64,000 nucleotides of DNA from Candidatus Marinacidobacterales bacterium (GTDB lineage Bacteria > Acidobacteriota > Vicinamibacteria > Marinacidobacterales > SMYC01). The notes below the pieces were generated by a model. It was not told the origin of the DNA, did no database searches, and worked only from the letters and a program-made list of their open reading frames with translations. The translations under genes and the position numbers were made by a program. Position 1 is the first letter of the stretch. Every line of letters begins with the position of its first letter. This document shows positions 1-64,000 of this stretch, in pieces. The stretch covers positions 544,001 through 608,000 of the forward strand of contig CBDCYI010000004.1 in assembly GCA_965224085.1 (NCBI GenBank). The letters run 5' to 3'.

Positions 1-2
1 GA

Positions 3-62
3 CTTCTACAAGAACACGACCTTCTCTCGGACGAACGCATCAAAATTCTTCGTTCATGGCGC
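3..62 (+). pseudogene. possible IS91-family (Y2) transposase fragment, cut by window edge and truncated
   Basis: Frame 3 reads LLQEHDLLSDERIKILRSWR, resembling the 'LL..ER..LL.SWRHSGF' segment of IS91-like transposases; similarity stops there. Confidence 0.25.
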
Positions 63-363
63 CCTTTAGGCATCGGCTTGCTGCGTCAAACCGCTTCCCG
101 CGGAGCTGATCGCGGCGTCCGCGCGCCCTTCGATGAGCGTTTGCACACCGTCGCGTGCCTGTCCGTCCAAAGACGTTCTATTTGCAAGCGCCCGCCACGA
201 ACTGTGTTAACCTGCCTGCGGCGAGCAATGCGTGCGTCCTTCGGATTACCTACTGCTACTCGCAGGTTTGTGCGCGCCTCATCGCGAGTTTGGCGGGCGA
301 AAGCACCGGGGACGAGCCGGATGCCCAAGTTCTCGTAGAAATCCAGTCACTCGATTCCATTCC

Positions 364-2153
364 GTGAGGCGCCGCTCCGCTGCGTTCGCCATACTGGCAG
401 TGATAGGGGGCTGCGTCGGGCCCGAAAGGATCTCTCTGCTCGAGCGCAGCGACGCCGAGGACGTCGAGCTTCTCGGGGATCTCAGAAAGTCGCTGGCTCC
501 CGCCTTCCCGGCCGAGCTCGATTTCGCGGTCGACGTTCCACCCAACCCAAAGCTCACCTTTTCCGTCGCCGTCGCGACGCAAAAGCGCGTCGAGCGAGGT
601 CGTGTCGACTTCCGCGTCCGTGTCGTCTCTGAAGGCTTTCCCGTCACCGTGTTTCGAAAATCTCTTCGCGTGGAGCAGCACAACCGCTGGTACGACGCGA
701 CGTTGGACCTCGCCGCCTGGGCGGGCAAGCGCGCTACGCTCCGATTCGAAACGTTTCCGACGCGAGGGAACCGTTCGGCGCCGTGGGCCGATCGCATCCG
801 CACGCTTTGGGGCTCGCCCGAGCTCGCGAGCGCCGAGCCCGTGGACCCCCCGAAAACCTCTCCGCCATCTTGATCGTTGCGGACACGCTTCGCTACGACT
901 ACCTTGGTATCCACGGATTCGAAGGGAACATCTCGACGAACCTGGACTGGCTGGCACTCGAGTCGGTGCGCTTCGACCTAGCTTTCGCAGCCGCGCCGTG
1001 GACCAAGCCCTCGGTCGCTACTCTTCTTACCGGGCTCCACCCATCCACGCATGGCGTTCGCAATCATGGTGGCAGGATCGAGCTCGAGGCTACGGATACG
1101 CTCTCCGAACAGGCGCTCACCCTGGCAGAAGTGTTCCAGGAACATGGCTACGAGACGGCCGCCTTCGTGGGCAATTCGTGGCTGGCCCCTCCGTACGGGT
1201 TCGAACAGGGCTTCGACAGCTACGTCGTGGACGATCACGATGACCGGCTCGTCGCGAGCGCGGGGGAATGGCTCGCCTCGCGCGACACCCCTGCTCCCTA
1301 CTTCCTGTACCTTCACCTCATCGACGTGCACGGTCCCTACCGCGCGCCCGAGCGCGATTACCTCATCTTGCAGGACAGCTTGACGCTCGGAGCCGAAAGG
1401 CTCATCTCCCGCGACGACCCCAGCCGGCCTGGGCACCTCGAGGCGACCCCATGGGCGCACGCCGAAGAGAAGGATCGGCTGCGCCCGTGGAAAGCCAAGT
1501 ATGCTGCGACGGTGCGCCAGCTCGACCGCCGCCTCGGCGCATTGCTGGCAGAGCTTCGTGGGTCGGGAGAGCTCGACCGCGCGATCGTCGTGTTCACGTC
1601 GGATCACGGCGAGGAGTTCCTCGAGCACGAGAGCTGGGAGCACGGCTACCGGCTCTGCGATCACCAGCTCCACGTCCCGCTGTGGTTTCGCGTGCCCGGA
1701 GCTCGGTCCGCGGGTCGGCGCGTGTCAGAAATCACGAGCCTCCTCGACGTGATGCCGACGCTTTTGGGTGCGAGCTCCCTGCCGGTACACGAGCTCGTAC
1801 AAGGCGAGGACCGATCGCGGTGGCTGGCATCCTCGCTGCTCGATGCCGCGGAAAGGAAGATCGCACTCGCGTCGGGCATGAAGCACCGCCCAGAGGTCCA
1901 CTCTCTCAGGACGGACCGTTACCACCTCCTGTGGGATGAGGCGTCGGATGAAGTCGAGCTCTTCGACACGCGAGACGACCCCGCAGAGCTTCGCAACATC
2001 GCCGGGACCCACGCCGCGCTCACGTCACGTCTCACAACGCTCCTGCAATCGGAATTGGAGCAGATCGAAGACGCCGGTACTCTGGACACCGAAGTCGTGC
2101 CGATTCCAGAAGAGCTCCGCGGGCGCTTGCGCGCCCTCGGCTACGTTCCGTGA
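364..2153 (+). CDS. exported sulfatase-like (alkaline phosphatase superfamily) hydrolase with N-terminal beta domain; one frameshift near 845-856
   Basis: ORF 232-873 (GTG 364, lipoprotein-like signal AVIGGC) joins ORF 783-2153 at GACCCCCCGAAAA; motifs ILIVADTLRYD, WTKPSVATLLTG, HGPY, TSDHGEEF, C-terminal LRALGY. Confidence 0.8.
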
Positions 2154-2429
2154 AAGACCCGTCCTTCGTTCTGGCACTCGAACGTCAACGTCGTCGCCGT
2201 CCCCGTCGAGCCGTATGCGAACCGTGGAGCCGTGCTTGCAATCATGCTGTGAAACATCAGACGGTCCTGTCCACCGTATCTTTCACCGTGCGATTGCGAA
2301 GCTTTGAGTTTTGTCCGTCTACCTAGTACAGATATCGACCGCGAAAGCCCTCTTCGAGGCGGTGGCGGCCGGTGGCGCGTCGCGTCGGGTCTGCCACCAC
2401 GGTCAGTCCGCACGAAAACGGAGGTTTGG

Positions 2430-3060
2430 ATGATATGTCGAAAACGGGTGGCCTATTCGCTTCTCACTCTTTTTCTTGCGTCGGTCTCGGCGCTTCCTGC
2501 CCAGGAGGTCCCGCCCCGCGTTTGCGTCTTGGACAGCAAACCAACCGCGGTCAGCGCGGTTTCGCTCGAAACCGGCCAAGTTCTCGCTACGGTGCCGGTC
2601 GAGGGCAAGCCTTGGGGCATGATCATAAGCCCCGACGGGCGTCGGGTCATCGTGCTAGACAAAGAAAAAGGTAAACAAACGGTCCGCTTCGGCTATCACC
2701 CCAAGGCCAAGTCCATCTCTACTATTATTGATACGGCGACGATGAAGGTTGTCGCGAGCACCGAGTTGGGATGGTCGGTGAGCACGGGCACCGTCTGGGA
2801 CCGCCAAGGGTTCGGCGGCAGCTGGATTTTCAGCCAAGATGCTCGCTATCTGACGATTGCTTGCTTCGGATATCGGTCTCAGAAGCCAAAGGAGACGCTT
2901 CCGGCCGAGCTCGTGAAGTTGGATCTCCAGACCGGCGATGTGGTGAGTCGCTTTCGGGCGGAGAGGCCAATCGAAGCGATGATCACGACCCGCGACGCTT
3001 CATTGGCCGTCGTCTATGCGGCGCGAAGAGAAGGAAAGAAAAACCAGCCGACACTGTCCG
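2430..3060 (+). pseudogene. YncE/YVTN-like beta-propeller exported protein, 3'-truncated
   Basis: Signal peptide then repeats such as VSLETGQVLATVPVEGKPWGMIISPDGRR; after ~3060 the frame runs into the antisense of the next gene. Confidence 0.55.
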
Positions 3061-3109
3061 AGTCGCCGACGTTCACTACGGGAGCGCAAGCCCGCTTTCA
3101 CAATCGGCG

Positions 3110-3631
3110 TCAGAACGCGTACCCGAAGTTCACGAAACGCACCCGAGGAAATATGGCTGAGCCACTGACGCCGCCAAAGAGGCGAGTGACTCCGGCGCCC
3201 ATTCCCAGGTACCAGTTCTTGTTGGCGCCCATCAACCATGTGTAGCCGAGCTCGACCCCAACCCCGAAGAACGTTCCGTTGTCGTCGTGATCGTTCAGGT
3301 AGTAGACGCCTGTCCGCCCACCGATATAGAACCCTTTGAAGGCGATGCCTTGTGGGTACAGGCGAAAGATCGCATTACCCGTGGCAAGGCTTCCACCGTC
3401 GGGAGTCGCGTAGCTCGTGGTGAAACCGAGCGTGGCGTTTGCACGAAACTTGCGTTCGTACTCGACGTTGAACCACTCAAAAACAAAGCCGAACGGGTTG
3501 GCGGTGATCAGGTTTTCGTGCGATGCCGCGGCATCGGTTTCGGATTCCTGAGGTTGGTGGGCACTAGTCCCGGCGGGAATAAGGATCGCGACAGCAAGGA
3601 GCCATGCAAGGAAATTCCAGTTTCTTTTCAT
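3110..3631 (-). CDS. small outer-membrane beta-barrel-like protein (DUF3575-like)
   Basis: Signal peptide, amphipathic beta strands, C-terminal NFGYAF ending in Phe; AGGAG RBS. Confidence 0.7.
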   Translation of the reverse strand: MKRNWNFLAWLLAVAILIPAGTSAHQPQESETDAAASHENLITANPFGFVFEWFNVEYERKFRANATLGFTTSYATPDGGSLATGNAIFRLYPQGIAFKGFYIGGRTGVYYLNDHDDNGTFFGVGVELGYTWLMGANKNWYLGMGAGVTRLFGGVSGSAIFPRVRFVNFGYAF

Positions 3632-3913
3632 CGGTCGTCTCCTCTTGGGATTCTTCTTTCCATTGCCTCCCTTCCGAAAGGGAGGGAAGACCCCCGGGCA
3701 ATTCTAAACATCGCAATTCACGTGCCAGCGACGACGACTGAGCGAGCCGCGTCCCGAAGGGACTAGCGGATTAAGCGGCGGGCTGCAGAGTGGCTTTTAG
3801 GTGGTGTGTGTACCCAAAACGGGACAGCCGACCCGCCGCACCCGATCTAATCCCTCGTCATGTGCCGACGTGGTCGGCTGCTCCACCAAAGCCGCGCAGA
3901 GCGTGGCGCGAGG

Positions 3914-4150
3914 TCAACGCGCGTTTACGACCCCGCTCATGATCAGGCGAGCGGTACGTCCGACGCGCGCGCTCACGACATGCGCACCATCCATCTTAAC
4001 GTTGACATCCATGACACCGTAGGGATGCGCGATGCGAACGTCCCCGCTCGCCGCGCTCGGTACTATCGTCCCAGGGAGGCTCGCCGCTGCCGCGGTACAC
4101 ACTGCGACCATCACCGCGTATGAGCGGTGCGCCGTGCGCATCGACATCAT
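3914..4150 (-). pseudogene. C-terminal fragment of PrpF-family isomerase
   Basis: MMSMRTAHRSYAV...AAASLPGT, RIAHPYG, RTARLIMSGVV match the PrpF C-terminus; N-terminal two thirds absent. Confidence 0.65.
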
Positions 4151-4238
4151 GCGCGCTTATACCGCGTGGCCTCGAGCCCCCTCCTTCCCGCCGCGGCTCG
4201 TGCCCCCACGATAGAGCCGGCATAAAACCTCCATAGGC

Positions 4239-5429
4239 CTAATGCCGGCGGATCGGAAATTTCTGCATCGTAGCGATCTCGGCGAGGCTTTGCCGGATCA
4301 ACGTCTCGAGCTCGCGCGGCGGATCGTGGTCGAGAGCGTCTACGAAATGTTGGTAGGCCGCCGTCGGCTCGCCCAACTCATGGAGTTGAACGAGCCCAGC
4401 GCCCGCATGTGCTTCCGCGAGACCGGGGCCGCGCGGATAGTCTCGCAAATGGCGTTGATGCACAGTGAGGGCCCCGCGCGCATGTCCATTCTTCGACATC
4501 CAGTTCGCCAGCGAGAGCGAAACTTTCGGCGCAAGAATCCTGCGGGTCCGGATCGACGGTAGATCGAAGTAAAGCTCTGCGGCACTCTCGAACTTCCCTT
4601 GCCCAACGGCCGCGGTAATCGCCTCGCCCATGGAGCGCGGCCTGTTGCTCGACGAAGGATGCTCCTCACGGTACTCTCGCGGTCGCGCCGTCATCTCGCG
4701 CCGATTCAGAAACAAGGCCACGACCACACCCACGAGAAATCCGCCAATATGCGCGCCGTGCGCTACGCCCGAGCCCTGCCCCACCGTCGCAAGGAACGGA
4801 AGAATATTGCTTACGACGATGTAAAAGCCCAGCACCCAGCGTGCCGGAAGCATGACCACGCGAATGAAGTAGAACAGAAAGATGAGCACGCGCACCTGAT
4901 TGTGCGGAAACCACACGAAGTAGATGCCGAGAATGCCCGAGATCGCCCCGGATGCCCCGACGAGCGGGATGGGCGAATCACTCGCGAAGGCCGCGTGGAA
5001 CAAAGTCGCCGCCGCTCCCGAGACCAAATACCACACGACATAGCCGACCGCTCCGAGCCGGTGCTCGACGTTGTCTCCGTAGATCCAGAGAAAGAGCATA
5101 TTCCCGAACAGATGCATGAACCCACCATGCATGAACATCGACGTGAAAAGGGTCACGATCGACGGGTCGGAGGGCCGGTAGCCATATTCGAATACCAACA
5201 GATCGTAAGCGGTCAACTGCGGCGCGACCTGCTCCATGGGCACGTTGGGCGGGAGATTCTGGCGAATGGCGCTCAGATATTCTTGAACCCTCGGATCCGC
5301 TGGATCCGCAAGCTGATCGGTCAACGGCAGAAACGTAAGCGCGAAGACGGCGACGTTCAAACCGATGAACACGTAGGTCAGAAACGGTGTGCCACGCGGA
5401 TTCGGCTGGTCTCCGATGGGAAGGAACAT
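4239..5429 (-). CDS. rhomboid intramembrane serine protease with C-terminal TPR-like domain
   Basis: MFLPIGD start, HGGFMHLFGNM, GASGA catalytic Ser motif, AHIGG His motif, helical C-terminal extension. Confidence 0.9.
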   Translation of the reverse strand: MFLPIGDQPNPRGTPFLTYVFIGLNVAVFALTFLPLTDQLADPADPRVQEYLSAIRQNLPPNVPMEQVAPQLTAYDLLVFEYGYRPSDPSIVTLFTSMFMHGGFMHLFGNMLFLWIYGDNVEHRLGAVGYVVWYLVSGAAATLFHAAFASDSPIPLVGASGAISGILGIYFVWFPHNQVRVLIFLFYFIRVVMLPARWVLGFYIVVSNILPFLATVGQGSGVAHGAHIGGFLVGVVVALFLNRREMTARPREYREEHPSSSNRPRSMGEAITAAVGQGKFESAAELYFDLPSIRTRRILAPKVSLSLANWMSKNGHARGALTVHQRHLRDYPRGPGLAEAHAGAGLVQLHELGEPTAAYQHFVDALDHDPPRELETLIRQSLAEIATMQKFPIRRH

Positions 5430-5477
5430 GGAAGGGCAATATACCGCATCGGTAGGTGGCGCGGAGTCTTGGAGAAG

Positions 5478-5513
5478 AAAAAAGAGGGGCCGGCGAGGGC
5501 ACCGCCGCCCTCT
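5478..5513 (-). terminator. putative intrinsic terminator with no intact gene upstream
   Basis: Minus strand GC-rich stem (GAGGGCGGCG...CGCCGGCCCCTC) followed by TTTTTT. Confidence 0.45.
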
Positions 5514-5941
5514 GCTAGAGCCTCTCTCCAATCGAGAACCCGCAACTCTAATCGATCGGAGTCCGAGGCCCGCCGCTCGCCACGCGTTTCCTTCGGGGGC
5601 ACCGACGCGCAGCACACGTAGAAGGGCGCCGGGCTGCACCTGGAAGGCTAAGCATCGATTCCTGGACGACGACCGTCGATACGATGCCGGCAACGGCTAA
5701 CGCGTTGGAAGCTCCAAAGGCAAGACTGCGTTAGTGTTCCGTTGCGGTTACCGCCAATAATGGCGAGTGATCATCTCGACAGAGGCCGCCCATGGGCACG
5801 CCCGGCAACCTTCAACGGCCCTATTAATACCTCTATTCGGCGCATGTGTAAACCCGAAAATTTCCCGGGTTTGAGAACAGGTTGCCGGCTTGGCGCGTGA
5901 ACACGTATACAATAACAGCACTCGTTTGGGAGGCATTTTTG

Positions 5942-7561
5942 ATGAATACACGGGTATTTTCCTTTTTTTTCGCAGTGGCTTTGGTCTTCGCCCTCGTGGC
6001 TCCGTCTATTTCGCAGGAGCGCGAGCCGGTCCTTCCGGCGCCCGACCGGAACGGCCAGGGCGATGGACCGCACGAGCGCCTCATCCTTCGCGGCGGCATC
6101 GTCATCGACGGCACGGGCGCGCCGCCCGCGGGCCCGCAGGATATCGTCATCGAAGGCAACCGCATCGTAGAGATCAAGAGCGTCGGAACGCCTTTCATCG
6201 AGATCGACGAGTCGAAGCGACCTACGGATGCGACGAAGGAGATCGACGTCTCGGGAATGTATGTCATGCCCGGTTTCGTGGACCTCCATACGCACACGGG
6301 CGGTGTCCCCAAAGCTCCGGAGGCGGAGTACGTTTACAAGCTCTGGATGGCCCACGGCGTCACGACGACGCGAGACGCCGGCGCCGGCGCACGGAGCTTC
6401 GTCCTTAGCGAGAAAGAGCGGAGCGCCAAGAACGAAATCGTAGCCCCTCGCATTTTCGCTTACGCACGTCCCGGCACGGGCACCGGTTGGGAGGGCGGGT
6501 CCATCCAAACCGCTGAAAAAGCCCGTGAGTGGGTGCGCTGGGGCGCAGCCCAAGGGATCGACGGCCTCAAGCTCGGCGCCTACGACCCCCACATCATGGA
6601 AGCGCTCATCGACGAGGCAAAAAAAAAAGGTCTCGGCACCATGGCTCATCTCGGACAAAACGGCGTTGCCCGTATGAATCTTCTCGACGCGGCGCGCCTC
6701 GGCCTCGGGACCCAGACGCACTTTTACGGGCTTTTCGAAGCCCTCCTCAAAGATCACTACGTCCAGGATTGGCCCGTCGACCAGAATCAGAACGACGAGC
6801 AGCACCGCTTCGGTCAAGTCGCCCGCCTCTGGGATCAAATCCATCCGCGCGGGAGCGAGCGCTGGACGGGACTCATCGACGAGCTCGTCGAGCTCGGCCT
6901 TACGATCGATCCGACGATGACGATTTATGCCGCCGGCCGGAACGTCATGGCCGCGCGCAACGCCGACTGGCACGAGAAATATACACTTCCGTCACAGTGG
7001 GAATTCTTCCAGCCGAACCGCCGCAGCCACGGCGCCTATTGGTTCTATTGGACGAGCCATGACGAGATCGCGTGGCGCAACTTCTATCAGGTGTGGATGC
7101 AGTTTCTAAACGACTACAAAAATGCGGGCGGTCGCGTGACCACGGGCTCCGATTCTGGCTTCATCTACAAGCTCTACGGATTCGCCTATATCGAGGAGTT
7201 CGAGCTTTTGCAGGAAGCCGGCTTCCATCCTCTCGAGGTCGTGCGCTCCGCCACACTCAACGGCGCTCTGACCTTGCACGAGCCCAAAGGCACTCCGATC
7301 GAGTTCGGGATCCTCCGACCCGGCCTTCTCGCAGACCTCGTCGTCGTGGAGGAGAATCCGATCGAGAACTTCAAAGTCCTGTACGGGACCGGAGCGGTAC
7401 GCCTAAACGACGATACCGGCGAGGTCGAGCGTGTCGGCGGCATCAAGTACACGATCAAAGACGGCATCGTCTATGACGCCAAGGAGCTCCTCGCAGACGT
7501 CGTCCGCATGGTCGAACAGGCCAAACGAGCGCGGATGGGTCCAACTACCAACGAGAACTAG
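5942..7561 (+). CDS. exported amidohydrolase-family protein
   Basis: Signal peptide, MPGFVDLHTH (HxH), GSDSG, GLLADLVVV; GGAGG RBS. Confidence 0.9.
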   Translation: MNTRVFSFFFAVALVFALVAPSISQEREPVLPAPDRNGQGDGPHERLILRGGIVIDGTGAPPAGPQDIVIEGNRIVEIKSVGTPFIEIDESKRPTDATKEIDVSGMYVMPGFVDLHTHTGGVPKAPEAEYVYKLWMAHGVTTTRDAGAGARSFVLSEKERSAKNEIVAPRIFAYARPGTGTGWEGGSIQTAEKAREWVRWGAAQGIDGLKLGAYDPHIMEALIDEAKKKGLGTMAHLGQNGVARMNLLDAARLGLGTQTHFYGLFEALLKDHYVQDWPVDQNQNDEQHRFGQVARLWDQIHPRGSERWTGLIDELVELGLTIDPTMTIYAAGRNVMAARNADWHEKYTLPSQWEFFQPNRRSHGAYWFYWTSHDEIAWRNFYQVWMQFLNDYKNAGGRVTTGSDSGFIYKLYGFAYIEEFELLQEAGFHPLEVVRSATLNGALTLHEPKGTPIEFGILRPGLLADLVVVEENPIENFKVLYGTGAVRLNDDTGEVERVGGIKYTIKDGIVYDAKELLADVVRMVEQAKRARMGPTTNEN

Positions 7562-7716
7562 GCCTAGACAACGTCGGGCGGTTGAATTGAAAGCCTTGGT
7601 TGGGATATAAAGGGTTCAACATTCCCCGGAAGGTGAACAGGAGTTTATAGCGTCTTCGAGCTAGTACGTTCGAGCCGAATCGAGACCCGTGCCGGGGGTA
7701 TGCCGAGGAGGCACTC

Positions 7717-8151
7717 ATGGACCTACTCAGGATTGCGCGCGTTCCGCCTGTCACGATCGGGTCGCGCGCGACCGTCCTCGACGCCGTCAAGCGGATGTCT
7801 GACGCGGGTGCGGGCGCGGTGGTCATCGTCGACGACGACCGAGCCATAGGCATTTTCACCGCGAGCGATTTACTGCGCCGTGTGGTGGCGAAAGGCCGCA
7901 AGCTCGAGAAAACCCGCCTGTCGGAAGTCGCGACGTTCCCGCTGACGGTCGCGCAGGCCGATACCGACTGCGAAGATGCACTACAGTTGATGGTCGAAAA
8001 CCACATCCGGCACTTGCCGATCGTCGACCAGAATGCCCGGGTACGGGGTATGCTCTCGACCCGCCATCTGCTGCGAAATATGGTCGACGACATGTCGCAG
8101 GAGCTCACGTCGCTCAGCGCCTACTTCACCGCCGATGGGATCGGAGGCTAA
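7717..8151 (+). CDS. CBS-domain pair protein
   Basis: Two CBS repeats (IGIFTASD; IRHLPIVD), GAGGAGG RBS. Confidence 0.9.
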   Translation: MDLLRIARVPPVTIGSRATVLDAVKRMSDAGAGAVVIVDDDRAIGIFTASDLLRRVVAKGRKLEKTRLSEVATFPLTVAQADTDCEDALQLMVENHIRHLPIVDQNARVRGMLSTRHLLRNMVDDMSQELTSLSAYFTADGIGG

Positions 8152-8168
8152 GGCCGCCGATGGGATGC

Positions 8169-8622
8169 TCACGCGAGCGCGGCCGCTACAGCAGGCGGCA
8201 AGAGTTCCACTACATCGCCTTCGATCCTCAGCGTGAGCGCGCTGTGTCCGTCGTGGTCGGTGACGCCGCGGTTGATCACCACATAGGGCGTACCGCGCGC
8301 CGCGGCCGCGAGCGGGAATCCCGCGGCCGGATAGACCGATAGCGTCGAGCCGAGTGCTACGACGAGGTCCGCCCCCCCAGCGCTCTCTGTCGCCCGATGT
8401 AGATCTTCCTGCCGTAGGTTCTGGCCAAAGCTAATCGTCGCGGGCTTCAAGTAGCCTCCACAACCACAATCTGGAGCCACCCGAGTCTCGGCGAACGTCT
8501 TCATGTGTGCATCGGGATCGGTAAGCTCGTGACAGCTCATGCACTCGATCGCCCCGTTCGTCCCGTGGATCTCGACGAGCGTTTCGGCGGACGTGCCCGC
8601 GCGCGTGTGCAGGCCGTCGACG
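8169..8622 (-). pseudogene. NAD-dependent deacylase (sirtuin/CobB family), 5' part deleted
   Basis: VDGLH, EIHG, CxxC...CxC zinc site, KPATISFGQ, GSTLSVYPAA present; the GAGxS N-terminal motif is missing. Confidence 0.8.
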
Positions 8623-9085
8623 TCGGTTCTCTCTTGCGCCCAGAGGCTCTTCACAACGCTCGGGCCAAATATGCGGCGGGCGAGATTTCACACGACGATC
8701 TTCGCGCGGTGGAAGACGAGAGCATCCGCGGCGCGGTCGCGATGTAGGAAGAGCTCGGATTCCAGGGCGTCACGGATGGCGAGCACCGCCGCACGATGTT
8801 CCATACCGATTTCTTGAAGCGCTTCGAAGGGGTAGCCGTGCGCGGCGGTTTGCCCGTGAAGTTCAAGAGCAAGACCAAAGTCATGGAGTTCTCGCCGCCC
8901 CGGCTCGAGGTCACCGGAAAACTGAAGCGCGCCAAGGGCGTCGCGACGGAGGAGTTCGCGTTCCTGAGCTCCGTGACCCGCCGAACAGCAAAGCTCTCTA
9001 TCCCGTCGCCGACGATGCTGCACTTTCGTGGTGGCCGCAAAGGCGTCGACGAAAACGCCTATCCGGAGATGGAACCGTTTTTTAT
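8619..9085 (+). pseudogene. cobalamin-independent methionine synthase II-family fragment
   Basis: VGSLLRP, TDGEHRR, KLSIPSPTMLHF; in-frame TAG at 8745-8747; no start codon; truncated near 9085. Confidence 0.8.
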
Positions 9086-9328
9086 GAGAGACGATCAGCA
9101 GCACGTCCTTCGTCGGATTCACGTTCGTGATCGGCACGGCCGACGGTGAGCTCTTTCGGATCACGACAACGATCGATTCCGGGAGCGTGGCATCACGCTG
9201 ATGCTTCTCCAGGGATTTCTTCTGCTCGCCGACGGCCCGCTCGAGTGGAAAGGCGCCTGGGAGAGCTCGAAGCGCTACCGGCAACATATTCCCGACTTCG
9301 GAACCTGTGTTAGCATCGTGCGAGTGAC

Positions 9329-10764
9329 ATGAGGATCTTGCTCTCGCCCGCCTACCAGTTGGAGCTCGATCCCAAGCAAGCTAAGAACCTAGAGCCCTAC
9401 CCGCCTCTCGGAACCCTCTACGCGGCAGCACGGCTTCGCCTCGACGGGCACGACGTCGAGCTCTCGGACTCCATGTTGGCTCAAGGGCTCGAGGAGTACC
9501 GGCGCGATCTCGATCGCTTCGCGCCGGATGTCGTCGCGATTTACGAGGACGACTTCAACTATCTCTCGAAGATGTGCCTCACCAATATGCGTGACCGAGC
9601 GTTCGAGAAAGCCCGCCTTGCCAAAGAGCGGCACGCGTTCGTCGCCGTCCATGGCTCCGATGTCGTGGACCATGTCGAGGACTATCTCGAAGGACCCGCC
9701 GATGCCGCGATCCTCGGCGAGGGCGAGGAGACCCTCGCCGAGCTCGTGCGAGAGCTTGCCGGTTCTAGCTCGAAAGAGCTCTTAAGCGTCGCAGGGCTGG
9801 CCTTCGTCGCCGATGGCGAGCTCGTGCGCACGACGCCGAGAGGGTTTGTCCGCGATCTCGACGAGGTCCCGTTCCCTGCCTGGGATCTCGTGGATATTCC
9901 GCGATACCGGGACGCCTGGCACGACGGCTTCTCCGTCAACATGGTCACGACCCGAGGATGTCCGTACCACTGCAACTGGTGCGCGAAGCCCATCTACGGA
10001 CAACGTTACGCCGTGCAACACCCGCGAACGTCGCGAAGGAGATCGATTGGCTCCGGAAGCTCGCGCGCCCGGATCACATCTGGTTCGCCGACGACATTTT
10101 CGGCCTCAAGCCAGGATGGATCGAGGAACTCGCCGCCGAAGTCGAATCACGCAACTCGATCACACCTTTCAAGGTCCAGGCTCGCGCGGATCTGATCGAC
10201 GATCGCGTCGCAGCGGCACTTCGAAGAGCCGGCTGTGAGAACGTCTGGCTCGGCGCGGAGAGCGGCTCCCAGAAAGTCCTCGACGCGATGGAAAAGGGGA
10301 TTCGCGTCGATCAGATTCTTCAAGCCGCGGCGCAGCTCAAGGCTCATGGGATTCGAGTCTCGTTCTTCTTGCAATTCGGTTATCCCGGTGAGGAATGGAG
10401 CGATATCGAAGAGACGATGGAGATGGTCAAAAAGGCCCGGCCAGACGATATCGGTATCTCGGTGAGCTACCCGCTGCCGGGAACACCTTTCTACGCCCGG
10501 GTGCAGCAGGACCTCGCACAAAAGTCCAACTGGGCCCACAGCGACGATCTCGACATGATGTTTCGCGGAACCTTCACCCCCGATTTTTATCGCGCTCTCT
10601 ATAAGCTGGTTCACAGTGAGTTCCGGTTGCTGCGTGCCCTTCGAACACTTCCCCGTCCCACGAGTGTCTTGAGGGTCGTTCGAAATCTAGCACGCTTCAT
10701 CCCAGCCCGTGCCGCGGTTCACACGCTGTCGAGGCGGCGGAATCCCGCGCTCCATGCGAGCTGA
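9329..10764 (+). CDS. B12-binding radical SAM protein; one frameshift near 10020
   Basis: PYPPLG, GEGE, TRGCPYHCNWC (CxxxCxxC) in ORF 9329-10195 continues as ANVAKE...FADD, GAESGS, PLPGT in ORF 9958-10764. Confidence 0.85.
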
Positions 10765-10879
10765 GCTTTCCGTTTTCGTAAGATCGATTACGCTCGCAGT
10801 AACCAAACGCCCGGCTCTTCGAGAAACGCCGCACAGTTCCCTTCGCGCACGGGGCACGAGATTTGCTTACCTGTTCCGC

Positions 10880-11545
10880 ATGACCGTTGTCGGAGCGAGC
10901 TCGCTCCTGGCAGCCTTTGCTGCGGGAACGGGCAAAACGGTCTGGGATGTCGCCTCCCGGGGGTTGAGCTTCGCCATGTCGGTTCTCGTGGCGCGGGAGC
11001 TGGGGGCCTCGGGATACGGGACCTTCGCCGTTTACTGGTATGCGGCGTGGATGCTGTCGCAAACGACGGATCTCGGGCTCCACCTGGTGAGCCTGCGCTC
11101 GCTCGCGATGGGCCAGAACCCGTCGGTCTTTTGGAGCGCGGTCGCCGCAAAAGGGCTCCTCACGACGGGAGTCATCGTCGCCGTCGCCGCCGCCGTCGCC
11201 GCCGGTTCGTTTTCTCCGAATCTGTTGCTCGTTTTCGTTCTGCTGGGCGCGCACCTGATGGCCTCTTGGGTCGAATTTTTTGGAGTCGTTCTTCGAAGCA
11301 AGGGCTTCATGGCGAGAGAAGGCCTCCTTCTGATGGCTCTTCGTCTCGGCTGGCTTGTGGCCGCTTTCTGGGTCCTGACTCGAAACGCGAGCCTTGCGGC
11401 TCTCGCCGGAGCACTCGTCCTCGCGAGTGTTCCGGCACTCGGCGCCGCGACGGTGCTCGTTCGACGAACGGTTCCCGTTCGGGGCAGCTCGGCCGCTCAG
11501 AGCGAAACCGTGCGTCTATTCAAAGAATCGTTTCCGTTGGCTTGT
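10880..11545 (+). pseudogene. Wzx-like oligosaccharide flippase, N-terminal half only
   Basis: LVARELGASGYG, DLGL and several TM helices; ends at LFKESFPLA, the family midpoint. Confidence 0.7.
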
Positions 11546-11669
11546 CCAGTGCAGCACTATGTAGCCGACGGGCCCAGCCGAAAGAGCTGAAGGGGATGAT
11601 GGGCTCTTGCCAGTTGTACCAGATCGTGATCGGGATGCCTGCTTTGCGGTTCACGGCTAGGGCGCGCAC

Positions 11670-12261
11670 GAACTTTGTGAAACCCGGTGCCAAAATAGAC
11701 GAGCATCATTTGGAGTCCGATGAGCCGCGCTGGCCAGAAAGGGATCGTCTCTGCGAGCGGGAGCCCTTTTCGCCGACGCCAAAGCGCGCGGAGCGAGAAG
11801 ATTTCGTCGCAACGGCTGACACATATCAAGAGCGCGGTCTGCAGGAAGAGCCGGTCATAGGACGCATCGAGACGGTAGAGCTGCAGGTGGTAGAAGTAGA
11901 CGTAGAGCAGGAAATACGCGATGGCAGCAAAGCGCGTCCACCATCCCACGGTGAACAGCACGAGCGAGACGATGAGGGTAGTGTAGAGCGTCCACGTTGC
12001 CCAGAGGGGGATCGGCGTAAGCAGCCAGCCGAGGAGGTCGCGCGCACTGCCGACCTCGGAAAAAGCGGCTGGAGGATCAAAGAACGGGAAGTATACGCCG
12101 TCGGTCGAGAAGAGAAACGACACGTGCGGCGCTCGCAGCAGCCAGTAGACGAGGAAGAAGAGCCCGAGAAGGATTCGGAAGATCGCGAGACTCTCGGGAG
12201 GGCGCAGCTCGAACCAATAATCGTCCCACAGCTGCCACCAACGTTCCTCGAAATGCTTCAT
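11670..12261 (-). pseudogene. HTTM-domain membrane protein, 3'-truncated
   Basis: SLAIFRILLG, GWWTR, WPARLIGLQMMLVYFGTGFHK; family similarity is lost right after this motif. Confidence 0.7.
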
Positions 12262-12755
12262 GCTTCGCAAAGGAAGCTCATTTGACGCAAGTCGTAGAGG
12301 GTGAAGTAGCCATTAGGGCTCGCTGGCCAGCTCGCTCGGTACAGGCGCAACCGCGCAATCCTCAGTTCAGGGTCTCTACGCTGATAGATAGCCAGCAGCT
12401 TCCGTGCAACGTCATCACAGTCCCGCAGCAGCGGGGTCGTCAGCTCTCTTAATGATGCGCCACGAGGCATCGGGAAGAGTGCGTGGACGTCGAGCTCTCG
12501 CCACTCGGTTCGCGCGCTCGGATTCGCTCCGGGACGGACCTCGATCTCGGCAACGTAGCCAAACACGTAAAGAGACCATCCCGAGAATACTCGGAACATG
12601 CCGTTGTAAGTCCTTGCCAGTCGGGCGTTGGGCACTCGTACTCCCAGATCCGACAAGTTGACGATCGTGGCGAGGTCTACATAAATCACGGCGACGAAGA
12701 CGGCGGAGAGGACGGCGCGCCGTCCGGCACGGAAGTTTGATTCGGGTTTCGACAT
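12258..12755 (-). CDS. membrane-anchored hypothetical protein coupled to the HTTM gene
   Basis: N-terminal TM helix, soluble C-terminal domain; stop overlaps the HTTM start (ATGA). Confidence 0.6.
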   Translation of the reverse strand: MSKPESNFRAGRRAVLSAVFVAVIYVDLATIVNLSDLGVRVPNARLARTYNGMFRVFSGWSLYVFGYVAEIEVRPGANPSARTEWRELDVHALFPMPRGASLRELTTPLLRDCDDVARKLLAIYQRRDPELRIARLRLYRASWPASPNGYFTLYDLRQMSFLCEA

Positions 12756-12914
12756 AGAGTCCGGCCTCGAGACGGATCGCCCCCGCTGCATCCGATCCGT
12801 CGAAACTCAATGGTCGGCTAGACGGGCGGTCGGCGCCATACGAGGATGCGCATGACTCCAATAGTTTGCTTTCCTTCGTTGAGTGTGTTCGTGCGAAGAG
12901 GGCACCGGGCGCGG

Positions 12915-13170
12915 TCAAGCGAAGGATTGCTCGAATTGGCTCGGGCCACCGGCCATGAAGAGATAAATCTCATCGTTTACGAAAACGTCCATTTCGCCCG
13001 GTGTCGGCCCCATCCCTATCAGGTCGAGACTGACGCGTCGGATGAGCGTGCGGGGGTCTGCCTGAGGAGACGGTGTCAGCCCTCACCCTCGAGACTCGCC
13101 AAGACGAAGCGGTCGATCGGATTTCGGACTCGATCCTCGTCGAAAACGGCCGGCGGCGTAACCTCGTGAA
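12915..13170 (-). pseudogene. fused relic of DUF1549/DUF1553 (PSD1-type) and DUF1501 genes
   Basis: With one frameshift reads [46 protein letters not shown], then directly [13 protein letters not shown]. Confidence 0.65.
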
Positions 13171-13257
13171 ACGGCCGGTACGCCCAGTGCGGCTGCCTCG
13201 GAAAAGAGACGGCGTCATGTCCGTCCAATGCTATTCTCACGAAAGCGTCGTGACGTC

Positions 13258-15363
13258 ATGAAAGTCGTCCTTGCCGAAAAACCTTCCGTCGCTCGGGACA
13301 TCGCCCGCGTACTCGGCTGCCGCACAAGGGCCGACGGCCATTTGACCGGAAACGGCTATGCTATCACCTGGGCCTTCGGCCACCTCGTGGAGATCGCCGA
13401 GCCTGCCGCGATGAATCCAGCATGGGCGAAGCCCTGGAGAAAAGAACAGCTCCCGATGGTGCCTCCGCGGTGGAGGTACGAGGTCACGAAAGATGGAAAA
13501 CAGCAATTCGCCGTCATCAAGAAACTGCTGAACGCTCCAGATACCGCCGAGATCATCGCCGCGACCGACGCCGGACGAGAAGGTGAGCACATCTTCCGGC
13601 TCATCTATCAACGCTCGGGATCAAAAAAGCCCGTGAAGAGACTCTGGATTCGCTCCCTCACAGATGAAGCCATCCGCGAAGGCTTTCGTTCCCTCGAGCC
13701 GTCGGAAGCGTTCGACGCGCTGGCCGCAGCGGCCAGGTCCCGTGCGCATGCGGACTGGCTCATGGGCTTGAACTTCACCCGGGCCTACACCGTTCACAAC
13801 CGGCAGCTTTGCACCGTCGGACGTGTTCAGACACCGACTCTCGCGCTTCTCGTCAACCGCCATCACGAGATCCGAAACTTCGTACCCGAGACGTACTACG
13901 AAGTCCACGCCGTCCTCAAGCCCGGCTTCACCGCGAAATATGTCGGGAAGAACAAGAAGACCCGAATCGATGACAAGACGCTTGCGGTGCGGGTCTACGA
14001 GGACATCGCCGGCGTGCCGCTCGCCGAGGTCACGCGCGTCGAAACGAAGGACACCAGGACCCCCGCGCCGGCGCTCTTCGACCTTCTCACACTCCAGAAA
14101 GAAGCCAACAAGCGCTTCGGCACCACCGCCACCGAGACGCTTCAGATCGCTCAGTCACTCTACGAGAGGCACAAGCTCCTCTCCTATCCGAGGACGGAAT
14201 CCAGGCACCTCTCCCGCGACATCGTTCCCGGCCTGCCTGCCGTCATCGACGCCGCTCGGCACTCCTTCCCCGAGGCCTCCGCTCTTGCCGAAGCGCGTTT
14301 CCCGACGCCCAAGCTTCCGAAGAGCTACGTCGATGACACCAAGCTCACGGACCATCACGCCATCATCCCCACGCCGCGCGATCCACGAGGACTCCATCTC
14401 TCAGATAAGGAGCACAAAATTTACCGCTTGGTCGTCGCCCGTTTTCTCGCCATCTTTCTGCCGCCGCTCGTGAAGGCCGAGACCACGGCTCTGTTCGCCA
14501 TCGGCCCGCACACGTTTCGAGCGAAAGGCTCCGTCGTGAAGGAGCCCGGGTGGACGACCGTTCATTCTGCGAAGCCCGAAAGCAAAAAACGCAGCAAATC
14601 CACGGACGATTCCGACGACGAGAAAGCTCAGAGACTTCCGCCCCTCGAGAAGGGCGAGCGTTGTAAGAAACGCGCGCAGTCTCTCGAAACCCGGGTGACG
14701 AAGCCACCCAAACCCCACACCGACGCTTCGCTTCTCGACTCGATGAAAAAAGCGGGCGCTTCCATCGATGACGAAGACCTCGCAGCGACCATGAAGCGCT
14801 GCGGGCTTGGCACTGCCGCTACCCGGGCCGCCATCATCGAGCGGCTCCTCAAAACCAGCTATATCGAACGAAGCAAGAAGGTACTCCTACCGACCACCAA
14901 AGGCATGGACCTCGTCGCCCAGGTCGAAGAGGAGCTGCGTGACCCAGCCCTCACAGCCCAGTGGGAGCAGCGCTTGAAGGACATCGAGGATGGGGAGCTC
15001 GCCGCCGAGGCGTTCGAGGCCGATATCGTCACTCACCTGAAGTCTCTTCTGCCGAAAGTGTTTGCGGCCGCGCCCCTTGCCGGGGCGCGAGCGGTCGGAC
15101 TGGGCACGTGCCCGCTGTGCCAAAAAGGGATCGTTCGCGAAACGTCAAAGGCTTACGGCTGCAGCCGATGGAGAGAAGGATGCCCTTTCACCATCTGGAA
15201 GAGGATCGCCGGCAAGACGATCACATCGACGCAAGCCAAGCAGCTTCTCGACGGGAACAAGACGAGGAAGCTCAAGGGGTTCAAGAGCAAGAAGACCGGG
15301 AAGAAGTTCGACGCAGCTCTCACCCTCGACGAGAGCTCGAAGGTGCGATTCGTTTTTGAGTAG
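13258..15363 (+). CDS. topB: DNA topoisomerase III (type IA) with C-terminal zinc ribbon/repeat
   Basis: AEKPS, ATDAGREGE, GRVQTPTL, SYPRT (catalytic Tyr), DHHAIIPT, GLGTAATRA, CPLC...C...C, GFKSKKTGKKFDA. Confidence 0.92.
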   Translation: MKVVLAEKPSVARDIARVLGCRTRADGHLTGNGYAITWAFGHLVEIAEPAAMNPAWAKPWRKEQLPMVPPRWRYEVTKDGKQQFAVIKKLLNAPDTAEIIAATDAGREGEHIFRLIYQRSGSKKPVKRLWIRSLTDEAIREGFRSLEPSEAFDALAAAARSRAHADWLMGLNFTRAYTVHNRQLCTVGRVQTPTLALLVNRHHEIRNFVPETYYEVHAVLKPGFTAKYVGKNKKTRIDDKTLAVRVYEDIAGVPLAEVTRVETKDTRTPAPALFDLLTLQKEANKRFGTTATETLQIAQSLYERHKLLSYPRTESRHLSRDIVPGLPAVIDAARHSFPEASALAEARFPTPKLPKSYVDDTKLTDHHAIIPTPRDPRGLHLSDKEHKIYRLVVARFLAIFLPPLVKAETTALFAIGPHTFRAKGSVVKEPGWTTVHSAKPESKKRSKSTDDSDDEKAQRLPPLEKGERCKKRAQSLETRVTKPPKPHTDASLLDSMKKAGASIDDEDLAATMKRCGLGTAATRAAIIERLLKTSYIERSKKVLLPTTKGMDLVAQVEEELRDPALTAQWEQRLKDIEDGELAAEAFEADIVTHLKSLLPKVFAAAPLAGARAVGLGTCPLCQKGIVRETSKAYGCSRWREGCPFTIWKRIAGKTITSTQAKQLLDGNKTRKLKGFKSKKTGKKFDAALTLDESSKVRFVFE

Positions 15364-15522
15364 CCATACAAATCTGGACTTAGGTCATTGACGCACCGGC
15401 GTCGAGATCCGTAACACGGCTTACACCCAGCACGTCCGTCTCACTGGAAACCGGCGCCGTTTCCGTTTACACTCCCGGGCAGACGATCCTGATTGATTTT
15501 GTCCCCGGGATCCTCGCGAACG

Positions 15523-18519
15523 ATGCGCCTGTCTACTGGCCACCAGCTGGGGCCGTACCGGATTGTCTCACCGCTCGGTGCGGGAGGCATGGGGGAAGTC
15601 TATAGGGCGAAGGATGAGAAGCTCGACCGGGACGTGGCGATCAAAGTCCTCCCCGATCGCCTTGCTGAGGATTCGGAAGCTGGCGAACGCTTCGCGCGCG
15701 AGGCGAAGGCCCTCGCCGCACTCTCCCATCCGAACATACTGACCGTCTTCGCCTTCGCCTCGGAGGGTGGCATTGCCTATGCGGTCACCGAGCTGCTGGA
15801 AGGAGAAACGCTGGGCGAGCAATGGATGCGCGAGGGGGCCGGCGCCTGGCGCACGGTGCTGGACATCGGTCTCGCCGTGGCCGATGGTCTTGCCGTGGCA
15901 CATTCCAGGGGAATCACCCACCGCGACATCAAACCGGCGAATCTATTCTTGACCTCTGAGGGCATCATCAAAATCCTCGACTTCGGTCTTGCCAAGTCCA
16001 CGCATGCGCCACCGGTCTCGGATTCCCACGAGCGCGACACGCTGCCAACCGCTATACGTCCGGGGGAGCAGACCGCTGCCGGCGTCATTCTCGGAACCCC
16101 GGCTTTCATGTCACCCGAGCAGGCCAAGGGCAACCCAGCCTCCGCGGCGAGCGACGTGTTCTCGCTCGGTTGTGTGCTCTACCAGATGCTCACCGGTGTC
16201 TCTGCGTTCACGAGGGCGACGCCAACCGAGACACTCGCGGCAATCCTGCACGAGGAACCGGCCCGTTTCGAGGCAACGATGGCTGACATCCCGCGCGAGC
16301 TCCAGCGGATCGTGCGCAAGGCACTCGAGAAAGAGCCCGCGGACCGCTTCCCCAGCGCGGTCGAGCTCCGGGAGGAGCTCTCCGCTTTTCGCCAAAGAGT
16401 CGTCGACGCGGAGTCCGGCTCGGTGTGGCGCGTGCTTCGAAGACCTCGCGTCGCGGTTCCGGCGCTCGTCGCGCTCCTCCTTATTGCCGGCTTCCTCCTT
16501 CTCTTCGCCCGGCGCACCGCACGCGAGAATTGGGCCCGCCAAGAGGCTCTTGCTGAAGTCATGCGCTTTATCGAAGAGAAAGAGTACGGCCGGGCCTTCG
16601 GGCTGGCGCGCGAAGTCGAGGGCGTCATCCCTGACGATCCCCTGCTCCTTGGTTTGTGGAACCAGATGAGCAGCACCGTCACCTTCAAGACCGTGCCCAC
16701 GGGCGCGGACGTCTTCTACCGAGAGAATGCTCCAGAGTCCGAGTGGCGCCTCCTGGGACCCTCTCCCATCGATGATCGCCGCCTGCCTCTCGGAGGCTTT
16801 CGTCTTCGGATCGAGAAGGAGGGTTTCGAGCCGCGCGAGATCCTTTCGGCCTTGTCGTATGCGCACGAGGACAAGAGCTTCGAGCCGCTGCCTTCGTTCT
16901 CGACGCCAGCGGCGCGCAACCGGATGATCGTTCGTCTCGACACGAAGGGAAGCGTGCCCCCCGGGATGGTCGCCGTCGACGGTGGGCGCTACCTGGTGCC
17001 TTTGACCGGTTACCCGATAGATGACGTCACGCTCGAGCCGTATTTCATCGATCGTACCGAAGTCACCAACGCCGCGTTCAAGGAGTTCGTCGACGCGGGA
17101 AGCTACCAGCAACAGGAGTACTGGCGGCACGCGTTTCGACGAGGTGGCCGGACCTTGACGTGGGAAGAGGCGATGATCCAGCTCGTCGACGCCACCGGCC
17201 GCCCCGGGCCTGCGACGTGGGAAGTAGGCGACTACCCCGCCGGCCAGGATGACTATCCGGTAGGCGGCGTGAGCTGGTACGAGGCGGCCGCCTACGCTGC
17301 CTTCCGAGGCAAGAGTCTGCCCACGCTGTATCACTGGGTCCGCGCCGCACTCCCTAGCAGCGAGCATGTGATGTCCCTGAGCCCGGAGATCGTTCCGCTG
17401 AGCAACTTCGGGAGCGACAGCGCCGCTCCGGTGGGATCCTATCCAGGCATCGGCGCCTCCGGTGCCGTCGATCTCGCGGGGAACCTGCGCGCGTGGGGCT
17501 TCAACGCTTCGGGGGAGAACCGTTTCTCTCTCGGCGGCGCATGGAACGAACCCGTCTATACCTTCACTCGGCCGGCCCGCATGGATCCGTTCGACCGCGC
17601 CGCCATCAATGGTTTTCGATGCATGAAAGAGCGCGACGGGGAGACGCCGGAAGAGCAGAGAGCATCTATCGATTTCTATGCGTTGGGAGGCCTGTCTGAC
17701 GAGATCTTCGCCGTTTACAAGGGACTCTTCTCGTATGGCGCAACGCCTCTGAATCCGGCTCTCGAATCGGCCGACGACACTCCAGCTGATTGGAAACGAG
17801 AGAGCGTGTCCATCGATGCCGCTTACGGTGGCGAGCGATTCACGGTACATCTCGACTTGCCGAAACGAGCCTCGCCCCCTTACCAGGCGGTCGTCTATTT
17901 GCCCGGCAGCAACGCCCTCGAACAATCGACGTTCGCTGACATGTATTGGGAGCGGTTCGACTACATTCCGAGGAGCGGCCGCGTGCTCGTTCGGCCCGTT
18001 CTGGCCGACATGTACGAGCGTTCCAAGAGCATCGGACCAGAAACGAGGCAGGCGGTCGTGGCGCGCGACGCCAAATGGGTACAGGATCTGGGACGGACGC
18101 TGGACTATCTCGAAACGCGCGGTGACATCGATATCGCCAAAGTCGCGTATATGGGCCTGAGCCGCGGCGCAGCTCTGGCTCCAGTCATGCTCGTCTACGA
18201 AGAACGATTCAAAGTCGCCGTGCTCCTCGCTGGCGGCATGAGAAGCGGCGAACTCCCTCCCCGCCTGGTACCGCGGATCACCGTACCCTTGCTACTGCTC
18301 GCCGGCCGGTATGACTACATCTTCCCGGTCGAGACCCGACAAACGCCGCTCATGGATCTCCTGGCAACGCCCGACGAGGACAAGCGCCACGTTATCTTCG
18401 AAGCTGGCCACCTGCCCCTTCCCAGAGCCGAGATGATCCGTGAGACCCTTGAGTGGCTCGACCGCTACCAAAATCCTGTCGTGCCGCTCACTCGGCCATC
18501 CAGTTGTTCAGAACAGTAA
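15523..18519 (+). CDS. Ser/Thr protein kinase fused to FGE-sulfatase-like domain and alpha/beta hydrolase
   Basis: GAGGMGEV, VAIK, HRDIKPAN, DFG; TM helix; EVTN, PVGGVSWYEA, DLAGN, GFRC; GLSRG, GRYD, EAGH. Confidence 0.9.
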   Translation: MRLSTGHQLGPYRIVSPLGAGGMGEVYRAKDEKLDRDVAIKVLPDRLAEDSEAGERFAREAKALAALSHPNILTVFAFASEGGIAYAVTELLEGETLGEQWMREGAGAWRTVLDIGLAVADGLAVAHSRGITHRDIKPANLFLTSEGIIKILDFGLAKSTHAPPVSDSHERDTLPTAIRPGEQTAAGVILGTPAFMSPEQAKGNPASAASDVFSLGCVLYQMLTGVSAFTRATPTETLAAILHEEPARFEATMADIPRELQRIVRKALEKEPADRFPSAVELREELSAFRQRVVDAESGSVWRVLRRPRVAVPALVALLLIAGFLLLFARRTARENWARQEALAEVMRFIEEKEYGRAFGLAREVEGVIPDDPLLLGLWNQMSSTVTFKTVPTGADVFYRENAPESEWRLLGPSPIDDRRLPLGGFRLRIEKEGFEPREILSALSYAHEDKSFEPLPSFSTPAARNRMIVRLDTKGSVPPGMVAVDGGRYLVPLTGYPIDDVTLEPYFIDRTEVTNAAFKEFVDAGSYQQQEYWRHAFRRGGRTLTWEEAMIQLVDATGRPGPATWEVGDYPAGQDDYPVGGVSWYEAAAYAAFRGKSLPTLYHWVRAALPSSEHVMSLSPEIVPLSNFGSDSAAPVGSYPGIGASGAVDLAGNLRAWGFNASGENRFSLGGAWNEPVYTFTRPARMDPFDRAAINGFRCMKERDGETPEEQRASIDFYALGGLSDEIFAVYKGLFSYGATPLNPALESADDTPADWKRESVSIDAAYGGERFTVHLDLPKRASPPYQAVVYLPGSNALEQSTFADMYWERFDYIPRSGRVLVRPVLADMYERSKSIGPETRQAVVARDAKWVQDLGRTLDYLETRGDIDIAKVAYMGLSRGAALAPVMLVYEERFKVAVLLAGGMRSGELPPRLVPRITVPLLLLAGRYDYIFPVETRQTPLMDLLATPDEDKRHVIFEAGHLPLPRAEMIRETLEWLDRYQNPVVPLTRPSSCSEQ

Positions 18520-18552
18520 GGCGTTCCCCTGAATCAAAGAAAGGACCTCGCA

Positions 18553-20190
18553 ATGGATCGTAGACGTTTCCTAGGCTATTCGGCGCTTGGCGGTGCAACG
18601 CTTCTAAGCGGACCGATCGGATGCGCCCCGGCTCATGCCCCGGAGGACTCTTCTATGACCCGGCAGACCGGCAACGAACCGTTCGAGCTTCATGAAGCTA
18701 CCGTTGCCGAGCTTCAAGAAGGCATGGAGTCTGGACAGCTGACGGCTCGCGCTATCACTGAAATGTATCTCGCTCGTATCGAGGCGCTCGATCGCCAAGG
18801 ACCGGAATTGCGGTCCATCATCGAGACCAATCCCGAGGCCTTTTCAATCGCAGATCAATTGGATGCGGAACGCCAGTCCAGCGGACCGCGCGGTCCCCTT
18901 CACGGAGTCCCAGTCGCCATCAAAGACAACATCGATACGCACGATCAGATGACCACCACCGCGGGCTCTCTGGCGCTCGAGGGCTCGATCCCGCCACAAG
19001 ACTCTTTCGTAGCGCAGAAACTCCGGGAAGCGGGCGCGATCATCCTGGCCAAGGCCAACATGAGCGAATGGGCTTACTGGCGAGGATTCAAAGCTTCCAG
19101 TGGCTGGAGCGGACGCGGCGGGCAATGCCGGAACGCCTACGCGCTCGATAGGAATCCGTGCGGATCCAGCTCTGGCTCGGGCGTGGCGGCCTCCGCCAAT
19201 CTTGTCGCGCTAACTATCGGAACGGAGACCGGAGGGTCCATCATGTGTCCTTCCTCGATCAACGGCCTCGTCGGCATCAAGCCCACCGTCGGTCTTTGGA
19301 GCCGTTCCGGCATCATCCCCATCTCGCATTCCCAGGACACCGCGGGACCGATGACGCGAACTTTGAGGGACGGAGCCGTTCTCCTCGGTGCTATCACCGG
19401 TGTCGACCCGCGAGACGAGGCCACCGCAGCGAGCGAGGGCAACGCCCACACCGATTACACCCAGTTTCTGGACTCGGACGGATTGAGAGGCGCACGCATC
19501 GGCGTCGCACGCAACTTTCCCGGTTTCGACGAGCGCGTCCTCGCCGTGTTCGACCAGGCCGTCGAAGACTTGAAAGCCGCCGGGGCCGAAGTGGTCGACC
19601 CGGCCAACATTCCCAGCATGGACAACGCCCACTGGTACTCGGAGCTCCCAACGCGGGTGCTCAACTATGAGTTCAAAGCGAACATAAATAAATACTTCGA
19701 AAGTCTCGGCCCGAATGCGCCCGTGAAAAGCCTGACCGAGCTCATCGCCTTCAACAACGAGAACCGGGATCGTGAGATGCCATTTTTCGGCCAGGAGCGC
19801 CTCATCGCCTCCGAAGAAGCGGGGCCACTCACCGACCCGGCATACCTCGAGGCCCTCAGCACCGTCCAGCGACAGGCCCGCACCGAAGGTATCGATTCCC
19901 TGGTGAACGAGCACAACCTCGATGCGATCGTCGCACCGACGAGGGATCCAGCCTGGCTGACGGACCACATCATGGGTGACCGTCTACAAGGCGGTTCGAG
20001 CGCTGGAGTGGCCGCCATCGCCGGCTACCCGGACATCTCTATCCCCATGGGATTCGTGTCCGGTCTGCCCGTCGGCATTTCCTTCTTCGGGGCCCGGTGG
20101 AGCGAACCGACGTTGCTGAAAGTTGCGTACGGCTACGAGCAGGCGACGAACCGCCGACAGGCACCGACGTTTGTAGAGACGCTAGGATAG
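18553..20190 (+). CDS. Tat-exported amidase (amidase signature family)
   Basis: MDRRRFL signal, HGVPVAIKD, GSSSGS, GTETGGSI. Confidence 0.92.
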   Translation: MDRRRFLGYSALGGATLLSGPIGCAPAHAPEDSSMTRQTGNEPFELHEATVAELQEGMESGQLTARAITEMYLARIEALDRQGPELRSIIETNPEAFSIADQLDAERQSSGPRGPLHGVPVAIKDNIDTHDQMTTTAGSLALEGSIPPQDSFVAQKLREAGAIILAKANMSEWAYWRGFKASSGWSGRGGQCRNAYALDRNPCGSSSGSGVAASANLVALTIGTETGGSIMCPSSINGLVGIKPTVGLWSRSGIIPISHSQDTAGPMTRTLRDGAVLLGAITGVDPRDEATAASEGNAHTDYTQFLDSDGLRGARIGVARNFPGFDERVLAVFDQAVEDLKAAGAEVVDPANIPSMDNAHWYSELPTRVLNYEFKANINKYFESLGPNAPVKSLTELIAFNNENRDREMPFFGQERLIASEEAGPLTDPAYLEALSTVQRQARTEGIDSLVNEHNLDAIVAPTRDPAWLTDHIMGDRLQGGSSAGVAAIAGYPDISIPMGFVSGLPVGISFFGARWSEPTLLKVAYGYEQATNRRQAPTFVETLG

Positions 20191-20218
20191 GACAAGAGCG
20201 ACCAAAACCCTCCCCGAC

Positions 20219-20713
20219 TCAGTTCAAGACATCGAATTGGTGCGTGTACTTCACGATGAAGCTTCGGCTCTGGGGGCCGACGCGAAAATCACCCAAGCCT
20301 TCCGTGTCGTTGTACACGACGAAGAGCCCCGAAGGACGAAGGGCGTAAAGCTGTAAAGACCGTTTGAAACGAGTCCATATCGTTTAGGCCGGCATCACGC
20401 CGGCTATCGGTGACAACGATGCCGGACGGGTCGCGGTCGTAGCAGATCACACCAACGTAGATGAAGGCCTCATCGTAGAGAATGCGGACTTCGGTTTTAT
20501 CAGACGCAGGCTCCCCTTCGAGGGGCTCGGCCTGAACGAAATCTGTGAGCACCGGAGCGATAGATCAAGCGCCTTCGTCGACGACGCCGTCAATGACCGG
20601 CGTTTCCTCATGGACTTTGGCCGCAAACGCCTCGCGGCGCTCCACTTCCTGTGCCGAAGCAAAAGAGGCAGCCGACAGCAAAGCTGCAGGCCGAGGCCCC
20701 TGGCGCGGGGCAT
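20219..20713 (-). pseudogene. CBM9-like/DUF5916 protein collapsed by internal deletion
   Basis: N-terminal TDFVQAEP..GEPASDKTEVRILYD..IYVG joined to C-terminal GLFVVYND...RSFIVKYTHQFDVLN*; additional frameshifts. Confidence 0.7.
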
Positions 20714-20784
20714 GGTGTCGGTCATTCTAGCGAAAACGTCGTGCAAAAGTGGTTATCGCACCCAATCCCCGCTAAACTGCTCCC

Positions 20785-21240
20785 ATGGCCAAGAAAAAAG
20801 ACGACCCTTTGGACGCACTAAAGACCTCCGCGAACAAGGTTTGGCTCGCCGGCCTCGCACTGGCGCAGGCGGGAAAACAGGGCGACAAGCTTTTCAAAAC
20901 GCTCGTAAAAAAAGGCAAGAAATACGAAGACCTGATTCCGACGTCGTCGGGTGATGTCAAAGATACCGTCGACGCTGCCAAAAAGCAGGCTTCCGAGACC
21001 TACAACAGCATGGAAGCCGCCTTCGATCGCCAAGTCGCAAAAGCTCTGAAGCGAGCGGGCGTGGCTCGGCAGAAAGAAGTCAACGCTTTGAAGAAAGAGG
21101 TCGCGAAGCTGAAGCGCGGGGCGAAGGGCAAAGCCGCCAAGGCGAAAAAAGCAGGCAACAAGAAGAAAAAGACGGCCGCCAAAAAGAAGGCCACCAGCCA
21201 GAAGAAAGCCACCGCGCGCCCGAGTACGAAAAAAGCTTGA
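20785..21240 (+). CDS. phasin-family (PhaF-like) protein with Lys/Ala-rich tail
   Basis: KVWLAGL, G.KLFKTLVKKG, FDRQVAKAL, histone-H1-like AAKKK tail. Confidence 0.8.
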   Translation: MAKKKDDPLDALKTSANKVWLAGLALAQAGKQGDKLFKTLVKKGKKYEDLIPTSSGDVKDTVDAAKKQASETYNSMEAAFDRQVAKALKRAGVARQKEVNALKKEVAKLKRGAKGKAAKAKKAGNKKKKTAAKKKATSQKKATARPSTKKA

Positions 21241-21249
21241 CGTTTAGTG

Positions 21250-21787
21250 TCTCTTCCGGGGATGGTCGAAACCCCTCGCCTTTAGGCGAAGAGAAGATCG
21301 TGGTATTGTGGTCGCGTGCGTCACTACAGGCACGGAGCGCACACGAAAACGGACCTAAAAGCGCACATCGTTTGGATACCGAAATATCGTAAAAAGGTTT
21401 TGATCGGTCCAGTAGCGGTTCGTGTGCGCGATCTGATTCGTCAGATCGCGATGGAACATGAGCTGCACATAATCTCGGGTAAGGTTGCACGCGACCACGT
21501 CCACGTGTTCGTATCCTACCGACCACACCAGGACCTGAGTACGATCGTGCAGTGGCTAAAAGGAATAAGCTCCCGAGTACTCCTTCAGGAGTTTGCTCAC
21601 CTGAGGAAGAAGTTTTGGGGCCGGCACTTCTGGGCCCGAGGATATCTGGCGGTGAGTTCAGGAAGCATAACGGACGAGATGGTAAAGGAGTACATAGACT
21701 CCCAGGATGGCGAGCCTCTTCACGACGACAGTCAATTTCCAATTGACAGCCCTTGAAGCCACCGCCTTCTAGGCGGTGGTTGTTCAC
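21250..21787 (+). mobile_element. IS200-type element (TnpA only)
   Basis: Subterminal hairpins TCGCCTTTAGGCGA (~21276) and CCACCGCCTTCTAGGCGGTGG (21759-21779), ending TTCAC; left boundary approximate. Confidence 0.8.
21316..21756 (+). CDS. tnpA: IS200/IS605 family Y1 transposase
   Basis: HIVWIPKYR, DHVH (HUH), LKGISSR, FWARGY, YI catalytic Tyr. Confidence 0.95.
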   Translation: MRHYRHGAHTKTDLKAHIVWIPKYRKKVLIGPVAVRVRDLIRQIAMEHELHIISGKVARDHVHVFVSYRPHQDLSTIVQWLKGISSRVLLQEFAHLRKKFWGRHFWARGYLAVSSGSITDEMVKEYIDSQDGEPLHDDSQFPIDSP

Positions 21788-21789
21788 TT

Positions 21790-21975
21790 TTCTCTGATCC
21801 ACGTCGGCGACCCTGATATCCCGGATGTCCACCATCCAGGTGAAGTAGATGTAGCGTCCGTCGGTGGCGAACGCCAAGGGCCCTAACCCACCGGTGCGTC
21901 CTTCGAAATTTGTGACCGCGCGTGCCACTTTTGAATCTCGAAATGGCCGAGCTTGGTGCCGGGAGACAGGAGCAT
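21790..21975 (-). pseudogene. Ser/Thr kinase with TolB-like C-terminus collapsed to its two ends
   Basis: MLLSPGTKLGHFEI (kinase N-terminus) joined to VTNFEGRTGGLG..ATDGRYIYFTW..DI.V.DV (propeller C-terminus). Confidence 0.65.
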
Positions 21976-22053
21976 AGGTTAGGCAGCATCTTAACGACAG
22001 TCAGGATTGCCTGTCGAACGCCTGCGTGTTCATACACGGCGGCGTCGTCCCGA

Positions 22054-22368
22054 CTATTTCAGCTTCACCGCCGTACCGACCGCCACGATCTCAGCCGCGA
22101 GCTGCATGACCATGGACGTGCCGATACGCACACCGACGACAGCATCGGCGCCGAGCTCGCGCGCATGCGCCATCATCCGGTCGATGGCCTGCTCACGACT
22201 CTCCGCCATCAATTTCGTGTAGTGCTGGATCTCGCCACCGAGCAGGCCTTTGGTCCCCGCCGTGATGTCTCGGCCAATGTGGCGGGCGCGGATCGTGTTG
22301 CCACGTGCGAGGCCGAGCACAGATGCGATCTCGCGGCCAGGGACGGTCTCGTAGGTCGAGACAATCAT
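22054..22368 (-). CDS. YbjQ/UPF0145 family protein
   Basis: GGEI..YT.LM..SRE.A..RM..A.ELGADAVVGVR, GTAV; GGAGGTG RBS. Confidence 0.92.
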   Translation of the reverse strand: MIVSTYETVPGREIASVLGLARGNTIRARHIGRDITAGTKGLLGGEIQHYTKLMAESREQAIDRMMAHARELGADAVVGVRIGTSMVMQLAAEIVAVGTAVKLK

Positions 22369-22458
22369 CGTTTCACCTCCTTATAGGGATGGTGGCGCCA
22401 TGTGCTGTAATACGCAACAAGGAAGCCAGATATTCAGGATTCGGAGTAAAAATTCTTT

Positions 22459-23766
22459 GTGAAGCCGTTGTGTATTTTAGCGTGCCTGATGGTCGCAGGG
22501 AGCGTTCTCGGTGAGAACTGGCCCCAGTGGCGCGGCCCGTATAGTGACGGGAGCTCGCCCGAGACGAACTTGCCCGAAGTTTGGGGACCGAAGCAAAACA
22601 TCCGCTGGCGCGCGCCCCTCGCAGGGCTCGGAACTTCAACGCCGGTCATCTGGGACGACCTCGTGTTCTTGACTTCGCAGCTCGGCATGGGGCCCATCGA
22701 TCGCCGCGGTGCCGAGTTCGACGAAGCGGTCACCGCAAGAGACTACACGCGAGAGGACACCCGGATCACATTCACGCTGCAAGCTTTCGCGCACGAAGAT
22801 GGGCGACAGGTGTGGGAGCACCGCTTCGACGCCGTCGAGAGCGACGGCTTGCCTTCCGTGCATCCCAAACACAACTTCGCGAGCCCGAGCACGACTACGG
22901 ATGGCGAGCTCGTCTACGCGTGGGTGGGGACGGGCCAACTCATAGCACTGACTTTGAAGGGTGAGCTGGTCTGGTCCCGCCACATCGGCCGCGACTACGC
23001 ACCCTTCCACGTGTTGTGGGGTCACGGCAGCTCACCGATGTTATATCGCGACACGCTCTTCTTGCTTTGCGACCACCTGCCGGGCGCCTATCTGATTGCG
23101 CTCGACAAGAGGAATGGCAAAGAGCTCTGGAAAGTCGACCGCGGTGAAGGCATCCGATCTTACTCAACGCCTTTTGTCGTCCCCGGCCCCGAAAGCGATG
23201 AGCTCGTCGTCAACTCGAGCCACCGTATCGAGGCTTATGACCCGAATACGGGGGAGCTCTTGTGGCATGCCGGTGAGCCCACAACGCTCGCCATCGGCGT
23301 CCCGGTCTACGCGGACGGCATCCTCTACGCGAGCCGAGGTTATTCGAGCGGTCCGTACTCAGCCATCCGGCTCGGAGGACGCGGTGATGTGAACGCGAGC
23401 CACGTCGAGTGGCACGTCCCGACACGCGCACCCTATATCTCGTCGCTTTATTACGACGAAAAGATCTTCATGGCGACCGAAGGCGGGATCGCAAGCGTTG
23501 TCGACGCCAAAAATGGAGAAACGCTCTGGCGCGAACGGCTCGGTGGAGCGTTTACAGCATCGCCGGTGGCGGGAGACGGAAAAGTTTATCTTCTCAATGA
23601 GTCCGGCGAAACCTTCGTCTTCGAGGCCGGCGCACCGCCCAAGCTCATCTCACGAAACCGGCTCGATGAGCGCACACTCGCCTCACCCGCCATTTCCGGC
23701 GGCACCTTGTTCATCCGAACGGACGCTCACCTCGTCGCGATAGACGGCGACGCTACTCGCCCGTAG
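22459..23766 (+). CDS. PQQ-like beta-propeller exported protein
   Basis: Signal peptide, NWPQWRGP, repeated TDGE/G..LW blades, ASPAIS..LFIRT. Confidence 0.88.
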   Translation: MKPLCILACLMVAGSVLGENWPQWRGPYSDGSSPETNLPEVWGPKQNIRWRAPLAGLGTSTPVIWDDLVFLTSQLGMGPIDRRGAEFDEAVTARDYTREDTRITFTLQAFAHEDGRQVWEHRFDAVESDGLPSVHPKHNFASPSTTTDGELVYAWVGTGQLIALTLKGELVWSRHIGRDYAPFHVLWGHGSSPMLYRDTLFLLCDHLPGAYLIALDKRNGKELWKVDRGEGIRSYSTPFVVPGPESDELVVNSSHRIEAYDPNTGELLWHAGEPTTLAIGVPVYADGILYASRGYSSGPYSAIRLGGRGDVNASHVEWHVPTRAPYISSLYYDEKIFMATEGGIASVVDAKNGETLWRERLGGAFTASPVAGDGKVYLLNESGETFVFEAGAPPKLISRNRLDERTLASPAISGGTLFIRTDAHLVAIDGDATRP

Positions 23767-23839
23767 CGTTCGAATAAGCGAGCATTAGCCCCTGGCTAGC
23801 AAGGCCTATTTTATAGGCTATAATGGACGTAATTCTTGG

Positions 23840-24106
23840 TTCGGTCTGTCTTGGAAACCCAACGTTCGTGTGCAAGGCTGGTTCGTCGTATTCCTGTCTC
23901 GATCCTGCAACGTGCTACCCGTGACCGCCGAGATTGCCCAAGGGGCCGGCCGTCTGCGGGGCGAGTTCCAGTCGAAGGGTGAGACGCGCACCCAGGCGGA
24001 TATGTTGATCGCTTCGACGGCCCGTCACCACCAGCTCACACTCGTCACCCGCAATGCTCAAGACTTTGAAGGATGTGGCATGGCTCTCCTGAACCCCATC
24101 GCCTGA
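23840..24106 (+). pseudogene. VapC (PIN) toxin, C-terminal half
   Basis: DMLIASTA..H.LTLVTRN..DF...G..LLNP; N-terminal acidic PIN motif and antitoxin gene absent. Confidence 0.75.
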
Positions 24107-24140
24107 GCGCCATGCGCGATAGGCCCAATACAAAAGGGGG

Positions 24141-24518
24141 CTACACGCCCGTCGCGATCGAATAAGCCCAGTTCAAAAAGATCGCCGAGGCGACGGCAAT
24201 GCGGCCCGACACGCTCAGCCGTGTCGGGATCGCGGGAAGCGTTTGGCCGACGAGTGTCAGCGTCGCGGCCGCGAGCCCACCACCGAGAAACAGCATCCAC
24301 CCGATGGTCGGCAAAGGATAGAGCGAGAGCGCGGTCGCGAAGTCGAGGTCGGCCAACAACAAGGCCGCCCGCGTCGTGCCACAGGTCGGGCATGCGTAGC
24401 CGGTCCAGCTCTTGAACGTACAGGCCCAGAGCCCTCCGGTGAAACCGGACGCCCAAGGCGAGGCGATGAGGAGCGCGGTAGCGACACTGCCCCAAAGAAG
24501 TGCTACTTGACGGCTCAC
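24141..24518 (-). CDS. DUF2752-family membrane protein
   Basis: CTFKSWTGYACPTCGTTRA motif; GTG overlaps upstream stop. Confidence 0.8.
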   Translation of the reverse strand: MSRQVALLWGSVATALLIASPWASGFTGGLWACTFKSWTGYACPTCGTTRAALLLADLDFATALSLYPLPTIGWMLFLGGGLAAATLTLVGQTLPAIPTRLSVSGRIAVASAIFLNWAYSIATGV

Positions 24519-25270
24519 GGCATGTCTCCGAACTGCCGTATGAACTGGTAGAGCACTGCCCCGAAGACTATCGAAAGAATCAACCCGCACAAGCAGCACA
24601 AGATGAGCGGGATCAGCACGGCTACGAGCGCGCGTCCTTGCGATGTTCGGTGCACGGCGGCAAAGCCGACCACCTCGAGCACCAAGTTCCAAATCGACGC
24701 CACCAGGCTCCCGACAAACGGTAGCACGACCGCAAGCCAAGCGATGGTGGAATAGGCGTAGACCTTGAGAGTGCCCTCGAAGCCGGTCTCGGATTTTTCG
24801 GTCGCGCCCACGAGAAGCAGACAAACATGCATCACCGCCGATCCGATGAAAATGATGATCACATAGAAGATCGGCCAAAAAACGAGCGTTACGATGAGCT
24901 CCACCACCGACGGTGCCGCAAAAGCTTGTCCGAAGCCTTCGAAGCCTTCGATTTGTTCCAAGCCTTCGAAGAAACCGCGCATCGTGTTTGCGAGGAGCAT
25001 GTTCCAAAGCTGCCCAAGCAGAAAAGCAATCCAAGACACGATGATCCCGAAGAGCATCGGGCTCGTGAGGTCGCCGTCTTTCCGAAGGCGCGCGAAGCCA
25101 TCCGATGGATCGCTGACGAGCAGCTTGATCGTGTCGACCAATGCCTGGGCGATGCCGAGCCGGTCGCGCTCTTCCCACGGCAGACGCGGGCCCGCAGAGG
25201 GCGGAGGCGAGCCACCGGAGGACGGAGGCCTATACGGAGACGGAGCGGGCGGAAGAGGGGGCGAACTCAT
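24515..25270 (-). CDS. YIP1-family membrane protein
   Basis: Pro-rich N-terminus, LPWE, five TM segments, GFEGTLKVYAYS. Confidence 0.8.
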   Translation of the reverse strand: MSSPPLPPAPSPYRPPSSGGSPPPSAGPRLPWEERDRLGIAQALVDTIKLLVSDPSDGFARLRKDGDLTSPMLFGIIVSWIAFLLGQLWNMLLANTMRGFFEGLEQIEGFEGFGQAFAAPSVVELIVTLVFWPIFYVIIIFIGSAVMHVCLLLVGATEKSETGFEGTLKVYAYSTIAWLAVVLPFVGSLVASIWNLVLEVVGFAAVHRTSQGRALVAVLIPLILCCLCGLILSIVFGAVLYQFIRQFGDMP

Positions 25271-25672
25271 GAGGTTTATTGTAACCTGGCGGGCCGTTGA
25301 GCCCGCCAGGTTCTAGTGGTGTTTTCGGCTATCTGCTTTTGGCTACCCAGACGGAGGCTAGGTCGACGGATGCCAGAAGCGGGGAGCCGGTAGTAAAATT
25401 GAATCTTAAGTAGTTTGCGGTGCGGCGCTCCTTTTTCGGACTGCCAGTGTGATGCCGCCCAGGATCATGCCGACGACGGTGGCGAAGATGGTCCAGATCA
25501 CCAGATTGCGGAACGGGATCAGCAGATAGCCTTCGAGCGATGTCACGCCGTCGCCGACGACACCGCCATTGTTTAGCGCGAAACGGGTGGCGCCCCAGTT
25601 CATCGCATAGGCGAGCCAATAGGTCGGCGCGATGAAAAGACGTTCGCGATAAGATGCGCGACGAGACAACCC

Positions 25673-25861
25673 ATGCGAACCCTCGACGAGCAGAACACTC
25701 AGTCCTTCTCGCTTTTAGCACGCGCGTTGCGGAACCTCAAGCTGCTATGGCGTATCGCCACGATGGCTGCCGACTACTTCAGGACTGGCGGAGCGATCCG
25801 CCGCAGCTATCGCGAGAAAGAGCGCCGGGGCGAGATCTACTACGTCGACGAAATTGACTAG
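25673..25861 (+). CDS. small hypothetical protein (62 aa)
   Basis: ATG start, host-like codon usage, no competing gene on this stretch. Confidence 0.45.
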   Translation: MRTLDEQNTQSFSLLARALRNLKLLWRIATMAADYFRTGGAIRRSYREKERRGEIYYVDEID

Positions 25862-25880
25862 GGAAGCACGCGTGGCAGCA

Positions 25881-26765
25881 TCAATTATCGATGGGAAGCT
25901 TCATCGCCCCGGCGAGCTCTCGAAGTTTGTTTTGTACCTTTCGCGCGTTTTGGGGGCCCATCCGGAGGAGCTGCTTTTGGGCGGGTGCTAGAGCTTCGAG
26001 ACGGCGGTCGACATAGGTGTAGTTCACGCTGTCGGCGTTGAGCGCTACCCGGCCTTCCACAACCGGTGTGCGTAGCAGCACGTTGATGGCTTTGGTGAAG
26101 GTGGCCTCGAAAGGCTGACCGAGATATCCGAGCTCCCTATAAGCCTCGAGCGCCAACGGTTTCGTCATCTGATAGAGCTCCGCGACGCCCGCTGCGTCCA
26201 AAGATTCGAGCCCGGCAACGAGCACATCGTAGCGGTGGTAGCTATTGGGGTCGCCGAAAACCTGCGGCGGGCGCCGTACGACCTCGTAGGGCTCGTCGGG
26301 CGCGAGGTACGGAAAGTGCCGCGCGGGATGGTCGCCCTCGGCAACGTTGACGATCGCGGTGACGATTTTCCGCACGAGCTCATCACTCAGTAATATTGAT
26401 GTCATCGCCGGGTGCCGCGAGAGCCCCGCCACAAGCTCCCGGACGAAAGCATCGCTTTGGGATAACGGGGGGAGGTCGACCTCGGGCTGGATTTCCGAAG
26501 GCTGAGCTTCGGGCGCCACTTCGGCGAGCGCCTCTTCAGTGGGCGCGGAGTTGCGCGGCGGCGGCACACTCACCCCCCGTGCGGAGAACAGCCAGTAAAG
26601 GCCAAGCCCGGCGACGAGCGCCAGGCCGGCGGCGGCAAAAAGCGTCCACGAAGCTGGGAAGCTCGTAGAGCTCGAGTTTTCATCGGACGGTGGGTCTGTC
26701 TCGCGCAGCTCGGGCCCGCCGTTCTCGTCCGCACTCCGGAAGTCTCGATCGTCCCAGTCGACCAT
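25881..26765 (-). CDS. DUF3014-family membrane-anchored protein
   Basis: LPPLSQSD, SYHRYD, PL..EAYRELGY, LE.L.PAQKQLLRMGP.N. Confidence 0.85.
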   Translation of the reverse strand: MVDWDDRDFRSADENGGPELRETDPPSDENSSSTSFPASWTLFAAAGLALVAGLGLYWLFSARGVSVPPPRNSAPTEEALAEVAPEAQPSEIQPEVDLPPLSQSDAFVRELVAGLSRHPAMTSILLSDELVRKIVTAIVNVAEGDHPARHFPYLAPDEPYEVVRRPPQVFGDPNSYHRYDVLVAGLESLDAAGVAELYQMTKPLALEAYRELGYLGQPFEATFTKAINVLLRTPVVEGRVALNADSVNYTYVDRRLEALAPAQKQLLRMGPQNARKVQNKLRELAGAMKLPIDN

Positions 26766-26989
26766 GACGCAACTCCACTTGAACTCATTCCATGCTAGAC
26801 CGCTCCTGGCGCGAACGCAATTCCAGCGCGTGGTTTCCAGAAAAACGCGCCGCTCTCAGAAAAAATTTGGCGCAGCTCATCAAAAGGTCTTTCTTACCGA
26901 TCCCTTGAAATGTGAGTACGGGGCGCCTTTCTCGTCATTCCTTCATCACCCCATCGATGCTTATATTGAGGATGTGCGCTCCGAGTGGA

Positions 26990-27251
26990 AAGTCACCGGA
27001 CTCGTGAGGTCGACGGCCGGCGCATCCACATGTTGCATGACCTAAAGGAGCTCCGCGTGGATCCGGTAAAGCGTGGGCTCGACGTCATCGTGAGCGGCCA
27101 TTCGCACCGTCCGAAGCTCGAACGAAAAGACGGGATCCTGTACCTCAATCCTGGAAGCGCGGGTCCCCGCCGGTTCAAGCTCCCGGTGGCCCTCGCACAT
27201 TTGAGACTTCACGACAACGGCGTCCGAGCGCGCCTTCTGGAGCTCGCCTGA
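26990..27251 (+). pseudogene. YfcE-type metallophosphoesterase, C-terminal half
   Basis: SGHSH, YLNPGSAGPRRF; N-terminal SDxH and GNxD motifs missing. Confidence 0.75.
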
Positions 27252-27273
27252 CGGCGACGGACGTTCTCTCCCT

Positions 27274-28886
27274 GTGCGCGTCTTCATGCTCTTGCTCCTG
27301 CTGCTGACGTGGGCAGGCTTCACGAGCGGCCAAGAGGAGGAAGAAGGCGAACAAGAAGAGAAGTCCGAGCCTTGGGCCACGATCTATTGGGACGAGGGCC
27401 TTCATATCCACGGCCTGTACAAGAACTTCACGATCAATATCGGGGGGATGGCGCAAAACGACACGGCGGCTTTCAGTTCTCAAAACGCGGACGAAGCGGG
27501 TCGCGGACCGTTCCAAAACGGCGTCGAGTGGCGGCGGGCCCGGATCTATGCCGAAGGTGTCTTCGCGCGGTTGTTCGAGTACAAGTTCATGTACGACTTC
27601 GCCTCCAACAACCCTCCGCGGTTGAAGGATTCTTTCGTGACCTTTTCGATGCCCTTGGCTCCTGTCAGGATCCAGGGCGGGCGCTTCCGAACGCGCTTGA
27701 GTCTAGCCGGAAGTTCCCGGCTTAGGCCAGACGTAATGTATTGAACGCGTGGAGTTTTTCATCAGGGAAGGTTTCCCGGCACTGGGAACAAACCGAGCAG
27801 TTGCATTGCGCGTTGTTGTGTTGAGTTGGCTTCGGTCACCATCTGGAATGGTGGAGCGGTCGGGTCGGCTTTGAGTTGGCAAAGGTTGAGACTGCGGGTA
27901 GCAAGCTCGGCAAGAAGCGTGGGGAAACTGTGAATAGGTAATCCGTCAGATGTGCGACGGACGCTCTTTTTGTTTTTGGCCGAAGTCGAGGGCAGAGCTG
28001 GCAAGACGGGGTCTCGGGTCTCGCGGTCGGCGTCAAGTTGCTCGTCGACGAAAAGTAGTGGAGCAAGGGCCTTTTTCATGTGCCATTGCACATAGTAGGC
28101 GAGCAAGCACAAGAAGATGTGTGCCCGCACGCGTTGGGCATCGCGATGGCGGATGGGTCGTACTAACAGGTCGATGCCCTTCAAACAACGAAAGGCTTGT
28201 TCAACCTGAGAGAGCCGCTTGTAGCTGCGCACGGTGTCCTCGGCCGAGAGATGCTCAAGCGGCTCGCTGGTGCGGATTACGTAGATGCCGTCGCGTTCCG
28301 ATTCTCGGCGAATGCTTTCCTCGCGTCTGCTGTAGCTAAAAAGGCTATCTTCGATCTTCAGTGTGAAGTGCTTCGATCCGCTTTCTCGAGCGCCCCGAAT
28401 CTCACATCGCTGGGATTGCCGTGGATACGGGAGACATTCCTTCGTCCGCGACCAACACGTATATCGCCGAAGCCGCCGCCGTGCGAGGCGCGTTCTCGCT
28501 GCAGTCGGAATATGCGTTCACGGGCGTGCGCGCGACGGATGCCCAGAACCCGGCGTTCCACGCCTTTTACGTGTTCGGTAGCTACTTCTTGACCGGGGAA
28601 AGTCGACGTTACCGATCGCGGAACGCTTCGTTCGGAGAGATCCGGCCCAAGGTGCCCTTCGCCGGTATCCACGAGCTAGGTGGAGCCCTCGAGATCGCGT
28701 TTCGCTATTCGCGCCTCGATCTGGAAGACAAGAGTTGTCGACGGTGGTGTCTTGAACGATTTGACCGCTGCCTTCAATTGGTATGCGAGCCACAACGCGA
28801 AACTGCAGCTCAACGGGATCCGAGCCAAGCGGCAAGGGCTGGACCCGTTCTGGATTTGGCAGATACGAATGCAGTTCGACTATTGA
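27274..28886 (+). pseudogene. OprO/OprP phosphate-selective porin, IS-interrupted
   Basis: N-part EWRRARI, LKD to ~27702; C-part SYFLTGE, GALEIAFRYS.LDL, FNWY, terminal FDY; frameshift near 28735. Confidence 0.8.
27703..28375 (-). mobile_element. IS1634-family element, 3' portion only
   Basis: DGIYVIRT, YKRLSQVEQAFRCLK, RPIRH, RVRAHIFLCLLAYY; terminus GGAACTTCCGGCTAG; lower GC than flanks. Confidence 0.8.
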
Positions 28887-28978
28887 CGCTCGGGTGAACT
28901 CGCGGTGGAGCAAGCCTAGAGCTTCCAAGAAGTCCCACGCACATCGCTCACGAGCACTACCTTCAAGAGAACGAGCGA

Positions 28979-30034
28979 TCAGTCCTGATTGATGAAAAAA
29001 TCGACGCCGAGCTCGGACGCGAGCGGGCGCAGATTCTCGACGGTGGCGAGGTCCACGGGGATCCCGGTTTCTAGCCTCTCGCGTCGGCGCTGCTGCTCTC
29101 GCTCGCCAGGGAGCATCACCGGTGCGTCGGCGTCGATCGGCGGCGCAGACTTTACGTGCGCCACGAGCTCTTCGAGGCGCTGGTCGAAATCTTCACGACT
29201 CTGGAAGGCCTCGGGCGCTACCGCGACGAGCTGATGACCGACGTCGAAATGCTTATCGTCTTGGAACACGTCCGTCCCGAACAAAGCGCCCGTCATGACG
29301 CCGGCGAGCACGTCGGTCCACAAGCTCAAGCCGTAGCCTTTGTACTCCCCTATTGGTAGGAGTGCTCCCAGCATCGCTTCACCGGGCGTCGTTGTCCGAC
29401 GCCCGTCCGGCGTCAGCGCCCAGGTTTCCGGCATCTCGCGCCCCTCGCGGTCGAGCCAGCGCATCATGCCTTTGCCGCTCATTGTGAGAGCCATGTCGAG
29501 AACGATGGGAGGATGATCGCGCCTCGGAATGGCGATACCCCATGGGTTCGTCCCGAGGACAGCCTTCGCCGAGCCCGTCGGCGCCATCTCGGCTCCAGCA
29601 TTCGTCATCGCCCAGCCAATCAAACCTGTCCGAGTGGCGGAAAACGCGTGATAGCCGGCGATGCCAAAATGGTTGCTGTTGTGCACGCCGACCATCGCGA
29701 GCCCCGTCTCGGACGCTTTTTCGACAGCACGGTCCATCGCGCGATGCGCCGCAACGTAGCCGAAGCCTTTCCCCGCATCGAGAAGTGCTGTGCTCGTCCC
29801 ATCGCGCACCCACTCCATCGTCGCCGCCGGGACGATGCCACCGTTGTTCACGCGACGGTGATAACGCACGAGCTTCTCGAGCCCCTGACCTTGCCCAGGA
29901 TGCCACCAGAGGCAGGCTGTCATGAGCCCATCGGCGATGATGCGAGCCTCTTCGGACGACGCGCCCAAGGCAAGCAGGAAATCGGTCGTGAAGCGGCGGA
30001 GAAGCGGCTCCGGATAAGTCGCGACGTTTCGCAT
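28979..30034 (-). CDS. Ldh_2 (malate/L-lactate dehydrogenase-like) family oxidoreductase
   Basis: NSNHFG, GTNP, LDMA, YKGYGL, PGE motifs. Confidence 0.88.
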   Translation of the reverse strand: MRNVATYPEPLLRRFTTDFLLALGASSEEARIIADGLMTACLWWHPGQGQGLEKLVRYHRRVNNGGIVPAATMEWVRDGTSTALLDAGKGFGYVAAHRAMDRAVEKASETGLAMVGVHNSNHFGIAGYHAFSATRTGLIGWAMTNAGAEMAPTGSAKAVLGTNPWGIAIPRRDHPPIVLDMALTMSGKGMMRWLDREGREMPETWALTPDGRRTTTPGEAMLGALLPIGEYKGYGLSLWTDVLAGVMTGALFGTDVFQDDKHFDVGHQLVAVAPEAFQSREDFDQRLEELVAHVKSAPPIDADAPVMLPGEREQQRRRERLETGIPVDLATVENLRPLASELGVDFFINQD

Positions 30035-30095
30035 CTCCAGGGATTCCTCGAGCTCGAAAGCCAATTGCCAAAGGAAGAAAGGCTATCATAGGCGC

Positions 30096-31190
30096 ATGAG
30101 CCTCAAGCCAGCCGACCTCTATAGCTTCATGCACAGGAGTGTGGTCGGGCAGGACGACGCGCTCCGCTATGTCTCGGTCGCCCTATTCAAGCATCTCTGC
30201 GGGGAAGCGGTCGGGAATTTGCTGATGATCGGTAATTCTGGCACGGGCAAAACGACCGTGATGCGCGCGGTCGAGCAGCTCTATCTCGCCAACCCATCCT
30301 TTCAGAAGCATCGTGTCGTGGCGCGGTTGAACGCCAATACTCTCGCGAACGAAGAAGGGGCGGTCATCACCGGCAAGCAGCTCTTCCAGACTCTCCAGGA
30401 TCGGGCGGTTCAGATTCTCGGCGACCAAGCCACGCCGGACAACGTCAAGCTTCTCATCGAGCACGCCACGGTCTGCATCGACGAAGTCGACAAAGTCTCG
30501 ACGGTCGTTGGCGGCAAAGCCAACCCGACTGGCATCAACGTCCAGCAATCGCTTCTCACACTAATGGAGGACGAGAAAGTGACGTTCGATACCCAACTTC
30601 TAGTGGACGGGGATTTCAAGCCCGTGCAAATGGAGATCGACACGAAGAAGCTCCTGTTCATATGCGGCGGCGCATTCGAAGAGCTCTATGACCAGGTCTA
30701 TGCCCGGGTGTACGAAGAGAAAGGCCAGGAAGAGCTCACAGAGATGGTCTCGGCCTTAGACGGTGGCGTCGAGTTCGAGCAAGTCTTCTCGTTGTCCGAG
30801 TACTTGAGGCAGGAAGACTTGTTCAAGTTCGGGATGCTCCCCCAGTTCCTGTCCCGCTTCGACACGACTCTCGTCCTGGCCGAGCTCACCCCGGAAGTTC
30901 TAGAGGTGATCTTCACCGGCACGAAAGACTCTCTCTTCGAATCCTCGAAGCGCTTCTTCAAGAGATTCAAGATCGACCTACAGATGACGGACGGGGCGAA
31001 AAAACTCATCACCCAACGCGCCGCCCGCCAAGCGCGCGTCGGCGCCCGCGCCCTGAAAGAAGTCTACGGCCGCGTGATCAAGCCGTTCGAGTTCGCACCG
31101 TTCCAACAGGACCACGTGTCCAAGAACGAAGCCGACGAAGGGTACACCCTGACCCTGACGAAAGAGTTAGTAGAAAGCAGCTTGCGGTAG
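30096..31190 (+). CDS. ClpX/HslU-clade AAA+ ATPase lacking the N-terminal zinc-binding domain
   Basis: VVGQD, GNSGTGKT, IDEVDK, VQQSLL, LFICGGAF, PQFLSRF, GARAL. Confidence 0.85.
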   Translation: MSLKPADLYSFMHRSVVGQDDALRYVSVALFKHLCGEAVGNLLMIGNSGTGKTTVMRAVEQLYLANPSFQKHRVVARLNANTLANEEGAVITGKQLFQTLQDRAVQILGDQATPDNVKLLIEHATVCIDEVDKVSTVVGGKANPTGINVQQSLLTLMEDEKVTFDTQLLVDGDFKPVQMEIDTKKLLFICGGAFEELYDQVYARVYEEKGQEELTEMVSALDGGVEFEQVFSLSEYLRQEDLFKFGMLPQFLSRFDTTLVLAELTPEVLEVIFTGTKDSLFESSKRFFKRFKIDLQMTDGAKKLITQRAARQARVGARALKEVYGRVIKPFEFAPFQQDHVSKNEADEGYTLTLTKELVESSLR

Positions 31191-31232
31191 TAGGCCGCGG
31201 GCGACAATAGCAACAATAGCAAATGGGGCCGT

Positions 31233-31735
31233 TCAATGTCCAAAAACACGCCCCCCTTTAACCACAATCTCAACCTGTGCAAGCGCCATGATGTTGAAGA
31301 GCGGGTCGCCATTTACAACGATGATATCGGCGAGCTTCCCCGCCTCGAGCGGCGCGCCGAGGTCGACCGCGGTGGTGATGCCGCGTCGAGAAGCTGCTTC
31401 GCCGAGATCTCCATGATGTCTTCGAGCGACAAATCCGATTCTTCTTCGAGCCACTTAAAGTAGCGGCTGTAGTCGCCGTGGCCCAAGATCGTCAAATGTG
31501 CATGCAGGTCGATGAGGCCGGGGAGCATCGTGCGACCACGTGTGTCGATCACCTCGTAGCCTGAAGGTATCGGGATGTCAGAAGCCCGTCCCACTTTGAC
31601 GATGCGGTCTCCTTCCACCAGCACCACCGCGTGGTGGATAGGAGGAACTTCATAGCCGTCGAGAAGCATGCCACCCACGAGCGCGAGCTTCGTCGAAGTC
31701 TGAAAGAGTGCAAAAAGCGACGCCATCATCGTCAT
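31233..31735 (-). pseudogene. amidohydrolase collapsed by internal deletion
   Basis: PGLIDLHAH...GITTAVDLGAP joins directly to LEAGKLADIIVVNGDP...KGG; most of the barrel absent; frameshift near 31380. Confidence 0.8.
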
Positions 31736-31767
31736 ATCCCGACGTTCTATGTCAGGACGATGTTAGG

Positions 31768-32766
31768 ATGGCGCCGATGAAGCTCTACGACACGCCGAGC
31801 ACGGAATACGCGTTCGGCTATCACGAAGCGCCCCGCTCCGGCAACGGTATCAACGGCCATGGCGAGAAAACCAAGAGGCGCGCGAGCCACGTCTTTCACA
31901 ATGCGACTGGCGAAAAACTCGCCTGGAGAGCGCTCGACGATTTCTTCAGCTATATCAACGATTGGCGCATCGTGCGCTACATCCTCGCCAACACGTGGCA
32001 GCTCCGGCGCCAGGACGGGCCCGTCGCACGCGACCGCGAGACCGTCGAGGACACCACGGCTGCCGCGGCCGCGATCAAAGACAAAGCCCTCGAGCTTGGC
32101 GCAGGACTCGTCGGTATCACCCTCGTCACCGAGGACGCGCTCTTCGAAGGTCACGAAGCTCCGCACCCGAATGCCATCTGCATCGGTCTCTCCATGGATC
32201 GCGAGGAGATGACCCACGTGCCGCATAAACGGGCAGCCATCGAAGTGATGCGCGCTTATCATGAAGTGTCCCGCATCGCGCTCGAGCTCGCCGAGCACAT
32301 CCGCGACCTCGGTTGGTCCGCTAAAGCCTACGGCAACCCCAACAGCACGGAGATCCTGCACATCCCACTCGCGATTCGAGCGGGCCTCGGAGAACTCGGC
32401 AAGCATGGCTCGATGATCTCGAAGGAGTACGGTTCCAACTTTCGTTTCGCGGCCGTGCTCACGGACATGCCTCTCGCCTTCGACGAGCCCGTCGATCACG
32501 GTGTCGAAGACCTCTGCCTGCACTGCCGGCGCTGTGTCATCGACTGCCCGCCCAAAGCACTCTTCGACAACAAGCAGTGGGTGCGCGGCGTCGAGCGGTG
32601 GTACGTGGACTTCGACAAGTGTCTCCCGTATTTCGTGAAGACCTATGGCTGCGCGATTTGCATCGAAGTCTGTCCTTGGAGCGAGCCGGGGACGGGCCCC
32701 GCGCTCTCGGAAACCCTACTAGCCAAACGAAAGCCGGCGAGCCGTCAGCCGAACAAATCGAGCTAG
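31768..32766 (+). CDS. reductive dehalogenase/QueG-like 2x[4Fe-4S] protein
   Basis: LGAGLVGIT, AGLGELG, YGSNFRF..VLTDMPL, CLHCRRCVIDCP and C..GCAICIEVCPW. Confidence 0.8.
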   Translation: MAPMKLYDTPSTEYAFGYHEAPRSGNGINGHGEKTKRRASHVFHNATGEKLAWRALDDFFSYINDWRIVRYILANTWQLRRQDGPVARDRETVEDTTAAAAAIKDKALELGAGLVGITLVTEDALFEGHEAPHPNAICIGLSMDREEMTHVPHKRAAIEVMRAYHEVSRIALELAEHIRDLGWSAKAYGNPNSTEILHIPLAIRAGLGELGKHGSMISKEYGSNFRFAAVLTDMPLAFDEPVDHGVEDLCLHCRRCVIDCPPKALFDNKQWVRGVERWYVDFDKCLPYFVKTYGCAICIEVCPWSEPGTGPALSETLLAKRKPASRQPNKSS

Positions 32767-33291
32767 CCGAGTCCTATACGAAATCGCTATTCTTGGCTGC
32801 GTGGAACTCGACGCTGGTTTGCCTATACTGGCTTGAGATGGTGGAAGTCGAGACACGCCGCATCATCATCGTGGGCGACGATCGGCTGGCGGTCGCGGGT
32901 TTGGCCCATGTCCTCGGGAGCGAAATCGATCCACGCGAAATCGTGACCGCCGCGCCATCCGATGCTGCCCTCGACGAAGCTGATGTCTGCATTTGGGACC
33001 TCGCCACCCACCCACCCGGCGACCTCGAGCTCCCATCGGAACCTCCGGTCGTAGTGCTCGTTCGGGACGGAGCGCTCGCACGTCAAGCGTTTGCGGCCGG
33101 CGCGCGCGGCGCGCTCCTGAGGGACGCTTCTGCCAGGCGGATCGCGTGTGCGATCGACTCTGTGCTCGACGGTCTCGTCGTCCTCGACCCTGAGCTCGTC
33201 GAAGAAGCGATGCGGCCGCCGTCAACCGGCCTTACGACGATGGAGCCCCTGACACCCCGAGAGCTCGAAGTGCTCGAGCAGCTCGCGCTTA

Positions 33292-34651
33292 GGGACTGTT
33301 ACATATTAATATTTACAATACACTGTCATTGCTGCTATCCTCTGCTGGTTGCGAGACTATACGAGGATGGCAACAGATCGAAAGGTACCAGAGTCTGAGC
33401 GTCACTGGTTGAGGGTGCTGGGGACGTTGAACGAAGCGCAAGCGCGTGTTTTTGTGGCTCAACGGGCGCTTGAAGAAGGACGCGGCGGGGTCAGTCGGCT
33501 GTCACGACTTACGGGGATGTCGCGGCCGACCATCATGAAGGGCGTGGCGGAACTCAAAGCGAAAGCGCCGATAGTTGATGACGACAGCGCCCGAGTGCGC
33601 AAGCCTGGCGGGGGGAGAAAGCGGGTCGAGGAGTTAGACCCGAGAATCGAGCGGCAGCTGAAGAAGATCCTCGACGAAAGAACCGCCGGCGACCCGATGA
33701 AGCATCTCAAATGGACGAACAAGTCCACGAGAGCGATGGCGGAGGAGCTTGAACGCAAAGGTCACGATGTCTCGCACGTGACAGTTGCTCGACGCCTAGG
33801 AGAAATGGGTTACTCGCTGCAAGCTAACGTGAAGAGACTGGAAGGGGATCAGCACCCGGATCGGGACAAACAGTTTCGTTACATCAACAAGCAAGTAAGC
33901 AAGTTCATGCGAAGCAAGGATCCGGTCGTGAGCGTCGATACCAAGAAGAAGGAATTGATAGGAGCCTTTGAAAACAGGGGTAAAACGTGGAGGAAGAAGA
34001 AGGGCGGAGGTGAGCCGGTTCTTGTACACGACTTCCCCAGTATGGCTGAGGGCAAAGCAATTCCCTATGGGACTTACGATGTGTCCCGCGACGAAGCGCT
34101 GGTCAACGTCGGCATTACTCACGAGACTGCGGAATTCGCGGTAGAAAGCATCCGGAGATGGTGGCGCATACTCGGAAAAAAGTCTTATCCGATGGCGAAA
34201 CGTCTGCTTGTTTGCGCGGACGCCGGTGGAAGCAACGGAAACCGGCTGCGAGGCTGGAAGCTCCACCTCCAAAAGCTATCGGACCAACTGAAGATTCCCA
34301 TCACCGTATGCCACTATCCACCGGGAACCAGTAAATGGAACAAAATCGAACATCGACTATTCTCCTTTGTCAGCATGAACTGGAAAGGACGGCCTCTCGT
34401 GAGCTACGAGGCGGTCGTCAATCTTATCGGCAACACCAAGACCCGAACCGGCTTGAAGGTAAAGGCCATGCTGGACAAGAACTCCTACGAGACAGGCCAG
34501 AAGGTCAGTAACGAAGAAATGCAGGAGCTTCGACTCAAAATCCACCCCTTCTACGGCAACTGGAATTACACTCTCCATCCCCGACGTGCTTGATTGAGGG
34601 TATTAATTCTTACCGAACTCGTATTTGTAAATATTATTATGTAACATAACC
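33292..34651 (+). mobile_element. ISAzo13-family insertion sequence, apparently complete
   Basis: Imperfect terminal inverted repeats (TGTTACATAwTAATATTTACAA) with TTA duplicated at 33289-33291 and 34652-34654. Confidence 0.9.
33367..34593 (+). CDS. ISAzo13-family transposase
   Basis: SVDTKKKEL, DAGGSNG, HYPPGTSKWNKIEHRLFS, WNY. Confidence 0.95.
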   Translation: MATDRKVPESERHWLRVLGTLNEAQARVFVAQRALEEGRGGVSRLSRLTGMSRPTIMKGVAELKAKAPIVDDDSARVRKPGGGRKRVEELDPRIERQLKKILDERTAGDPMKHLKWTNKSTRAMAEELERKGHDVSHVTVARRLGEMGYSLQANVKRLEGDQHPDRDKQFRYINKQVSKFMRSKDPVVSVDTKKKELIGAFENRGKTWRKKKGGGEPVLVHDFPSMAEGKAIPYGTYDVSRDEALVNVGITHETAEFAVESIRRWWRILGKKSYPMAKRLLVCADAGGSNGNRLRGWKLHLQKLSDQLKIPITVCHYPPGTSKWNKIEHRLFSFVSMNWKGRPLVSYEAVVNLIGNTKTRTGLKVKAMLDKNSYETGQKVSNEEMQELRLKIHPFYGNWNYTLHPRRA

Positions 34652-34806
34652 TTAGACTCTCCAATAAAGACATCGCAACCCGGCTCGGCGTGAGCCCGCA
34701 CACCGCCAAATTCCACGTCAACTCGTTGATCGGCAAGCTCGGTGCCAACTCTCGTACCGAGGTCGTTGCCATGGCGGCCCGCGCCGGACTCGTCACGTTC
34801 TAGAAA

Positions 34807-34838
34807 CTACCCGAATGGGTAGGCGGCACCTACCCGTT
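34807..34838. promoter_or_regulatory. putative NarL/LuxR-type operator upstream of protease pair
   Basis: Palindrome CTACCC-GAAT-GGGTAG (34807-34822) and a second CTACCCG 23 bp downstream. Confidence 0.55.
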
Positions 34839-34880
34839 CTCTCGATGCGAGGGCGATAGCTTTACGGCTAATCTCGGTGC

Positions 34881-35765
34881 ATGGCAAACACACTAGACGC
34901 ACTATCCCAAGACATCGCACGCATCGCCTCCAAAGCGCGTCCGAGCGTCGTAGCGATCGATGGACGCCGTGTCGCGCCCTCGAGCGGGATCGTGTGGAAC
35001 AGCGAAGGGATCGTGATCGCCGCAGCGCACACACTGGAATCCGACGACAGCGTCGAGCTGACGGACGCTTCCGGCGCGCGCAAGAACGCCACGCTCGTCG
35101 GACGTGACCCGGGCACCGACGTCGCCGTCCTGCGAGCGACCGACCTCGACAAACCCACACCCGATTGGCCGGATTGGACGGATACAGGCCGCCTCGAGGC
35201 CGGACACCTGGCCGTGGTCGTGGCGCGTCGCCGAAGCAGTCTCGTCGCCGTGAACGTGGTCGACGAAGAGTGGACCACTCGCAGCGGCGGCCGCCTCGAT
35301 CGCTATATCGAGATCGACCCGAAACGCTTCCGCGGTTTCTCGGGAAGCCTTCTACTCAATGGCAACGGCCAGGCGCAGGGCATGAACACTACCGGACTCG
35401 CGCGACGCAAACCGTTGACGGTACCCACGGAAACGCTTCGTCGCGTCGTCGACAATCTGATCGAACACGGTGAGGTTCGTCGCGGGTTCCTCGGTATCAC
35501 AACGTCGCCGGTGCGACTTCCTAACACGGTGAAATCGCAAGACGTCGGACTCTTGATCCTCTCAGTGCAAACAGGGGGTCCCGCCGCGGCGGCCGAGCTC
35601 TTTCTCGGTGACGTCGTCCTAGCAATCGACGGCGAAATCGCGCAGAGCCCGATCGCACTCCTTACCTCCCTCACCGAGGAGCGCATCGGCCACAACGTCG
35701 ACGTGCGCATTCTCCGCGCCGGCAAAGAGAAAACCGTCAGCGTGCTACTAGGTAAAAGAAAATGA
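34881..35765 (+). CDS. S1C (HtrA-like) serine protease with PDZ domain
   Basis: AAH, DVAVL, GFSGS, GFLGI PDZ loop; no signal peptide. Confidence 0.85.
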   Translation: MANTLDALSQDIARIASKARPSVVAIDGRRVAPSSGIVWNSEGIVIAAAHTLESDDSVELTDASGARKNATLVGRDPGTDVAVLRATDLDKPTPDWPDWTDTGRLEAGHLAVVVARRRSSLVAVNVVDEEWTTRSGGRLDRYIEIDPKRFRGFSGSLLLNGNGQAQGMNTTGLARRKPLTVPTETLRRVVDNLIEHGEVRRGFLGITTSPVRLPNTVKSQDVGLLILSVQTGGPAAAAELFLGDVVLAIDGEIAQSPIALLTSLTEERIGHNVDVRILRAGKEKTVSVLLGKRK

Positions 35766-36733
35766 TCGTCGGCATCGACGAGGCTGAGGCTCTAGACGCC
35801 TATTCGAAAGCGGTAACTTGCGTTGCCGAAGAGCTCAGCCCGTCGGTCGTCAAAGTCGACGTCGAGAATGCCAAAGGGAAGTCACCATCCCATCGCCGCC
35901 GCAACTCCGGCAGTGGCTCGGGCTTCGTCTTCACGCCGGACGGCTTCGTGCTCACGAACAGCCACGTCGTTGCGGGCGCTCGGCGCATCGAGGTCACCCT
36001 CATCGACGGACGCTCCCTCGAGGCCGATCTCGTCGGCGACGACCCGGACACGGCTCTGGCAGTTGTCCGCGTCTCCGTCAGTGCGTCCGACCTCGTGCCA
36101 GCCAGGCTCGGAAACTCGCGCACGCTCAAAGTCGGCCAGCTCGTCGTGGCGATCGGGAACCCGTTAGGTTTCCAGTGCACGGTCACCGCCGGCGTCGTGA
36201 GCGCGTTGGGCCGATCGCTCCGTTCTCAATCCGGTCGTCTCATCGAAGGCATCATTCAAACCGACGCCGCGCTCAATCCCGGAAACTCCGGTGGACCGCT
36301 CGTGAGCTCCGCAGGACGTGTCGTCGGCCTCAACACCGCGACCATCATGGGAGCTCAAGGTCTGTGCTTTGCTATCCCGAGCACGATCATCTCGCACACG
36401 GCAGGCGTTTTGATCCGAGATGGGAGATTACGACGAAGCTATATCGGCGTGCGCGGCCAGGATGTGCCCGTCTCGAGACGCCTGACGCGTGCTCACGAGA
36501 TCACGAACGAGCGAGGCGTCCTGATCGTGTCTGTGGAGAAGCGCAGCGCCGCAGATGAAGCCGGACTTCGAAAGGGTGACATCGTCATCGCCCTCGACTC
36601 CACTCCGGTGCAAGGCATCGACGACTTGCTGCGTCTTCTAACTGAAGATCGGATCGGATCGACGAACGAGCTGAAACTCCTGAGGGGCACAGAAACGAGG
36701 ACGCTTTCGATCCAACCCGCTGAAAGGCCTTAG
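35762..36733 (+). CDS. S1C (HtrA-like) serine protease with PDZ domain
   Basis: GSGSGF, TNSHVV, IQTDAALNPGNSGGPL, PDZ domain. Confidence 0.9.
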   Translation: MIVGIDEAEALDAYSKAVTCVAEELSPSVVKVDVENAKGKSPSHRRRNSGSGSGFVFTPDGFVLTNSHVVAGARRIEVTLIDGRSLEADLVGDDPDTALAVVRVSVSASDLVPARLGNSRTLKVGQLVVAIGNPLGFQCTVTAGVVSALGRSLRSQSGRLIEGIIQTDAALNPGNSGGPLVSSAGRVVGLNTATIMGAQGLCFAIPSTIISHTAGVLIRDGRLRRSYIGVRGQDVPVSRRLTRAHEITNERGVLIVSVEKRSAADEAGLRKGDIVIALDSTPVQGIDDLLRLLTEDRIGSTNELKLLRGTETRTLSIQPAERP

Positions 36734-36763
36734 GGCCCAAGTTCGACACCCCGCGACGGATCG

Positions 36764-37807
36764 TCAGCCGAACAAATCTAGCTGATGGAGCTGACCGGGT
36801 CTTCGAAACCGCGTCGCATCGAGAGACGGCAAGGGTTTGTCGAGCCCCAACTTTCGCGCGGCGACGCGAAAACGCTTTTCCAGGATCGCCGCGTAAGGTC
36901 CCGTCCCGCGCATGCGCTCGCCAAACTGCGAGCGGTGGAGCTCACCGCCATGCGACTGCCGCATCAAGCTCAAGACATGCGTGGCCTTGTCCGGATAGTG
37001 AGCCTCGAGCCATTCCGCGAACAGCTCTTTGAGCTCGAGAGGTAGTCGCAAAAGGATGTAACCGACGCTCGTTGCACCTGCGGCGGCCGAGGCCTCGAGA
37101 ATACGCTCGAGCTCCGAGTCGTTGAGCGCGGGGATCATCGGGGACGCCAAAACGCCGCAAGGAACACCGGCGGCGGAGAGCTCGGCGATTGCTGAGAGCC
37201 TCTTTTGGGGCTTCGACGCGCGCGGCTCCATCCGGCTGGCGAGCTCGGGGTCGAGCGTCGTGATGGAAAGGAACACATGAGCGAGCCCTTTTTTCGCCAT
37301 CGGCGCTAACAGATCCAAATCGCGCAGCACGAGATGCGATTTGGTGACGATGCCTACTGGATGCTCGTGCTCGGCCAAGACTTCGAGCACGCGCCGCGTG
37401 ATTCCGTGCTCGCGCTCGGCGGGCTGGTACGGATCGGTATTGGACCCAAGAGCGATCGGTTCCGGGCGATACTTGGGCTTCGCGAGCTCTTTCTTCAACA
37501 GCTCCGGCGCCTTGGGCTTCGAAAAGATTCTCGTCTCGAAATCTAGGCCGGGCGACAAACCGAGATAAGCGTGGGTGGGCCGCGCGAAGCAGTAGATACA
37601 CCCATGTTCGCAGCCGCGATAGGGGTTTACCGAGACCGAGAACGGAACATCGGGTGAGTCGTTCTTCGCGAGGATCGAGCGCGTGCTGTCGGGCGATACG
37701 ATGGTCTCGACTCGGTCCCGTTCTTCGATCGGGACGTATCCGACATATTCAAGCCGCTCGAAACGGCCGGTGGCGTTACTCCCCGCGCCACGACCTTTGC
37801 GTTGCAT
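36764..37807 (-). CDS. PA0069-family radical SAM protein
   Basis: NPYRGCEHGCIYCFARPTH, NTDPYQP, C-terminal QLDLF. Confidence 0.92.
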   Translation of the reverse strand: MQRKGRGAGSNATGRFERLEYVGYVPIEERDRVETIVSPDSTRSILAKNDSPDVPFSVSVNPYRGCEHGCIYCFARPTHAYLGLSPGLDFETRIFSKPKAPELLKKELAKPKYRPEPIALGSNTDPYQPAEREHGITRRVLEVLAEHEHPVGIVTKSHLVLRDLDLLAPMAKKGLAHVFLSITTLDPELASRMEPRASKPQKRLSAIAELSAAGVPCGVLASPMIPALNDSELERILEASAAAGATSVGYILLRLPLELKELFAEWLEAHYPDKATHVLSLMRQSHGGELHRSQFGERMRGTGPYAAILEKRFRVAARKLGLDKPLPSLDATRFRRPGQLHQLDLFG

Positions 37808-37825
37808 CTAGACTAAACTACCTCA

Positions 37826-38734
37826 GTGAGCGAGTGGGACGCCATTGGGATAGGGCTCGTCGTGCGCGACATCAGTGTCCTCATGGACCGCTTCCCCGCC
37901 CCGGACAAAAAAATCTCCGCGCGGGAGCTCCACGAATCCGGGGGCGGCCCGGTCCCCACAGCGCTCGTCACGCTGGCGCGTCTCGGGCGCAAGACCGCGA
38001 TCGCCGGGCTCGTGGGCAACGATGCCGTGGGCCGCTTCATCCGAGAGGGCCTCCTGAACGAGAACATCGATACGAACGCTATCACCGTGCGCGAGGGCTT
38101 CGAATCTCCCACGAGTATCATCGTCGTCGAGAACGGGCGTCGCACGATCCTAGAAGCGCCTCACGAGATCGGATTGCCTCTAGCTTGGGACGACGTGCGC
38201 GGCCTCCCGCTCGACGACTGCGACGCGCTTCTCGTCGATGCGCGCACCGTGCCGGTGCAAATCGAGGCCGCTCTTCATGTGCGCAGATCCGGCGGTCTCG
38301 TCGTGCTGGACTGCGGCCATCCGCGCGAAGGCGTCGAGGAGCTCGTGAGCTCGACCGACATCGCGATTTTCTCCCATACTTATCCGAGCGCGCTACACGG
38401 TGCCGATTACGACGTGGCCGCGTTTTTGAACGACACGATCGAACGTCTTCCGAAGGACGGCCCTGCCATTGTCGGCGTGACGCTCGGCGCCGACGGCTGC
38501 GCGGTCGCGAGCCGAGATACTCCGATGGTGCGGGCGAAAGCGCCGGTGATCAAAGCACTAGACACAACCGGCGCCGGCGATGTCTTTCACGGTGCTTTTA
38601 CGCATGCCTACTTGAAGACGCGCTCGATCGCCGAGTCCGCGCGATTCGCGAACGCGGCGGCAGCCAAGAAATGCGAAGGTATGACGGGACGCGCGCCCAT
38701 CCTCTCAGAGGAGGAGCTTTGGGCCGCTGGCTGA
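37826..38734 (+). CDS. PfkB-family carbohydrate kinase
   Basis: GGG..TA...LARLG, VGND..G, DTTGAGDVF. Confidence 0.9.
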   Translation: MSEWDAIGIGLVVRDISVLMDRFPAPDKKISARELHESGGGPVPTALVTLARLGRKTAIAGLVGNDAVGRFIREGLLNENIDTNAITVREGFESPTSIIVVENGRRTILEAPHEIGLPLAWDDVRGLPLDDCDALLVDARTVPVQIEAALHVRRSGGLVVLDCGHPREGVEELVSSTDIAIFSHTYPSALHGADYDVAAFLNDTIERLPKDGPAIVGVTLGADGCAVASRDTPMVRAKAPVIKALDTTGAGDVFHGAFTHAYLKTRSIAESARFANAAAAKKCEGMTGRAPILSEEELWAAG

Positions 38735-39694
38735 GCTTCGCGGCGCTCCTATTGGCGGCGCCGGCGTCGGGCGAAGATTGTAAGACAGCCTTCGCACGCA
38801 GCGAGATCTCTCCTGAATACATCTCCATCGTGGACACCTATCGCAACCGTCAATGGCTCGTGGCCGTTCAATCCGTCGCGCGCCTCGACCACAAAGCGCT
38901 CGAGTCTTTCGTCAAGCAGCTCGAGCCGGCTCCTATGGACGAGCACTCGCATCCGTGCGTCGAAGCGGCGGCGTTGCTCCACACCGATACGGCGATCTAC
39001 GTCGTCGAGGACGGCGATTGGACAAAAGCGTTCGTCCATTTCGAGCTCGGGCGGACGCTCAGCCGCAAGGTCGGGCGGCACTTCGAGCGAGATTGGCTTC
39101 TTGCCGTCGCTCTCTACTACCAGGGACTGATTTTTGCTGGGGACCGTGAGATCGGCTTCCGGGAAGCCACCGCCCTTTTCGACGACGCGCTCGACCGTCA
39201 CCCCGCCGACGCGGAGATCCTCGTCGCCGCCGGGGCGCTCTGGGAGTGGTCGGGATCGCTCCCTTTTGGCGAGCCGGACCATATGAAGCGGGCGGAACGC
39301 CTTTACGCACGCGCTCTCGAGCAAGAACCAGGCCTCGCGGAGGCTAAACTACGCTACGGCAATGTTTTGGAAAAAAAAGAGGCCGGTTCGATGACGCATT
39401 ATGTATAGAGCCCGCATGGTACTCGGGAATCTGGCGGAGCGGCGCGGGCTCCCCGAGCCGGCCATCCTCCATTACCAAGCCGCTATCAAGCTGGAGCCGA
39501 ATTGGCAGATTGGCTTTCTCGCGCTGAGCCACGCACTTCACACGGCTTCGGAGCGCGAAGCGTCGCGCACCGCGCTCGAGGAGGCACTGATCTTGTCGGA
39601 TTCTAAGCAAAGCGGTTGGTGGGAATACGAGCTCGGCTTGAGTGAGCGCGCGGATCCGCTCTTTTCATCGATGCGCGAGGCCTTGGCGCGATGA
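38719..39694 (+). CDS. exported TPR protein, frame disrupted near 39370-39400
   Basis: TTG after GAGGAG, signal peptide, TPR-like helices; two ORF pieces meet near an A8 run; upstream of VWA gene. Confidence 0.6.
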
Positions 39695-40620
39695 CAGGAC
39701 TCTCCTGGATGCTCGCAGCTTTCATCATCCAACCGCAGACCCCTCTTTTCAGAACAACGACCGAGATCGTCCAAGTCGACGTCTATGTCGGCCGCGACGG
39801 CCGGGCGGTGCTCGGGCTCGGCGCATCGGATTTCGAGCTGTTCGAGGACGGCGAGCGCCAAGAGCTCGATCTCGTCGACGCTCAAAACATTCCGGTACAC
39901 ATCGCCCTCGTGCTCGACACGAGCGGCAGCGTCGCGGGCATACGCCTGAGTCATTTGCGCGAGGCAGCGATTCAGCTACTGGACGATCTCGACGATGAAG
40001 ACGAAGCCGCCCTCATTTCGTTCTCGCATCACTTGAAGCGGGACGCCGAGCTGATGCGAGACAAAGACCAAGTGCGGGACGCGATCGAGGCGGTCGAGGC
40101 TTACGGTGCCACCGCGTGGCACGATGCACTTTTCGTCGGGCTCAAGACGGTCGAGAACGTCGAGCACCGCCCCATGGTGTTGCTCTTCACGGATGGAATC
40201 GACACTTACAGCTGGCTCCGCGAAGAGCAAATGCTTCCGCTCGTCGAGCAGTCTCAGGCTGTCATCTACGCCATTGGACGAAAAGAGCGTCTGCCGAAGT
40301 TCGGTCGGGGGACGCTTCGCCATTCAGCTTTAGCGCGGGACCGCGCGCGCCGGGCTGCCCGCGACGCCAACGCCGAACGGACCCGTCTTCTTCGCAAGCT
40401 CACAGAGACGAGCGGCGGACGTTTCATCGAGACCGACACGACCGAGAATCTAGGACCGATCTTCTCGACGATCCTCGCCGAGATAAAGACACGCTATCTG
40501 TTGTCCTATCGTCCGCGGGAGCCGATCCACGAGGGGTGGCATACCCTCTCGGTCAAAGTCAACGTCCGCGGCGTCGAGGTCCATGCGCGGCGGGGATACT
40601 TTTATGAAAAGAAGCGCTAG
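39691..40620 (+). CDS. VWA-domain protein (acidobacterial VWFA-related type)
   Basis: FRTTTEIVQVDV, DFELFEDG, LDTSGS MIDAS, TDG.D, SGG, ARRGYF. Confidence 0.88.
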   Translation: MTGLSWMLAAFIIQPQTPLFRTTTEIVQVDVYVGRDGRAVLGLGASDFELFEDGERQELDLVDAQNIPVHIALVLDTSGSVAGIRLSHLREAAIQLLDDLDDEDEAALISFSHHLKRDAELMRDKDQVRDAIEAVEAYGATAWHDALFVGLKTVENVEHRPMVLLFTDGIDTYSWLREEQMLPLVEQSQAVIYAIGRKERLPKFGRGTLRHSALARDRARRAARDANAERTRLLRKLTETSGGRFIETDTTENLGPIFSTILAEIKTRYLLSYRPREPIHEGWHTLSVKVNVRGVEVHARRGYFYEKKR

Positions 40621-41136
40621 CTTTCTAGTCTTCCTGGTGCTGACGCTCGACGCGTCCGCGGGGCCGAAAGAGACCGCTCTCGCGTGGCTCGCGGAGCAGC
40701 ACGATCATCTGAACGACGTGTCCGAAGCCCTTTGGGCAATGCCGGAGCCGCCGCACGCGGAGCGGTGCTCGCCGTGAAGCGAGCAAACGATGAGCACGGC
40801 TTTCGAGGCACGGTGCGCTTTTTTCGGCGCTCCCGCTGAAGAGATTTATCACGGCGGCGCCTACATGGCGCGGACGACGTGGATGCACTTTTGTTCTGGC
40901 ATCCTTCCGCCGTCACGACCGTGATCACGAGGAGCGGACTCGCGATGGACTCTATCCGCTTCGTCTTCGACGGTCTCGCCTCGGACGCCACCGACGCAGC
41001 AGCCAAAGGCGTGAGCGCGCTCGCCGCAGCCTATGAGCTTAGAGAGTTCGACACCGCGCGCGGAGACGCGATCTATGAATCCCCGCTGCCCGCCGAGCTC
41101 GGACCGTTCGAATGCTTGAAGCCTCGGCCCCGTTAG
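40604..41136 (+). pseudogene. M20/AbgB-like amidohydrolase relic with multiple deletions
   Basis: Signal peptide + LWAMPE, then GTVRFFGAPAEE, WHP, SAL and a C-terminal YESPLP in different frames. Confidence 0.65.
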
Positions 41137-41180
41137 TCAAGCGAAAGACGGAACCACGCGAACAAGATCGGCTGGCACAC

Positions 41181-41213
41181 AAAAAAAAGGGAGGGGCACT
41201 CACCCCCCCCCTC
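41181..41213 (-). terminator. intrinsic terminator of the basic microprotein gene
   Basis: G-rich/C-rich stem followed by T8 on the minus strand. Confidence 0.75.
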
Positions 41214-41234
41214 TTATTACCCCTGAGGAAGTCC

Positions 41235-41312
41235 CTACTTTTTCTTTGCAGCTTTTTTCTTTGCAGCCTTCTTCTTGGTGGTCTTTTTCTTAGCTGCCTT
41301 TTTTTTCGCCAT
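41235..41312 (-). CDS. 25-aa Lys-rich microprotein MAKKKAAKKKTTKKKAAKKKAAKKK
   Basis: GGAGGTGA RBS, ATG to TAG, synonymous variation between repeats, dedicated promoter and terminator. Confidence 0.75.
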   Translation of the reverse strand: MAKKKAAKKKTTKKKAAKKKAAKKK

Positions 41313-41415
41313 TACTCATCACCTCCTCTCTTCATGGATTAGAGCGTCACGCCGCCCCAATGAAGACACGCAACACAAAGTTCTGCTCGTATGAGAAGTT
41401 GATTGCACTAGCTGT

Positions 41416-41444
41416 AGGGTAAAGAGGTATAAGAGTGGTGTCAA
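41416..41444 (-). promoter_or_regulatory. sigma70-type promoter for the microprotein
   Basis: TTGACA-N17-TACCCT on the minus strand. Confidence 0.65.
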
Positions 41445-41459
41445 GCGGTTTTTGGTGAT

Positions 41460-42761
41460 TTAGAGGTCAACCCACTCGACTCCATTCGGGTACGCGAACG
41501 CCGTTCGCGACTTTTTCTTCATCGTGATGCTGTATCCGGGATGATCGGGAGCGCGATACCTTCCTTTTTCGACGACGACGGGTGCTTCGAAGTGCTCATG
41601 CAAGTGATCGACGTATTCGATCATGCGTTCTTTCATCGATCCGCTCACACAAACGTAGTCGAAGAGAGAAAGATGCTGGACGTGCTCGCAAAGACCGACG
41701 CCTCCAGCGTGCGGGCAGACTGGAACGCCGTGCTTCGCCGCCATGAGAAGCACTGCAAGCACTTCGTTCACGCCACCGAGGCGGCAACTATCGATCTGAC
41801 AAAACGCGATCGCCTCCGCTTGGAGGAGTTGTTTGAACATGACGCGGTTATGCGCATGCTCACCCGTCGCGACGCCAATGGGTTTGACCGCCCGCGCAAT
41901 TGTCGCGTGCCCGAGAACGTCGTCCGGGCTCGTCGGCTCTTCGATCCATAGCGGACGAAAAGTCTCGAGACGCTTCATCCACGAGATCGCGTCGTCGACA
42001 TCCCAGATTTGATTGGCGTCCATCATGAGTGCGTGGTCCCAGCCGATCTCATCGCGGATGAGCGCGGCGCGGCGGATGTCGTCGTCAAGGTCTCTCCCGA
42101 CCTTCATCTTGAACGCTGTCCAGCCCTCGGCGATCGCTTCTTTACACAAACGTCGGATCTTGTCATCGCTATAGCCCATCCAGCCGACCGACGTGTTGTA
42201 GGCAGGGTACCCATCCGCGAGCACAGTCTTGATACGCTCCCGTCGCGTCGGCTCGAGCGCACTCAGAAGCGTAAGCGCTTCCTCCGGCGTGACGCAATCC
42301 GTGATGTAGCGAAAATCGATGGCGCGCACGATCTCTTCGGGCGCCATGCCGCAAAGCAGCTGCCAGAGCGGCTTTTCCGCGACTTTCGCCTGGAGGTCCC
42401 AGAGCGCGTTGACGATGGCGGCCGTCGCCAAATGGACGACGCCTTTCTCCGGTCCGAGCCAGCGAAGCTGGCTGTCCCCGGTGATCTCACGCCAGAACGC
42501 GCCCCACTCCGACGTGATCGACTCGAGCTCTTGCCCGACGATCCTCGTCGCGAGCGGGTCGATCGCTTCGACGCAAAGGTCGTTGCCGCGGCCGATAGTA
42601 AAGGTCAGTCCGTGGCCCTCGTGCCCGTCGGGGTGGTCCGTCTCGAAAACGACATAGGCGGCAGAGTAGTCCGGGTCGGGATTCATCGCGTCGGAGCCAT
42701 CGGAGTCTCGCGAGGTCGGGAAACGAATGTCTTCGGTCGTAAAGCCGGTGATCCGCGTCAT
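41460..42761 (-). CDS. L-fuconate dehydratase-like enolase superfamily protein
   Basis: DIRFPTS..DGSDAMNPDPDYS, FTIGRG, KMK, DANQ, EEP, ATGE, PHAGG, VDHLHEHF. Confidence 0.9.
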   Translation of the reverse strand: MTRITGFTTEDIRFPTSRDSDGSDAMNPDPDYSAAYVVFETDHPDGHEGHGLTFTIGRGNDLCVEAIDPLATRIVGQELESITSEWGAFWREITGDSQLRWLGPEKGVVHLATAAIVNALWDLQAKVAEKPLWQLLCGMAPEEIVRAIDFRYITDCVTPEEALTLLSALEPTRRERIKTVLADGYPAYNTSVGWMGYSDDKIRRLCKEAIAEGWTAFKMKVGRDLDDDIRRAALIRDEIGWDHALMMDANQIWDVDDAISWMKRLETFRPLWIEEPTSPDDVLGHATIARAVKPIGVATGEHAHNRVMFKQLLQAEAIAFCQIDSCRLGGVNEVLAVLLMAAKHGVPVCPHAGGVGLCEHVQHLSLFDYVCVSGSMKERMIEYVDHLHEHFEAPVVVEKGRYRAPDHPGYSITMKKKSRTAFAYPNGVEWVDL

Positions 42762-43731
42762 GCCAGCTCCACTCTTCGATGGCGCCATCGATCGATCGCG
42801 ACCGCGGCGACGATGATCGTGCCCGTCACGATTTCTTGAACCCAGTTCGGAAGCCCCATCTGGGAAGTGCCCGCTCGAATAACCGTCATGATGAACGCGC
42901 CGACGAGTGTGCCGGTAACGGTTCCCTCTCCCCCCGATAGGCTTCCGCCTCCGATAACGACTGCAGCAATGACGTCGAGCTCGAGCCCCACCGCAACGGT
43001 GGGGTCCCCCACCGTGAGGCGTGAAAACTGGAGAACACCGGTAAGGCCCGCGAGCGCGCCCGTCAAAGTGTAGACGGTGACCTTCACCCTCTCGACATGA
43101 ACACCGCAAAGTCGCGCGGTCTTCTCGTTCGAACCGATCGAGAAGATGTGCGCGCCGAGCCTTGTGTAGCGTAGGACGACGGCCGTCGCGAGTGCTAAAA
43201 GAGCAAGCACCCACACTCCTGGAGGCACCAACATCCAGCGGCGGTCCGGAGGCAAAGAAGATAGAAGCTCGACGAGCCATGTGATCGGAGCATCGACTTT
43301 TTGTTCCCTGCCGAGGCCTTTCGCGACCCCGCGCACGAGAAGCAGCATGCCGAGGGTCACGATGAACGGCGCCACCTTCAACCGGGTGATGAGTGTCCCG
43401 CTCGTGAGTCCCGTCAGAGACCCGGCCAACATCGCCATGAGGATCGCCGCCGCGGGTCCGCCACCCCCGTTGAGCACGAGCGCCACGACGACCGACGTCA
43501 TCGCCACGATCGAGCCCACCGAAAGATCGATGCCGCCGAGAATGATGACGAGCGTCATACCGAGCGCCGCGGTGCCGACGATGGCGGTCTGCCTGGCGAT
43601 GGTCTCGAGCGTACGGATCGACGTAAAGCTATCGGGGCCGATGAGCGCAAAGAAGACATAGACGAGAACGAGGCCGATGAGAGGTCCGAGAGTCGAGAGC
43701 CCGAGGCTCGCCGACTTTCCACATGTCTCGC

Positions 43732-43735
<4 letters not shown>
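42758..43735 (-). CDS. sugar ABC transporter permease (RbsC-like)
   Basis: GGIDLSVGS, PFIVTLG, ELDVIAAVVIGG. Confidence 0.92.
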
Positions 43736-45188
<1,453 letters not shown>

Positions 45189-45201
<13 letters not shown>

Positions 45202-46184
45202 CTATCGACGTCGGGACGCAGAAGCTCCTGCATCCTCGGCTCGTTCATGTTGTCGCGTGTTACGAGCGTGACGCCTGTGTCGACGCGCTTTTCGATCGGC
45301 TCGCCCCGCAGATGCGCGACCATCGTCTTGACACCGAGATAGGCCATGTTCACCGGGTCTTGAAGAACGAGCGCGTCGAACTCGTCGTTCTCGAGGCCTC
45401 TGACCATCTGCTCGGAGGCGTCGAATCCGATCAGCTTCACCGAGCCGGTCAGCCCTGCATCTTGGAGCGCTCGGAGCATCCCGAAAGCCGAGCTCTCGTT
45501 GGGACAGTAGATGCCGTCGACCTCTAGAGCGCCATCCGCCGCCTCGAACCGGGCGAGTAAGTTCTCGCTCGTCTGATAAGCGAGCTCGGCGGTGGCGCCA
45601 GCATGTTGGTTCGAGCTCACAACGTTCATCGACGGATTCTCGGCCATGACGTCCATGAAGCCTTGCTCGCGCTTCATCGTGCTCGCCGAGCCCTCCTGGT
45701 AGCGGAGCATCATCACACGGCCCGAACCTCCGAGCACTTCCACCATACGCTCCCCGGCGAGCCGGCCGCCCTTGTAGTTGTCGGTGGCGACGAAGCTCAC
45801 ATAGTCGTCGCTGTCGAGCCCGGAGTCGATGATGACGACCGGGATCCCGCTCCGCATGGCGTTCGTAACCGGAAGCCGGAGCGCTTTGTCGTCGGTAGGG
45901 GCCAGCACGATACCGGAAACACCGCGGCTTATGAACGTCTCCACTTCCGCGATTTGAGCTTCGCGATCGTCCTCGCGCCCGGGCCCTTTCCAGATGACTT
46001 CGACGTCGAGCTCGACGGAAGCTTTCACCGCACCCGCATGAACGGCTTTCCAGAAAGAGTGCGTGGTGCCTTTGGGAATGACGGCGATGGTTGGTGTGTC
46101 GTCTTCAGGCGCGTCACTCTCACTCTGACAGCCAAGTGCCGCAAGAAGGGTGCAAAGGATGAGGGCTTTAACGCGCATCAACAT
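45189..46184 (-). CDS. sugar ABC transporter substrate-binding lipoprotein
   Basis: Lipobox ALGC, IAVIPK, VATDN..GG, VLQDP. Confidence 0.92.
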
Positions 46185-47031
46185 CGGTCGGTGCCTCCAG
46201 GTTGTAGAAATCGATAGCGTTCCCGCCAAGGACCGCCGCTTTGTCCGCATCGGACAAGGTCGAGATGTACTGATGGACGATGTCCATCACTTCCAAATAG
46301 GTCGCCGAAAGAGTGCAGACGGGCCAATCGGATCCTATGAGGATGCGCCGGGCGCCGAAAGCTTCGAAGACGACATCGAGATAAGGCGTGAAGTCGTCAA
46401 GCTTCCACCCATGCCATTCGGTCTCGGTGACCATCCCTGAGACTTTGCAATAAAGGTTTTGGTGCTGGGCGAGTTTTTCGACGTAGCCGGCCCAAGGCTC
46501 GAGCTCGCGCCGGCCGATATGAGGCTTCGCGATATGGTCGAGTACGAAGCGATGATCGGGAAACCGCTCGACAAATTCGAGAGTTGCGGGGAGCTGGGTC
46601 GGATAGATGAGCACGTCGTAGGTCAGATCGTGCTCCTTCAAGAGCGCCACACCGCGAAGAAAATCCTCACGAAGAAGGAAGTAATCGTCGGGCTCGTCCT
46701 GTACTACGTGGCGCGCGCCGACGAAACGCTCACGGGCGCCGAACCGCTCGAGCTGGGCTTGGGCGTCTTCTGAGCACAAATCCACCCAGCCGACGACGCC
46801 GAGCACGGAGTCGGTCGTGTCCGCGAGCCGTAGCAGATACTCCGTCTCTTCGACGCTTTGCCGAGCTTGAACGGCCACCGAGCCCCCGATGCCCGTCGCA
46901 TCGAGATGTGGCTTCAAATCGGCCGGTCCGAAATCCCGCTTCAGAACGTGCATGCGCTCGTCGATCCAATCGTACTCGGAGGGGATGTACTTCCAAAAGT
47001 GCTGATGAGCGTCAATGCGCATGGGCTCCAT
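46168..47031 (-). CDS. amidohydrolase_2, L-fuconolactonase-like
   Basis: IDAHQHFW, VLDHIAKP, KVSG, GSDWP; first gene of the fuconate dehydratase operon. Confidence 0.88.
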   Translation of the reverse strand: MEPMRIDAHQHFWKYIPSEYDWIDERMHVLKRDFGPADLKPHLDATGIGGSVAVQARQSVEETEYLLRLADTTDSVLGVVGWVDLCSEDAQAQLERFGARERFVGARHVVQDEPDDYFLLREDFLRGVALLKEHDLTYDVLIYPTQLPATLEFVERFPDHRFVLDHIAKPHIGRRELEPWAGYVEKLAQHQNLYCKVSGMVTETEWHGWKLDDFTPYLDVVFEAFGARRILIGSDWPVCTLSATYLEVMDIVHQYISTLSDADKAAVLGGNAIDFYNLEAPTDVDAR

Positions 47032-47051
47032 ACTATAAGATTGGGGCACCC

Positions 47052-47981
47052 ATGATGGAGCAAGCCGAGAACCTACGCGATGTCATCCGGGAAACGACAC
47101 TCCTCGAGCCGCGACGCCTCGCCGACCGACTCGGAATTTCGCTCCATCTTGCGAGCGAGACGTTCCAGCATACGGGAAGCTTCAAGTTCCGCGCTGGGTA
47201 CAACCTCGCCGCGCTCGTCGAAGAGCGCATGATCCTGACCGCGTCGTCGGGGAACTTTGGCCAGGCGCTCGCTTACGCGGCAAAGCTTCTCGACAAGGAC
47301 GCCATCATCGTCATGCCGGAAACGTCGGCGCAGGTGAAAATGGACGCCGTGCGCGAGCACGGTGGCACGATCGTGCCGGTCGACGTGACGGTGAAAAGCC
47401 GGGAGGAGGGGGTCGCAGAGCTTTCCGCCAAGCACCCCGACGCCTTTGTCGCGAGCGCCTATAACGACCCGCGCGTCATCGATGGGAATGCGACGCTCGG
47501 CCAGGAGCTTGCGACGCATGACTTCGACGTTGTCGTCGTGCCGGTCGGAGGCGGAGGTCTGAGCTCGGGGATCGTCAAAGGCCTTCGTGAAGCTGGCAAT
47601 CCACGCACTCGGGTCGTCGGCGCCGAGCCGCTTCTCGGAAACGACGCCGCGCGGTCTCTCCGCGCCGGACACATCGTCACGAACGAAAAAGAGCCGCTCA
47701 CGATCGCCGACGGCGCACGCACCGTGAGCCTGGGCGAGAATAACTGGAAGATTCTCAAGGACGGCCTCGAGACGATCGTCGAAGTTCCCGAAGACGACAT
47801 CACGGAGGCGCTGAGGCTTCTGTTCTCCTACGCCAACCTCAAAGTGGAGCCCACGGGCGCACTCAGCGTCGGCGCGCTCCTCACACAACCGGATCGTTTC
47901 CGCGACCGGTCGGTGTGTTGCGTCGTCACCGGAGGCAACGTGGACCCCGACGTTTATCGACGATTGTTAGCCCGTGACTGA
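47052..47981 (+). CDS. PLP-dependent threonine/serine dehydratase family protein
   Basis: GSFKFR, SSGNF, PVGGGGL, TGGN. Confidence 0.9.
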   Translation: MMEQAENLRDVIRETTLLEPRRLADRLGISLHLASETFQHTGSFKFRAGYNLAALVEERMILTASSGNFGQALAYAAKLLDKDAIIVMPETSAQVKMDAVREHGGTIVPVDVTVKSREEGVAELSAKHPDAFVASAYNDPRVIDGNATLGQELATHDFDVVVVPVGGGGLSSGIVKGLREAGNPRTRVVGAEPLLGNDAARSLRAGHIVTNEKEPLTIADGARTVSLGENNWKILKDGLETIVEVPEDDITEALRLLFSYANLKVEPTGALSVGALLTQPDRFRDRSVCCVVTGGNVDPDVYRRLLARD

Positions 47982-48864
47982 AATCCTCGAGCTCGGGATC
48001 GATATTATCCAGTGGCTCGAAGGCTTTCGCTCGCCGCTTTTGAACCAGTTCTTTTTCGCTGTCACGGATATCGGCTCCACCGCCGGTTATCTCGTGATGC
48101 TCCCGATCCTTTGGTGGGCTTTCTCGTGGAAGCTCGGGGCCCGGCTATTCGTTGGGCTGGTGCTGAGTGTCTACATCAACACGCTCATCAAAGATCTCGT
48201 GGCACTCCACCGCCCGTTCGTCTATGCGGACATCGCTAATTTGCGAGCGCCCGGTGAGTTCAGCTTCCCGAGCGGCCACGCCCAACAGGCGGCGGTCTTT
48301 TGGGGTCTACTCGCACTCCACTTCAAGAAACCCTGGTTCGCGGTCGTCGCCACGCTGAGTATTTTCCTGATCGGATTTTCGCGCGTCTATCTCGGGGCTC
48401 ACTTTCCTAGCGACGTGCTCGCGGGATGGACCCTCGGCGCCGCGATCGCCTGGGGTTATGCGCGATGGTCGAATACGCTCGCGGAGAAAACGGCCGGCCT
48501 GAGCTTGAGCGCCCAAGTGCTCTTGGCACTGGGCGCTCCCATAGCACTCGCCCTCTTGCACCCGTCGAGAAACACGGCGCTCGCCATGGGCGGCCTCGCT
48601 GGGGCCCTCGGAGGCCTCGTCTTCGCATACCACGAAGGCCTTTATCCAGAAGGCGGGCAGGCCAAAAGCCGCCGCGCGTGGCTCGTCATCGGCCTCTTGG
48701 GCCTTCCCGTCATTTACTTTGTGCTTCAGAAGCTCTCGCCGGCGGAAGACGCCTCGTACTACTACCTCTATTTATGGTTGCGCTTCGCCGCTATCGGCCT
48801 CTGGGTGAGCTTCCTCGTGCCGCGCATCGTTGCGGTCATTCGAGACAGGAGGGCCCACGCATGA
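47974..48864 (+). CDS. PAP2-family membrane phosphatase
   Basis: K......RP, FPSGH, SRVYLGAHFPSD. Confidence 0.9.
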   Translation: MTEILELGIDIIQWLEGFRSPLLNQFFFAVTDIGSTAGYLVMLPILWWAFSWKLGARLFVGLVLSVYINTLIKDLVALHRPFVYADIANLRAPGEFSFPSGHAQQAAVFWGLLALHFKKPWFAVVATLSIFLIGFSRVYLGAHFPSDVLAGWTLGAAIAWGYARWSNTLAEKTAGLSLSAQVLLALGAPIALALLHPSRNTALAMGGLAGALGGLVFAYHEGLYPEGGQAKSRRAWLVIGLLGLPVIYFVLQKLSPAEDASYYYLYLWLRFAAIGLWVSFLVPRIVAVIRDRRAHA

Positions 48865-49352
48865 AAACGCTCATGCTCTTGCGCCACGGCAAATCGAGCT
48901 GGAAAGACGAGGGCATCTCAGACCACGACCGTCCTCTGAACAAGCGCGGAAAGAAAACCGCACCGATGATGGGGCACCTCATTCTCGAAAAGCAGCTCGT
49001 GCCGGACCTCATCTTGTCGTCCACGGCTGTCCGCGCGCGAACTACGGCTGAAGCCGTGGCCGAAGCGTGCAACTACAAGAACACGATCGAGCACGTCGAG
49101 GAGCTCTACCTAGCGACCGCGGGTGAACTCCTCTTCCAAGCACAGAGCCGCGTTGACGATGGCATCGACCGCGTGATGCTCGTCGCCCACAATCCGGGAA
49201 TGGAAGATCTGGTCAGCAGGCTTTCCGGCCATCCCGAGCCCTTTCCCACCGCCGCGCTCGCGGTCTTCGAGCTCCGCATCGAAAGCTGGCGGGCCTTAGA
49301 GCTAGGCGTCGAGACATCGCTTCTGCATCTATGGCGTCCGAGAGAGCTCTAG
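48861..49352 (+). CDS. SixA-like histidine phosphatase
   Basis: LLRHGKS, DHDRPL, RARTT, HNP; ATGA overlap with upstream stop. Confidence 0.88.
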   Translation: MKTLMLLRHGKSSWKDEGISDHDRPLNKRGKKTAPMMGHLILEKQLVPDLILSSTAVRARTTAEAVAEACNYKNTIEHVEELYLATAGELLFQAQSRVDDGIDRVMLVAHNPGMEDLVSRLSGHPEPFPTAALAVFELRIESWRALELGVETSLLHLWRPREL

Positions 49353-49425
49353 TGACGAAACGGTCATGGGAAGCCGAACGACTTAGTGGTCGGCTCGTGC
49401 TCCATGGTGGCGAGCCCCAATTGAT

Positions 49426-51339
49426 CTACTCCTTTAGCTTCTCCTCCAAAAGCTCGCTCGCGATGTCCATGAAATCCCGCTCTGTAACGATCCCGATGAG
49501 ACGTCCGTCTTTGACGACCGGAAGACTGCCAATCGACTTCCCCTTCAGTAGAGCGACCGCCTCGAGCGTCGTCGTCTCCGGCTCCACCGTCACGAGGTCG
49601 CGTTTCATCACTTCGCTCACAGGAATCGGATCTTCGCGCGTGCCGAACTCGCCCTGCGCCAACAGATGGATGAGTGACCGGTAGGACACTAGTCCCACCA
49701 ACCGATGTTCATGATCTTCCACGGGTACGTGGCGGATCTTCTCCCAGTCCATGAGACTCGCAACCAGGTCGATCGGCTCGTCCTCGTTCACCGTATAGAG
49801 GTCCGTGGTCATGAACTGCTCCACCATCAGGTAGTGGTTCTTCCATCCGCCGGCCTCTTCGAGCGATGCTGCGTGCCATTCCGTCACGGGTCGTCCCTCC
49901 TTTTGCTGGCTCACCATGGAGGCGGTAAGCGCGCTCATGCGCTCGCCGTCGGTGCCTTTTCCTTTCATCGCGGCCAGCGAGTTGTGAAACCACTGTGCTC
50001 CCGTCTTTTTCGTTTCCACGCGCTTTTCGATGGCACCGATATAACGGTCGATGTCCGCCTGGTCGATGTTCGAGCTCTCGAGACCGCTCCGCGCCATTGG
50101 CAATAGCTCTTTCGACAAGAGCTCGCGCGCGGGGCACTCGCGCCCGTCGAACCAAGTGAACTCGGACGCGAGCCCGTTTACGGCCGCCGCGGTAAAGTTC
50201 GAGTGCGCGTCCTCGAACTCCATCACTTTCGTCACGTCATCGATATCTCGCGCAAACGCGCTCACAAGACCAAACCAGAGGGCGGCGTTGGCCACTTCAT
50301 CGACGATCGTCGGGCCTGAAGGCACGTAACGGTTCTCGATACGCAGATGCGGTTTGTCGCCGGTAATGCCGTAGCACGGCCGGTTCCAGCGATAGACCGT
50401 CCCGTTGTGAAGCCTTAAGGCCTTGAGCTCGGGGGGACGGCCCGCGCGGATCTCGGCGAAGGGGTCTTCGTCGAGGTCTCCGCCGAGCAATATCTTGAAG
50501 CGCGCGATGTCCTCACGAAAGAGCTCCGTCGCCGACTCCTTCACCCATTGGCGCCCGAAGCTCACCCGGGGACGCCGCTCGCGGAGATCGTGGCTCGTAC
50601 TGCGAGTGTCGACCGCTTGCTGGAAGAGAGCGATGCGCGTCTCCCGCCACAACCGTCTTCCGAAAAGGAGCGGCGAGTTCGTACAGGCCGCGAGGACGGG
50701 CGCCGCCACCGCCTGCGCGATGTTGTAGAGTCTCGCGAACTCGTTCGCGGTAACTTGAAAGTGCACCTGAAAGCTCGTGTTGCACGATTCGAGCATCACC
50801 GAATCGTGCTTCACGATGAGCTCGTCCATTCCCTTGATTTGGAAGTCGTAGGAGCCCCCGCGCAGCTTGTTCATCGCGCGGTTGAGCGCGAAGTAGCGCG
50901 GCACGGGAGCCATGTTGTCGAGGCCGAGGTCGGACTTTCGAAGCGTCGGCAAAATGCCGCAAAGGGCGATCTCGCCTCCGCAATCCCGCGCGCCGCGGCG
51001 TGCGAGGCCCACCAGCTCGTTCAGCTGCGCTTCGATCTGTGAGAGACAGCCCTTCCCGAAGACGACGGGGTCGAGATTCCCCTCCAGGTTGAACTTCGCG
51101 AGCTCTGTAGTGAATCGAGGATCTTCGATGGTGGCGAGCACTTCAGTCGCGATCGGAGCTGGGCGCCAACCAGCCCCGACGAGGAACATCTCTTGCTCCG
51201 CGCCCACGCGGCGGACGCCGGACTCGATCCAGTCATCCTCGATCATCCGCTCGAGCGCCCTCAGGTCGTCGAGAAGATTTCGCATGAACAGACGCAGCTG
51301 CTCAGGCGAAATGTCGTCCTGCACCTGATGGTCCCCCAT
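49426..51339 (-). CDS. glutamate-cysteine ligase (GCS2)-family protein with C-terminal CBS pair
   Basis: GAEQE, TEL..FNLE, SFQVH, NSP, WNRP, RIENR; two CBS repeats in the last ~130 aa. Confidence 0.85.
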   Translation of the reverse strand: MGDHQVQDDISPEQLRLFMRNLLDDLRALERMIEDDWIESGVRRVGAEQEMFLVGAGWRPAPIATEVLATIEDPRFTTELAKFNLEGNLDPVVFGKGCLSQIEAQLNELVGLARRGARDCGGEIALCGILPTLRKSDLGLDNMAPVPRYFALNRAMNKLRGGSYDFQIKGMDELIVKHDSVMLESCNTSFQVHFQVTANEFARLYNIAQAVAAPVLAACTNSPLLFGRRLWRETRIALFQQAVDTRSTSHDLRERRPRVSFGRQWVKESATELFREDIARFKILLGGDLDEDPFAEIRAGRPPELKALRLHNGTVYRWNRPCYGITGDKPHLRIENRYVPSGPTIVDEVANAALWFGLVSAFARDIDDVTKVMEFEDAHSNFTAAAVNGLASEFTWFDGRECPARELLSKELLPMARSGLESSNIDQADIDRYIGAIEKRVETKKTGAQWFHNSLAAMKGKGTDGERMSALTASMVSQQKEGRPVTEWHAASLEEAGGWKNHYLMVEQFMTTDLYTVNEDEPIDLVASLMDWEKIRHVPVEDHEHRLVGLVSYRSLIHLLAQGEFGTREDPIPVSEVMKRDLVTVEPETTTLEAVALLKGKSIGSLPVVKDGRLIGIVTERDFMDIASELLEEKLKE

Positions 51340-51588
51340 GAGCGCCCCTTTTCAGTAGGCCATTCTACGGGAACGTTCAAGGCATATTCAAAACAACCTC
51401 AGCCACGGCCGGGGACCCCGCATAAGTGACGATGAAAACGAGCGCCGCGACGACCATCAAACGGAGACCCGCTGCTTGAATGTTTTTATCTCGCTCTCGC
51501 TCACCGAACACCCATCCATTCTGAAGCGATCGTCAAGCCGCCGGCCATTTCCCCCACGCGGCGCATCATATAGTACGCTCCTTCGACA

Positions 51589-51735
51589 ATAACAAAAGCT
51601 ACGCGTGTGGGGATTGTTGGCCTGGGTCCCATGAGCGGTGGAATGCGAAAGCGGCTCGACGGTGAAGGGTGGATGGTCTCGGGCTTCGACATCAATGCGA
51701 GTCGGAGCGAGCACGCCGCCATCCAGGCGCTATGT
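51589..51735 (+). pseudogene. N-terminal relic of NAD(P)-dependent (3-hydroxyisobutyrate DH-like) oxidoreductase
   Basis: RVGIVGLGPMSGGM..RL...G..V.GFDIN Rossmann start; no start codon or continuation. Confidence 0.5.
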
Positions 51736-51955
51736 TCTGTTTCGGACGTTCGTGCTTGAGGTCCATGAACTCTGTCCCGATCAGATAGGCGTTAGAACGG
51801 GATGACCGTGAGCTAGAAATGCATCTTCCCGAGCGTCTCGTTCAGCTTGCGGCCGAAGAAGGAGGGGCGTTGGACGTTCGTTTCGCACGATGGGAAGCTC
51901 CAACAGTAGACCCGTCGGATGAGAAGAAGATAGAATCTCTCCCCGAGGCAATGGG

Positions 51956-52534
51956 ATGGCCGAGAGATTGGACGCGCCTTCCGATCCAAAACGAAAAGAT
52001 TTTCTATCTAACTTGACGAACGTGGCGATGTTTGCCGGGCTCGTGACCGCCTACGGCACCCTCGCCGCCATCATGGGGCGGTTCCTCTATCCCGCCCGTC
52101 CATCGCCGAGAGGCTGGATGTTCGTGAGCGACATCGCAAGCCTCCAGAGAGGCACGTCGTTTTCCTTCCGCACGCCGTCGGGCGAAGCGGTGAACATCAC
52201 GCGACGCGGCGGCGGCACGGCCGCCGAAAACTTCGCCGCGCTCTCGAGCGTCTGCCCACATCTCGGATGCCAAGTGCACTGGGAGGCCGCAAACGAGCGC
52301 TACTTTTGCCCGTGCCACAACGGCGTCTTTTCCCCCGAGGGTATTGCGACCGCGGGGCCCCCGGCCGACGCTGGGCAAGCGCTCATCGAATATCCGCTCA
52401 AGATAGAGGGGGCCCTCCTGTTCATCGAAGTCGCGTTGACGGAGGTAGCCATTGGCCCCGGGCGCCTCGAGCCGATCCCCGGCCCTCCGGGTCCCGGTCA
52501 CGACCCCTGTCTCTACGATCGGAAAAACGCTTGA
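51956..52534 (+). CDS. Rieske 2Fe-2S subunit of a Rieske/cytochrome b complex
   Basis: Tat-like KRKDFL + TM helix, CPHLGC, CPCHNG. Confidence 0.9.
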   Translation: MAERLDAPSDPKRKDFLSNLTNVAMFAGLVTAYGTLAAIMGRFLYPARPSPRGWMFVSDIASLQRGTSFSFRTPSGEAVNITRRGGGTAAENFAALSSVCPHLGCQVHWEAANERYFCPCHNGVFSPEGIATAGPPADAGQALIEYPLKIEGALLFIEVALTEVAIGPGRLEPIPGPPGPGHDPCLYDRKNA

Positions 52535-53587
52535 CCTCACTCGTCTCGTGGATTCAGGACCGGTTGCCGGCCTCGCCCGGCGCTTTGCGCGAGCTCACGA
52601 ACGAGCCCGTCCCGAACCATCTGAAGAAGTGGTGGTTCGCGCTCGGGGGTACGCCGGCCTATCTCTTCATCGTCCAGATCGCGACCGGCATCTTGCTCGC
52701 CGTGTATTACGAGTCGAGCACGATTACCGCGTACGAGTCGGTCCGCGCCATCACCAACGATGTCTCTTATGGATGGTTTCTGCGAAGCCTTCACAAATGG
52801 GGCGCCACGCTCATGATCGCCGCGGTCATCCTCCATCAGATGCGCGTCTACTTCACCGGCGCCTATCGAAAGCCCCGCGAAATCAATTGGATGGTCGGGA
52901 TGACCATCCTCATCTCTGTTCTGATGCTGGGTTTCACCGGCTATAGCCTCGTCTATGAACAGCTGAGCTATTGGGGCGCCACCGTCGCGGCCAACATCAC
53001 CGGGAGCGTCCCCGTCGTGGGCGATTTCTTGCGGACGCTCCTCCTCGGCGGGGGACACCTATAGCCGTCACACATTGCCGCGATTCTTCATCCTCCACGC
53101 AGCGGTCCTCCCGGTCGCGCTCATTCTTCTGCTCGTCGTGCACATCGCGATCATTCGATTGCAAGGCGTGACGGAGCTTCAGTTCGAGGAAGAGAGCGAA
53201 AAACGCGAACAGGACAAGCACTTCAATTTCTTCCCCGACCATATGTACACGGAGCTCATCGTCGGCTTGTTCTTGATGATTCTACTGAGTGTGCTCGCGA
53301 CAATATTCCCCGCCACCGTCGGCGAGAAAGCAAACCCGCTGGTCACGCCGGAGGTAATCAAGCCGGAGTGGTTTTTCTACGTCACGTTTCGATGGCTCAA
53401 GCTCTTTTCGGGGACCTTCGCTGTCGTCTCGACGGGATTCATCGTCTTCATTATGTTCGGTTGGCCTTTCATCGACGACTGGATTCGCAGGAAAACACGA
53501 TTCACGGAAGCCAGTGTCTGGATAGGCATTCTCGCCGTACTCACTATCATCGGGATGACCGTCTGGGAAGCTTTGGTCGCGCACTAG
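52531..53587 (+). CDS. cytochrome b (b6 + subunit IV fused); +1 frameshift in G run at 53050-53054
   Basis: RSLH...LH, GAYRKPREINW, FFILH...VH, FFPDH, IKPEWFF; removing one G restores GGDTYSRHTLPRF. Confidence 0.88.
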
Positions 53588-53604
53588 CCGGGGGCGCTCA
53601 CGCA

Positions 53605-55227
53605 ATGAATTTGAATCAAAAACGCACCGTTATCGCAGTACTCTCGCTCATCTTTCTTCTTTCGTTGCTGCTCGTGCAGCGGATGGAAGTCGCGCGGCGT
53701 TACGAGGAGATCGGCCTCGTCCCGGGACACGTTGCCGTTCCCGCCGAGTCGCAATCCTGTGTCGACTGTCACGGGCAGTCGACGCCCGGGATCGTCGACC
53801 ATTGGAAGGCGAGCACGCACGCGACGACGGGTGTGGGCTGTGTCGCCTGCCACCAAGCCCAGGAAGGCGACGCCGATACCTTCACCCATTATGGCGAGCA
53901 CATCGCGACCGTGGTCACACCGAATGATTGCTCGAGGTGCCACGGGGAAATCGTCGAAGAGTTTGCCCAGAGCCATCACGCGGCTGCCGGAAACATCCTC
54001 GCCTCTCTCGACAATTTTCTCGCCGAGACGGTCGAGGGTTCCCAATCGCCGTTCAGCCCGCACTCTCCGACTCCCGGCCGGCCGCAAATCCGGGAAGTCA
54101 ACGGTCTCGCGAGCGCTTTTTCGGGCTGCCAGCAATGCCACGGATCGAAGATCGCGCTTCGAGCGACGAGCGGCGATCCCATCACGGTCGACGATCTCGA
54201 GCCCGGCGCCGACGGCAAGCCTACGAACCTCGACGCGGTGGGTCGGATCTCGAGAGACGACAACGGCAAGCCCCGCTACCATTCCGGCAGCTGGCCGAAT
54301 ACCGGAATCGGCCGGCTCAATCTGGACGGCTCCCGCGGCTCGTGCTCCGCTTGTCACAGCCGGCACGATTTCTCGCCACGGCGCGCACGCCAACCCGAGA
54401 ACTGCGGCAAGTGCCACCTCGGCCCCGATCACCCTCAAAAAGAAATCTACGAAGAGTCGAAGCACGGCGTCGCCTATCGCGACCTCCGCGACCAGATGAA
54501 CTTGAACGCTGCCGATTGGGTGCTCGGGCGCGATTACTCCCAGGCGCCGACCTGCGCGACGTGCCACATGTCGGGACACTTGCGCAACGACGGCCGCATC
54601 ACCCACGATCCGGGCGAGCGTATCTCGTGGACCAACCGGCCTCCCATCAGTCTCGTCATGGACACGGATATCAACGGAGCGATCGTCAACGAGACGGACC
54701 CGGACAGGCGGCGCGACCTCATCTTCGACACCGCGGACAACAAGCGCAACCGAATGAAAGAAGTCTGCTCCCACTGCCACACGCCGGATTACGTCAACGG
54801 GTTCTATTCCCAGTACGACGATCTCGTCGTCCTCTATAACGAGAAGTTCGCCAAGCCGGGCAAAGCCATCATGGATGCGCTCGAGGCCGAAGGTCTCGTT
54901 ACACCGACACAATTCGACGACGAGATCGAGTGGACGTGGTTCTACTTGTGGCACCACGAGGGACGTAGAGCCCGCCACGGCGCCTCGATGATGGCGCCAG
55001 ACTATACCCACTGGCACGGGATGTTCGAAGTGGCTGAGCGTTTCTACATGGAGCTCATCCCGCAAGCGCGCGAACTCGCCGAGCACGGAGGCGCACGCGG
55101 TGCGCGCGTCAACCAAACCATCGATGCCATTCTCGGCCGGCCCGAACATGTCTGGTTGGAGGAAGGCGCCGAGGAAGCCATGCGGCGCATCCGCGAGAGC
55201 ATGGAAGAAAAGTACGAGATTCGTTAG
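53605..55227 (+). CDS. membrane-anchored octaheme cytochrome c, hydroxylamine oxidoreductase family
   Basis: Eight CxxCH (CVDCH, CVACH, CSRCH, CQQCH, CSACH, CGKCH, CATCH, CSHCH), SRHDFS, GPDHPQ, ESKHG, PDYTHWHG. Confidence 0.9.
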   Translation: MNLNQKRTVIAVLSLIFLLSLLLVQRMEVARRYEEIGLVPGHVAVPAESQSCVDCHGQSTPGIVDHWKASTHATTGVGCVACHQAQEGDADTFTHYGEHIATVVTPNDCSRCHGEIVEEFAQSHHAAAGNILASLDNFLAETVEGSQSPFSPHSPTPGRPQIREVNGLASAFSGCQQCHGSKIALRATSGDPITVDDLEPGADGKPTNLDAVGRISRDDNGKPRYHSGSWPNTGIGRLNLDGSRGSCSACHSRHDFSPRRARQPENCGKCHLGPDHPQKEIYEESKHGVAYRDLRDQMNLNAADWVLGRDYSQAPTCATCHMSGHLRNDGRITHDPGERISWTNRPPISLVMDTDINGAIVNETDPDRRRDLIFDTADNKRNRMKEVCSHCHTPDYVNGFYSQYDDLVVLYNEKFAKPGKAIMDALEAEGLVTPTQFDDEIEWTWFYLWHHEGRRARHGASMMAPDYTHWHGMFEVAERFYMELIPQARELAEHGGARGARVNQTIDAILGRPEHVWLEEGAEEAMRRIRESMEEKYEIR

Positions 55228-56183
55228 CCATGAACCTCGAAAGACGTCAGCGTCGCCTCGACTCTCGCGAGCGGCGCGGCGAAGAAAAACCCAAGGCCAA
55301 GCGCTACGGAGATGGCCCCGGCGACATAGCCGGCTGGGCGAGGCAGTGAGCGCACACGCATCACCGCCCATCTGAAGATAGGGCCAAGCGCGAGGAACGT
55401 CACATCCATCCCTACGATCGCGAGCACCACCGACACGATGTCGAGCTCGCCCGGGACCAGAGTCGACAAGCCGAGGCCATGCACCGATCCCGCCGCGACG
55501 GCCAAAGCCCGGACTTGACGACGATCGGCTTCCGGACGGAGCGCCTCGTTCGCGAGCAGCACCGTCGCGAGCGCGACGCCGAGTTCCGCGAGCGTGGGTG
55601 TGAGCCCAAACCCCAAGCGTGCGCAGACGAGCGCCGCCAGCTGGCCCGCTAGAAAACGGCTAACCAGCACCCGACTTCCAAGAAGCGCCAAGACGATGAT
55701 GAGCGCGACATGGACAAAGCTTTCGAAGACATGACGGATACCGAAGAGGACGCGGTTCTGGGCGTCTCGGAGGGACGCACCGAGCGCGGTGGCTTCGGGA
55801 AGACGCCAGATCTCTTCTCCCGAAGCAAATAGGTGAGCGTAGCTCTCGCCGGAAAGAAGCTCTACGCGCAAGACGGTAGCAAGGTTCGGGTTCACGAAGG
55901 GGAAATCGATCCCGACCTCTTGCCCTTCGAGCCCGACGGAACAGCGAAACGCTCGTCGAAACACCCAGGTCCCGGGTTGCTCTCGCACCGACGGCTCCCC
56001 TTGCGCTTCGCAACTTTGGGGAAGAACCGGTTGAGGCGCCGCTCGAACCGGGATGAGCTGCGGCACATGCCACTGCGCGAGAAAAAGACCGGGCTCTTGC
56101 TCGCGAAGTTGCAGCTGCACGGGACGAACGTCATCTGCCCGTAAAGTGTGAGCCGCCAGAAAAATCAGCGCGCACAGTCGCAC
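55224..56183 (-). CDS. HupE/UreJ-like membrane protein, possibly 3'-truncated
   Basis: Signal peptide, periplasmic domain, GIRHV...VH, GSVHGLG, multiple TM helices. Confidence 0.6.
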   Translation of the reverse strand: MRLCALIFLAAHTLRADDVRPVQLQLREQEPGLFLAQWHVPQLIPVRAAPQPVLPQSCEAQGEPSVREQPGTWVFRRAFRCSVGLEGQEVGIDFPFVNPNLATVLRVELLSGESYAHLFASGEEIWRLPEATALGASLRDAQNRVLFGIRHVFESFVHVALIIVLALLGSRVLVSRFLAGQLAALVCARLGFGLTPTLAELGVALATVLLANEALRPEADRRQVRALAVAAGSVHGLGLSTLVPGELDIVSVVLAIVGMDVTFLALGPIFRWAVMRVRSLPRPAGYVAGAISVALGLGFFFAAPLARVEATLTSFEVHG

Positions 56184-56613
56184 GGATCTTACTGTCAGTG
56201 GTCTCACGCTGAGCCCGCAAGACAAACCCGTAGCCGCGACTCCGACCGAAAACAAAGCCCCGCTCTGGAAAGTGATCAATAAGCTGTAGCCTATCGTCTT
56301 TACAGGCTTTTTGGATAGAAGCTCTCACGACCAACTTGGCTCGCTCATTTGTCTTGTCCGGGGGGAGACCCGCGGCCAGGGTTAGCACAGATTGGCCCCT
56401 CCATAGCTCTTCACTCGCGAAACGCCTTCTGCATAGAACATGCAATACTAACCCGCACACGGATCACCCCGCGGGCGGGCTTACAACCGGCAGCGCAGTC
56501 ACAGCTGTTGGATTTCACACCATGTGTTGCTTTTCATTGGCCAGCTTAGTGTTGATATGTACGCGCTCGGACCTAACTTGCTAGTAGTCTGCACTTTGAG
56601 AGACGATTCTGGC

Positions 56614-56630
56614 TTGGCGCGATTCTTGCG
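56614..56630 (+). promoter_or_regulatory. sigma54 (-24/-12) promoter of the metal efflux operon
   Basis: TTGGCGCGATTCTTGCG = GG-N10-GC, ~45 bp upstream of the first gene. Confidence 0.65.
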
Positions 56631-56671
56631 ATATGCTGGCGGTCAGTGAAGTTCACGCGTTTCGAAAAGGT

Positions 56672-58000
56672 ATGAAGCGGATGAGGATCGTCAACGTAGC
56701 TCTTTTGTTCAGTCTCGCGGCAAACGCCGGCGCCATGAGCGTGCAGGAGGAAGCGCCCTCCGAAGCTCCAGCGCCGCCGGAATTCTACGCGGCCGACGAC
56801 CGGTTGCGCGACTATATCGACGAGGCGCTCGAGCGCAACCCAGGCGTGCACGAGTCTTTCGGGCGCTACCGAGCCGCTTTGGAGCGAATCCCTCAGGTGG
56901 ACGCGCTGCCGGATCTCGTGCTCAGCTTCACGCAGGCGCTGCGAAGCACGGAGACGCGTGTCGGACCGGTGCGCAACAGCTTCACGCTGTCCCAAAGCTT
57001 CCCGTGGTTCGGTACCCTCGACTTGAAAGGCAAAGTCGCACTAAAGGACGCTCTCGCCGTATACGAGCTTTATCGGGCGCGCCAGCAGGAGATCATCGTC
57101 CAGGTCAAGCGGGCATTCTACGAGCTGGCCTACATCGATGCAGCGCTCGCCATCACCCATGAAGAGCAGTCGCTGCTCGAGCACTACGAGTCGCTTGCCG
57201 ATACGCGCTATGCGACAGGCCAGGGCCTGCAGCAGGCGGTCATCAAGATCCAGGCCGAGATCACGCGCGTACTCAACCGACTGGATCTTTTCGAGCAACA
57301 GCGAGCGACGATGGAAGCGCGTCTCAACACGCTGAGGGACCAGCCTCCACAGGATCCGATCGCAGACATCGATCGACTGTCGATCCCGGAGGTCAACGTC
57401 GACCTCGAGAGGCTCTATGCCCTCGGTCTCGAGAACCGGCAGGAACTCAAAGCCATCGAGCAGCGCATCGAGAGAAACGAAAGAGCCATCGATCTCGCGC
57501 AGAAGGATGGCTGGCCGGATTTTTTCGTCGGCTTCGGGTTCGTCAACATCGGGAATCGGTCGGATGAAGCCGGTATCATCAATCCGCCGCCCGACAATGG
57601 CAAAAACGCGGTAAGCCTTTCCGCCGGTATCACTATCCCGCTCTGGAGGGAAAAATACGATGCCGAGCTGCGCGAAGCGAGCGAAACGCTACGAGCCGAG
57701 CGCAGTAGCTTCGCGAACGTCCAAAACGAGATGGAGTTCTCGATTCGCGATCAGGTCGTACGACTCGAGACCCTCGGCGATCAGATCCGGTTGTTCGAAA
57801 CGGCACTCATCCCCCAGGCAGAGGAGACGCTGCGCGCGACCGAAGCCGCTTATGAAACAGGACAGCTCGGCGTGCTCGATCTTCTGGACAGCGAGCGCGT
57901 GCTCCTCGACGTTCGCGTCGTCAACGCTCGCTACTACTCCGATCTGTTAAATGCTTTGGCAAATCTAGAGCGAGCCATCGGAACGAGCGTTCCGAGGTGA
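56672..58000 (+). CDS. TolC-family outer membrane factor of heavy-metal RND system
   Basis: ALERNP, LSQSFPWFG, ITIPLW, AYETG...LDLLD; upstream of CusB/CusA-like genes. Confidence 0.9.
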   Translation: MKRMRIVNVALLFSLAANAGAMSVQEEAPSEAPAPPEFYAADDRLRDYIDEALERNPGVHESFGRYRAALERIPQVDALPDLVLSFTQALRSTETRVGPVRNSFTLSQSFPWFGTLDLKGKVALKDALAVYELYRARQQEIIVQVKRAFYELAYIDAALAITHEEQSLLEHYESLADTRYATGQGLQQAVIKIQAEITRVLNRLDLFEQQRATMEARLNTLRDQPPQDPIADIDRLSIPEVNVDLERLYALGLENRQELKAIEQRIERNERAIDLAQKDGWPDFFVGFGFVNIGNRSDEAGIINPPPDNGKNAVSLSAGITIPLWREKYDAELREASETLRAERSSFANVQNEMEFSIRDQVVRLETLGDQIRLFETALIPQAEETLRATEAAYETGQLGVLDLLDSERVLLDVRVVNARYYSDLLNALANLERAIGTSVPR

Positions 58001-58008
58001 GGTCATCC

Positions 58009-59373
58009 ATGAAAAAAGCAGTCTTCTTCATTAGCGCTTTTGTTTTCGGCGTTGGCTTCACGGTCTTCGTCCTGGCCAACCCGTTCGGGTGGTCCTGGCT
58101 GAGCCCGCTCGGAACGAGCGTTCTCGGTGGGGGTGGCGGCGAGATGGCGATGAACGAAACTGAGGCGTCCGAGAGCGAGCGAAAGATCAAGCACTGGCAA
58201 GCTCCCATGGACCCGACCTTCATCAGGGACGAGCCCGGGAAGTCTCCCATGGGCATGGACCTCATCCCGGTATACGAAGACGAAACGGACGACGTACCCG
58301 AAGGCGCGATCAAGATCGACCCGGCCTTCGTGCAGAATATCGGCGTTCAATCGCTCGCGATCGAGCGCGTCGACATTCCGTTCACGATCCGCACGGTCGG
58401 GACCCTGACCTACGACGACAAACAGCTCACCTGGGTGAACACCAAATACGATGGCTGGGTCGAGACCGTTTATGTGAACTACGTCGGTGAACCGGTAAGA
58501 AAGGGCCAGAAGCTTTTCGAGATTTATAGTCCCCAGCTCGTCACGACGCAAAAAGAGTATTTGCAGGCCCAGCAATATGCCCGCCGTATGGAGAGCACCG
58601 ACTACCCGGATATCGCGGCCCGGGCCAAGTCACTCGTGGCGTCGGCGCGTGACCGCCTCGGCTATTGGGACATCACCGATGAGCAGATCGCAGAGCTCGA
58701 AAAGAGCGGAGAGCTCAAGAGGACGCTCTCCGTGAATTCTCCCGTGGACGGCGTCGTCGTGGCGAAAATGGACCAGGCTCTCGAAGGCATGTTCGTCAAA
58801 GCAGGCATGAACCTGTACAAGCTCGCTGACCTGTCCACTATCTGGGTCGAGGTCGAGATTTTCGAGAATCAGGTGCCGTGGATGCGCCTCGGACAACGCG
58901 CGCTCGTCGAGCTTCCTTACGAGCCCGGTCAAGAATACGTGGGCCGCGTCCGCTACCTGTATCCGTTCTTCAACGAGAAGACGCGCACGATGAAGGTGTC
59001 CATCGAGCTTCAGAATCCGGGACAGAGACTCCGCGCGGAAATGTACGCGAATGTGGTCTTCGAGGTGCCCTCGGCGCGAAATGTTCTCGCTGTGCCCGAG
59101 GAGGCCGTCATTCACAGCGGCCAGCGGAACGTTGTCGTGCTGGATCGGGGCAACGCAACGTTTCAAGTTGCCGAAGTGACGCTCGGTGTGAACGGAAGCG
59201 GGCTGTGGGAGGTCAAGGAAGGGCTCGAGGACGGCGCCGTGGTCGTCGTCTCGGCACAGTTCCTCATCGATTCGGAGAGCAACCTTCAGGAAGCCATCCG
59301 CAAGATCATCTCGGACAAGGACACGTCGATAGAGCCGCCGAGCGCACCCATTCCGGAGCGCCAGCGCAACTAG
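58009..59373 (+). CDS. cusB: CusB/SilB-type periplasmic adaptor
   Basis: WQAPMDP..PGKSPMGMDL metal-binding domain, YSPQL, SAQFLIDSES. Confidence 0.85.
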   Translation: MKKAVFFISAFVFGVGFTVFVLANPFGWSWLSPLGTSVLGGGGGEMAMNETEASESERKIKHWQAPMDPTFIRDEPGKSPMGMDLIPVYEDETDDVPEGAIKIDPAFVQNIGVQSLAIERVDIPFTIRTVGTLTYDDKQLTWVNTKYDGWVETVYVNYVGEPVRKGQKLFEIYSPQLVTTQKEYLQAQQYARRMESTDYPDIAARAKSLVASARDRLGYWDITDEQIAELEKSGELKRTLSVNSPVDGVVVAKMDQALEGMFVKAGMNLYKLADLSTIWVEVEIFENQVPWMRLGQRALVELPYEPGQEYVGRVRYLYPFFNEKTRTMKVSIELQNPGQRLRAEMYANVVFEVPSARNVLAVPEEAVIHSGQRNVVVLDRGNATFQVAEVTLGVNGSGLWEVKEGLEDGAVVVVSAQFLIDSESNLQEAIRKIISDKDTSIEPPSAPIPERQRN

Positions 59374-59385
59374 GATGATGGCACG

Positions 59386-62300
59386 ATGCTAGAGAAGATC
59401 ATCGACTGGTCCATCGCGAACAAGTTCATGGTGATCCTAGGCTCGGGATTCGTGTCTCTCATGGGACTTGCCGCCGTCCAGAACACGCCGCTCGACGCCA
59501 TCCCGGATCTCTCCGACGTACAGGTGATCGTCTTCACGGAATATCCGGGGCAAGCGCCGCAAGTCGTCGAGGACCAGATCACCTACCCCATCACGACACA
59601 GATGCTCGCCGTCCCTTTTGCGAAAGTCGTGCGCGGCTATTCTTTTTTTGGATTCTCGTTCGTCTACATCATCTTCGAAGACGGAACCGACATGTACTGG
59701 GCGAGGAGCCGTGTGCTCGAGTACATGAACTATGTGAGCGGAGCCCTGCCAGAGGGGGTCAGCCCCACCCTCGGGCCCGATGCGACCGGTGTCGGATGGG
59801 CGTTCATATACGCCCTGAAGTCCAAGCAACGCAGCCTTGGAGATTTGCGAAGCATTCAGGACTGGTTCTTGAAGTACGAGCTCACCGCCGTTCAGGGCGT
59901 CTCCGAAGTGGCGAGCATCGGCGGCTTCGTCAAGCAATATCAGGTCACCGTCGACCCCAACAAGCTCCGGGCCTACGACATTTCTATTTCCAAGATTCGA
60001 AGGGCCATCCAGAGAAGCAACAACGACGTAGGGGGCCGCGTCCTGGAGATGTCAGAAACCGAGTTCATGATCCGAGGCGAGGGCTATATCCAGAACGTCG
60101 ACCACATCAAGGACATCGCACTCGGAGTGGACCAGAACGGAACACCCATTCTCTTGAAGGACGTGGGCACCGTGCAACGAGGGCCCGAGATGCGCCGGGG
60201 CCTCGCCGAGCTGAACGGCGAAGGAGAAGTCGTCGGCGGCATCATCGTCGTCCGCTACGGCGCCAATGCCTACGACGTCATCCAGAACGTGAAAGCGAAG
60301 CTCGAGAGTCTCCGCGCGGGTTTGCCCGACGACATCGAGATCGTGCCCGTCTACGATCGATCGGGGCTCATCGAGAGATCCGTCGAGACCCTCGCGGAAA
60401 AACTCATTGAGGAAAGCGTCGTCGTCGCGCTCGTCTGCATCATCTTTCTCTTTCACGTCCGCTCAGCGCTCGTCGCGATCCTGACGCTCCCGATCGCCAT
60501 CCTGATGGCCTTCATCGTCATGCAGCAGCAGGGGCTCAACGCCAACATCATGTCGCTCGGAGGGATCGCCATCGCTATCGGCGCGATGGTAGATGCGGCG
60601 ATCATCATGATCGAGAACGCGCACAAGCATCTCGAGCGTGAAAAAGGGGAGAAGGAGCACTGGCAGATCATTGCCGACGCCGCCAAAGAGGTCGGGCCCA
60701 CACTCTTTTACGCTCTACTCGTGATTACCGTCTCGTTCGTGCCGGTCTTCACCCTGGAAGCTCAGGAAGGAAGGCTCTTCAAACCGCTCGCTTTCACCAA
60801 GACCTACTCGATGGCCGCAGCGTCCATCCTCTCCATCACCCTCGTCCCGGTGCTCATGGGCTATTGGATCCGCGGCAGGATTCGCAGCGAGCATGAGAAT
60901 CCGATCAGCCGTTTTCTGATTTACGTCTACGACCCCATCCTACATTTCGTTCTGCGATTCAAATGGTCCCTGCTTCTCGTGGCCACGCTTCTCATGGCCA
61001 GCATGATCGTTCCCGTGCGCCGGCTGGGCTCCGAGTTCATGCCACCCTTGTGGGAAGGCGACATGCTCTACATGCCCACGACTTTCCCCGGTATCTCCAT
61101 CACGAAGGCAAGAGAGCTGCTCCAGCAAACGGACAAGATCATCGTCCAGTTTCCCGAAGTTCACCACGTTTTCGGCAAAGTCGGACGGGCCGATACCGCC
61201 ACGGATCCGGCGCCTCTATCCATGATCGAGACCACCATTACTTTGAAACCGGAATCCGAGTGGCGCCCGGGAATGACGATAGAAAAGCTTACCGAGGAGC
61301 TGAACCAAGCCCTTCAGTTTCCCGGGCTGACCAACGCCTGGACCATGCCCATCAAGACACGGATCGACATGCTTTCCACCGGGATCAAGACACCGGTGGG
61401 GATCAAGGTGGCGGGACCCGATCTCACGCGATTGCAGGAGATTGGCGAGGAAGTGGAGTCCGTGGTAAGCCGCGTACCAGGAACGCTCTCCGTCTATTCC
61501 GAGCGCGTCATGGGCGGCAACTACTTGAACTTCAGCATCCGTCGCGACGCGATCGCGCGCTACGGGCTGACGGTGGGCGACGTGCAGGATGTCATTCAGT
61601 CGGCGATCGGCGGTATGAACATCACGACCACCGTGGAAGGACTCGAGCGGTATCCCGTCAACCTGCGCTACAGCCGCGAGCTCCGGCACAATCTGCCGGC
61701 CCTGAAAGACATTCTCGTGCCGACCCCGACGGGGCAGCACATCCCGCTGGGCCAGCTGACAGACCTCGCCATCACCAAAGGCCCGCCCGCGATCAAGACC
61801 GAGAACTCGCGCCCCAACGCGTGGATCTATGTTGATATCACCGGTATTGATGTCGGCACGTATGTGACGATGGCCCAACAAGCGGTCGCGGAGAACGTGG
61901 ACATCCCGGATGGATACAGCATCGGCTGGAGCGGGCAGTACGAGTACATGGTGCGCGCGGAAGAGCGCCTCGAACTGGTCATCCCGCTGACGCTCGTAAT
62001 CATTTTCGTGATCATTTATACGAATACGAAGTCCATCTTCGAGACCCTCGTCGTTCTTCTGGCCGTGCCTTTTGCTCTCATCGGCGCGTTCTGGCTGATG
62101 TACTTCTTGGACTACAACTTGAGCATCGCGGTCTGGGTCGGGATCATCGCCCTCGCCGGTGTGAGCGCGGAGACCGGCGTCGTCATGCTGCTCTATCTCC
62201 AAGTCGCGTACGACGAGGCCGTGAGCAAGGGTTTGATGCGCCATAAACAGGACCTCGTGGATGCGGTGTATCAGGGGGCGGTGAGCCGGGTGCGGCCCAA

Positions 62301-62517
62301 GATCATGACGGCCAGCGTGATTATGGCGGGCCTCCTCCCTATCCTGTGGAGCCACGGATCCGGCGCCGATGTGATGAAGCGGATAGCCACCCCGATGGTC
62401 GGGGGCATGGTGACGTCAGTCATCGTCGTTCTCCTCGTCTACCCGGCGATCTACTACATCTGGAAAGGGTGGCGCCTGCCTGGGGAAGAGTCGGAAGAGG
62501 GCGCCGTCGCGAGCTGA
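59386..62517 (+). CDS. cusA: CusA/SilA heavy-metal efflux RND permease
   Basis: LDAIPDLSDVQV, NIMSLGGIAIAIGAMVD, EFMP, YMPTT, MIET, MKRIATPMVGG. Confidence 0.92.
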   Translation: MLEKIIDWSIANKFMVILGSGFVSLMGLAAVQNTPLDAIPDLSDVQVIVFTEYPGQAPQVVEDQITYPITTQMLAVPFAKVVRGYSFFGFSFVYIIFEDGTDMYWARSRVLEYMNYVSGALPEGVSPTLGPDATGVGWAFIYALKSKQRSLGDLRSIQDWFLKYELTAVQGVSEVASIGGFVKQYQVTVDPNKLRAYDISISKIRRAIQRSNNDVGGRVLEMSETEFMIRGEGYIQNVDHIKDIALGVDQNGTPILLKDVGTVQRGPEMRRGLAELNGEGEVVGGIIVVRYGANAYDVIQNVKAKLESLRAGLPDDIEIVPVYDRSGLIERSVETLAEKLIEESVVVALVCIIFLFHVRSALVAILTLPIAILMAFIVMQQQGLNANIMSLGGIAIAIGAMVDAAIIMIENAHKHLEREKGEKEHWQIIADAAKEVGPTLFYALLVITVSFVPVFTLEAQEGRLFKPLAFTKTYSMAAASILSITLVPVLMGYWIRGRIRSEHENPISRFLIYVYDPILHFVLRFKWSLLLVATLLMASMIVPVRRLGSEFMPPLWEGDMLYMPTTFPGISITKARELLQQTDKIIVQFPEVHHVFGKVGRADTATDPAPLSMIETTITLKPESEWRPGMTIEKLTEELNQALQFPGLTNAWTMPIKTRIDMLSTGIKTPVGIKVAGPDLTRLQEIGEEVESVVSRVPGTLSVYSERVMGGNYLNFSIRRDAIARYGLTVGDVQDVIQSAIGGMNITTTVEGLERYPVNLRYSRELRHNLPALKDILVPTPTGQHIPLGQLTDLAITKGPPAIKTENSRPNAWIYVDITGIDVGTYVTMAQQAVAENVDIPDGYSIGWSGQYEYMVRAEERLELVIPLTLVIIFVIIYTNTKSIFETLVVLLAVPFALIGAFWLMYFLDYNLSIAVWVGIIALAGVSAETGVVMLLYLQVAYDEAVSKGLMRHKQDLVDAVYQGAVSRVRPKIMTASVIMAGLLPILWSHGSGADVMKRIATPMVGGMVTSVIVVLLVYPAIYYIWKGWRLPGEESEEGAVAS

Positions 62518-62652
62518 GGAGACCGCCGGGATGTCCATGAAATCCAATGCCGCAGAAGCTCACCCGTCGGGGCGATGCACTGACATAAACGAGTGCTATT
62601 GCGCTACGATGCACGTGCCCAGCGTCGTTCTAACGTTTACGAGGTGACAAAC

Positions 62653-63132
62653 ATGGCGAAGCGAATCCTGCACGCGTTGGCCGCGTTGGCTCTCGTGGCC
62701 GCCGTCAGCGCGGTCCTTTACGTTGAGTGGGACGAGCCTGATACGTGTGACATCTGCTACCGTTCGATGCACCAGGAGACGTTCTATCGTATCCATCTCG
62801 AAAGCGGCGCGTCGAAGGACGCTTGCTGTCCCCGGTGCGGTCTCCGGTTTCAGGAAGGCAGAGACGATGTCGTGGCGACGGAGGTGACCGATTTTTATTC
62901 GAGACAGCACATCGACGCCGCCGTCGCCTACTATGTGGAAGGCAGTCCCGTGCACTTCTGTAGCCACGCGAGTGTGCGGGAGGATCGCTCCGGCGGACAG
63001 TACGAGGTCGCCTGGGATCGCTGCCTTCCGAGTCTAATCTCCTTCTCATCCAGAGAAGCTGCACAGAAGTTCCAAAAAGAAAACGGCGGCGATATCAAGA
63101 CATACGCGACGCTCCTGGCAGAGCACTTCTGA
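62653..63132 (+). CDS. NosL-like Cys-rich exported protein
   Basis: N-terminal TM/signal, CDIC..SMH, CCPRC, VTDFY, FSSREAAQKFQKENGG. Confidence 0.6.
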   Translation: MAKRILHALAALALVAAVSAVLYVEWDEPDTCDICYRSMHQETFYRIHLESGASKDACCPRCGLRFQEGRDDVVATEVTDFYSRQHIDAAVAYYVEGSPVHFCSHASVREDRSGGQYEVAWDRCLPSLISFSSREAAQKFQKENGGDIKTYATLLAEHF

Positions 63133-63178
63133 CCCCAAACTGGGCGCTCACCGCTGGTCATGTCATGTCAGTGTCATG

Positions 63179-64000
63179 TCAGTGCGCCGGTGGGTCGGCG
63201 ATGAGCAGATCGAGGGCACGGTCGAGCCGTAGCGTCAGCATCGTGCCACGATCGAGCTCGACGTTTTTTCCGTCCGTCGCCAAGACGGCGCCCGAGCCAC
63301 CCAGAATGATTCCGGCCACCGCACCTTTCTTACCGCCGAGCAAAGCACCGAGCACGGCACCTACTCCGGCGCCGACGCCCATTTTGGTCTTCTCATCGCC
63401 GAGACCGCTTTCCATCTTTTCGGAAGCGCCGACGACGGTGGCCGTCAGAGGATAGGCGTATCCATCGACCTCGATCCTCTCGAACGCGAGGACGAGCTTG
63501 GCGCTTCGATCGAGCCGTCCGTCCGGACGGTCGACTTGCTCCACGATGCCGTACAGAACCGAGCCTGCGGGGATCACGACATAAGCGTCGTCGGTCACGG
63601 CAACGTTCGTGATGGCGGTAAACGCATCCCCGGCTTGTGTGTAGCGGGTGCTCACGCTGTCCATGAGCCGTGCCGAAAGCTGCGAGCCAATGGCGAGCGA
63701 TCGCATACCGTCGTCTTCAGACAATTCGAGGTCGGTGCGAAGGCGCGCGAGCTCGCGAAAGACTTCATCGATCTCGTCGGTGCTCAGCCCGCTGCCTTCA
63801 CCAAAAGCCTCACGATGTTTCCTGGACTTCACTTTGAGGTAGACGACTTCCATACGGAGATCGTCGAGCCGCGCTCGAAAGGACTCGGGCGCCTCCACCG
63901 ACGCCTGAAGATCCTCGGTGAGAGCTTCGAGCTCGTTCTCGAGTCGTTCGAGCTCACTCGCGGAAGCTTCGTCCGCGTTCGCAGATACCGGACCGCCCAA
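63179..64000 (-). CDS. partial hypothetical protein: coiled coil + TrbI/VirB10-like beta domain with glycine zipper
   Basis: VIPAGS...G, L.L.F..I, GAGVGAVLGALLGGKKGA; 5' end beyond window. Confidence 0.65.
   Translation of the reverse strand: MGGPVSANADEASASELERLENELEALTEDLQASVEAPESFRARLDDLRMEVVYLKVKSRKHREAFGEGSGLSTDEIDEVFRELARLRTDLELSEDDGMRSLAIGSQLSARLMDSVSTRYTQAGDAFTAITNVAVTDDAYVVIPAGSVLYGIVEQVDRPDGRLDRSAKLVLAFERIEVDGYAYPLTATVVGASEKMESGLGDEKTKMGVGAGVGAVLGALLGGKKGAVAGIILGGSGAVLATDGKNVELDRGTMLTLRLDRALDLLIADPPAH

Follow-up and report, generated by a model that had tools for sequence, protein, structure and literature searches.

The window, the whole stretch of 64,000 nucleotides of DNA that was analyzed, contains three adjacent genes on the (+) strand that encode a Rieske subunit, a cytochrome b, and an octaheme cytochrome c (Table 1). 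Pfam and NCBIfam matches were obtained for all three genes, whose coordinates are as first given. The cytochrome b gene starts with TTG at 52531, in a 4-nucleotide overlap with the TGA of the Rieske gene, and has its final stop codon at 53585 to 53587, followed by a gap of 17 nucleotides before the ATG of the octaheme gene at 53605. A preliminary description of this DNA had spoken of three tightly coupled genes; the coordinates, the overlap, and the gap are correct, but the reading frame of cytochrome b is interrupted. Four promoter-like sites fitting a sigma-70-like consensus were found in the region versus 1.2 expected from shuffles, and one of them lies just 5′ of the Rieske gene.

Table 1. 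Features of the Rieske, cytochrome b, and octaheme cytochrome locus (positions in the window)
Feature	Positions	Strand	Observations
Sigma-70-like promoter match, just 5′ of Rieske gene	51907..51936	+	9/12 consensus positions; weak evidence
Rieske [2Fe-2S] subunit	51956..52534	+	192 aa, N-terminal membrane helix; PF00355, 34.4 bits (cut-off 20.3)
Cytochrome b gene, 5′ part	52531..53064	+	Helices A to C, two helix-B His; PF00033, E = 6e-44
G5 run with one extra G (+1 frameshift mutation)	53050..53054	+	DNA and protein comparison with relatives
Cytochrome b gene, 3′ part	53054..53587	+	+1 frame; helix D, PEWF, C-terminal helices; PF00032, PF13631
Membrane-anchored octaheme cytochrome c, IhOCC/HAO clade	53605..55227	+	540 aa; PF13447, 81.4 bits (cut-off 21.9)

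Apart from the octaheme gene, no open reading frame (ORF) anywhere in the window has more than one CxxCH motif, and the window therefore has no gene of the c1/f type, as had been noticed from the start. The window's own flanking genes are not conserved among 80 related loci. The upstream neighbor, a glutamate-cysteine-ligase/CBS gene, has a match (55% identity) directly upstream in one locus (L004) and weak partial matches (34 to 38%) in three others, while the downstream HupE-like gene is matched in 0 of the 80.

The Rieske protein has cluster-binding motifs of the CxHxGC and CxCH forms, namely CPHLGC in box I and CPCHNGVF in box II. The reported continuation of box II into NGVF, without the Ser and Tyr hydrogen-bond donors, is not peculiar to this protein. 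A box II was found in 72 relatives; CPHLGC and the final Phe are present in all of them, and Gly occupies the Ser position in 70. According to the available text of PMC12954380, the Rieske potential drops by ~130 mV upon loss of the Ser and by ~65 mV upon loss of the Tyr, and the cluster encoded here is probably a low-potential one.

The octaheme cytochrome and its putative active-site residues

The octaheme protein carries exactly eight CxxCH motifs (residues 52, 79, 109, 175, 247, 267, 317, and 388) and a single hydrophobic segment within residues 5 to 30, in agreement with the motif count and the one N-terminal transmembrane helix of the preliminary description. The motifs follow the order of the HAO superfamily and are invariant in the 54 sequences of alignment A2, and the superfamily profile scores above its curated cut-off. 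Among PDB sequences, IhOCC (4qo5) is the best match (E = 1.3e-42), followed by HAOr (6h5l; 1.7e-25) and NeHAO (1.7e-18); the corresponding matches of the family profile are 6.8e-103, 7.4e-48, and 1.3e-52. An AlphaFold model (pLDDT 92) has 4qo5 as its top Foldseek match (E = 9e-20; TM 0.62 to 0.64), then HAOr and HAOs. Each of the ten best matches of this model is to an IhOCC, HAOr, HAO, or HDH structure (probability 1.00), which points to an HAO/IhOCC fold, while ONR and NrfA structures give TM values of 0.14 to 0.29 against it. The protein does not belong to the NrfA/ONR (TvNiR) type, since NrfA in the PDB matches it only at an E value of 0.16. Thus, the octaheme cytochrome has its nearest relative in IhOCC from Ignicoccus (PDB 4QO5), followed by Kuenenia HAOr and then by the oxidative HAOs; the likeness to epsilon-Hao and anammox paralogues proposed earlier is replaced by an IhOCC type in the sequence, profile, and fold comparisons.

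No Tyr is found in the window protein at the position of the cross-linking Tyr467 of NeHAO, which in the profile alignment is taken by His469 within the motif PDYTHWHG. Trp470 comes to stand opposite Tyr467 only if a one-residue gap is moved; the absence of the cross-link Tyr had been recognized correctly, but the Trp assigned to its place was off by one. The equivalent residue is Thr in IhOCC and Trp in HAOr, and PDY[TAS]HWHG, with His at the Tyr467 position, occurs in 74 of the 80 related loci. The Tyr two residues upstream of His469 aligns with Trp465 of NeHAO, and Arg345 takes the place of NeHAO Tyr334. The distal pair on the open side of heme 4 (Asp267-His268 in NeHAO) aligns with Asp275-His276, which lies in a GPDHP motif present in 80 of 80 related loci; in the wider alignment of 54 sequences, the Asp is kept in 45 and the His in 41. 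Met462 is invariant. At the family level, the proposed combination of a Rieske/cytochrome b pair lacking c1/f with an HAO-superfamily octaheme protein lacking the cross-link Tyr is supported.

In the accessible text of the respective sources, IhOCC is an octaheme nitrite reductase without heme P460 (PMC9250108), HAOr, which lacks the Tyr, forms NO from nitrite, and both nitrite and hydroxylamine serve as substrates for reduction by epsilon-Haos (PMC8042395). By analogy with such distant relatives, which share 17 to 24% identity with the window protein in structure alignments, the substrate may be nitrite and the product NH4+ or NO.

The reading frame of cytochrome b

Frame 1 of the cytochrome b gene stops early, at a TAG at 53062 to 53064, and the conserved sequence around TLPRFFILH continues in frame 2. 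The break is due to one extra G in the run listed in Table 1. In a DNA alignment, a 1-nucleotide gap stands opposite this G in all three family-level relatives (L087, L089, and L090), and at the protein level the cytochrome b ORFs of relatives read through the position of the G run uninterrupted. The extra G is present in the contigs of all four public runs compared (X1, X2, X3, and X5, from three studies), and none of them has another letter or a gap there. The frameshift is a true feature of the DNA.

The codons for all four heme-ligating His residues are present, including the two of helix D, which are spaced 15 apart, but helices B and D lie in different frames with the premature TAG between them. 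The window has neither the four His in one intact polypeptide nor a b6/SUIV split after helix D; in relatives, the four are invariant within one ORF (alignment A3). The Qo-site motif is PEWF, a form of the PEWY type that is shared by 58 of the 70 relatives having the motif, the other 12 having PEWY. Because the gene is frameshifted, the active module assumed in the preliminary description, with all its parts intact, cannot be taken for granted in this genome.

Conservation of the cassette and known systems

The 80 related loci come from many phyla, and 71 of them have the Rieske, cytochrome b, and octaheme genes in colinear order; cytochrome b is directly upstream of the octaheme gene on the same strand in 79; conserved synteny, named earlier as a check, is thus observed. 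An octaheme relative is encoded by at least 564 species genomes. No Nitrospira names appear among the members listed for the clusters of 20 distant representatives. A heme-copper oxidase was considered as a general partner and rejected, since just 5 of the 80 loci have COX1/COX2 nearby.

Closer to the window, the cassette is found in none of four same-genus genomes and the octaheme gene in 4 of 18 same-family genomes. NapA and NarG have no score above the cut-off in the window's genome, and a weak PF02335 (NrfA) match elsewhere in it (27.4 bits over 65 profile positions) was not counted as NrfA. This absence of NapA and NarG and this distribution count for inactivation here, as does the presence of the frameshift in all four runs compared.

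IhOCC (Igni_0955, from Ignicoccus hospitalis) gives the strongest match in both sequence and fold. It shares with the window protein a Met at the NeHAO His459 position and the lack of a Tyr at the cross-link position, but it is archaeal and only ~24% identical in the structural alignment. It is said to have been found membrane-associated by Parey et al. in 2016. The oxidative HAO of Nitrosomonas europaea (1FGJ/4FAS) matches the window protein in fold, in the order of its eight hemes, and in the distal Asp-His pair; it differs in its Tyr467 and Tyr334 (His469 and Arg345 in the window protein) and is soluble, whereas the window protein has an N-terminal anchor.

The same three-gene architecture is described for the “ONR/OCC” of Nitrospira moscoviensis and N. 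japonica, which has two Rieske/cytochrome b genes upstream and is likened to the cassette by that description; its octaheme protein is periplasmic and has been proposed as a nitrite reductase that forms ammonium and draws its electrons from the quinone pool (PMC6311188, PMC6606698, PMC12342949, each as far as its available text goes). Within the same limits, the Nitrospira “ONR” and its two Rieske/cytochrome b genes are co-expressed with nitrite as the sole nitrogen source (PMC6606698, PMC12342949). The role proposed there is assimilatory, and the window copy differs by its frameshifted cytochrome b.

In Caldithrix abyssi, again likened by description, Rieske (Cabys_2558) and cytochrome b (Cabys_2557) genes adjoin a Tyr-less epsilon-Hao (Cabys_2556) and Nap; the organism reduces nitrate, and a route from quinol through Rieske/cytochrome b to an octaheme nitrite reductase was proposed (PMC5317091). 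Unlike in the window, the gene order is different, napMADGH is present, and the epsilon-Hao is described as periplasmic. The R/b-3 complex of Kuenenia stuttgartiensis (kuste4569-4574) combines Rieske/cytochrome b with an HAO-like octaheme protein, Kuste4574, that is thought to reduce nitrite (available text of PMC12485887 and PMC12954380). In contrast to the window cassette, it is encoded by six genes, among them those for a split b6/SUIV, another multiheme cytochrome, and an NAD(P) oxidoreductase, and its Rieske protein is described as keeping both the Ser and the Tyr, at +303 mV (PMC12954380), residues that the window Rieske protein lacks.

At least 38 of the 80 related loci have NapA directly after the octaheme gene (equivalog NF010055, 951 and 950 bits versus a cut-off of 904). 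A plain electron relay is a serious rival to catalysis because of this arrangement, if one that we consider rather unlikely. The octaheme protein would then act only as a substitute for cytochrome c1, and for NapB/NapC as well in Nap operons, passing electrons from the Rieske protein to NapA or other periplasmic acceptors. In line with such a role, the window has no other c-type cytochrome gene, L005, the single locus looked at in this respect, showed neither napB nor napC next to napA, and relay routes were weighed by the Caldithrix authors as well (PMC5317091). However, in the remaining 42 loci, which have no NapA match (some being cut by contig ends), the octaheme protein is still 64 to 77% identical; all 80 loci retain the Asp-His pair of an HAO-type pocket, and the nearest solved relatives are described as enzymes (PMC8042395, PMC9250108, in the text available).

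A reading of the cassette and its alternatives

We read the locus as one operon for a quinol-oxidizing Rieske/cytochrome b complex whose c-type subunit is an octaheme cytochrome from the IhOCC branch, anchored in the membrane, and the cassette as most likely a recently inactivated remnant in this genome, because its cytochrome b is broken and napA is missing; the probability of this reading is about 0.6. It is the conserved gene order that suggests an association of the octaheme protein with cytochrome b and Rieske. The cassette is best read as a menaquinol-driven nitrite/hydroxylamine/NO reductase, probably inactive here. In an intact cassette, menaquinol would be oxidized at the Qo site, and one electron would pass via the presumably low-potential Rieske cluster into the heme chain of the octaheme protein and reach the open-sided heme 4, which would reduce nitrite (and/or hydroxylamine or NO) in the periplasm. 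Recycling of the second electron through the two b hemes would couple this reduction to the proton motive force. Where napA belongs to the operon, the heme chain would probably feed the nitrate reductase too. In the genome under study, the extra G interrupts cytochrome b, separating one pair of heme-ligating His residues from the other.

HAO-type proteins are trimers and Rieske/cytochrome b complexes are dimers, a mismatch that is counted against this reading. Also counted against it are that the frameshift may be recent or tolerated, the Rieske and octaheme genes being intact and the sequence identical in several samples, and that NapA downstream in so many relatives fits a pure relay equally well.

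It is unlikely, in our estimate, that this strain has retained a working cassette, whether through a +1 ribosome slip on GGG_G (next codon GGA) or through two cytochrome b pieces that are made separately and assemble. A +1 slip at this site would give exactly the consensus peptide LGGDTYSRHTLPRFF, and TTG at 53075 offers a possible translation restart. Moreover, the flanking Rieske and octaheme genes are free of defects and retain every invariant residue, and the identical sequence is fixed in four runs from three studies. Nevertheless, no stimulatory element is evident, be it an in-frame stop at the slip site or a Shine-Dalgarno sequence upstream, one His from each fragment would be required per b heme, and napA is missing from the genome. 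Among the related loci, 66 of 80 have one uninterrupted cytochrome b of 330 to 370 residues, and only L016 and L045 have both halves matched on the operon strand yet in different frames.

Beyond the reading of a damaged reductase cassette, it is tempting to extend the intact form with napA, present in roughly half of the relatives, to a self-contained, Q-cycle-coupled respiratory supercomplex for nitrate to nitrite to ammonium (or NO) in many phyla, in which one IhOCC-type octaheme protein would be c1 substitute, NapA donor, and nitrite reductase at once, with residual expression here via +1 slippage at GGG_G; we regard this as doubtful.

Multiheme enzymes of the HAO superfamily are promiscuous, and reduction of a non-nitrogen substrate, such as sulfite, tetrathionate, selenite, or tellurite, may be considered, though it is very unlikely. 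The N-terminal part of cytochrome b scores best against ExtP, the cytochrome of a Geobacter selenite/tellurite operon (NF040969 model), but its 179.9 bits are below the cut-off of 290 and about level with the 177.5 bits of a generic cytochrome b6 model. NapA as the operon partner in relatives argues for nitrogen, as does the Nitrospira expression, described as following the nitrogen source (PMC12342949, PMC6606698, in part). That the protein is an oxidative hydroxylamine oxidoreductase feeding the quinone pool, as the database names of its relatives (“hydroxylamine oxidoreductase” or “hydroxylamine dehydrogenase”) would have it, is scarcely credible, given the Tyr-less cross-link position, the usual direction of Rieske/cytochrome b from quinol to cytochrome c, and the account of hydroxylamine oxidation as impossible for Tyr-less HAOr (PMC8042395, in part).

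Published accounts already describe this cassette architecture for Nitrospira, Caldithrix, and anammox bacteria, and the compact Q-cycle reductase put forward in the preliminary description has published precedents in the Nitrospira “ONR/OCC” and the Caldithrix Rieske/cytochrome b-epsilon-Hao cluster. The window adds a damaged member. By itself this copy, a cassette apparently being lost in one genome, adds little, but it cautions that reading frames should be checked before such genes are scored as functional. If the reductase reading is true, many Acidobacteriota, Planctomycetota, Gemmatimonadota, and others would reduce nitrite without NrfA, NirK, or NirS, a point already raised in the Nitrospira and Caldithrix genome papers. 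Nitrite reduction by the cassette would also conserve energy, and its carriers would be missed by nitrogen cycle gene surveys.

Operon layout and protein features

The preliminary description reported three tightly coupled genes, and the operon is real and lies where it was said to (see table). The genes are co-directional; the TTG start of the cytochrome b gene overlaps the Rieske TGA by 4 nt, and a 17-nt gap separates its stop from the octaheme gene. Also as described, the third product has one N-terminal hydrophobic segment (inside residues 5 to 30) and exactly eight CxxCH motifs, and a c1/f-type gene is absent from the window, since no other ORF in the whole 64 kb carries two or more such motifs.

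Features of the window and of contigs C4 and C5 of the same genome
Feature	Position	Strand	Annotation
637-aa protein	49426-51339	-	Glutamate-cysteine-ligase-2 domain, two C-terminal CBS domains
Rieske protein	51956-52534	+	Pfam PF00355
Cytochrome b gene	52531 (TTG start) to stop 53585-53587	+	PF00033/PF00032
G5 run in cytochrome b	53050-53054		One extra base
TAG ending frame 1	53062-53064		
Octaheme protein, 540 aa	53605-55227	+	Pfam PF13447 (HAO family)
Putative efflux genes	56633-62517	+	By eye: outer-membrane factor, membrane-fusion protein, 1043-aa RND pump of heavy-metal (Cus/Czc) type
Second Rieske/cytochrome b locus (L083)	C5:548937-552350		
Best NapA-like region	C4:1101005-1102855		

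The octaheme sequence matched, in order, the Ignicoccus hospitalis octaheme (IhOCC, PDB 4QO5; 1.3e-42), the Tyr-less Kuenenia HAO (HAOr, 6H5L; 1.7e-25), and Nitrosomonas HAO (1.7e-18), and a family profile matched the same three at 6.8e-103, 7.4e-48, and 1.3e-52. The AlphaFold model (pLDDT 92, pTM 0.85) had 4QO5 as its best structural match (E 9e-20, TM 0.62 to 0.64), followed by HAOr, HAO, and HDH; NrfA and ONR structures matched poorly. In the profile alignment, Y467-T468-H469 faces W465-T466-Y467 of Nitrosomonas europaea HAO (NeHAO), where IhOCC has W-T-T and HAOr has V-S-W, so that, judged from this alignment, His469 replaces the cross-link Tyr, with a Trp adjoining. The Tyr is thus missing, as had been proposed, while the Trp assigned to its place was off by one. 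The His recurs in 74 of 80 relatives, and the distal pair Asp267-His268 of NeHAO (here Asp275-His276) is retained in all 80. Met462 is invariant in an alignment of 34 sequences (M461 in the numbering of related locus L005), and Met occurs in 48 of the 54 sequences of another; its counterparts are His459 in NeHAO, His in HAOr, and Met in IhOCC, which again groups the octaheme with IhOCC. Met462 may make one haem His/Met-ligated, conceivably the entry haem on the side of the Rieske cluster. Met384 was singled out alongside it.

Box II of the Rieske protein reads CPCHNGVF, bearing out the reported lack of Ser and Tyr donors; among the 72 relatives in which the box was found, all end it in Phe and 70 have Gly at the Ser position. 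Because loss of Ser and of Tyr lowers the potential by ~130 mV and ~65 mV, respectively, according to PMC12954380, a low-potential, menaquinol-type cluster can fairly be inferred. Cytochrome b has a PEWF Qo motif, helix-D histidines spaced 15, like b6-type proteins, and, read by eye, Ala at the haem-ci cysteine position.

Distribution and gene order

The octaheme family is large: 7964 of 8000 scored candidates had E ≤1e-5 (the best 120 all at least 71% identical), 1933 cluster representatives match at E ≤0.001, and at least 564 stretches from contigs of one genome per species hold a gene for a relative, the carriers being labelled Acidobacteriota, Planctomycetota, Gemmatimonadota, Myxococcota, Binatia, Chloroflexota, and others. 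The synteny check found the order Rieske, cytochrome b, octaheme colinear in 71 of the best 80 loci; in 7 more a contig end cuts the cassette, with cytochrome b still immediately upstream. In L011, cytochrome b is represented by its 3' part alone, and L038 has a divergent Rieske/cytochrome b pair on the opposite strand. In at least 38 of the 80, the gene immediately after the octaheme encodes a NapA equivalog (951 and 950 bits; cut-off, 904). A quick tree of 74 rows, omitting 6 of the 80 loci with short or interrupted matches, places the window beside an Acidobacteriota sequence (SH-aLRT 95); labels for phylum group together imperfectly, changing 13 times versus 33 times when shuffled.

In 5 of the 80 loci (L004, L005, L026, L075, L079), genes for haem-copper oxidase subunits I and II are found a few kb or less from the cassette. 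A 55% identical homologue of the 637-aa protein stands directly upstream in one (L004), and the putative efflux genes downstream of the operon are not conserved beside the cassette in relatives.

The interrupted cytochrome b gene and the host genome

The cytochrome b gene is split by a frameshift that the preliminary description overlooked: frame 1 ends at a TAG, and the conserved continuation (..TLPRFFILH..) lies in the +1 frame. Relatives carry LLGG-D/E-x-[FY]-x-x-[HR]-T-L-[PS]-RFF within a single ORF of ~350 aa, and by our filter cytochrome b is uninterrupted and 330 to 370 aa long in 66 of the 80 loci. DNA alignment with three family-level relatives places a single surplus base within the G5 run. 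In four public runs from three studies, which may include the window's own source, the contigs spanning the site show 0 differences and 0 gaps; the extra G is therefore real in the DNA rather than an error of this single assembly. The break separates the two histidine pairs, in helix B and helix D, that jointly bind both b haems. The cytochrome b halves are also out of frame with each other in loci L016 and L045, so interruptions of this gene, whether real or due to misassembly in those loci, occur outside the window too.

The window has no NapA gene, and nowhere in the genome (6.87 Mb, 95% complete) does NapA, NarG, or NirK score above cut-off. The genome's one PF13447 gene is the window octaheme, which turned up in none of the four genomes from the same genus (93 to 94% complete) and in 4 of the 18 from the same family. 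With cytochrome b broken, napA missing, and no cassette elsewhere in the genus, the operon here looks like a remnant. Alternatively, the cassette may still work through a +1 slip on GGG_G or through assembly of the two cytochrome b fragments.

The L083 locus encodes a 186-aa Rieske protein, a b6-like cytochrome b of 265 aa, and a subunit-IV-like protein of 380 aa that has no CxxCH, and is probably the housekeeping complex. The best NapA-like region (30% identity) falls into three matching pieces whose open frames differ, and one piece contains a TGA; the region may be another broken molybdoenzyme gene.

Known relatives and a proposed electron path

The cassette architecture has been published for Nitrospira (PMC6311188, PMC6606698, and PMC12342949) and Caldithrix abyssi (PMC5317091), and a more complex form for anammox bacteria (PMC12485887 and PMC12954380). 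The same Nitrospira papers describe co-expression of “ONR/OCC” with two upstream Rieske/cytochrome b genes on nitrite and no ONR expression once ammonia is added. PMC9250108 describes IhOCC as an octaheme nitrite reductase that lacks haem P460; PMC8042395 states that HAOr, without the Tyr, converts nitrite to NO, hydroxylamine oxidation being impossible, and that epsilon-Haos reduce nitrite and hydroxylamine. The literature searched, with subscription journals and supplements outside its scope, contained no biochemical work on this three-gene complex from bacteria; the window operon is real and of a known, biochemically unstudied kind.

For the cassette, a parts list and synteny are what is shown; we infer association, substrate, and coupling. 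In an intact cassette, the Q-cycle core would oxidise menaquinol and pass one electron through the Rieske cluster to the octaheme, where nitrite, hydroxylamine, or NO would be reduced at haem 4. The main rival makes the octaheme a pure electron relay without catalysis, for which the adjoining NapA speaks, but retention of the Asp-His pair, including in loci without a NapA match, speaks against it. In the intact cassette, the same electron chain probably also supplies NapA in those loci that encode it.
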